Positions 1-32,000 of a stretch of 32,000 nt of DNA are shown here, piece by piece. This stretch comes from Aeropyrum pernix K1. GTDB taxonomy: Archaea > Thermoproteota > Thermoprotei_A > Sulfolobales > Acidilobaceae. Under the pieces are notes generated by a model that searched no databases, had not been told where the DNA came from, and saw nothing but the letters and a program-made list of their open reading frames with translations. Position 1 is the stretch's first letter. Each line of letters begins with the position of its first letter. Position numbers and translations under genes: made by a program. Location of the stretch: positions 1,350,001-1,382,000 of the forward strand of contig NC_000854.2 of NCBI RefSeq assembly GCF_000011125.1, in the 5' to 3' direction.

Positions 1-1
1 C

Positions 2-136
2 CTCGAGAACAGGCTGCTCAGAGCAGCTATGGTGCTTTTCTCCGCACTGTCTGTTACCCTGAACCCCCTGGTAGTGGCTCTAGCTTTAGCTAGCTACGCC
101 ACAGCGCTAATTTATACTAGAAGATCTGTTGCGTGA
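2..136 (+). CDS. 3' end of an upstream gene (partial): hydrophobic C-terminus of an integral membrane protein, family not identifiable
   Basis: Frame is open from the window edge to TGA at 134-136. Translation LENRLLRAAMVLFSALSVTLNPLVVALALASYATALIYTRRSVA is one TM-like helix plus a basic tail. Too short for a family call. Confidence 0.35.
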   Translation, partial: LENRLLRAAMVLFSALSVTLNPLVVALALASYATALIYTRRSVA

Positions 137-154
137 GCAGGGTAATGCCCCAAG

Positions 155-179
155 GTTGAAATTTTATGACGTTTTCAAC
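155..179. promoter_or_regulatory. Perfect 7-bp inverted repeat GTTGAAA-N11-TTTCAAC in the AT-rich spacer upstream of the TAXI gene
   Basis: Read directly: GTTGAAA at 155-161 and TTTCAAC at 173-179. It lies between the upstream stop (136) and the TAXI start (291/297). It could be an operator or a terminator hairpin; function is unproven. Confidence 0.3.
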
Positions 180-290
180 GCTAAACTATCGGCAACTCAC
201 ATATATACTATATCATTATTCTGTATTAAATATGCCCCTCTAATCTAACCTATAATGATCCTTAACACAATGTGAAAAGGGTGGTCATGC

Positions 291-1271
291 TTGGCCATGA
301 ATCAGAGGCTAATGATTGCGGGAGCCGCCGTAGTCATAGTTATAATTTTGATAGCTGGCTATCTATTGCTCCAGGGAGGAGAGGAAGTCAGGCTGGTAAT
401 GGGTACAGGATCGCCCGGCGGGATTTACAACCCGCTGGGGTTTAAGATAGCAGAGGTTGTCTCGAAGTATAGCGATAAAGTGGAGATAGAAGCCCAGGAG
501 AGCGGAGCCAGCGTCGCTAACGCCAAGGGTATAAAAGCCGGGGACTACCAGCTGGCTATGATGCAGAGCGACGTAGCATTCTTCGCGTACAACGGAAAGC
601 TCCTGAAAGACTTCGAGGGCAACCCCGTTGAGGACCTGAGAGCCCTAGCAGCACTCTACCCAGAGCCTATACAGATAGTAGCTAGAGCCGGGGCGGGAAT
701 AGAGACGATATGGGACCTTGAGGGCAAGAGGGTTGCCGTCGGTAACCCTGGCAGCGGTCTATATGCAACCGCGTACACTATACTAAGTGCTCTAGGCCTA
801 TGGGATAAGATAGACAAGGTGGAGTTCGGCTTCGCAGAGGCTAGCAGCGCTATGAAGCAGGGCACAGTGGACGTCCTCTTCATAGTGGCTGGAGTGCCCA
901 CACCTAAGATCGAGGAGATAGCAACCCAGGTTGACGTTGTGCTCGTTAAGGTTCCAGACGACGCTATACAGAAGCTGAAGGACGCAGGCTTAGGTAATCT
1001 ATACCTGAAATACACTATACCCGCGGGCAGCTATGACTTCCAGAAGGAGGATGTGACAACGCTTACCGTCACCGCGCTACTAGTGATAGATAAGGATGTG
1101 CCAGAGGACATTGCTTACGAGATAGTTAAGACTATGTTCGAGCATCTAGACGAGATAAAGACGGTGCACGCAAGAGCTCAAGACATAAGCCTCGATAAAG
1201 CGCCTATAGTGCCTATACCACTGCACCCAGGCGCTGAAAAGTACTATAAGGAGCAGGGGGTACTATCCTAA
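291..1271 (+). CDS. TRAP transporter solute receptor, TAXI family (membrane-anchored by an N-terminal TM helix)
   Basis: 326-aa ORF. N-terminal hydrophobic helix (LMIAGAAVVIVIILIAGYLLL), then TAXI-like MGTGSPGGIYNPLGFKIAEVV and C-terminal PLHPGAEKYYKEQG. AGGGTGG Shine-Dalgarno-like motif upstream. Start is TTG 291 or ATG 297. Confidence 0.85.
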   Translation: MAMNQRLMIAGAAVVIVIILIAGYLLLQGGEEVRLVMGTGSPGGIYNPLGFKIAEVVSKYSDKVEIEAQESGASVANAKGIKAGDYQLAMMQSDVAFFAYNGKLLKDFEGNPVEDLRALAALYPEPIQIVARAGAGIETIWDLEGKRVAVGNPGSGLYATAYTILSALGLWDKIDKVEFGFAEASSAMKQGTVDVLFIVAGVPTPKIEEIATQVDVVLVKVPDDAIQKLKDAGLGNLYLKYTIPAGSYDFQKEDVTTLTVTALLVIDKDVPEDIAYEIVKTMFEHLDEIKTVHARAQDISLDKAPIVPIPLHPGAEKYYKEQGVLS

Positions 1272-1307
1272 AGTTAAAAACCGAGATATAGTAAGGAAGC
1301 CTCAGAG

Positions 1308-1676
1308 TCACAAGCTCTTTTCTACAATAACATCCTTTACTCTCGATTTATCTATCAGCTTAAAGACGGGGCAGTTTTCAACCCCCTTCAAAACTGCTTC
1401 CTCGGATGCAGGTGCACGGATCCTAACGACTATATGTTCTATCTCCTCCTTGCCTTCAAGCAGCTTGTCTACGTTAACGTAAGCCTCGATAGAAACGCTC
1501 ACCTTATCGACGCCAGCATTCTCGGCAACCTTCTTACCTATACATGCTGAAAGCATTGACAGCATGAAAGAGGGGTTAAGAGTAGCCAGCTCGAACTCCC
1601 TACCTCCTTCAACAACTGCTTTCCCCTTCTCGGCGTCGACAAGCGACTTAGCTTCGAAGAACTTTATGACTGGCAT
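1308..1676 (-). CDS. OsmC/Ohr-like small redox protein
   Basis: 122 aa. Size and the C-terminal VENCPVFKLI segment resemble the conserved C-terminal Cys-Pro motif of OsmC-family proteins. A second Cys sits mid-protein (SACIGKK). Assigned by eye only. Confidence 0.6.
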   Translation of the reverse strand: MPVIKFFEAKSLVDAEKGKAVVEGGREFELATLNPSFMLSMLSACIGKKVAENAGVDKVSVSIEAYVNVDKLLEGKEEIEHIVVRIRAPASEEAVLKGVENCPVFKLIDKSRVKDVIVEKSL

Positions 1677-1745
1677 CTAAGCACTCCCCCGGTAACGTGG
1701 ATATTAGGATGGGGGGTTTCAAGTCTCCCTCTTAAGGGCTAACAG

Positions 1746-2432
1746 CTAGCTCTTGCTTGGTATGAACTTGCCTAGAATGCCGGCGAATGCAGGAAGGTTT
1801 CTAGTCTGGACCCATAGATCGGCAGGACCCTCGACATCGACTACAACTCCCTCTCCGCCTAGGAAGAAGGTTTTCCAGCCTCCAAACTTTCTTATGTTCC
1901 ACTTTCCACCCTTTATTGCCACGAAGTGCCCGTTGTCAATGGTAATCTTCTCGCCAGGACCTACCCTTATATGCTCCAACGCGCCGAAACTGTTTATAAA
2001 AACGGTTCCACGGCCCTTTGCCTTTACCCAGACAAGCTCGCCCTCAGCTATAAGCCCCTTGAAACCCCTCCAGCCAACACCCACCTCTACATCTCCTATG
2101 TGGGCTAGGTAGCTTGAATCCTGTATGTAAACCTCCTCTCCCCCAAGTTCCACAGCGGCTATATCGCCGGTGACTGGGGGTGCAATCCAGACTTCGCTCT
2201 TCGACCTAGCAGTTATTATGTTGAAGAAGAGGCTCTCGCCCCCTGCAACAGCCCTCAGAAGACCACGGACTATACCTCCCCCCATGGTTGTTTTAACTTC
2301 AATATCACCTTTGTTCAGCATGTACGAACCAGACTCTACCCAGATGCTCTCACCCTCGTTAAGCTCTACTTTAAGGATAGTGAAGGCTGGCCCCTTCTCG
2401 AGAACATACTTAACCACGAGTCTATACACCAC
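1746..2432 (-). CDS. AIM24 / DUF124 (TIGR00266-like) family protein
   Basis: 228 aa, beta-rich. The pattern L.V.L..GE.i..E.GsmmyM....i.v.T...GG, a repeated Gly-rich body and the end FAGILGKF are typical of AIM24-family proteins. Confidence 0.75.
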   Translation of the reverse strand: MVYRLVVKYVLEKGPAFTILKVELNEGESIWVESGSYMLNKGDIEVKTTMGGGIVRGLLRAVAGGESLFFNIITARSKSEVWIAPPVTGDIAAVELGGEEVYIQDSSYLAHIGDVEVGVGWRGFKGLIAEGELVWVKAKGRGTVFINSFGALEHIRVGPGEKITIDNGHFVAIKGGKWNIRKFGGWKTFFLGGEGVVVDVEGPADLWVQTRNLPAFAGILGKFIPSKS

Positions 2433-2523
2433 TGGTTATACTGTAGAAGGGGAGTTTATTAACGCAGGCTGTGGATTCAGCACTACAATAAAGTATTGTA
2501 TTAACTCACACAGACGGCCTATG

Positions 2524-2739
2524 CTAGCTTTCCTTCTCTTTCTCGCTACCACTGCTCTTCTTGGACTGCTGTGTCGAGGCTGCTTCGCCCTCGCCTGATA
2601 TACTGTTTCTTAGCTCCTTTACCGCTAGGCCTAGGTTGCGTGCGATCTCGGGTATTTTCGAGGGGCCGAATATTATTAATAATATGAGAAGTATTAGGAC
2701 GAGTTCTGGCACTCCAAGGCTGGGTATGCCTATTGGCAT
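2524..2739 (-). CDS. tatA: Twin-arginine translocase subunit TatA/TatE
   Basis: 71 aa. Single N-terminal TM helix followed by the hinge and amphipathic helix LLIIFGPSKIPEIARNLGLAVKELR. GGGGGTG Shine-Dalgarno motif 8-15 nt upstream of the ATG. Confidence 0.85.
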   Translation of the reverse strand: MPIGIPSLGVPELVLILLILLIIFGPSKIPEIARNLGLAVKELRNSISGEGEAASTQQSKKSSGSEKEKES

Positions 2740-2828
2740 GCTGGCACCCCCATTATTTTCTTTACTACCCTACAGTCTATATACATTCATACTCTCATAC
2801 ACGTGGTGGCAGAGATTCTGCTAAGGGA

Positions 2829-4235
2829 CTACAGGTTTAAATATTTATATACTTCGATGGGATGGGGATACAGTCTCGTATCCTCCGATTCCTTCCTCTT
2901 TACCTCTATATAAGACTCTAGCATCTCCCTAGTGAATGCTGGCTTCAAATAGTCATTGTCGGACTCCAGCTCGTCTAGCGCCTCATCTAGGTTCCTAGGT
3001 AGCGTCTTTATACCCTTTTCTCTAAGCTCCTCAGGGCTAATCTTGTAGAGGTTGCCCTCATAGGGATCTGGCGGAGCGAGCTTCTTTTTTACACCGTCGA
3101 GTCCTGCCATAAACAGCGCCGCCAAAGCCAGGTAAGGATTGGCTGTGGGATCGGGGCTCCTTACCTCGATCCTTACAGCATCTATATTGCCAGCGGACGC
3201 AGGTATCCTAATCATAGCACTCCTGTTTCTCCAACCCCAGGCAACATAAACCGGAGCCTCATAGCCTGCTACTAGCCTGCGATACGAGTTGGTCGTGGGA
3301 GATAGAATAGCGCTTAGGCTTCGCGCGTGCTCGAGAATCCCGGCTATGAAATGCAGCGCTGTTTCCGAGAGATCACTGTCTCCATGGCCGGCGAAGAGGT
3401 TCTCACCACCTGGACTCCATAGACTCAGGTGGATGTGCATGCCGGAGCCGTTGTCGCCGAATATAGGTTTTGGCATAAATGTAGCCACCCTCCCGTCCAT
3501 GCGGGCTAAAACCTTTGAAACCCACTTGACTGTCATTATGTCATCTCCAAGTCTTGCCAAGCTCGTCCTAGATCCGATAGAGACCTCGACCTGGCTAACG
3601 GCCACCTCGTGGTGGGAGACTGCCACGTCAACTTTGAACCTCTGCAGAGTTTCTGTGAGCATAAGTCTATAGTCAAGGAGGCTGTCTGGAGGTTCTGGCA
3701 TGTGGTACGACTTCTTGACCTGGCCAAAAATGCCGTCCTGCCCGCCGGGTTGTTCCCTACTCTCAACAATGTAGCCAAGCCCCCTGGCCGGGTTTAGAAC
3801 GTCGACACCTATCTTATCGAAAATGAAGAACTCTATCTCAGCGCCAGCCTTGACCCTATAGCCCATAGACGACATTATCTTTTCAGCTGTTTCTGCTGCT
3901 AACCTCGGATCCCTCGGGCTTCTCTCACGAGTAGCGTTGTAGACAGTAGCTATAACCCTCCAAAGCCCGCTCCTCCAAGGGACGCTGACTAGGGTCTCCG
4001 GCACATGTTTTAGAAGAAGATCGCTGTCCTCTACAGGGGTGAAGCCGTAGACGCTGCTACCGTCAAATGATGCCACAAACTCCTTCTCGACGTTCCTTAG
4101 CGGAACCTCGACTTGTCTTAGGTACCCAGCTATATCTGTATAGTGAACTAGGACGCGTCCCTCCCTTTGACCGTCTTTATCTCTCTGTGGTCCGGTCTCA
4201 GGCATGTGTGCCTTCATAACAATTCTTGCAACCAA
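2829..4235 (-). CDS. glnA: Glutamine synthetase, type I
   Basis: Full-length GS similarity, including GSGMHIHLSLW and the NSYRRLVAGYEAP region. The ORF-track start at 4235 is a TTG. The in-frame ATG at 4217 lies about 24 nt downstream of a minus-strand TTTAAATA box (4238-4245), so a leaderless start at 4217 is more likely. Confidence 0.95.
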   Translation of the reverse strand: MVARIVMKAHMPETGPQRDKDGQREGRVLVHYTDIAGYLRQVEVPLRNVEKEFVASFDGSSVYGFTPVEDSDLLLKHVPETLVSVPWRSGLWRVIATVYNATRERSPRDPRLAAETAEKIMSSMGYRVKAGAEIEFFIFDKIGVDVLNPARGLGYIVESREQPGGQDGIFGQVKKSYHMPEPPDSLLDYRLMLTETLQRFKVDVAVSHHEVAVSQVEVSIGSRTSLARLGDDIMTVKWVSKVLARMDGRVATFMPKPIFGDNGSGMHIHLSLWSPGGENLFAGHGDSDLSETALHFIAGILEHARSLSAILSPTTNSYRRLVAGYEAPVYVAWGWRNRSAMIRIPASAGNIDAVRIEVRSPDPTANPYLALAALFMAGLDGVKKKLAPPDPYEGNLYKISPEELREKGIKTLPRNLDEALDELESDNDYLKPAFTREMLESYIEVKRKESEDTRLYPHPIEVYKYLNL

Positions 4236-4237
4236 AC

Positions 4238-4245
4238 TATTTAAA
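4238..4245 (-). promoter_or_regulatory. Putative TATA box (TTTAAATA on the minus strand) for a leaderless glnA transcript
   Basis: Forward TATTTAAA at 4238-4245. Its centre is about 24-25 nt upstream of ATG 4217, which matches archaeal TATA-to-TSS spacing. Confidence 0.35.
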
Positions 4246-4539
4246 CTTTTCCATAATGAACTGGTATAAAATGTTCTGAAATCAAAGAGAAATTTTTCTA
4301 AGTTTGCAGGATGTCGAAGATCCTTTCAACACAAGGTGATTAGTTGTATGGCACTGCATGTTATAAGCGTTTTGGATGCCTGTTTAGGGTTAACACGCCA
4401 AATATTGATGCTCGTGGGTGTTGCCATTCAGGAGTCATACGCTCGCGATCTGGTGTAGTGTAAAAACTTTTCCACATAGCCGCTCGAAATACCCACCTAT
4501 ATTGATCGGGGAGGAAGGGGCGCTGGAAAGGTGTAGAAG

Positions 4540-7245
4540 TTGACGGCAATAGAGAGGATAACGCTCTACAAGAGGAGTTATAGTGACGATGAGATATTGT
4601 CGATGCTAAGACCTTATGTAGCCGAGTGGTTTAGATCGACTTATGGCTCATTCACGGAGCCCCAGAGGCAGGCTATTCCTCTAGTGAAACAGGGCAAGAG
4701 CGTGTTAATCACTAGCCCTACAGGAACCGGTAAGACGCTGGCGGCATTCCTCGGCGTTATAGACGAGATACTATTCTTAATGGAGAATAGATGGGAGGAA
4801 AAAGGGATACTAGCTGTTTACGTCAGCCCCCTCCGTGCTCTAAACAACGATATCAGGAGAAACCTTGAGGAGCCGCTTAGGGGTATAGAGGAGAAGGCTC
4901 GGGAAATGGGTTTAGAGCCTCCTAGGGTGAAAGTGGCCGTCAGGACCAGTGATACGACTCCCTATGAGAAGCAGAAAATGGTTAAGGATCCGCCCCACAT
5001 ACTCATAACAACACCCGAGAGCCTGGCAGCCGCGCTTGCGGCCCCCAAGTTCAGGGAGAGGTTGTCCACTGTAAAGTGGGTAGTGTTAGACGAGATCCAC
5101 GAGCTGGCGTCCAACAAGAGGGGCGCCCACCTGATGGTGAGTGTCGAGAGGCTCGAGGAGCTTGTGAGGGAGGCTGGCGGTAAGCCTTTAAGGAGGATTG
5201 GCCTTTCTGCCACGATAGCTCCTCTAGACGTTGTAGCTAATTTCCTGGGAGGGTTTGACGATGAGGGGAGGCCTAGGGAGGTTCACATTGTTGACGCTAG
5301 ATTCGCCAAGCCCATAGATATTAAGGTTATAACTCCGGATGTAGACCTGCTGAGGGATCCTCCTGACAAGATAAATGAGGCTATATACAGGAAAATAGCG
5401 GAGCTCGTTAAGCAGCATAGGACTACTCTGATATTCACGAATACACGCAGCGCCACCGAGAGGGTTGTCCACAAGCTCAAGCAAATACTAGTTAAGGAGG
5501 GCATAGCCAGTGAAGACCAGATAGAGGCTCACCACTCCAGCCTATCTAGAAACCTGAGGCTGGACGTGGAGGAGAGGCTTAAGAGGGGGGAGCTAAAGGT
5601 TGTCGTCTCTAGCACAAGCCTCGAGCTAGGCATTGACATCGGATACATAGACCTCGTGATACTGCTCAGCAGCCCGAAGAGTGTGAGCCGCCTCCTCCAG
5701 AGGGTGGGCCGGGCTGGCCATAGGATAAGGGATGTTAGCAAAGGCCGTTTGATAGTCGTCGATAGAGATGACCTGGTAGAGTGCTCTGTCCTGGCCGACT
5801 GTGCTATGAAAAAGTTTATAGACCGTGTTAGGATTCCCATGAAGCCTCTCGACGTTCTGGCTCAGCATATAGTTGGTATGAGCATCGAGAAGAAGTGGCG
5901 CCTTGAGGATGCCTATAGGGTTGTGAAGCGGGCCTACAACTTCAAAGACCTAAGCTTCGAAGAGTTCATGTCGGTAGTCAGGTTTCTAGCAGGTAAGCAT
6001 GGTCTTGAGGGTGAAGGTGTCTACTCGAAGATATGGCTCGACGAGGAAGAGGGGTTGTTCGGTAGGAAGAAGAGTGCAAGGATGATATATCTGCTCAACG
6101 TTGGTGTCATACCGGACGAGACTAAAATTAGAGTCTATACGAGGGATGGAAAATATGTCGGAGACCTTGAAGAGGAGTTCGTGGAGATACTAGTCCCGGG
6201 AGATGTATTCGTCCTGGGAGGCAGGACCTATAGGTTCCTAAAGAGCGAAGGGCTGAGGGTGATAGTTGAGAGGGCGGATGACGCGAGGCCTACAGTACCC
6301 AGCTGGTTTAGCGAGATGCTGCCGCTAAGCTTCGACAGCGCCTTGAAAGTGGGGGAGTTCAGGAGGGTTTTCAGCGCTCTGGCTAGCAGCAATCCGAGGG
6401 CTGCTGTGGAGAAGCTTGTCAAAGAGTACTATCTGGAAGAGAGAGCAGCTGCAACTATTGTAGAGTACATTCTAGAGCAGCTGGGCTACATAGGCGTGGT
6501 TCCCTCCGATAAGCTAGTGTTAATAGAGTATTTCCCCTACGAAGATGGATGGGGGATAGTGTTTCACACGCTTTTCGGGAGAAGGGTTAACGATGCTCTA
6601 TCGAGAGCCTACGCCGTAGCCCTGTCGCGCAGGATCGGCCTCCCTGTTAGGGTGGCTGTTACAGATAACGGATTCATGCTAACCGTATCAGAAGCCGGTA
6701 AACCTGATGCGAGCCTCCTGGAGAAGCTAATACGCGATGTAACGCCCGAGAACATAAGAGGAATACTGGAGGAGGCTATATCGAGGACAGAGCTTATGAA
6801 GAGGAGGTTTAAGCATGTTGCAGCAAGGATGTTTATAGTGTTGAGGAGGTACAAGGGGAAGGAGGTAAGTCCTGAAAGGCTTCAGCTGAACAGCCAGAAG
6901 CTATTAGAAGTCTTCCTTGAGGAGATGAAAGATAGCCCGCCCATAAGAGAGACGTTCAGGGAGATACTGGAAGACTACATGGATATCGGTGCGGCGGGTA
7001 AAGTGCTTGAGTGGATTAGGAAGGGCGAAATAGAAATCGTGATTAAAGGACCCCTACCTTATCCCTCCCCTATGGCGCACAGCATAGTTGTAAGAGGCTA
7101 CAGCGACGTTGTACTCATGGAGGATAGGAGGAAAATGCTGATGATACTAAGGGAGAAGGTTCTGGAGTATATTAGGAAGGGCAGAGCCGCGCCTACATGG
7201 GTGGGAGGAGATGGTAAGGGGCGGCTACTCAAAGAAGAACAGTGA
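4540..7245 (+). CDS. lhr: Lhr-type ATP-dependent DEAD/DEAH-box helicase (superfamily 2) with C-terminal DEAD-associated domain
   Basis: 901 aa. Walker A TSPTGTGKT, DEIH box (VVLDEIHEL), SAT (LSATI) and motif VI QRVGRAGHR, followed by a long Lhr-like C-terminal region. TTG start preceded by GGAAAGGTG. Confidence 0.9.
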   Translation: MTAIERITLYKRSYSDDEILSMLRPYVAEWFRSTYGSFTEPQRQAIPLVKQGKSVLITSPTGTGKTLAAFLGVIDEILFLMENRWEEKGILAVYVSPLRALNNDIRRNLEEPLRGIEEKAREMGLEPPRVKVAVRTSDTTPYEKQKMVKDPPHILITTPESLAAALAAPKFRERLSTVKWVVLDEIHELASNKRGAHLMVSVERLEELVREAGGKPLRRIGLSATIAPLDVVANFLGGFDDEGRPREVHIVDARFAKPIDIKVITPDVDLLRDPPDKINEAIYRKIAELVKQHRTTLIFTNTRSATERVVHKLKQILVKEGIASEDQIEAHHSSLSRNLRLDVEERLKRGELKVVVSSTSLELGIDIGYIDLVILLSSPKSVSRLLQRVGRAGHRIRDVSKGRLIVVDRDDLVECSVLADCAMKKFIDRVRIPMKPLDVLAQHIVGMSIEKKWRLEDAYRVVKRAYNFKDLSFEEFMSVVRFLAGKHGLEGEGVYSKIWLDEEEGLFGRKKSARMIYLLNVGVIPDETKIRVYTRDGKYVGDLEEEFVEILVPGDVFVLGGRTYRFLKSEGLRVIVERADDARPTVPSWFSEMLPLSFDSALKVGEFRRVFSALASSNPRAAVEKLVKEYYLEERAAATIVEYILEQLGYIGVVPSDKLVLIEYFPYEDGWGIVFHTLFGRRVNDALSRAYAVALSRRIGLPVRVAVTDNGFMLTVSEAGKPDASLLEKLIRDVTPENIRGILEEAISRTELMKRRFKHVAARMFIVLRRYKGKEVSPERLQLNSQKLLEVFLEEMKDSPPIRETFREILEDYMDIGAAGKVLEWIRKGEIEIVIKGPLPYPSPMAHSIVVRGYSDVVLMEDRRKMLMILREKVLEYIRKGRAAPTWVGGDGKGRLLKEEQ

Positions 7246-7507
7246 ACGTAGACATAGGTGGAGAACAGAGCTTTTAAAACCCGTTCACAGCGAGAAAGCC
7301 TGTGTCCATACTAGAATGGAGGTTGACGAGGACGGTGAGGATATAGAGGTTTACGACATAAGCTGTTAAAACTCTAGTTAACACAATATCCTGAAGCTGG
7401 ACGGAGCAGCGGGATGAAGACTACTCCCCAGACCGAGGCAAGTCTCGAGATGACGACAATTCCTTTAGCAGACCGCGTCACCACGGGAACCAAGCTTTAA
7501 AACAAGG

Positions 7508-7525
7508 GTGTGACTGGTGTGACTG
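7508..7525. repeat. Tandem direct repeat GTGTGACTG x2
   Basis: Read directly: 7508-7516 and 7517-7525 are identical. Confidence 0.9.
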
Positions 7526-7575
7526 CAAATCTACTGTAACGCGGGCGTCCTCAGCGTCTAGCAGACTCGTCACAA

Positions 7576-7595
7576 CCCTCCCCAGCTAGGGAGGG
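7576..7595 (+). other. Perfect 7-bp stem / 6-nt loop hairpin CCCTCCC-CAGCTA-GGGAGGG in a non-coding region
   Basis: Read directly. GGGAG (7589-7593) can alternatively pair with CTCCC (7601-7605). Confidence 0.5.
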
Positions 7596-7713
7596 CTCGA
7601 CTCCCGGCTACTCAGCATCGGCTTTTAATCCGAAGGGATTTTACAGCGTATTCCGGTTTTTCCGAATAGTAATAGTTAAAGGCTGAACGTTTAACGATTC
7701 AAGTAGGTGCTGT

Positions 7714-8931
7714 ATGAAAATGGCTTGGAGCAAGAGGGCTTTTAAGCTACTGTTGCTAGCGTGGGCTGCCACAGCTTTACTCCTTTCAGGAGCTTATCCT
7801 ATTAAGGTCCATGCTCTTTCTGACGAGGTCGCCGTAGAATATTCTGTAGAGGATAACATACTGTCAGTCAGCAGCTACTTCTACACTGTGAGGATAGATC
7901 TCGAGACAGGGAGGTTCATTTATGTTGATGTCAGAACAGTTGATGGCGGGTCTCGGACTCTCCTAGACGCTGGAGCTGGTATGGAAGCTTACCTACTGTC
8001 CGTCGGTGCCGAGGGTTTGGGGTCTCCAGTCGGAGAGTGGGAGGTGGCGTCTACATCAGAGTCCGATACTTTCTCCCTAATAACCTTAAGATCGAGCGTC
8101 GACAACGCGACAGTTGAAGCCCGTTTAACTTTCTACGCTTACAAACCGCAGATTGATATTGATATTGATATAATAAATGAGGGTGAAGAGAGCGTTGAGT
8201 TACAGAGCCCCTTCGGAGGTCCTGCCCTCGTTTTCGCTTCCAGCGTAGAGGAGGGATCCGCCTTTAAGACCGCCTATACCATCGTTGGAGAAGGTGGTGT
8301 GAAAGTAGAATCGGCCGATCTAGAGAGTCAGGCTACATTCTCCGGTATAGAGAGCATAGTTGTTGTCACAGAGTATCAGGGAGAACCTAGGTTACTACTC
8401 GGCCTCAAGGGGGTTAGTGGAGACACTATAGTTGTGGTAGACCCTGCTTATCAGATCCCAACAGGCGAGGGGGAAACGGCAACACAGCTCACATTGGTGC
8501 TGGGCCTTCTAAAACACGTTTTCGAGCCGGGCTCTGGAGCGTCGTTCGAAGCATCCCTCATACTTTCAGTCTACGACGCCTACACTGTAATCTCGACCGG
8601 CGTGTTCGACGAGGTATCTAGCATCTACCCGGACATTAAGGCAAGCGTCCCCACCGGGTTTGGGTTTGAAAAGAGGATAGCCGATCTAAACAGCAGGGTA
8701 GAGACGCTCAGGAACAGTCTAGATAGTCTTAGGAGCGAGAATGAAGAGCTGAAGAGGAAGCTAGACGAGCTTCAGGGTAGAGACGACTACTGGAACGCCA
8801 AAATTACTGAGCTAGAGGAAGAGCTACAGTTCTACAAAATAAGGTCCGAAAGGAACGGCATCCTAGCGCTCCTGGCATTCATAGCGGGCGCTGTGATAAG
8901 CGCTGCGGCAGTCTACACAGTAAAAAGATAA
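7714..8931 (+). CDS. Uncharacterised cell-surface protein: signal peptide, beta-rich ectodomain, coiled-coil stalk, C-terminal TM anchor
   Basis: 405 aa. N-terminal MKMAWSKRAFKLLLLAWAATALLLSGAYPIKVHA looks like a signal peptide. Residues about 320-375 are heptad-like and charged (LNSRVETLRNSLDSLRSENEELKRKLDELQ...ITELEEELQFYK). It ends with the TM helix ILALLAFIAGAVISAAAVYTV plus KR. I recognise no family. Confidence 0.7.
   Translation: MKMAWSKRAFKLLLLAWAATALLLSGAYPIKVHALSDEVAVEYSVEDNILSVSSYFYTVRIDLETGRFIYVDVRTVDGGSRTLLDAGAGMEAYLLSVGAEGLGSPVGEWEVASTSESDTFSLITLRSSVDNATVEARLTFYAYKPQIDIDIDIINEGEESVELQSPFGGPALVFASSVEEGSAFKTAYTIVGEGGVKVESADLESQATFSGIESIVVVTEYQGEPRLLLGLKGVSGDTIVVVDPAYQIPTGEGETATQLTLVLGLLKHVFEPGSGASFEASLILSVYDAYTVISTGVFDEVSSIYPDIKASVPTGFGFEKRIADLNSRVETLRNSLDSLRSENEELKRKLDELQGRDDYWNAKITELEEELQFYKIRSERNGILALLAFIAGAVISAAAVYTVKR
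8152..8169 (+). repeat. In-frame hexanucleotide tandem repeat (ATTGAT)x3 encoding the DIDIDI segment
   Basis: Read directly inside the 7714-8931 CDS. Confidence 0.9.
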
Positions 8932-8976
8932 GGATTGAAGCTGTGTATGGGCGTTACGTCTGCTTTCCCTCGACAC

Positions 8977-10416
8977 CTATTCTTCCACAGTTAGTGATCT
9001 GAATATTTCGAAGGGTCTTCTGAGGTTCTCAAGGTTCCACGCATCCTTTAGGAATTCTCTTCTCCTCTCCTCTGTTACCAGACCTTCGAGAAGCCTTGTG
9101 AATTTAGCCTCTACACCGCTCCTGTCGAGCGGGTTCTTGAAGTGGCCGGGCGGGTATATTGACTCCTCCTCTAGGGTTCGCCCGTCTCTAAGGCGTACTA
9201 TGACCTTGTTTCCTATGCCCTCGGGGTATATCTCATCATACTTGGGGTTAACCCTTATGCTCATCTTCTTCATAACTTTCCTCACATCATCCGCCAGGAA
9301 TCTCTCGGGCTTGAACGTTTCTAGCCACACCTTGCCGTCGAGGAGGGCTGCCGCTACTATGTAGGGCAGGCTGTGGTCCGCCGTCTCCCTCGTCTTTGGA
9401 TCCCACTTCTCCGGATCCTCCACTATTATTTTGTAGCTCACAGTGAAAGTCTCGACTTCAACACTTTCAATGTCATCAGGCTTTATATCTCCAGCTTTCT
9501 CCCTAAGTTTTAATGCCGCTTCCACAGCGCTCATTGAGTGGTACTCTACTGGCCAATATTTTATGCTAGTCTGCATCACCTTATACCCTCCTTCACCCAA
9601 GGGTGCTAGCTCGAACTTGTCTCCACATAGGGCGACTTTGAAGAACCCGAACTTGCCCTCGAAAACAGGGCTAGGCCCTGTCATCCCCTTCCATGCAAGT
9701 AGCGCTGAGAAGAGACCGTTCCTGGCTGCATGGGCCGCGGCACAGCCCTTCCACATGCTCAGTTCTCCAGCTCTGGTTTGTCTGAGTGCTAGTCCTGTAG
9801 TAACTGCTATGTTTATAGCGTGCTCTATACCGTCCTCGTCTAAGCCGAGTATTTTGGCCGCCCCCGCGGCGCTGGCTATACCTATGTATACAGTGTGATC
9901 CCACCCTCTAGACCTAACGCTGTAGCTGTCCGCCAGGCGAGCGGCTATCTCGTAGGCCGCCACTATACCCTCGATGAGGCTCTTACCGTCGGCATCAACT
10001 ATCTCGGCTGCAGCCACGAGAGCAGGTATGGTGTCGCTAGGATGTAGAGCCTCTTTCGAAAGATAGGTGTCATTAAAGTCGAAGTATCTGGCTGCGCATC
10101 CGTTTGTGAAAGCGGCCTGATCGGCTGAGGCGTAGCTGAGGGTTCCCCAGATAAGAGAGGATATTCTGGAGCCTGTAGTGCCCAACGCTATAGACCTGGA
10201 TATTCTCACGGGCTCCTCGTTGAAAGCACCAACAGCAACGCCAGCGGTGTCAACGACTCTCTTCTTAACCTCCTCTACAACCTCGCTAGGTATATCGCTG
10301 AAGCGTAGGGAGTGTACCCATCGGGCCATAGCCTTAGCTACAGTCTCGCCCAAACCACTACACCAGTCAAAGCTTTGTAGATGAGGCGGCCTAATTTGGC
10401 GACGACCGCCGAGCAT
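8977..10416 (-). CDS. MmgE/PrpD family protein (2-methylcitrate dehydratase-like)
   Basis: 479-aa ORF with PrpD-family similarity throughout. The typical family N-terminus (MARWVHSLRFSDIPSEVVEEVKKRVVDTAGVAVGA) begins at the ATG at 10329, so the first 29 codons of the ORF-track model are probably not translated. Confidence 0.9.
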   Translation of the reverse strand: MLGGRRQIRPPHLQSFDWCSGLGETVAKAMARWVHSLRFSDIPSEVVEEVKKRVVDTAGVAVGAFNEEPVRISRSIALGTTGSRISSLIWGTLSYASADQAAFTNGCAARYFDFNDTYLSKEALHPSDTIPALVAAAEIVDADGKSLIEGIVAAYEIAARLADSYSVRSRGWDHTVYIGIASAAGAAKILGLDEDGIEHAINIAVTTGLALRQTRAGELSMWKGCAAAHAARNGLFSALLAWKGMTGPSPVFEGKFGFFKVALCGDKFELAPLGEGGYKVMQTSIKYWPVEYHSMSAVEAALKLREKAGDIKPDDIESVEVETFTVSYKIIVEDPEKWDPKTRETADHSLPYIVAAALLDGKVWLETFKPERFLADDVRKVMKKMSIRVNPKYDEIYPEGIGNKVIVRLRDGRTLEEESIYPPGHFKNPLDRSGVEAKFTRLLEGLVTEERRREFLKDAWNLENLRRPFEIFRSLTVEE

Positions 10417-10711
10417 ATATGCTGAGGGTTTTTGGTACTGGCATTATCTCGCGTTAACTGGTGAAAACTTGTGTGCCTTCCCAATTACTGCTGTGAAGAA
10501 AATGTTCCTCTCTATCCAATTTGATGGATCGATTTTAGTGGCGGGTTCTATACTTTGAAACTCCATGTCTATGGTTCGTGTTGGATAGGTTTTGGCAGCC
10601 AGCATAAATGACGCTGGGGCTGCTGCTGTCGTACTTTAGTTGTTTCCCTTTTTCCCTCCTCTCATCTGCCTTTGTCTTGTACATACTAAACGATAAGTTT
10701 TGTTATGCAGG

Positions 10712-10720
10712 TATTAATTA
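10712..10720 (+). promoter_or_regulatory. Putative TATA box (TATTAATTA) for a leaderless thi4 transcript
   Basis: Centre is about 23 nt upstream of ATG 10739. It abuts the TTG at 10724, which argues against 10724 as the real start. Confidence 0.35.
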
Positions 10721-10723
10721 CTA

Positions 10724-11551
10724 TTGGTGAATAGTAACATGGTGTTTGCCCGGGTTAACGAGGCAGATGTTACGGAGGCTATTTTGGATGGTTTCTACAG
10801 CTCTTTGAAGAAGCATCTTAGGAGCGACGTAATAGTGGTTGGCGCTGGTCCTGCTGGCCTTACAGCAGCTTGGAGGCTGGCGGAGGCGGGGGCCAGAGTT
10901 CTTATTGTGGAGCAGAACAACTATCTGGGCGGCGGCCTATGGCTTGGAGGGTACTTTATGAACCCGGTCACCATAAGGGCACCGGCCCAGAGGATTTTAG
11001 ACGAGCTGGAGGTTCCGTATGAGGCAGTAAAGCCAGGCTTATATCGGACTAAGGGGCCGCTTCTGGCCGCAAAGCTGGCGGCAAGGGCCCTCGAGGCGGG
11101 TGCTGAGGTCCTCAACCTTACAATGCTTGACGACGTTATAGTGGAGAACAGTAGGGTTGCTGGTGTTGTAGTCAACTGGAGCCCAGTCCAGGGTCTGCCA
11201 CGCCAGATAACCTGTGTAGATCCTGTAGGCCTAAGGGCAGAATATGTGGTGGACGCCACGGGCCATGACGCCGTGGTCACGAGGAAGCTAGCCGAGAGAG
11301 GCATGGTAGAGGCGTCCAAGCTGGGTCCGATGTGGGTTGAGAGGAGTGAGGACCTGGTTGTGGAGAAGACGGGCGAGGTTTATCCAGGCCTGGTGGTTGC
11401 AGGTATAGCTGTAGCCGAAGTCTATGGATTGCCGAGGATGGGGCCGACATTCGGAGCTATGCTGTTATCTGGTGAGAAGGCTGCAGCTCTCATCGGGGAG
11501 AAGCTTGGCTTGAAAGTTAAGGTGGCTGCGGCCCCGGCCTCCCAAGCCTAG
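10724..11551 (+). CDS. thi4: Thiazole synthase Thi4 (archaeal ADP-thiazole synthase / ribulose-1,5-bisphosphate isomerase-like family)
   Basis: Dinucleotide-binding DVIVVGAGPAGLTAAWRLAE, NYLGGGLWLGG and VVDATGHDAVV motifs, with typical length. The likely true start is ATG 10739 (MVFARVNEADV...). Confidence 0.9.
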   Translation: MVNSNMVFARVNEADVTEAILDGFYSSLKKHLRSDVIVVGAGPAGLTAAWRLAEAGARVLIVEQNNYLGGGLWLGGYFMNPVTIRAPAQRILDELEVPYEAVKPGLYRTKGPLLAAKLAARALEAGAEVLNLTMLDDVIVENSRVAGVVVNWSPVQGLPRQITCVDPVGLRAEYVVDATGHDAVVTRKLAERGMVEASKLGPMWVERSEDLVVEKTGEVYPGLVVAGIAVAEVYGLPRMGPTFGAMLLSGEKAAALIGEKLGLKVKVAAAPASQA

Positions 11552-13059
11552 CGTGTATGCGCCTCATCCTCTTCAACACTCTCTTCAGCTTTTTTCACTA
11601 CAAGATAGGGGCCTTCCTTGTCCACGACCACAACTTTGTCACCCCTAGCCACCGGTGTAATGGCTTTCGCCTTCCAGTACTCACCCTCCACCAGTATGAA
11701 GCCTGTTCCGCCTTCGGGAATATCGTCTACAGCCTCTCCTACGGCCCCTTTAAGCTTCCATAGAGTCTGCGGAGCCCTCTTTGCCTTAACAACCTTGTAT
11801 ACGACGAATGCCGTGAGACCGCCCATAGTGGCTCCCAAAGCGTAGGTGGTGTATAGGAGTGTTTTAGCATAGCTTTCTCCAACCGCGAACCCCTCGCCCC
11901 TTATGGGGAGTAGTATGACGCCGAAGACTAGCATGGCTATGCCTGTGCCCCCTATTATGCCGAAGCCGGGGGTGTACAGCTCTATGAAGACGAGTATAGC
12001 CCCCCCTATTATGAGGATGAGGGCGGCTGTGTTGGGGTTGAACCCTGATCCAACTAAGCCCAGGACTAGTAGGAAGCCGCCGAGCGCTATTCCAGGCAGG
12101 TTACCGCTGGCGATGCTGAAGAGGAGAGCCAGGGCTCCTATGCTCAAAAGTATGCCCGAGAGCATGGGGTCTGAGAGAGAGTGTAGAACCCGTATTCTAA
12201 GGTCGGGCTCTAGGACCTCGTAGCTGCCGTTGACGTCTATGAGCACCGTCTCCCCTATAGGCAGCCTCACTACTTTCCCATCTATAAGCTGGAGAAGCTC
12301 GCTCCTGTCCCTGGCTATAAGGTCTATAACACCCTTTTCCAAGGCCTCCTCCGCACCATAGTTGTCGTTGTACAGGACGAATCTAACCAGGGCTTCGGGG
12401 TTCCTCCCCCTGGTTGCGCCGTGCTCACATAGGGTTTTGACTATGGGGTTGATGATTTTTGAGTCGAGAACCGGCTGGTAGCTGCCTGTAGTGGGATCGT
12501 AAGCTATAGGCTGTACAGAGCCTATAATAGTCCCAGGCTGCATGGCTGCTATGTGAGTTGACATTAGTATCATAGTCCCAGCGCTCTCAGCCCATTTCTC
12601 GACTACATAACCCACTACAGGAATTCTTGCTTTGGATATGGACACAACCATCTCCGTTGCGGCATCCACAAAGCCGCCTGGCGTGTTAAGCTCGACTATA
12701 AGCACGGCGTTCTCCTCCTCGGCCCTCTCTATAGACTGCTTCAGGTAGTCCATCATTGCATTGTCTATAGTACCCTCTATCCTAATTATCAGAGCTTTAG
12801 GACCTACCACTCTCTCATAAGATGTGGCATCAGGCATGATACCGAACTTCTTCTCGTAAGCCTTGCACTCTTTAACCAGGCTTTCGAAATCAGCTTTGCC
12901 CGGGACAGGCTGTTCCCCAGCCGTAGTTGTGGTAGTCTCAACTGTCTCCTGAGCCTTTGCATAGGTGGCTGCGAAAGCGAGAGCTAGGGCTAGCAGGAGC
13001 CCCGCTGTGGTGAGAAGAGGTAAAAACCGCTTCAGACCGGCTTTCCCCATACTTTCCAA
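11548..13059 (-). CDS. NfeD-family membrane-bound ClpP-class serine protease (stomatin operon partner)
   Basis: 503 aa. N-terminal signal/TM, ClpP-like domain (LNTPGGFVDAATEMV ... AESAGTMILMS), a block of TM helices and a C-terminal NfeD OB-fold (GFILVEGEYWKAKA...GDKVVVVDKEG). Starts 4 nt downstream of the stomatin gene on the same strand. Confidence 0.9.
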   Translation of the reverse strand: MESMGKAGLKRFLPLLTTAGLLLALALAFAATYAKAQETVETTTTTAGEQPVPGKADFESLVKECKAYEKKFGIMPDATSYERVVGPKALIIRIEGTIDNAMMDYLKQSIERAEEENAVLIVELNTPGGFVDAATEMVVSISKARIPVVGYVVEKWAESAGTMILMSTHIAAMQPGTIIGSVQPIAYDPTTGSYQPVLDSKIINPIVKTLCEHGATRGRNPEALVRFVLYNDNYGAEEALEKGVIDLIARDRSELLQLIDGKVVRLPIGETVLIDVNGSYEVLEPDLRIRVLHSLSDPMLSGILLSIGALALLFSIASGNLPGIALGGFLLVLGLVGSGFNPNTAALILIIGGAILVFIELYTPGFGIIGGTGIAMLVFGVILLPIRGEGFAVGESYAKTLLYTTYALGATMGGLTAFVVYKVVKAKRAPQTLWKLKGAVGEAVDDIPEGGTGFILVEGEYWKAKAITPVARGDKVVVVDKEGPYLVVKKAEESVEEDEAHTR

Positions 13060-13063
13060 ACCC

Positions 13064-13900
13064 TCACTCTCTCCGTTCTAGTACTCTACCCTGCATTCCT
13101 TGGGCCATAAGGCCTATCATATCCTCAGCCCCCATTCTCAAGGGAGTTACCACGACAAGGTTCTTCTCCTTGGCCACCTCTATAAGGGTCTGCAGCTCCC
13201 TCAGCCTAAGCGCGGCTGGATGTTTCTCATAGAACTCTGCAGCTTCAGCCATAATCTTGGCAGCCTGCCTCTCACCCTCGGCCTCTATAATCCTAGCCCT
13301 CCTCCACCTCTCTGCCTCGGCCTGCTTTGCCATGGCCCTTAGCATCGACTCCGGCAGCTTGACCTCTTTTATCGTGACTGCAGTAACCTTGATACCCCAG
13401 GGGTCTGTTAGCTGGTCTAGGATTTCTTGGAGCTTCTTGTTAATCTCTTCCCGCTTGGTTAGTAGGTCGTCGAGCTCTACCTGGCCGATAACGTCTCTTA
13501 GTGTGGTCTGTGCAAGCATAACCACAGCATAATGGTAATTCTCTATTCTGACCACAGCCTTCTCCGGGTCGAACACCTTATAGTAGACCACAGCGTCAAC
13601 ACCAACGGTAACGTTGTCCTTCGTTATGGTCCTCTGCTCGGGTATGTCGACCGTAACTATCCTCAGATCAACTTTAACGAGCGTGTCTACGAATGGTATG
13701 ATGAGGAATAGCCCTGGGCCTTTAACCCCTATAAGCCTTCCCAGCCTGAAGATGACAGCTCTTTCATACTCCCTCACTATCTTAATGCTCATCGACAATA
13801 GTATAAGCACTATCAGGAGTGCTACTCCTACTGGTATTAGAGCTTGGCCCAGGAGGACGTTAACTCCTGGTATTATCATTACACCCACCATCCAAACCAT
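13064..13900 (-). CDS. SPFH/band-7 family protein (prokaryotic stomatin)
   Basis: 278 aa. N-terminal TM hairpin, then the SPFH core (IVREYERAVIFRLGR ... DLRIVTVDIPEQ ... TKDNV) and a coiled-coil region (AEAERWRRARIIEAEGERQAA). Confidence 0.92.
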   Translation of the reverse strand: MVWMVGVMIIPGVNVLLGQALIPVGVALLIVLILLSMSIKIVREYERAVIFRLGRLIGVKGPGLFLIIPFVDTLVKVDLRIVTVDIPEQRTITKDNVTVGVDAVVYYKVFDPEKAVVRIENYHYAVVMLAQTTLRDVIGQVELDDLLTKREEINKKLQEILDQLTDPWGIKVTAVTIKEVKLPESMLRAMAKQAEAERWRRARIIEAEGERQAAKIMAEAAEFYEKHPAALRLRELQTLIEVAKEKNLVVVTPLRMGAEDMIGLMAQGMQGRVLERRE

Positions 13901-14029
13901 TTATATAGATAGTCTATGTTAATATGCTATCTTATCAAACACTCGGAGAGCCCAACTGGTTTCCCCTCCCTCAGGGTTAAGATATCTAAGCCTAGCCCGG
14001 CAACCTTGTTAGGTAGGGAGTAGAAAGGG

Positions 14030-14887
14030 TTGGGCGCGGGCGCCGTTGCTGAGGAAGAGAGAGTAGAGGAGAATAGGGATATTGAGGCCGACGTATGGTT
14101 CCACGTTCAAGAGCTTATAATGAGGTTGAGGAAGGTTGCGATAGCGTTTGCGGTAGCATCAATAATCGTACCCTTAATCCCTGTCAGCATAGCACCATAT
14201 GTCCCTCTCCTCACCGTGTTTACCAAGTACTTCATAAACTCCGTTGTCCCCAGCACCATAGACGTCCTTGGATATCATGTCGAGGTTAGACTTATACAGA
14301 CAAGTCCTTTCGCCGGCCTCTCCCTACTTATAAAAACAGCTCTACTCATGGGCCTCCTGGTAGTTAGCCCTCTCCTCGCCTACGAGCTCTACGCGTTCAT
14401 AAAGCCGGCGCTGTATCCGCATGAAGACAGGTTCGTACGGACGCTCGGCCCTATAGCTGTAGGCCTCTTCATGTTCGGGGCTCTAATCGCGTTTAAAGTG
14501 ATCCTCCCCCTAGGGTACGCTATAAGCTTTGTCACAAGTGTAGTCCTAGTTGGTGATAAGCTTGTGGCATTCGCTGATGTAAATAACATACTGCAGACAA
14601 GCATACTCGTCATCGTGGGGGTCGGCCTGCTCTACGAGACTCCGGTCCTGCTGTACGGAGCAGTGAGAGCGGGTCTCGTCAGCCCCAACATTCTCTCCGG
14701 CGATAAAGGTAGGATGGTGCTCCTGGGTCTCCTTGCTCTGGGCGCCGTTATCAGCCCCGACGGGACAGGGCTTGGAATGCTCGTGCTAACACTACCTCTC
14801 TTTGCAGCCTTGAAACTAGCAGTATGGTTTGGAGCTAAATCGAGAAAATCTGGAGAAGCCCTGGCGGGAACCGGCCTTCAGCCCTAG
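14030..14887 (+). CDS. tatC: Twin-arginine translocase subunit TatC
   Basis: 285 aa, six predicted TM helices. N-terminal HVQELIMRLRK matches the TatC h..ELR.R motif. SPFAGLSLLIKTALLMG and YELYAFIKPALYPHEDRF match conserved TatC blocks. TTG start. Confidence 0.88.
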   Translation: MGAGAVAEEERVEENRDIEADVWFHVQELIMRLRKVAIAFAVASIIVPLIPVSIAPYVPLLTVFTKYFINSVVPSTIDVLGYHVEVRLIQTSPFAGLSLLIKTALLMGLLVVSPLLAYELYAFIKPALYPHEDRFVRTLGPIAVGLFMFGALIAFKVILPLGYAISFVTSVVLVGDKLVAFADVNNILQTSILVIVGVGLLYETPVLLYGAVRAGLVSPNILSGDKGRMVLLGLLALGAVISPDGTGLGMLVLTLPLFAALKLAVWFGAKSRKSGEALAGTGLQP

Positions 14888-14890
14888 GTA

Positions 14891-15118
14891 TTAATCCAAC
14901 CCCTTCCTCTTCCTTTCCTCACTAGCCTCCGACATAGCACGTCTGAACTCTTTAACAGCGGTTCCAAGATTCCTCGCTATCTCTGTAAGCCTCTCGGGCC
15001 CAAACACGATCAACGCTATCACGAATATTATGATTAGTTCTGTCAGCCCTACGGTATCGACGAGAACCAAGGCTTGATCCCATAGATTATTATTATTGCG
15101 TGTAGTAGCTAAAAGCAA
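14891..15118 (-). CDS. tatA: Second TatA/TatE paralog
   Basis: LTELIIIFVIALIVFGPERLTEIARNLGTAVKEFRRAM is a canonical TatA TM-hinge-amphipathic helix. The ORF-track start is TTG 15118. An internal TTG (codon 17, giving M-VLVDTVGLTEL...) would give a more typical N-terminus. Convergent with tatC, with only 3 bp between the stop codons. Confidence 0.8.
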   Translation of the reverse strand: MLLATTRNNNNLWDQALVLVDTVGLTELIIIFVIALIVFGPERLTEIARNLGTAVKEFRRAMSEASEERKRKGLD

Positions 15119-15120
15119 TC

Positions 15121-15837
15121 GGCAGTACTATACGGAACCTCGTATAGCCAGCGGTTCCCCCTAAATGTTAATTCCAAACTGTTCTAACTAAGGTTTATAG
15201 CCGCATCCAGAGAGTTCCGCTCTGCCCCTTAGGGTTAATCCTGTGGGGTCCTGATATGCTTAGTTCATGATAGGCACGATCTAATAAAAAGGCTGTCTTT
15301 GAGTTTCTGCTTCGTTACGCCCTCCTGGCTACTGAGGTCTCTAGGCTTCTGAAACCAGTTGAGGGCAGGGTTAGCGTAAGGGGGAGGAGCTTCTACGTAC
15401 CGCAGGTTCCTGATTACGTCTTCGTAGCCCCCACGCTTGAGCGGGAGATAGCGGAGGCTAGGGCCAAAGGAGGCGGCGACCCTGAGAGGCTACTCTCAAA
15501 ATTCGCCTGGTATAGGGGGCTCAGGAGTGCATCGCCTTATAGCCTGAGCCACGGTCAGAGAAGGATTGTAGGGCTAGCTGTAGCTCTGGCATATAGGCCC
15601 CAGTTGACTCTTCTGGACGAGCCAACCACGGGACTAGACAGGGAGGCCTACGAGAGTGTGCGGGCAGCTATACTCGAGCTTTCTCTCGACTCGGCTGTTA
15701 TAGTGGCTACTCACGATGTTAGGCTCGTCGGTGATGTGGCCGATAGGGTGTATATGGTTAGGGATGGAGTGCTCTCTGAGGTCGATAAGCGGAGAGCCGT
15801 AGGGGCTATGGAGGAAGCCTGGAAGTCTTGGGGTTGA
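15121..15837 (+). pseudogene. Decayed ECF/Cbi-type ABC transporter ATPase (EcfA/CbiO-like): N-terminal third disrupted, Walker A lost
   Basis: One frame (codon starts at position = 1 mod 3) reads IRNLV*PAVPPKC*FQTVLTKVYSRIQRVPLCPLGLILWGPDMLSS**ARSNKK...LLKPVEGRVSVRG...YVPQVPDYVFVAPTLEREI...YSLSHGQRRIVGLAVALAYRPQLTLLDEPTTGLD...ATHD. This follows the ABC ATPase order (Q-loop region, signature, Walker B, H-loop). There are four in-frame stops (15145-47, 15169-71, 15268-70, 15271-73). GPDMLSS** stands where GPNGSGKST should be. There is no ATG/GTG/TTG between 15274 and 15604. Confidence 0.7.
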
Positions 15838-16559
15838 GTGCGGTGGTCAGGCTTAAACCCAGGCCTTGGGCACTCTTCGTCTACGGCATTCTCGTGACCA
15901 TAATAGCCATTGTGGGCAGCGGCAGGGAGCTGCTGGCTACATTCCTAATCACGGGCGTGCCGGGGTTCGTGTTGGGCTTCGCCCGTTACAGGTTTCTAGT
16001 GCTCCTCATACCCCTGACAGTTATAGGCACCTTCCTTAACGCCCTCGCAATATACTATACAGGGCTAGCCAGAGAGCCGGGAGACGTAGTGGCTAGAATC
16101 TGGGTTGTTGAGATACCCGAGTTTGCAGTGGAGACTACGGCAGTCATAGCGTTGAGGGTCTTCAGTTTCGCCGGCGCCGGGCTTCTACTAGTCTCGCTGG
16201 TTAGCCCTAGGGATGCTTTGAGAAGCTTAACCGAGGAGCTTGGTCTGCCGAAGGGTCTGGCCTTCAGCCTAGCCTTCGCCTTAAGACTGTTCCCTCTCAT
16301 AAGGAGAGATCTAGGCGAGGTTATGGCTGTCAGGAGGCTGCGCGGCTATAGAACTATACCCCTCTCGCCGAGCGACTACATGTCGATAATAGCCCCACTC
16401 CTAAACGTCTCTCTCGAGAGGGCTGTCTGGGTCGGGGTTTCGGCTGAGCTAAGGGGTTTTAGGCTAAGGCGGGTGAGGAGGAGGCTTACCTTCGGTCTGC
16501 CCGAGGCTTTCCTCGCTATCCTACTTATAATCCAGGCGGCCGCCGTCCTCATACTGTGA
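15828..16559 (+). CDS. ECF transporter T component / CbiQ-family permease
   Basis: 243 aa, multi-TM. It has two A-x(2-3)-RG motifs typical of EcfT/CbiQ (MAVRRLRGY and SAELRGF). The TTG start overlaps the stop of the upstream ATPase remnant by 10 nt. Confidence 0.78.
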   Translation: MGLSAVVRLKPRPWALFVYGILVTIIAIVGSGRELLATFLITGVPGFVLGFARYRFLVLLIPLTVIGTFLNALAIYYTGLAREPGDVVARIWVVEIPEFAVETTAVIALRVFSFAGAGLLLVSLVSPRDALRSLTEELGLPKGLAFSLAFALRLFPLIRRDLGEVMAVRRLRGYRTIPLSPSDYMSIIAPLLNVSLERAVWVGVSAELRGFRLRRVRRRLTFGLPEAFLAILLIIQAAAVLIL

Positions 16560-16569
16560 GACTGCTTGG

Positions 16570-17484
16570 CTACAAGTGGAGCCTCTTCCACTCCCCCCTC
16601 ACGGCCGTGTCCATCAGGCCCAGGACTGTCCCCCTATACATGAACTCCGAGATTATGGGGTTCCTAGCTCTATATGCCTTGCCCGCGTTTTCAAGCTTGT
16701 CGGCGAGAAGCCTCATAAGCTCCTCCGCATCCCCCCCGCCCCGCGAAACATATTCTACAGCCTCTCTTACCCACCTTAGAATATCCTCCCTGTGCCACCT
16801 CAGGTACTCCATCCCCCCGCTCCTCATACCGTAGTGGGCGAAAGCAAGCTTCTCCGGCTTGAACCTCGCCATGGCGTCTAGGCTGTTTATGTACTCGACG
16901 GGCTTGAAGGGAGGTGGTGTTGTGGGGAACTCTACAAGCGTCCCGTCGTCGTCTTTTAGGGAAACACCCGCAGAGTCTCCAGTAAACATAACGCCCTCTT
17001 GAGGCAGGTAGAAGCTCATGTGGTGTGAGGCATGGCCTGGCGTATATATCACGTGGAGTTTAACACCCCCCGGTAGCTCGAGGACCTCACCATCCTCTGG
17101 GACCACTATCTTACCTTCCGGCACGGGCTCGGGCTTGCCGAAAAAGTCAGCGTAGTCTCCGAGGAACTGTTTCGAAGCCTGCCAAAGCCTCTCAGGGTCC
17201 GCCATGTGGCGGGCCCCCCTGGGATGAACGTAGACAGCTTCCACGGTGTCCAGGCTGCGCACTATGCTGCCAGCAGCGCTCGCATGGTCTAAGTGTATAT
17301 GCGTGAGGATAACGTATCTCAGCCTGACCCCCATAGACTGCAGCTCCTCCCTGACCCTCTCCCAGGAAGTCTTCGGCCCACTGTCAATCATAGCCGCATC
17401 GCCGTCGGGCGCAATCAATATGTAGCTCCCCATCTTCCCCGTAAACGGCTCGGGCGTTGTGTCCACGAGTTTAATTTCGACCAA
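16570..17484 (-). CDS. MBL-fold metallo-hydrolase
   Basis: 304 aa with THIHLDHASAAG (HxHxDH), TPGHASHH and FTGDS motifs in MBL order. Confidence 0.9.
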   Translation of the reverse strand: MVEIKLVDTTPEPFTGKMGSYILIAPDGDAAMIDSGPKTSWERVREELQSMGVRLRYVILTHIHLDHASAAGSIVRSLDTVEAVYVHPRGARHMADPERLWQASKQFLGDYADFFGKPEPVPEGKIVVPEDGEVLELPGGVKLHVIYTPGHASHHMSFYLPQEGVMFTGDSAGVSLKDDDGTLVEFPTTPPPFKPVEYINSLDAMARFKPEKLAFAHYGMRSGGMEYLRWHREDILRWVREAVEYVSRGGGDAEELMRLLADKLENAGKAYRARNPIISEFMYRGTVLGLMDTAVRGEWKRLHL

Positions 17485-17548
17485 CCACGACTCCCCGGTG
17501 GGATAAGGATGTTGGCGTAGACTCTAAGCCTTTCATGCTGGGAAGGAC

Positions 17549-17563
17549 TATATAAAAATATTT
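17549..17563. promoter_or_regulatory. Strong AT-rich TATA-like element (TATATAAAAATATTT) in a divergent intergenic region
   Basis: Read directly. It is the only AT-rich block between the divergent genes starting at 17484 (-) and 17629 (+). Strand assignment is uncertain. Confidence 0.3.
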
Positions 17564-17628
17564 GCTGGCTAGAACCGCTTAATTTCAACCCTACCAATTA
17601 TACACTGATATCACGGGGCCCAGCTGCG

Positions 17629-18375
17629 TTGCCCGGGGAGAGGATCAGGCTGGCTAAAGCTCTGCTAGACCTGGCTAGGTCGACGTTGAAGAGCGTTTGG
17701 AGCGACATGGCCACCGGAGACTATAGATGGGTTATACTCAAGTCGTGGAGAGCGGCAAAGGAAGCTCTTCTATCGCTCTCGTACAGCGGCGCTGCAGAGG
17801 TGCATGTTGACGACCTCTCCGGGCTATACGCTATGCTGTACCCCTCATGCCCCCCAATCCAGTGGAGCGACATAGCCCTTCTAGACTATGCTAAAACCCT
17901 TGTCGAGGACCTGGGCCTCTACATGATATTCTACTCGGCGGAGCCCGGGCCTAGGAGGAGAGATGGAATCCAGTCTCTCGAGGCCTCAGTTCGGATAGTG
18001 GAATCGGTGGTCCAATGTATTAAGGAGCCTTCGACAGGCTCCGGCCCAGCAGCAGGAATATCATTCCCGCTGGATGCTCTTAGAAGAAAGGTTTCCACGT
18101 TCAGCGGGGAGAGGGTAACTGTTGTCCGGTCCGGGAGGAGGCTCTATATCATAACAGCGGAGATGCCGGAGGATATAGTTGGTAGGATAGAGCTTGCGAA
18201 GAAGATCGAAACCCCACCCGGCTTCCAGGTGCTACCCTTAACGGCCGAGGAAGCCTACAGCTACGTCAATCTACCCTGGATAGTGCTTGAAGACGTTGAA
18301 GTCATGAGGGACGACCTGGGCTTGGGCCAGTTCTTCGAGCTTAGGTCCACAAGCCAAGGCGGCTCATTCTTTTAA
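17629..18375 (+). CDS. Hypothetical protein: N-terminal HEPN-like helical domain plus C-terminal degenerate nucleotidyltransferase-like domain (tentative)
   Basis: 248 aa, TTG start. The N-terminus LAKALLDLARSTLKSVWSDMATGDYRWVILKSWRAAKEALLSL follows the HEPN helix 1-2 pattern, but I see no R-x4-6-H motif. The C-terminal ERVTVVRSGRRLYIITAEMPED...LPLTAEEA...IVLEDVEVM follows the minimal-nucleotidyltransferase strand/helix pattern without the GS and DxD catalytic residues. Confidence 0.55.
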   Translation: MPGERIRLAKALLDLARSTLKSVWSDMATGDYRWVILKSWRAAKEALLSLSYSGAAEVHVDDLSGLYAMLYPSCPPIQWSDIALLDYAKTLVEDLGLYMIFYSAEPGPRRRDGIQSLEASVRIVESVVQCIKEPSTGSGPAAGISFPLDALRRKVSTFSGERVTVVRSGRRLYIITAEMPEDIVGRIELAKKIETPPGFQVLPLTAEEAYSYVNLPWIVLEDVEVMRDDLGLGQFFELRSTSQGGSFF

Positions 18376-18480
18376 ATAAATGTTCTGCTGATCTATCATC
18401 AACCGACATGTTATGTGGCTGGTCGTGTAAAAAAGTGGCAGCTTTGTCCATAGGCTGTAGTTTGCTCTCTGTCTGTTTAG

Positions 18481-19692
18481 CTAGAATTTTAGGCCGAAAG
18501 CTTGTCTAACCAGCTGCCTTACTATTGTCAGTCTCTGTATCTCGTTTGTGCCTTCATATATTGTCGTTATTATTGCGTCCCTCAGGTATCTTTCCACACC
18601 AGTCTCAGGGTCTACGCCGTAGCCTCCGTGTATCTGTATCGCCTGCCTCGCTATCCATTCAGCCGCTTCTGTGGCGAAGGCCTTTGCAAGGCTAGCGGCC
18701 ACTATGAACTCCCTCTTCCCTTTGTCAGCCAGTGTGGCTGCCCAGTATGTGAGTAGGCGTGCGGCCTCAAGCTTCATGTACATGTTGGCTAGCTTGTCGA
18801 TTATCATCTGGAACTGTATGAGTGGCTGGCCGAACACCTCCCTCTGGAGGGCGTAGTTTAGAGCCTTCTCGAACGAGGCTTGGGCTATCCCCACAGCCTG
18901 AGCAGCTATGCCTATTCTCGTGTAGTCGTATGTGGACACTATTACCTTGAATCCCTCGTCCTCTTTTCCAACAAGGTTCTCGGCTGGCACCTTAACATCC
19001 TCAAGGATAACCTCGTAGGGCTGCTCGCCCCTCATACCGAGCACTTTAAACTGCTGACCTATCTTTAGGCCTGGCATGTCCTTCTCGACTATAAACACGC
19101 TTATCCCCCACCACCTCTTATCCTCCCTCGGCGGGTTAGTCCTGGCAGACACTACAAGGTAGTCAGCATCCCTGGCACCGCTTATGAAGACCTTTCTACC
19201 GTTTATCACGTAATGATCGTTAACCTTGCGTGCAGTCGTCCTTATACCCGCCACATCGCTGCCTCCAGTCGGCTCTGTGTTGGCGTGCGCCCCCCTAGCC
19301 TTCCCCTGGGCTATAGGTGTCACATACTTTCTTTTCTGCTCTTCAGTACCGAAGAGAAGTATGGGGACTGCGAAGAGGTGGTTTACACCGATTGTTACGC
19401 CGAGTGCGGGAACAGCTCTAGCTATCTCCTCCGTCAGCAGGGCGGTCATAAGATGGCCGCCGCCCTGGCCGCCGTACTCTTCAGGTATACCTACCCCGAA
19501 AATGCCGAGGTCGGCTGCCTCCTTGAGTATATCCTCGGGAATTCTGTTAGTCTCCTCGATCTCTCTCCAACGTGGCATAACTTTGGATTCTACAAACTCC
19601 CTAATTGACTTTCTAAACAGCTCATGCTCCTCCGTTAGCTCGATTCTAAAATCCTCCGAGGAGCTGAAAGGGAAGACCATATCTTCACGCAC
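18481..19692 (-). CDS. Acyl-CoA dehydrogenase
   Basis: 403 aa with full-length ACAD similarity (TEPTGGSDVAG, GYGVDPETGVERYLRDAIITTIYEGTNEIQRL). Confidence 0.95.
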   Translation of the reverse strand: MREDMVFPFSSSEDFRIELTEEHELFRKSIREFVESKVMPRWREIEETNRIPEDILKEAADLGIFGVGIPEEYGGQGGGHLMTALLTEEIARAVPALGVTIGVNHLFAVPILLFGTEEQKRKYVTPIAQGKARGAHANTEPTGGSDVAGIRTTARKVNDHYVINGRKVFISGARDADYLVVSARTNPPREDKRWWGISVFIVEKDMPGLKIGQQFKVLGMRGEQPYEVILEDVKVPAENLVGKEDEGFKVIVSTYDYTRIGIAAQAVGIAQASFEKALNYALQREVFGQPLIQFQMIIDKLANMYMKLEAARLLTYWAATLADKGKREFIVAASLAKAFATEAAEWIARQAIQIHGGYGVDPETGVERYLRDAIITTIYEGTNEIQRLTIVRQLVRQAFGLKF

Positions 19693-19923
19693 CTTAAAAG
19701 TCTAATGTGTGTTTCTAGTGGATTTAAAATGGGGGTATTAGTGGCGAAATTATGAGGTCTAGAGTGCGGGTATAAGTACTCTTGGAGATTCCCGTTCTCG
19801 TTAAACTAGTGCTACTCCTGAATAAAATCTTAGTCTTTATTCCAACCTCAGACCCTGCTTGTCGTCCGCGTTACATGTCTTATCGTATCCTCCTATGTGT
19901 AGGACCTTGTAGACTGGAAACTC

Positions 19924-21393
19924 TCATTTCGCTAGGTTTAGCCCCCTAAACTTCAGTTTCTCCAGCTCTTTTCTACCTGAGTTGAGTACGTCTACATTGG
20001 CTACTGCGAATAGCGCAGGCGCCCCCCGCCGGAGCCTGCCGAGCCACGCCACGGGGCCTCCAGATGCTAGGGCGGAGTTTAGCGTGTATAGTTTGAGGGT
20101 TTCACGCGGCGTGAGAGACTCGCTTTCCCTGCAAAGCCTTGAGCTGCACAGCCCAACAGCAGCCTTGAACGTCTCCGCGGGATCGTAAGTTTCTACCGGC
20201 GCGTCGGTTGATAAAGCCAGCTTAACTCCCGCCCTCAGCATGGACGCGAAGGGGTAGGCCGCTTGCAGCATGTCAGACCCTACCCTACTCTCCAGCCACC
20301 AGTCGCTGACCCTAAACAGAGGCTGCACTACTGTCCAGACCCTCAGGCTAGCCAGCCTATCTATCTGGTTGGGCCAGGCTAGGCTGGCGTGCTCCACCCT
20401 GAGCATCCCCGGCTCTACACCCCTTGATATGGCGTTGCTGAAGCCTTCTAGAACCTCGTCTAACGCCGCATCTCCTATTGCGTGAACAGCAGTTGCAAGC
20501 CCCCGGTGGCTGTTTGACACTGCTTCCTCCGCTATGTCCCTACTGGAAAGCAGCTTCAACCCGCGCCATCCCTCGTTCTCACCGGAGATGTAAGGCCTCC
20601 TCAAATAGGCGGTGCGGCCGCCAAGGCTTCCGTCAGCGAATAGTTTTACCCCTACAATACTCCACCTTGCACCCGCCCTCTTTGGCGGCGGCTCTACTCC
20701 ACGCCTAAGATAGCATGCCACCCTGACCTCCAAAGCATCTCCTATAAGGGATAGCGCTCTAACCTCTTCCTCGCTACATGCCATTGAAGACACGCCAAAC
20801 ACCCCCACCGAGGCTAGTGCAGAGGCGGCGTCTCTCAGCAACTCCTCATTGTTATACGTCTTCATGGCTACGGAGACCGCGTATGAGACTGCATCCTCAA
20901 GCAGCAGGCCTCGCTCCCTGTCGACAAGGTTTGGGAACAGCTTGTCTACCCCCGACTCTCTTATGAATGCAGAGTTCGCCACTGCAACATGACCGCAGAT
21001 CCTTACGGCGAGCGCCGGCTTTTCGCCTAGGTATGAATCCAAAATTCTCCTGTCAAGTCTAGACCCAGGCCGGAACTCCTCCTCGTTCCACCCTCTTCCC
21101 ACCGCTATTGGCGAGTTGGCGGCTGCAAGCCTCTTCGCTACCTCCTCAGGAGAAGAAGCGCCCTTCAGGTTAACAATCCTAAAGCTAGCTCCCAAAGAGC
21201 GCATGTGTAGGTGAGCGTCCACCAGTGGGGGGAGGAGGAATCCCTTGACAGCTACCCTTTTCCCCACAGAAACATGAGGTTCGCCTCTGCTAATGGACTT
21301 TACAAGCCCCTCATCTACTAGAACGTGATCGCCTACGTATTCGCCTTCATGGGAGTAAACGGCTTCTGCAGAGACAACAACTGATCTCGCCAC
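19924..21393 (-). CDS. Amidohydrolase-family metal-dependent hydrolase (Amidohydro_3-like)
   Basis: 489 aa, GTG start. N-terminal PPLVDAHLHM (HxH), internal VHAIGDAA, and C-terminal STDAPVE metal-ligand Asp region. Confidence 0.88.
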   Translation of the reverse strand: MARSVVVSAEAVYSHEGEYVGDHVLVDEGLVKSISRGEPHVSVGKRVAVKGFLLPPLVDAHLHMRSLGASFRIVNLKGASSPEEVAKRLAAANSPIAVGRGWNEEEFRPGSRLDRRILDSYLGEKPALAVRICGHVAVANSAFIRESGVDKLFPNLVDRERGLLLEDAVSYAVSVAMKTYNNEELLRDAASALASVGVFGVSSMACSEEEVRALSLIGDALEVRVACYLRRGVEPPPKRAGARWSIVGVKLFADGSLGGRTAYLRRPYISGENEGWRGLKLLSSRDIAEEAVSNSHRGLATAVHAIGDAALDEVLEGFSNAISRGVEPGMLRVEHASLAWPNQIDRLASLRVWTVVQPLFRVSDWWLESRVGSDMLQAAYPFASMLRAGVKLALSTDAPVETYDPAETFKAAVGLCSSRLCRESESLTPRETLKLYTLNSALASGGPVAWLGRLRRGAPALFAVANVDVLNSGRKELEKLKFRGLNLAK

Positions 21394-21629
21394 GCCGAAG
21401 CCACACCTAATATGATATATTGTGTGGTTGAGAAGCTGATTAGCTCTCTCGACAGATTAAGCAGTATTAGTAGAGTATTCGCGTTGTAGTGTGGATATGA
21501 TGCTTAATGTACTTCCAAATATATTGTTTCTATGCCATTGTTTAAACTATATACATTTCTCTTGACCTGCTTTATTAACCATAAAGATATTTTATAGATA
21601 ACTTAGAGCACGATACCCACGTTGTAGGG

Positions 21630-21860
21630 GTGGGTTTAGTGGAGGCAAAGCAGGCTGCAGGCGCTCTCCTCACGGTCGTCGGCGTCCTACTGATATTATA
21701 CGCCATCTACTCGGGGTTTGTGAACGAGACTATAGGCTCTACGGAGAAGTTTTCTGCAGATGCGGCCGCAATGATAGTAGGATGGTTTGCTGTGCTCATA
21801 GGGCCAGCACTCCTCTTCGGCGAAACGCCTGCCGCCGTTAGGAAGGCGGCTGGGAGGTGA
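21630..21860 (+). CDS. Small two-TM membrane protein immediately upstream of cstA
   Basis: 76 aa, GTG start about 30-40 nt downstream of a TTTTATAG box. Two hydrophobic helices (ALLTVVGVLLILYAIY and MIVGWFAVLIGPALLF). Ends 6 nt before cstA. No recognisable family. Confidence 0.55.
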   Translation: MGLVEAKQAAGALLTVVGVLLILYAIYSGFVNETIGSTEKFSADAAAMIVGWFAVLIGPALLFGETPAAVRKAAGR

Positions 21861-21866
21861 TGAACC

Positions 21867-23681
21867 GTGTCCATGCCTATACTACTCCTTGTTGCAGTTA
21901 TTCTAGCTATATATGCTGTGGCGTATCTTTTCTATGGCAGGAATATACTACAGGAGAAGGTTGTTAGAGCATCCCCTGAGAGGGAGACCCCGGCTATAGC
22001 CAAGTTCGACGGCGTCGACTATGTCCCGGCCCACAGGTTCGTGCTCTTCGGCCACCACTTCGCTAGCATAGCGGGCGCTGGACCTATAGTAGGCCCTGCC
22101 ATAGCCATGGCCTACGGCTGGCTCCTCCCCCTAGTCTGGGTTCTATTTGGCAATGTGTTCATGGGAGCCGTTCACGACTACCTCTCCCTAATGGCGAGCG
22201 TGAGGTACGGCGGCATCTCTATCGTTAGCGTTGGCGAGAACCTAATGGGGAGGAAGGCGAGGTATCTCTTCCTGATATACGTATTGTTCACTCTGATTCT
22301 CGTATATGCCGCCTTCGCGAGCATAGCGGCATCTCTGTTCGCTAGAGACCCCAGGGTTGCAACACTATCCATACTATTCATGCCGCTGGCTCTGCTGCTT
22401 GGCATAATGATGTACAGGATGGGCCTTGGGATGGGGCCCTCAACAGTTATAACGGTTGTTCTAGTGATCGCCGCCTTCGTTTACTCTTACAACCACGGTA
22501 TAGTCATAGGCACCTTCGACCCGAGCCTCCCACCGGGAGAAGGAGGCTGGGTAGCCTATCACAGGTGGGTCATAATACTAGGGCTCTACGCGCTCCTAGC
22601 TGCAAGCCTGCCTGTCTGGTATCTCCTACAGCCTAGGGACTATCTAAACGCCTACATACTATGGACGGGTCTGGGCCTAGCCGCTATAGCCGCCATACTG
22701 CTTGGAACACAGAGCCTCAAGGGCCCAGCCTACACTTCCTTCCAGCCAAACATAATCGCAGGACAGCCCACACCCTTCTGGCCAGCCATACCGCTCATAA
22801 TAGCCTGTGGCTCCCTTAGCGGGTTCCACAGCCTAGTAGCCTCGGGCACCACTAGTAAGCAGCTTGCAAGCGAGCTAGATGCCCTCTTCGTCGGCTACGG
22901 TGCAATGCTGCTCGAGGGAGCCCTCTCGGGCCTGGCAGTGATAATACCTATATCATTCGCGTGGAACGCCCCCGAGCTAATACAGAAGGGTGTTATCGAG
23001 AACAACATGCTGGATCTCGCCGCGGTTCCAAGGTATGCTGTGGGATACGGCTACACGCTGGCGAAGACGTTTGAGATGTTTGGCGTAGGCTTCGACACGG
23101 GATACAGCTTCTTCACCCTCTTCGCAAGCCTCATGCTATCGATGTATGTGCTCACGACTCTCGACACGGGGACGAGGCTCGCCAGGTTTGCCTGGCAAGA
23201 ACTCTTCGACTGGCTCGCCAACGTCGACAAGAACCTATACTCGATAGTCACCAACAAGTGGGTCTCCAGCCTGGCAGTGGTTATAATAGGCAGCGCCCTG
23301 GCGTACCCTGTCCTCGAGATAGGTGCTGGCTACAAGGCGGCTTACAACGTGGTGTGGCCGGCTTTCGCCGGGGCCAACCAGATGTTGGCAGCAATAGCCT
23401 TGCTGACGAGCGCCCTCTGGGTATACGGTGTGCTGAACGTTAGAGGAGGGACGGGGCTGCTGATACTGCTGCCCTCCCTCTTCCTATGGGTCACCGTTAC
23501 AGCAGGCTTAACATGGTGGCTGATGGTCATACTGCCAGTGCTGCCGGCTATACAGCAGTTTGGAGCCGGCTCCATGATACTGTTCACGCTGCTGCTGAGC
23601 CTGCTACTCTTCGCCCTATTCATAATAAACTTCAACAAACTGAGCAAGCAGGCCGGAGCCTCACAGCAGGCCCAGGCTTAA
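21867..23681 (+). CDS. cstA: Carbon starvation protein A (CstA-family peptide/pyruvate transporter)
   Basis: 604 aa, polytopic. Conserved CstA N-terminal block (FGHHFASIAGAGPIVGPAIA...GNVFMGAVHDY). Perfect GGAGGTGA Shine-Dalgarno at 21854-21861. Start is GTG 21867 or ATG 21873. Confidence 0.95.
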   Translation: MSMPILLLVAVILAIYAVAYLFYGRNILQEKVVRASPERETPAIAKFDGVDYVPAHRFVLFGHHFASIAGAGPIVGPAIAMAYGWLLPLVWVLFGNVFMGAVHDYLSLMASVRYGGISIVSVGENLMGRKARYLFLIYVLFTLILVYAAFASIAASLFARDPRVATLSILFMPLALLLGIMMYRMGLGMGPSTVITVVLVIAAFVYSYNHGIVIGTFDPSLPPGEGGWVAYHRWVIILGLYALLAASLPVWYLLQPRDYLNAYILWTGLGLAAIAAILLGTQSLKGPAYTSFQPNIIAGQPTPFWPAIPLIIACGSLSGFHSLVASGTTSKQLASELDALFVGYGAMLLEGALSGLAVIIPISFAWNAPELIQKGVIENNMLDLAAVPRYAVGYGYTLAKTFEMFGVGFDTGYSFFTLFASLMLSMYVLTTLDTGTRLARFAWQELFDWLANVDKNLYSIVTNKWVSSLAVVIIGSALAYPVLEIGAGYKAAYNVVWPAFAGANQMLAAIALLTSALWVYGVLNVRGGTGLLILLPSLFLWVTVTAGLTWWLMVILPVLPAIQQFGAGSMILFTLLLSLLLFALFIINFNKLSKQAGASQQAQA

Positions 23682-23698
23682 GCCTCCTTTCGACATCG

Positions 23699-23704
23699 TT
23701 TTTT
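23699..23704 (+). terminator. T6 tract downstream of cstA (candidate archaeal oligo-T terminator)
   Basis: TTTTTT lies 18 nt after the cstA stop. The stop codon itself sits inside a 12-nt palindrome AGGCTTAAGCCT (23674-23685). Confidence 0.3.
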
Positions 23705-23730
23705 CAACCCTTTAACCCACTTTCTAATTC

Positions 23731-24054
23731 ATGGGATGGCGAGTCATGCTAGATCTTCTCGTGCAAGCAGCGCACAGGATTTCGGGAATATTTAGGGGAA
23801 TGTTTCACGAGCTAGCTGTAACCCTCAAGGCTATGATGTCTGGCCATGCAGTGGATACTCTGCAGATGGAGCTGGAGGAGCTTGAGAACGTTTTCGCAAC
23901 CGTCATAATAGGGAGCCTGGCGGGCATGCCTCTGGCGCCTCTAGGCCTCGCTGTTGAGGTGGCTGGTTACATGGAGGAGGAGATATCGACGATGATCGAG
24001 AAGCACGCCAAGTATAGGGATGGGCTTGCGGCTTACGCGAGCCTAGGGGGCTAG
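23731..24054 (+). CDS. Hypothetical 107-aa protein upstream of the ArsA/Get3-like ATPase
   Basis: ORF ends 6 nt before the ATPase start. Helical and partly hydrophobic (FATVIIGSLAGMPLAPLGLAVEVAG). No family recognised. Confidence 0.5.
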   Translation: MGWRVMLDLLVQAAHRISGIFRGMFHELAVTLKAMMSGHAVDTLQMELEELENVFATVIIGSLAGMPLAPLGLAVEVAGYMEEEISTMIEKHAKYRDGLAAYASLGG

Positions 24055-24060
24055 AGAGCT

Positions 24061-24468
24061 ATGAGTGGAGCAGGTATTGAGAAGCTAGTTGAGGATGTGG
24101 TACCCGCCATATCCAGTGGCGCAGGCCCTCATGTTGTGTTTGTTACTGGGAAGGGAGGGGTGGGGAAGACCACCGTCAGTATACTGCTGGGGACTCTCCT
24201 GTCAAGGGTTGGGGAGACTCTTGTAATAAGTCTTGACCAGGCTAAGCATTTGAAGGAGTACCTGGATTTGGAGGATGTTAACAGGGTTTACAATGTAAGG
24301 GGCGGCCTGTATGCCATGCAGTTCGACACAGGGAGGGATATAGACAGGCTCAGCTCCGAATACATGATGCTTATGAAGCGCATTATGCCTGGCCTTAAGG
24401 TGTTAAACCTCGACAAGACTGTAGAGATAGTAAAAACGCGCCGGGCCTTGAGGAGGAGGTGTACCTGA
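24061..24468 (+). CDS. ArsA/Get3-family ATPase, N-terminal fragment (frameshifted gene)
   Basis: Deviant Walker A VFVTGKGGVGKTTVS and an ArsA-like switch I region ISLDQAKHL. The reading frame terminates after an unrelated RRALRRRCT tail. Confidence 0.85.
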   Translation: MSGAGIEKLVEDVVPAISSGAGPHVVFVTGKGGVGKTTVSILLGTLLSRVGETLVISLDQAKHLKEYLDLEDVNRVYNVRGGLYAMQFDTGRDIDRLSSEYMMLMKRIMPGLKVLNLDKTVEIVKTRRALRRRCT

Positions 24469-25052
24469 GGAAGATACTGGAGCTCTACAGAGACAGCAGG
24501 TTCAAGTATGTGGTTGTCGACACGCCCCCTACGGGGCTGACGCTTAGGATACTCAGCCTTCCCAGGCTATACACCTTCTGGCTGGAGAGCCTCATCGGCA
24601 TCAGGGAAAGAATAGTTAGTTTAAGGTATGTTATAGCGAGGAGCATCGGGCGGGAGCCCGAGATGGATGATCCTGTACTGGACAAGCTGAGGGAGATGCA
24701 GGATAGGTACGCTAAGCTCTCGAATGATCTAGTGGAGAGGGAGAGGACCTCGTTCGCCATAGTGGCCACCCCAGAACCCCTACCCGTTTACGAGGCCCGG
24801 AAGACAGTCGAGTTTCTTGAGAGTATGGGGGCCAAGCCATCCATTATAGTTGTTAATAGAATACTTCCCGCTGAGATAGCGTCGCGCCTGGGAGTTTTAG
24901 AGGTTCAGTCTAAAGCTCTGAACGAGCTTAGGACTAGAGTATGTAGGAAGCCCTGTGTACTCGTTGAAATACCCATGGTGGAGACTGTTCCGAGTTCCTT
25001 GGAGGCGGTGTTAAACCTTGTAGAGAGGTCGAGGGGGCTTGTGCTAGAGTAG
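24459..25052 (+). CDS. ArsA/Get3-family ATPase, C-terminal fragment (frameshifted gene)
   Basis: This frame is open from 24399. Homology (APGLEEEVYLRKILELY...YVVVDTPPTGLTLRILSLP) already starts at 24438, upstream of the GTG picked by the ORF track. Joining the frames at the A5 run (24432-24436) gives a typical ArsA-sized protein of about 330 aa. Confidence 0.85.
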   Translation: MYLRKILELYRDSRFKYVVVDTPPTGLTLRILSLPRLYTFWLESLIGIRERIVSLRYVIARSIGREPEMDDPVLDKLREMQDRYAKLSNDLVERERTSFAIVATPEPLPVYEARKTVEFLESMGAKPSIIVVNRILPAEIASRLGVLEVQSKALNELRTRVCRKPCVLVEIPMVETVPSSLEAVLNLVERSRGLVLE

Positions 25053-25065
25053 AGACGCTTACTGC

Positions 25066-27768
25066 TTACAATACGTTTTCCAGCGCGTCGGCCAGCAGCT
25101 CTTCTACCTTGTCGGCAGAAAGCCTGCCTTCAACTCTTAGGCTTGCGTAGCTCCCTCTACCGCCTCCGCGCCCTCCAACCTTCTTTATTACTATTTTCAC
25201 TAGTGCTCCCAGATCGACCTTCTCGGCGGCCTTTGGGCCTGCGGCTATCTCAACCTGTGTGTTGCCTTCGTTTTCAACAACTAGAGCAGCTATGAGGTCC
25301 TCGTGCCTTGAAGTTAGCTTTCTGAGTATCTCTTGAACAGTCCTCCTATCCTTCTCGAGCGACTCTACAGCCAGGACCTTAACACCATTTACCCTCCTTG
25401 CCCTGGATATGTAGGCTTCTTCAATAGTCTTGACCCAGTAGTCCCTATACCTCTTGAGGTCCTCCCTGGCCTGCTCGAGACTGGCTATAAGGCCCTTAAC
25501 CCTTGCCTCCTCCTGCCCCCGCGGCGCTTTTACGGCGTCTCCTATGCGGGCGAGCCTCTCCTCGAGCTCGCGGGCGTAGATGGCCACCCTATCCCCGGCT
25601 ACATACTCTAAACGTACAACTCCGTCTTGTATCCTCGAGTAGGATATTATCTTGAAACCCCCTATTTCCCCCGTGTTCCTAACGTGGGTTCCGAAGCAGG
25701 CCTCAACATCCCAGTCTTCCACGAACACTAGCCTAAGCCTCTTCTCCATGGGTACTCCGCCTTGGTATATTGTGAAACCATACTTCTCCTCCGCCTCATT
25801 CTTGTCCACCATGTCCTCCCAGACCCTCCGCCTCTCCCTTATAACCTGGTTTACAACGTTCTCGAGCTTCTCTATATCATCCCTGGTCAGCGGTCTGTGG
25901 TGGGTTATGTCGAGCCTGCCCTTCTCCTCAGTCTTCTCAGCTCCAGCCTGCCATGCGTGGCGGCCTAGCACCCTCCTGGCGGCCGCTATGAGCACGTGGG
26001 TGACTGTGTGGTGTCTCATTATCGAGTAACGCCTCTCCCAGTCTATCTCCATCCAGACCTCGTCACCTGGCTCGGCGGCTATCTCCCTCTCGGCCACGTG
26101 GACGATGGCGTCACCCACCTTCTGGACGTCAATTATCCTGTACTGCTGGTTGTTAACCCTTATCACGCCCGTGTCGTGTATCTGGCCTCCCCCTGTCGGG
26201 TAGAATATTGTCGAGTCTGCTACGAGATATCGGCCCTTAACCCCCAGCACCCGGGCTTTCCAGGCCTTGGCGTAGGGGTCCTCATGGAAAACCCTCCTAG
26301 TCTCCCCGAATCTCCTCGCCCACTCCTCCACATCCCTAGGGAGCCCCGTCTCATCGAAGCCATAGCCCCTAATCTTCTCAGGCCCCCTGTGCCTGGCGGC
26401 TACTAGAGAGTAGAAGTTGTGGGGGACCTCGACAGGCGCCCCCCTGCTCGCGGCTATCTCGGCGGCTATCTCAGGCGGCACGCCCATGCTGTCGTAGAGC
26501 CTTATCAGGTCATCCACTCCAAGCCTCTTCTTCCTCTTCAACTCCCTCTCCACGATACTCCTAGCCTTCCTCAAGACATCGCGGAATCTCTCCTCCTCAA
26601 GCGATACAGCATCGAGTATATAGTCTAGGTTCTCCTTCAGCTGGGGGAAGTCTCTCATCCAGAATCTCGCCTGCCTCTCTACAAGATCGACTAGCGGGAC
26701 TTCCGCGTTAAGCAGGGACAGCTGCCTTAACGCCCTCCTCACCACAAGCCTGGCTAAATAGCCCTCGCCCGAGTTGCTTGGAACTATGCCGTCGCCGAGC
26801 ATGAGAGCTATGGTCTTGGTGTGGTCTAGAACGCTATACAGCCTGGCCTCCCTGGTGAGAATAGACCTAACAGTCTCAACGTCCCCGCCAGCTAGGGAGG
26901 CGACAGTCTGGTAGTAGTTTCTCAGGCTTTCAGGATCCTCTGGGTCTAGGAAGCCTGCGACCCTGAATGCAGCCCACATGACATTTTCATCGGGCTTCTC
27001 GACCCCGAGCATCCTCCTGAAGTCGTCCACTAGGCTGCCGTATATTGCGTGGAATGCGGTGGGCGTCTTCTGGGTAAACCAGGCGAGCCTCTCAACCCCA
27101 TAGCCGGTGTCCACTATCTTAAGAGGTATCTCCTCGTACCTACCATCGACTACTCTATATTTCATGAACACCAGCGTGGCTAGCTCTAGCCCTCCAACGG
27201 CCACCTCAAAGCTAGGGCCAGCGTTACCACCGCCTTCCCACCACGACTCCTTGAACACTATGAGCTCGGGAGGTATCCCGAGGACCTGGGTGAAGAACTC
27301 GAAGGCGAGCCGGACAGTCTCCTCCTTCCAGTAAACCTGCCTGTCGGGATAGTTGAAGGCATGGTGTGCCGCCATCTCGAACGATGTTAGGTGCCTCCCT
27401 ATCGTTATTCCAACGTTGTCAATATCCTCAAGCCTTATACTCGGCTGGCTTATGACAAGGGGGTTAGCAGGCGGCGGCACTAGACCGCTGGTGACGTGGG
27501 GCTGGAAAACTACGATACTAGCTATGGTGAGGTAGAGATCTTCCCTCCACCTAGCAACCACGGGCCTCGGGGGAACCCTTGTGTGGCCGTGCTTCTCGAA
27601 GAAGCTTAGAAAAGCCTCGCGCGCCTCTCCAACGCTCATGCCGCTTACAGACTTGACCTTGTCGAACCAGTATTCGACACAGGGGGTGTCCTGAGGCTCG
27701 CTGAACTCTGGGTTTAAAGTCCAGAACGCCTCCCTACACCTAGCACCCTCCTTCCTGACGAAACCCAT
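25066..27768 (-). CDS. alaS: Alanyl-tRNA synthetase (archaeal type)
   Basis: 900 aa. Class II core (PANPLVISQPSIRLEDIDNVGIT..GRHLTSFEMAAHHAFNYP), editing-domain HxxxH/CxxxH elements (MRHHTVTHVL ... ACFGTHV) and a C-terminal DHHA1-like domain. Confidence 0.97.
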   Translation of the reverse strand: MGFVRKEGARCREAFWTLNPEFSEPQDTPCVEYWFDKVKSVSGMSVGEAREAFLSFFEKHGHTRVPPRPVVARWREDLYLTIASIVVFQPHVTSGLVPPPANPLVISQPSIRLEDIDNVGITIGRHLTSFEMAAHHAFNYPDRQVYWKEETVRLAFEFFTQVLGIPPELIVFKESWWEGGGNAGPSFEVAVGGLELATLVFMKYRVVDGRYEEIPLKIVDTGYGVERLAWFTQKTPTAFHAIYGSLVDDFRRMLGVEKPDENVMWAAFRVAGFLDPEDPESLRNYYQTVASLAGGDVETVRSILTREARLYSVLDHTKTIALMLGDGIVPSNSGEGYLARLVVRRALRQLSLLNAEVPLVDLVERQARFWMRDFPQLKENLDYILDAVSLEEERFRDVLRKARSIVERELKRKKRLGVDDLIRLYDSMGVPPEIAAEIAASRGAPVEVPHNFYSLVAARHRGPEKIRGYGFDETGLPRDVEEWARRFGETRRVFHEDPYAKAWKARVLGVKGRYLVADSTIFYPTGGGQIHDTGVIRVNNQQYRIIDVQKVGDAIVHVAEREIAAEPGDEVWMEIDWERRYSIMRHHTVTHVLIAAARRVLGRHAWQAGAEKTEEKGRLDITHHRPLTRDDIEKLENVVNQVIRERRRVWEDMVDKNEAEEKYGFTIYQGGVPMEKRLRLVFVEDWDVEACFGTHVRNTGEIGGFKIISYSRIQDGVVRLEYVAGDRVAIYARELEERLARIGDAVKAPRGQEEARVKGLIASLEQAREDLKRYRDYWVKTIEEAYISRARRVNGVKVLAVESLEKDRRTVQEILRKLTSRHEDLIAALVVENEGNTQVEIAAGPKAAEKVDLGALVKIVIKKVGGRGGGRGSYASLRVEGRLSADKVEELLADALENVL

Positions 27769-27996
27769 CTCCTTAAAGAACTCTAGCTTATACTCGGCGG
27801 GGTCTACCTCGACCAGTCTTCCACACCCCTTGAATCAAAGAACTTAGTGCAGGGGGGCTAAATGTGTCTCAACACTAAAACAGGCGAGACTTCACTGCAG
27901 GCCTAAACAAAAGTTGGGCGGCGGAAAAGTGTGCGGGAGTGTTGGAGAGAAGAAGGAGGTAATAGCGGGGCCTGGCCGATTTTGGTCTGCCAGCTC

Positions 27997-28332
27997 TCAG
28001 AAGCCGAACATGCCTGAGAGGCCGGAGAGGTCGACCTCTTCCTCCTTCTTCTCCTCTTCCTCTTCTTTCTTCTCCTCCTCGGCTTTCTCCTCTGCTGCTG
28101 GTGCCGCTGCCGGGGCGGCCGCTGCGGCTGCCACAGGAGCCGCCACGGCCTGCTTCAGCACTTCCTCCAGGTTAACCTCCTCCAGGCTGGCTACTAGCAT
28201 CTTTATCTTTGCCTCGTCGACTTGCATGCCGATGGCTTCAGCAGCCTTCTTGAGGGTCTCTTCGTCTATCTTGCCGCCCGCGTAGTATATGGCCAGGGCG
28301 AGGTGTATGTACGCCTTGCCCTCCTGAGCCAT
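27997..28332 (-). CDS. rpl12: Ribosomal stalk protein P1 (archaeal L12)
   Basis: 111 aa. N-terminal dimerisation helix region, Ala/Pro hinge, and an acidic tail ending EEEVDLSGLSGMFGF. GGTGAT Shine-Dalgarno upstream. It occupies the last position of the L11-L1-P0-P1 cluster. Confidence 0.95.
   Translation of the reverse strand: MAQEGKAYIHLALAIYYAGGKIDEETLKKAAEAIGMQVDEAKIKMLVASLEEVNLEEVLKQAVAAPVAAAAAAPAAAPAAEEKAEEEKKEEEEEKKEEEVDLSGLSGMFGF
28043..28120. repeat. Copy 1 (in P1/L12 gene) of a 78-nt perfect direct repeat shared with the P0 gene
   Basis: TCCTTCTTCTCCTCTTCCTCTTCTTTCTTCTCCTCCTCGGCTTTCTCCTCTGCTGCTGGTGCCGCTGCCGGGGCGGCC read at both 28043-28120 and 28432-28509. Confidence 0.9.
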
Positions 28333-28385
28333 GTCATATCACCCTAATCCTCTCCCGAATGTCACCTATTCGCCCTAATAAGGGT

Positions 28386-29420
28386 TTAGAAGCCGCCGAA
28401 TATGCTGTCGAGGCCGCTGAGCTCTTGGTCTTCCTTCTTCTCCTCTTCCTCTTCTTTCTTCTCCTCCTCGGCTTTCTCCTCTGCTGCTGGTGCCGCTGCC
28501 GGGGCGGCCTCCTCTATACCGAGTTCTCTTGCCTTGTCGCCGAGCAGGGCCACCACTGCGGCCTCCTCTGCTATGGCCTTCCTGACTACATCCTCTACGG
28601 TTCCAGGCGCTATGAACCCTGTCTCGGCAGCTAGGGCGGAGGCGGCGAGAGCCGCCTTCACTATGGCTGACTCTACAGCCTCAGGCACTGGCATATAGAC
28701 GATCTCCGTTGCGAGGCCTAGGGCCTCCTTTGCTGCGTCTATTACATCGCCTCTGAAAGCCTCTATGTCTGGCCTCAGGAGGTCCTCAGTTATGAGCACG
28801 CCCCCGTCTATAGCGAACTTTACTCTAACTCCCTTCTCAATGGGTCTTATGCCCAGAGCCATTAGGAGGCCTGCTAGGTCTTCGCTTATAACGTCGCCTG
28901 GCTTGGCAACGACGGTCTCCTTTGCAATGTATATCTTACCGCCCCTAACCTGATACTGTATTCGGAGCTTTCCAAAGACGCTTAGTATGGGCCCGGGGGT
29001 GAGGTTTGTCATCCCCTCGGGTATCCTGATCTCCGTCTCGGCTTTATCCCCTGGCTTGACGGGCATGGCGACCTTCTCCTTCTCAACCTCCTTAACTATT
29101 TTGAATGGGTTGCCGTCGGCGAAGACTAGGAGCATCTGCCCTCTGACTAGATCGTCAAGCAGATTATCATCCAGCTCCAGGCCAGCAGCCTTCATGGCCC
29201 TCAGTATGATCCTCTTCTTAGCCACCATCATGGGATACTTCTTCCACAGCTTCTTCCTAACCCTCTGCACCACGAAGGTTGGCGTTCCCGTAAGGTCTGC
29301 AAACAGCACTACCCTGTGCTTACTGAAGAGTTCTTCAAGCTCCCTAAGCATGAGGGTCTTCCACTCGGGTATGGGCTTCTCTCTCTTATACATCTGACCC
29401 ACGAGGCTCACTACACTCAC
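28386..29420 (-). CDS. rpl10: Ribosomal stalk protein P0 (archaeal L10)
   Basis: 344 aa, GTG start 4 nt after the L1 stop. L10/P0 core, then a hinge and an acidic tail ending EDQELSGLDSIFGGF. Confidence 0.95.
   Translation of the reverse strand: MSVVSLVGQMYKREKPIPEWKTLMLRELEELFSKHRVVLFADLTGTPTFVVQRVRKKLWKKYPMMVAKKRIILRAMKAAGLELDDNLLDDLVRGQMLLVFADGNPFKIVKEVEKEKVAMPVKPGDKAETEIRIPEGMTNLTPGPILSVFGKLRIQYQVRGGKIYIAKETVVAKPGDVISEDLAGLLMALGIRPIEKGVRVKFAIDGGVLITEDLLRPDIEAFRGDVIDAAKEALGLATEIVYMPVPEAVESAIVKAALAASALAAETGFIAPGTVEDVVRKAIAEEAAVVALLGDKARELGIEEAAPAAAPAAEEKAEEEKKEEEEEKKEDQELSGLDSIFGGF
28432..28509. repeat. Copy 2 (in P0/L10 gene) of the 78-nt perfect direct repeat
   Basis: Identical to 28043-28120, and the flanks diverge immediately on both sides. 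Confidence 0.9.
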
Positions 29421-29424
29421 CCCA

Positions 29425-30078
29425 TCAGCCTATGGCGGGGACCTCTACCGGCGGCCCCATGGTCTTCTTGACATAAATCCTGGAGATCTTACCCCGGCCG
29501 AGCCTATTCTCTATAACCTGGAGTACTGCGAGCGCGTTCTCGGCAAGCTCTCTAGGACTCATATCCTCCGTTCCAATCCTGGCCATGACCTGGGGCTGGT
29601 TTCTAATCCTAACCCATACGGCAGCCTTATACCTCTCTATCAAATCCTTTATGTTAGCGTTAGGCGGCACCGGTACGGGAGCCTTACCCCTAGGCCCAAG
29701 GGCAGGGCCCAGTATACGGCCTGCAAGACCCATGAGGTCTGCTCTCACTAGAACCCAGTAGCACCTCCGTGCCAGCTTCTTAACCTCCCTCTTATTCTGT
29801 GACAAGTTCTGTAGGTCCTGCCTGTTTAGGACCTCGACGCCAGCCTCCTTAGCCTGGAGCTCCATGTCTCCGTGCGCCACTACACACACCTTAGCCTCCT
29901 TCGGGGGCCTGTTGGGGAGGAATACCGTCTCCCTTATCCTCGCCTGCGGGCTCTTCAAATCTATATCCTTGAGGGCAACTATAATCTCTACTGACTGCTT
30001 GAACCTCTTGCCCCTGCCAAGCTTGAGAGACTTGTCTATAGCCTCCTCTATGCTGGCGAGCACCGTTTCCTGCGACAA
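29425..30078 (-). CDS. rpl1: 50S ribosomal protein L1
   Basis: 217 aa with full-length L1 similarity (FKQSVEIIVALKDIDLK ... LGPALGPRGKAP). TTG start preceded by GGGGGGTG. Confidence 0.95.
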   Translation of the reverse strand: MSQETVLASIEEAIDKSLKLGRGKRFKQSVEIIVALKDIDLKSPQARIRETVFLPNRPPKEAKVCVVAHGDMELQAKEAGVEVLNRQDLQNLSQNKREVKKLARRCYWVLVRADLMGLAGRILGPALGPRGKAPVPVPPNANIKDLIERYKAAVWVRIRNQPQVMARIGTEDMSPRELAENALAVLQVIENRLGRGKISRIYVKKTMGPPVEVPAIG

Positions 30079-30123
30079 GCATCACACCCCCTATTGGCCT
30101 AGAACAGCATAGGGGATATATTA

Positions 30124-30450
30124 TTAGCCTTCCGCCTCCTCCCACTTCTCCTCGTACTTGGCTAGGACTGCGTCGTAAACACCCTCATCAACCTGTCTCG
30201 TAACTTCCTTGGGGTCCTTGCCGTCTACGGTTACACCTATACTCCTGGCCGAGCCTAGTATGGTCTTAACAGCTGCCTTCAGCGTCTTCGCGAGCAGGTC
30301 CGGCTTCTTCTCGATGGCAATCTCAACAATCTTCTCGAAGGGTAGGTCCCCTATCTTCTGGTGGATAGGATCCCCGCTGGGCGCCTTAGCGCTCACCGCC
30401 TTCAGCAGCAGCTCGGTGGTGGAGGGCTTCACCTGGCTTCCCTTTACCAT
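30124..30450 (-). CDS. rpl11: 50S ribosomal protein L11, C-terminal (rRNA-binding) domain only; N-terminal domain not encoded at this locus
   Basis: 108 aa. The whole length matches the L11 C-terminal domain ([11 protein letters not shown]...[11 protein letters not shown]...[40 protein letters not shown]). ATG has a GAGGGTG Shine-Dalgarno 8 nt upstream. In-frame stops at 30472-74, 30484-86 and 30490-92. Confidence 0.85.
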
Positions 30451-30532
30451 AACGCTTACACCCTCAGAGAGCTAGAGTCGTACCTAGGGTTAAATGCGTA
30501 AACAAGCCGGGGCGTCGCCGGGTGGCTCGGGC

Positions 30533-30991
30533 TTACTCCTCCACGGGCCTGACCTCGTCGATGGGTATAGTGGCGGTGGCTCTGAAGAGCGGCTCGAGCA
30601 GGGATACAGTGACCTGGCCCTTTGACTGGTTAACGTCTATAACCCTAGCCTTCATGCCCTTGAACGCTCCAGCAACTATCTCGACAACCTGGCCTGGCTT
30701 CAGTGCGGGTATCTCCACCTCAGGCTTTACGAGTTTCATGACCTCCTCGAACTTGAGTATGAGGGGCCTCCTCCGCTTTACATGTCTGAGCCCCCTGGTA
30801 GCATCGTACACGTCGCCAGGGTCGTGCGCCTCAAGTATAACATAGCCTTTTATCCGGGGGGGCACTATTATGCTCCTGATGTCCAGTCCTAGGGCTCTCG
30901 CCCTCTCCGCTATTATAGTGGCTACGTTGACTTCGGCACCGCTTGTGACTAGTATGGCGTAGAACCTAGCGTCAACACCTCCCTCCAACAC
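30533..30991 (-). CDS. spt5: Transcription elongation factor Spt5 (archaeal NusG)
   Basis: 152 aa. NGN domain (FYAILVTSGAEVNVA...GYVILEA) plus KOW motif (GQVVEIVAGAFKGMKARVIDV). GTG start 3 nt after the secE stop. Confidence 0.92.
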   Translation of the reverse strand: MLEGGVDARFYAILVTSGAEVNVATIIAERARALGLDIRSIIVPPRIKGYVILEAHDPGDVYDATRGLRHVKRRRPLILKFEEVMKLVKPEVEIPALKPGQVVEIVAGAFKGMKARVIDVNQSKGQVTVSLLEPLFRATATIPIDEVRPVEE

Positions 30992-30994
30992 CTC

Positions 30995-31177
30995 TCACCC
31001 CGAAGTCAGGATTATATAGCCTAGGTGTATCAGGTATCCTATCCCGCCTACTAGAGCAAACCCCAGCAGGTTTAGTTTTAGGAGCAGCGAGTACTCCTCC
31101 TCATCCGGCTTCCTGGCCAGGGTCAGTATACGGCGCCAGGCTACTATGTACTCTCTAGCAATGTCGACTATACCCAA
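30995..31177 (-). CDS. secE: Preprotein translocase subunit SecE (Sec61 gamma)
   Basis: 60 aa. Amphipathic N-terminus (RILTLARKPDEEEY) and one C-terminal TM helix. Conserved position directly upstream of spt5. TTG start. Confidence 0.85.
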   Translation of the reverse strand: MGIVDIAREYIVAWRRILTLARKPDEEEYSLLLKLNLLGFALVGGIGYLIHLGYIILTSG

Positions 31178-31200
31178 TACCCTGTGGCACCCCCCTAAGC

Positions 31201-31725
31201 CTAGGATCTTCTGAGCCTACTAAGCTTAATAGCCTCCTCAAGGGTTTTCCTCATATTCCTCCAGTGCGCCCCCTCCCAATACACCTTGCCACAGCGGGTG
31301 CAGACGTAGAACTTGTCTACAACCCTATATGTGGCCTCCGGCACCCTATCCCTCACTGCCTCCTTATCCACAGGCTCGAGAACGCCGTTGCAGATGGGGC
31401 ACCTGCTCCTCTCCGGCTCGAGCCTCAGGTCCAAGCCAGCCTTGGCTGAAAGCTCGGCGAGCCTCTCCTCTGTAGAGAGGGATTCTATGTAGATGGATTT
31501 TAAACCCATCTTCCTAGCCTTGCTGTGCAGCCATCTGTCCCTCGTTACGATAATCCTTCCAGAACTCTTAGCTATCCTGAGTATCTGCCAGTCCGAGTAC
31601 GTTCTAGAGTAGAGTGTATCATACCCCATTAGCCTAAGCCACTTAGCCAGGCTGCCGAGCATCGAATCTACTATGAACCTCGCCTCTCCAATCTCCTTAT
31701 CTCCCCTCCTGCCCACGGGTCTCAC
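31201..31725 (-). CDS. Mut7-C / DUF82 family PIN-like RNase-domain protein with C-terminal zinc ribbon
   Basis: 174 aa. FIVDSMLGSLAKWLRLMGYDT ... IIVTRDR ... CPICNG ... CTRCGKVYWEGAHW is the characteristic DUF82 layout. GTG start (31725 or 31716). Confidence 0.85.
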   Translation of the reverse strand: MRPVGRRGDKEIGEARFIVDSMLGSLAKWLRLMGYDTLYSRTYSDWQILRIAKSSGRIIVTRDRWLHSKARKMGLKSIYIESLSTEERLAELSAKAGLDLRLEPERSRCPICNGVLEPVDKEAVRDRVPEATYRVVDKFYVCTRCGKVYWEGAHWRNMRKTLEEAIKLSRLRRS

Positions 31726-31822
31726 CGTCCAAACGGGCGAGAGTTGAAGGATACGTGCCTAGGGGGTACCGAGGTAGTTGGAGGTGGCAGTTGGTGATGA
31801 GGCTGGAACTGCGGTTGAGGAG

Positions 31823-32000
31823 TTAGCTACTCTTTTTTGTTAACAGGAAGTTGGCGAGTTCTAGACCGCTTGTGAAGCCCACCGGCTTCTCGCTATCCAC
31901 AACTACCACGGCTCTGTACCTCTTCTCCAACATCTTCTCAGCCGCCTCAGCGAGGCTTGCATCAGGCGTCACTACAGGTGGCCTCATCCTTATAGCGTCG
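31823..32000 (-). CDS. CBS-domain protein, 3' end (partial; continues beyond the window)
   Basis: Minus-strand frame reads DAIRMRPPVVTPDASLAEAAEKMLEKRYRAVVVVDSEKPVGFTSGLELANFLLTKKSS, with stop TAA at 31823-25. The pattern is typical of a CBS motif. Confidence 0.6.
   Translation of the reverse strand, partial: DAIRMRPPVVTPDASLAEAAEKMLEKRYRAVVVVDSEKPVGFTSGLELANFLLTKKSS

Follow-up and report, generated by a model that had tools for sequence, protein, structure and literature searches.

Archaea, bacteria, and eukaryotes all conserve the N-terminal domain (NTD) of ribosomal protein uL11, a textbook component of the GTPase-associated centre that contacts elongation and release factors and, in bacteria, triggers RelA. 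It carries a Pro/Gly-rich helix contacting translational GTPases and forms the thiopeptide (thiostrepton/micrococcin) pocket. The C-terminal domain (CTD) can act on its own: L11-C76, a C-terminal fragment engineered from bacterial L11, binds the 58-nt GTPase-centre rRNA (H43/H44) and stabilises it; the structures of this fragment are PDB 1ACI, 1HC8, 1QA6, and 1Y39, of which 1HC8 and 1QA6 show the complex with RNA. Bacteria lacking L11 (E. coli relC/rplK and thiostrepton-resistant Bacillus megaterium) are viable and thiostrepton-resistant, at a cost in rate and accuracy. Together with the yeast rpl12a/b double deletion, these uL11-deficient mutants demonstrate that ribosomes can work, at a cost, without the uL11 NTD or even the whole protein. 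The canonical archaeal uL11, represented by the proteins of Pyrococcus furiosus (4V6U chain BH) and Methanocaldococcus jannaschii (5COL/5D8H), consists of an NTD of about 60 residues (PF03946), a CTD, and C-terminal helices, and its gene lies ahead of those of L1, P0, and P1. Within the ribosome, the NTD is a mobile module contacting translation factors and the CTD binds rRNA; yeast without uL11 is viable but slow and has lower factor-dependent activity, and in archaea the recruitment of factors occurs largely via the C-terminal tails of the P0(P1)n stalk (PMC9122527).

The window analysed here, a 32-kb stretch of the Aeropyrum pernix K1 genome, contains a gene cluster in the conserved archaeal order (secE-spt5-)L11-L1-P0-P1, the same as in Pyrodictium delaneyi. 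Its features, in the direction of transcription of rpl11 and with positions counted within the window, are as follows.

30995..31177, upstream of spt5: secE, at the expected position in the cluster.
30533..30991, minus strand: spt5 (NusG homologue), 152 aa, with complete NGN and KOW domains (PF03439, 75.9 bits; PF00467, 32.3 bits).
30451-30532, minus strand: spt5-rpl11 spacer, 82 nt, with three in-frame stops and SD-like and TATA-like elements.
30124..30450, minus strand: rpl11 (uL11), 108 aa, ATG start; a stub of 8 residues at the N-terminus is followed by the rRNA-binding CTD of L11 and the archaeal C-terminal helices, and the NTD is absent.
29425..30078, minus strand: rpl1 (uL1), 217 aa, directly downstream of rpl11 (PF00687, 153.5 bits).
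28386..29420, minus strand: rplP0 (uL10/P0), the stalk-base partner of uL11, 344 aa; its homologue carries PF00466/PF17777 in related loci.
27997..28332, minus strand: rplP1 (aP1 stalk protein), 111 aa; PF00428 in related loci.

The CTD, the C-terminal helices, and the place of the gene ahead of L1-P0-P1 are thus as in canonical archaeal uL11, whereas the whole NTD is absent. We consider it highly probable that this is a functional uL11 which naturally lacks the factor-contacting NTD, and that this form is common to Aeropyrum, metagenome-assembled genomes (MAGs) of Acidilobaceae and related Desulfurococcales-type MAGs, all hyperthermophilic Thermoproteota. The sequence itself is not new, as the product is 100% identical to the database entry ‘50S ribosomal protein L11P’ of A. 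pernix K1 found in a protein cluster search. In the openly searchable full-text literature we found no account of a uL11 that naturally lacks the NTD, be it from Aeropyrum, Acidilobus, or other archaea; one article in which both Aeropyrum and L11 are mentioned (PMC5887453) contains them in unrelated references.

A preliminary description of the locus had proposed that the L11 slot encodes only the rRNA-binding CTD, and the domain searches agree with it. The sole L11 match in Pfam is PF00298, the L11 RNA-binding domain, which covers residues 8-75 with 74.1 bits (cutoff 21.4 bits) and profile positions 2-69 of 69, while the Pfam search with PF03946, the NTD family with the Pro/Gly-rich helix-1 motif, gave no match to the 108-aa protein even at E ≤ 1. 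In the archaeal L11 equivalog model (PRK01143/NCBIfam NF002232), residues 9-101 align to profile positions 71-163 of 164, and the score of 125.3 bits falls short of the model’s cutoff of 162 bits. The same residues were aligned by phmmer to 71-163 of P. furiosus L11 (4v6u_BH, 164 aa); M. jannaschii L11 (5col/5d8h) was also matched. The AlphaFold2 model of the protein has a mean pLDDT of 85.8, with residues 1-6 disordered, and its best Foldseek match is the CTD of M. jannaschii L11 in the P-stalk base complex (5d8h_C, rmsd 0.9 Å over 86 columns), followed by isolated L11 CTD-RNA complexes such as 1hc8 (1hc8_B, TMt 0.95; TM 0.92-0.95 on the target for 1hc8 and 1y39). By CTD sequence, fold, and gene order, the 108-aa protein is a uL11 orthologue, and it falls outside the two-domain definition of this family. 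The earlier statement that all 108 residues correspond to the CTD needs to be narrowed: the CTD match stands, but residues 1-8, which are disordered in the model, and the archaeal/eukaryotic C-terminal helical extension at residues ~76-105 lie outside the Pfam CTD proper. Regarding domain content, the Aeropyrum protein is essentially the same as L11-C76; however, the latter is a laboratory construct, whereas the former is a naturally selected product of its lineage and carries the archaeal C-terminal extension.

The possibility that the start of rpl11 was mis-called and that the gene extends upstream was considered and ruled out by the in-frame stops. The spt5 stop codon ends at 30533, which leaves a gap of 82 nt to the rpl11 ATG, and in this spacer the L11 frame contains TAG at 30474-72, TAG at 30486-84, and TAA at 30492-90, exactly as noted in the preliminary description. 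Because these stops lie directly upstream of the ATG, before which the in-frame codons read ..LSEGVSV-M, the protein cannot be longer. The spacer also contains the previously proposed expression signals, namely GAGGGTG, an SD-like element at 30465-30459, 8 nt before the ATG, and the A/T-rich TATA-like element TTTACGCATTTAAC at 30502-30489. Both were read from the sequence only, and the consensus used by the promoter/terminator scanner is that of bacterial sigma-70, which is uninformative for an archaeon. In P. delaneyi, the L11 ATG is placed 2 nt after the spt5 stop. In a DNA alignment of the two loci no coding remnant of the NTD was found in the Aeropyrum spacer, and the homology starts only at ..AAGCC just before the CTD.

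The first explanation to be weighed is a trivial one, a deletion of about 180 nt introduced into the genome record by sequencing or assembly, which the preliminary description had listed as an option. The short length of L11 is all that speaks for it. In Logan assemblies of at least five separate SRA runs, spt5 and L1 again flank the 82-nt spacer and the 108-aa L11, with identical sequence, which excludes such a deletion; moreover, the architecture recurs in other genera and in other genomic contexts, and this option is thereby refuted with practical certainty. CTD-only L11 proteins (102-116 aa, PF00298 alone) make up 29 of the best 120 protein clusters retrieved, and several of these clusters occur on dozens of contigs. 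L1 and P0 always come next, and the upstream context is one of three: spt5, as in the window and, with a 53-nt spacer, in Aeropyrum-like MAGs, a divergently transcribed P1 gene in Acidilobaceae MAGs (loci L001-L003, one of them on a 1.11-Mb contig), or a CBS-domain gene 65-100 nt upstream of L11 in a further group (L040-L042). In every case and every lineage, an in-frame stop precedes the start by 1-12 codons. In the neighbor-joining tree of the CTD, the short forms group together with a bootstrap of only 51/200, which is suggestive, but no proof, of a single origin.

It could also be assumed that the short gene is a decaying pseudogene and that a functional full-length rpl11 was relocated elsewhere in the genome. 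We found no point in support of this and regard it as most improbable. The dN/dS of CTD-only L11 is 0.036-0.078 where dS could be estimated and was not saturated, which indicates a functional gene under strong purifying selection and no pseudogene. Besides these values of 0.04-0.08, no lineage shows a broken reading frame, the SD- and TATA-like signals are kept, and the sole Aeropyrum-named L11 homologues among the matches of the CTD search are those of 108 aa. Some side observations concern this set of proteins. In three 116-aa CTD-only proteins from metagenomes (P0051, P0061, and P0091), there is an insertion of 8 residues, and the conserved SGDPxHxKIGDL loop of the CTD is replaced by a rewritten sequence (..QALGKNEKALEKISSQPFSERLGAIGDLP..). 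PGAP labels CTD-only L11 of MAGs (P0292, P0077/P0088) as ‘hypothetical protein’ because the scores stay under the L11 equivalog cutoff, so that annotation systematically misses a core ribosomal protein; equivalog models under-call this form.

The nearest full-length relatives of the short proteins are those of Pyrodictium, Pyrofollis, and Pyrodictiaceae MAGs, the CTDs of which are 82-88% identical to that of Aeropyrum L11. They have in common with the short proteins the derived junction ‘VKPPTTTELLL’; unlike Aeropyrum, they retain a foldable NTD of about 65 residues, in which PGPPLGP is replaced (e.g., by PAPPLSDSL, AAAAKQQLEQL, or QVSEDALSTL). In place of the near-universal NTD motif GGKAxPGPPLGPxLG there is GGEASPAPPLSDSLKK in Pyrodictium, GGQAAAAKQQLEQLSD in P0036, KPGAKEVPPALEQAAS in P0110, and GGQVSEDALSTLKK in Pyrofollis. 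The PF03946 score declines from 79.5 bits in a canonical Desulfurococcales MAG to 59.7 in Pyrodictium, 37.2 in P0036, and 36.8 in P0119, and then to 28.6 in P0110 and 23.6 in Pyrofollis, both below the cutoff of 32.9. In more distant Pyrodictiaceae-type pairs, the NTDs are 41-63% and the CTDs 74-93% identical; the corresponding values for canonical sequences are 69-83% and 82-89%. In these relatives the NTD thus changes much faster than the CTD. The Pyrofollis NTD is still predicted to fold (beta-alpha-alpha-beta-beta, pLDDT ~85), so that in Pyrodictiaceae and Pyrofollis the surface touching the factors was altered but the fold was retained. Judged from these comparisons, the NTD forms a graded series from canonical through degenerate to absent, the end point being Aeropyrum and Acidilobaceae. 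As with the NTD-less form, no description of the degenerating Pyrodictiaceae NTD was found in the openly searchable full-text literature. The proteins without the motif comprise those of Pyrodictiaceae loci L004-L021 and P0034, P0036, and P0110. A further L11-like protein, P0315 (107 aa), is seemingly devoid of the beta2-beta3 part of the NTD (..KEFAGISVGTPPVSQL..); it could represent either a further case in which part of the NTD was deleted or simply an incomplete sequence.

The second debatable issue is whether the NTD is missing from the ribosome or only from this gene. The gene may be split, with the NTD encoded elsewhere as a separate small protein that joins the ribosome in trans. The linker between NTD and CTD is flexible and the domains are structurally separable (PMC9122527), which makes such an arrangement conceivable. 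Small ORFs are easily missed in annotation, and the NTD searches at the A. pernix locus covered the 32-kb window. For these searches, an HMM was built from 14 crenarchaeal L11 NTDs and run with --max on six-frame translations. Its best match in the window had E=3, while 36 of 36 positive-control loci were detected at E ≤ 4e-22, and in the six-frame search of the CTD-only loci it found nothing. This search also rules out that the spacer or spt5 conceals an NTD in a different reading frame; the matches of 6-7 bits in the Spt5 ORF are noise, also present in the P0 ORFs of control loci. Fusion of the NTD to Spt5, which the preliminary description had denied on the grounds that spt5 is complete, does not occur either, as Pfam finds in that protein its NGN and KOW domains. 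The tblastn search of the window with five NTDs yielded noise apart from an overlap with the CTD start, so the earlier observation that no ORF of the window contains the NTD motif holds.

Three limited searches beyond the window likewise revealed no stand-alone NTD family. One genome per GTDB species was scanned by pattern and tblastn with nine Pyrodictiaceae-type NTDs and only two clade-specific peptide patterns, a set that a diverged stand-alone NTD would escape, and the 36 loci obtained (Pyrodictiaceae, DPANN, Nitrosopumilus, and others) included none of Aeropyrum or Acidilobaceae. When 1.84 billion representative proteins were searched with a profile, no such family was present among the best 150 of 298 matches; the short ones are canonical L11s with a frameshift or fragments from the ends of contigs. 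Alignment against 5.8 billion proteins, a search that turned out to retrieve short ones, yielded 17 short NTD-only sequences, none of them named as from Aeropyrum; all are partial or frameshifted L11s resembling those of Sulfolobus, Thermococcus, or DPANN. With the 69-aa Pyrodictium NTD as the only query, one candidate and no match were returned, and this result is uninformative, as the word index seemingly retrieves proteins of similar length. The isolated L11 NTD is not known to have an anchor of its own on the ribosome. The decay of the NTD in the sister lineage also points to a relaxed need for this domain, and the short gene keeps an apparent first strand of the NTD (KGGQ), which fits an internal deletion and not a split. 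Considering the negative searches within the scope given, this remnant, and the relaxed NTD of the sister group, we find a split gene unlikely.

The remnant corresponds to the following feature.

30424..30450, minus strand: MVKGSQVKP (codons 1-9), a putative remainder of the GG turn and strand beta1 of the NTD, joining the CTD start at ‘VKP/PTTTELL’, the presumed deletion junction.

The N-terminus of the short proteins reads M[VG]KG[GSA]QVKP, and MAFFT places their KG[GSA]Q on ‘VKVKGGQ’ of the full-length relatives, that is, on the end of strand beta1 and the GG turn. A weak local match of NTD residues 6-17 was obtained with tblastn at 30459-30424, reaching three codons upstream of the ATG (against IKIMVEGGNVKP). 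The peptide MVKGSQVKP thus looks like a leftover of the first NTD strand, but it comprises about 6-9 residues and the similarity could be due to chance. Such a leftover at the N-terminus suggests an in-frame internal deletion. It is proposed that constraint on the NTD was relaxed first, a state that would persist in Pyrodictiaceae and Pyrofollis, where the helix-1 Pro/Gly motif is replaced and the fold kept. An in-frame deletion would then have taken out the NTD core of about 55-60 codons, possibly between two ‘VKP’ codon triplets (GGxVKP/GPPL...EVKP/PTTTELL), and an internal Met of strand beta1 would have been turned into the start codon. Of all that is proposed here, this deletion history, which we infer from a few residues, is the least certain.

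Genuine loss of the domain, one of the options given in the preliminary description, is best supported by the data taken together, namely by the lineage-wide conservation of the short form, purifying selection, degeneration of the NTD in the sister lineage, and the beta1 vestige. We therefore find it likely that a whole lineage of free-living hyperthermophiles, among them the model organism A. pernix, translates with a GTPase-associated centre that lacks the uL11 NTD, after stepwise erosion of its motif. In the proposed arrangement, the CTD alone would bind H43/H44 of 23S rRNA next to P0, as L11-C76 does, and would stabilise the RNA fold of the GTPase-associated centre. The contacts of the NTD with aEF2, aEF1A, aRF1, and aIF5B would be dispensed with, and factors would be recruited by the P0(P1)n stalk tails together with the sarcin-ricin loop. 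The rationale of this proposal is that the stalk tails carry most of the archaeal factor recruitment, so that the CTD could keep its structural role while the NTD contacts become dispensable. Domain loss might instead have been followed by non-homologous replacement, with an unrelated protein or an element of rRNA or P0 filling the place of the NTD at the GTPase-associated centre. The idea comes from the lineage-specific and promiscuously binding proteins that archaeal ribosomes carry. It is hardly probable, as the length of P0 is ordinary (344 aa in Aeropyrum, 343-344 aa in Acidilobaceae, and 348 aa in Pyrodictium) and the cluster contains no additional gene.

If loss without replacement is the correct reading, then a universally conserved domain of uL11 is dispensable in an archaeal ribosome with a P-stalk. 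This would be surprising for a functional domain of such conservation, although uL11 is known to be non-essential elsewhere. The uL11-deficient mutants described above are laboratory strains with fitness defects, whereas here the NTD alone is gone, and its absence has become fixed in free-living organisms. CTD-only ribosomes should show an intrinsic insensitivity to thiostrepton and other thiopeptides and an altered factor-dependent control of GTPases; a uL11 of about 12 kDa is expected in purified 50S subunits and an empty NTD site in cryo-EM. The organism is cultivable and structurally well studied, and with the natural series of canonical, degenerate, and absent NTDs in cultivable archaea, the contribution of the domain to a ribosome that has a P-stalk can be studied. 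The same series can be used to look for what makes up for a missing NTD, be it H43/H44 of the rRNA, domain V of aEF2, or P0. It is also worth noting that phylogenies of concatenated ribosomal proteins that include L11 contain a lineage-specific gap of about 60 columns next to a fast-evolving NTD in the sister group.

A few minor observations concern the surroundings of rpl11. Just upstream of secE lies an ORF of 174 aa (31201-31725, minus strand), with a Mut7-C domain (PF01927) according to the Pfam matches of the identical locus in L043, and the arrangement is kept in Aeropyrum-like MAGs. The 32-kb window contains no tRNAs, and its only Rfam match is the C/D-box sRNA sR15 (RF01146) at 7410-7474 on the plus strand, full-length and with 63.9 bits against a gathering score of 40. 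The P1 and P0 genes share an 81-nt stretch (28040-28120 and 28429-28509) that is 99% identical and encodes the Ala/Pro hinge and the acidic tail (AAPAAAPAAEEKAEEEKKEEEEEKKE); the stalk tails may thus have undergone gene conversion or evolved in concert.
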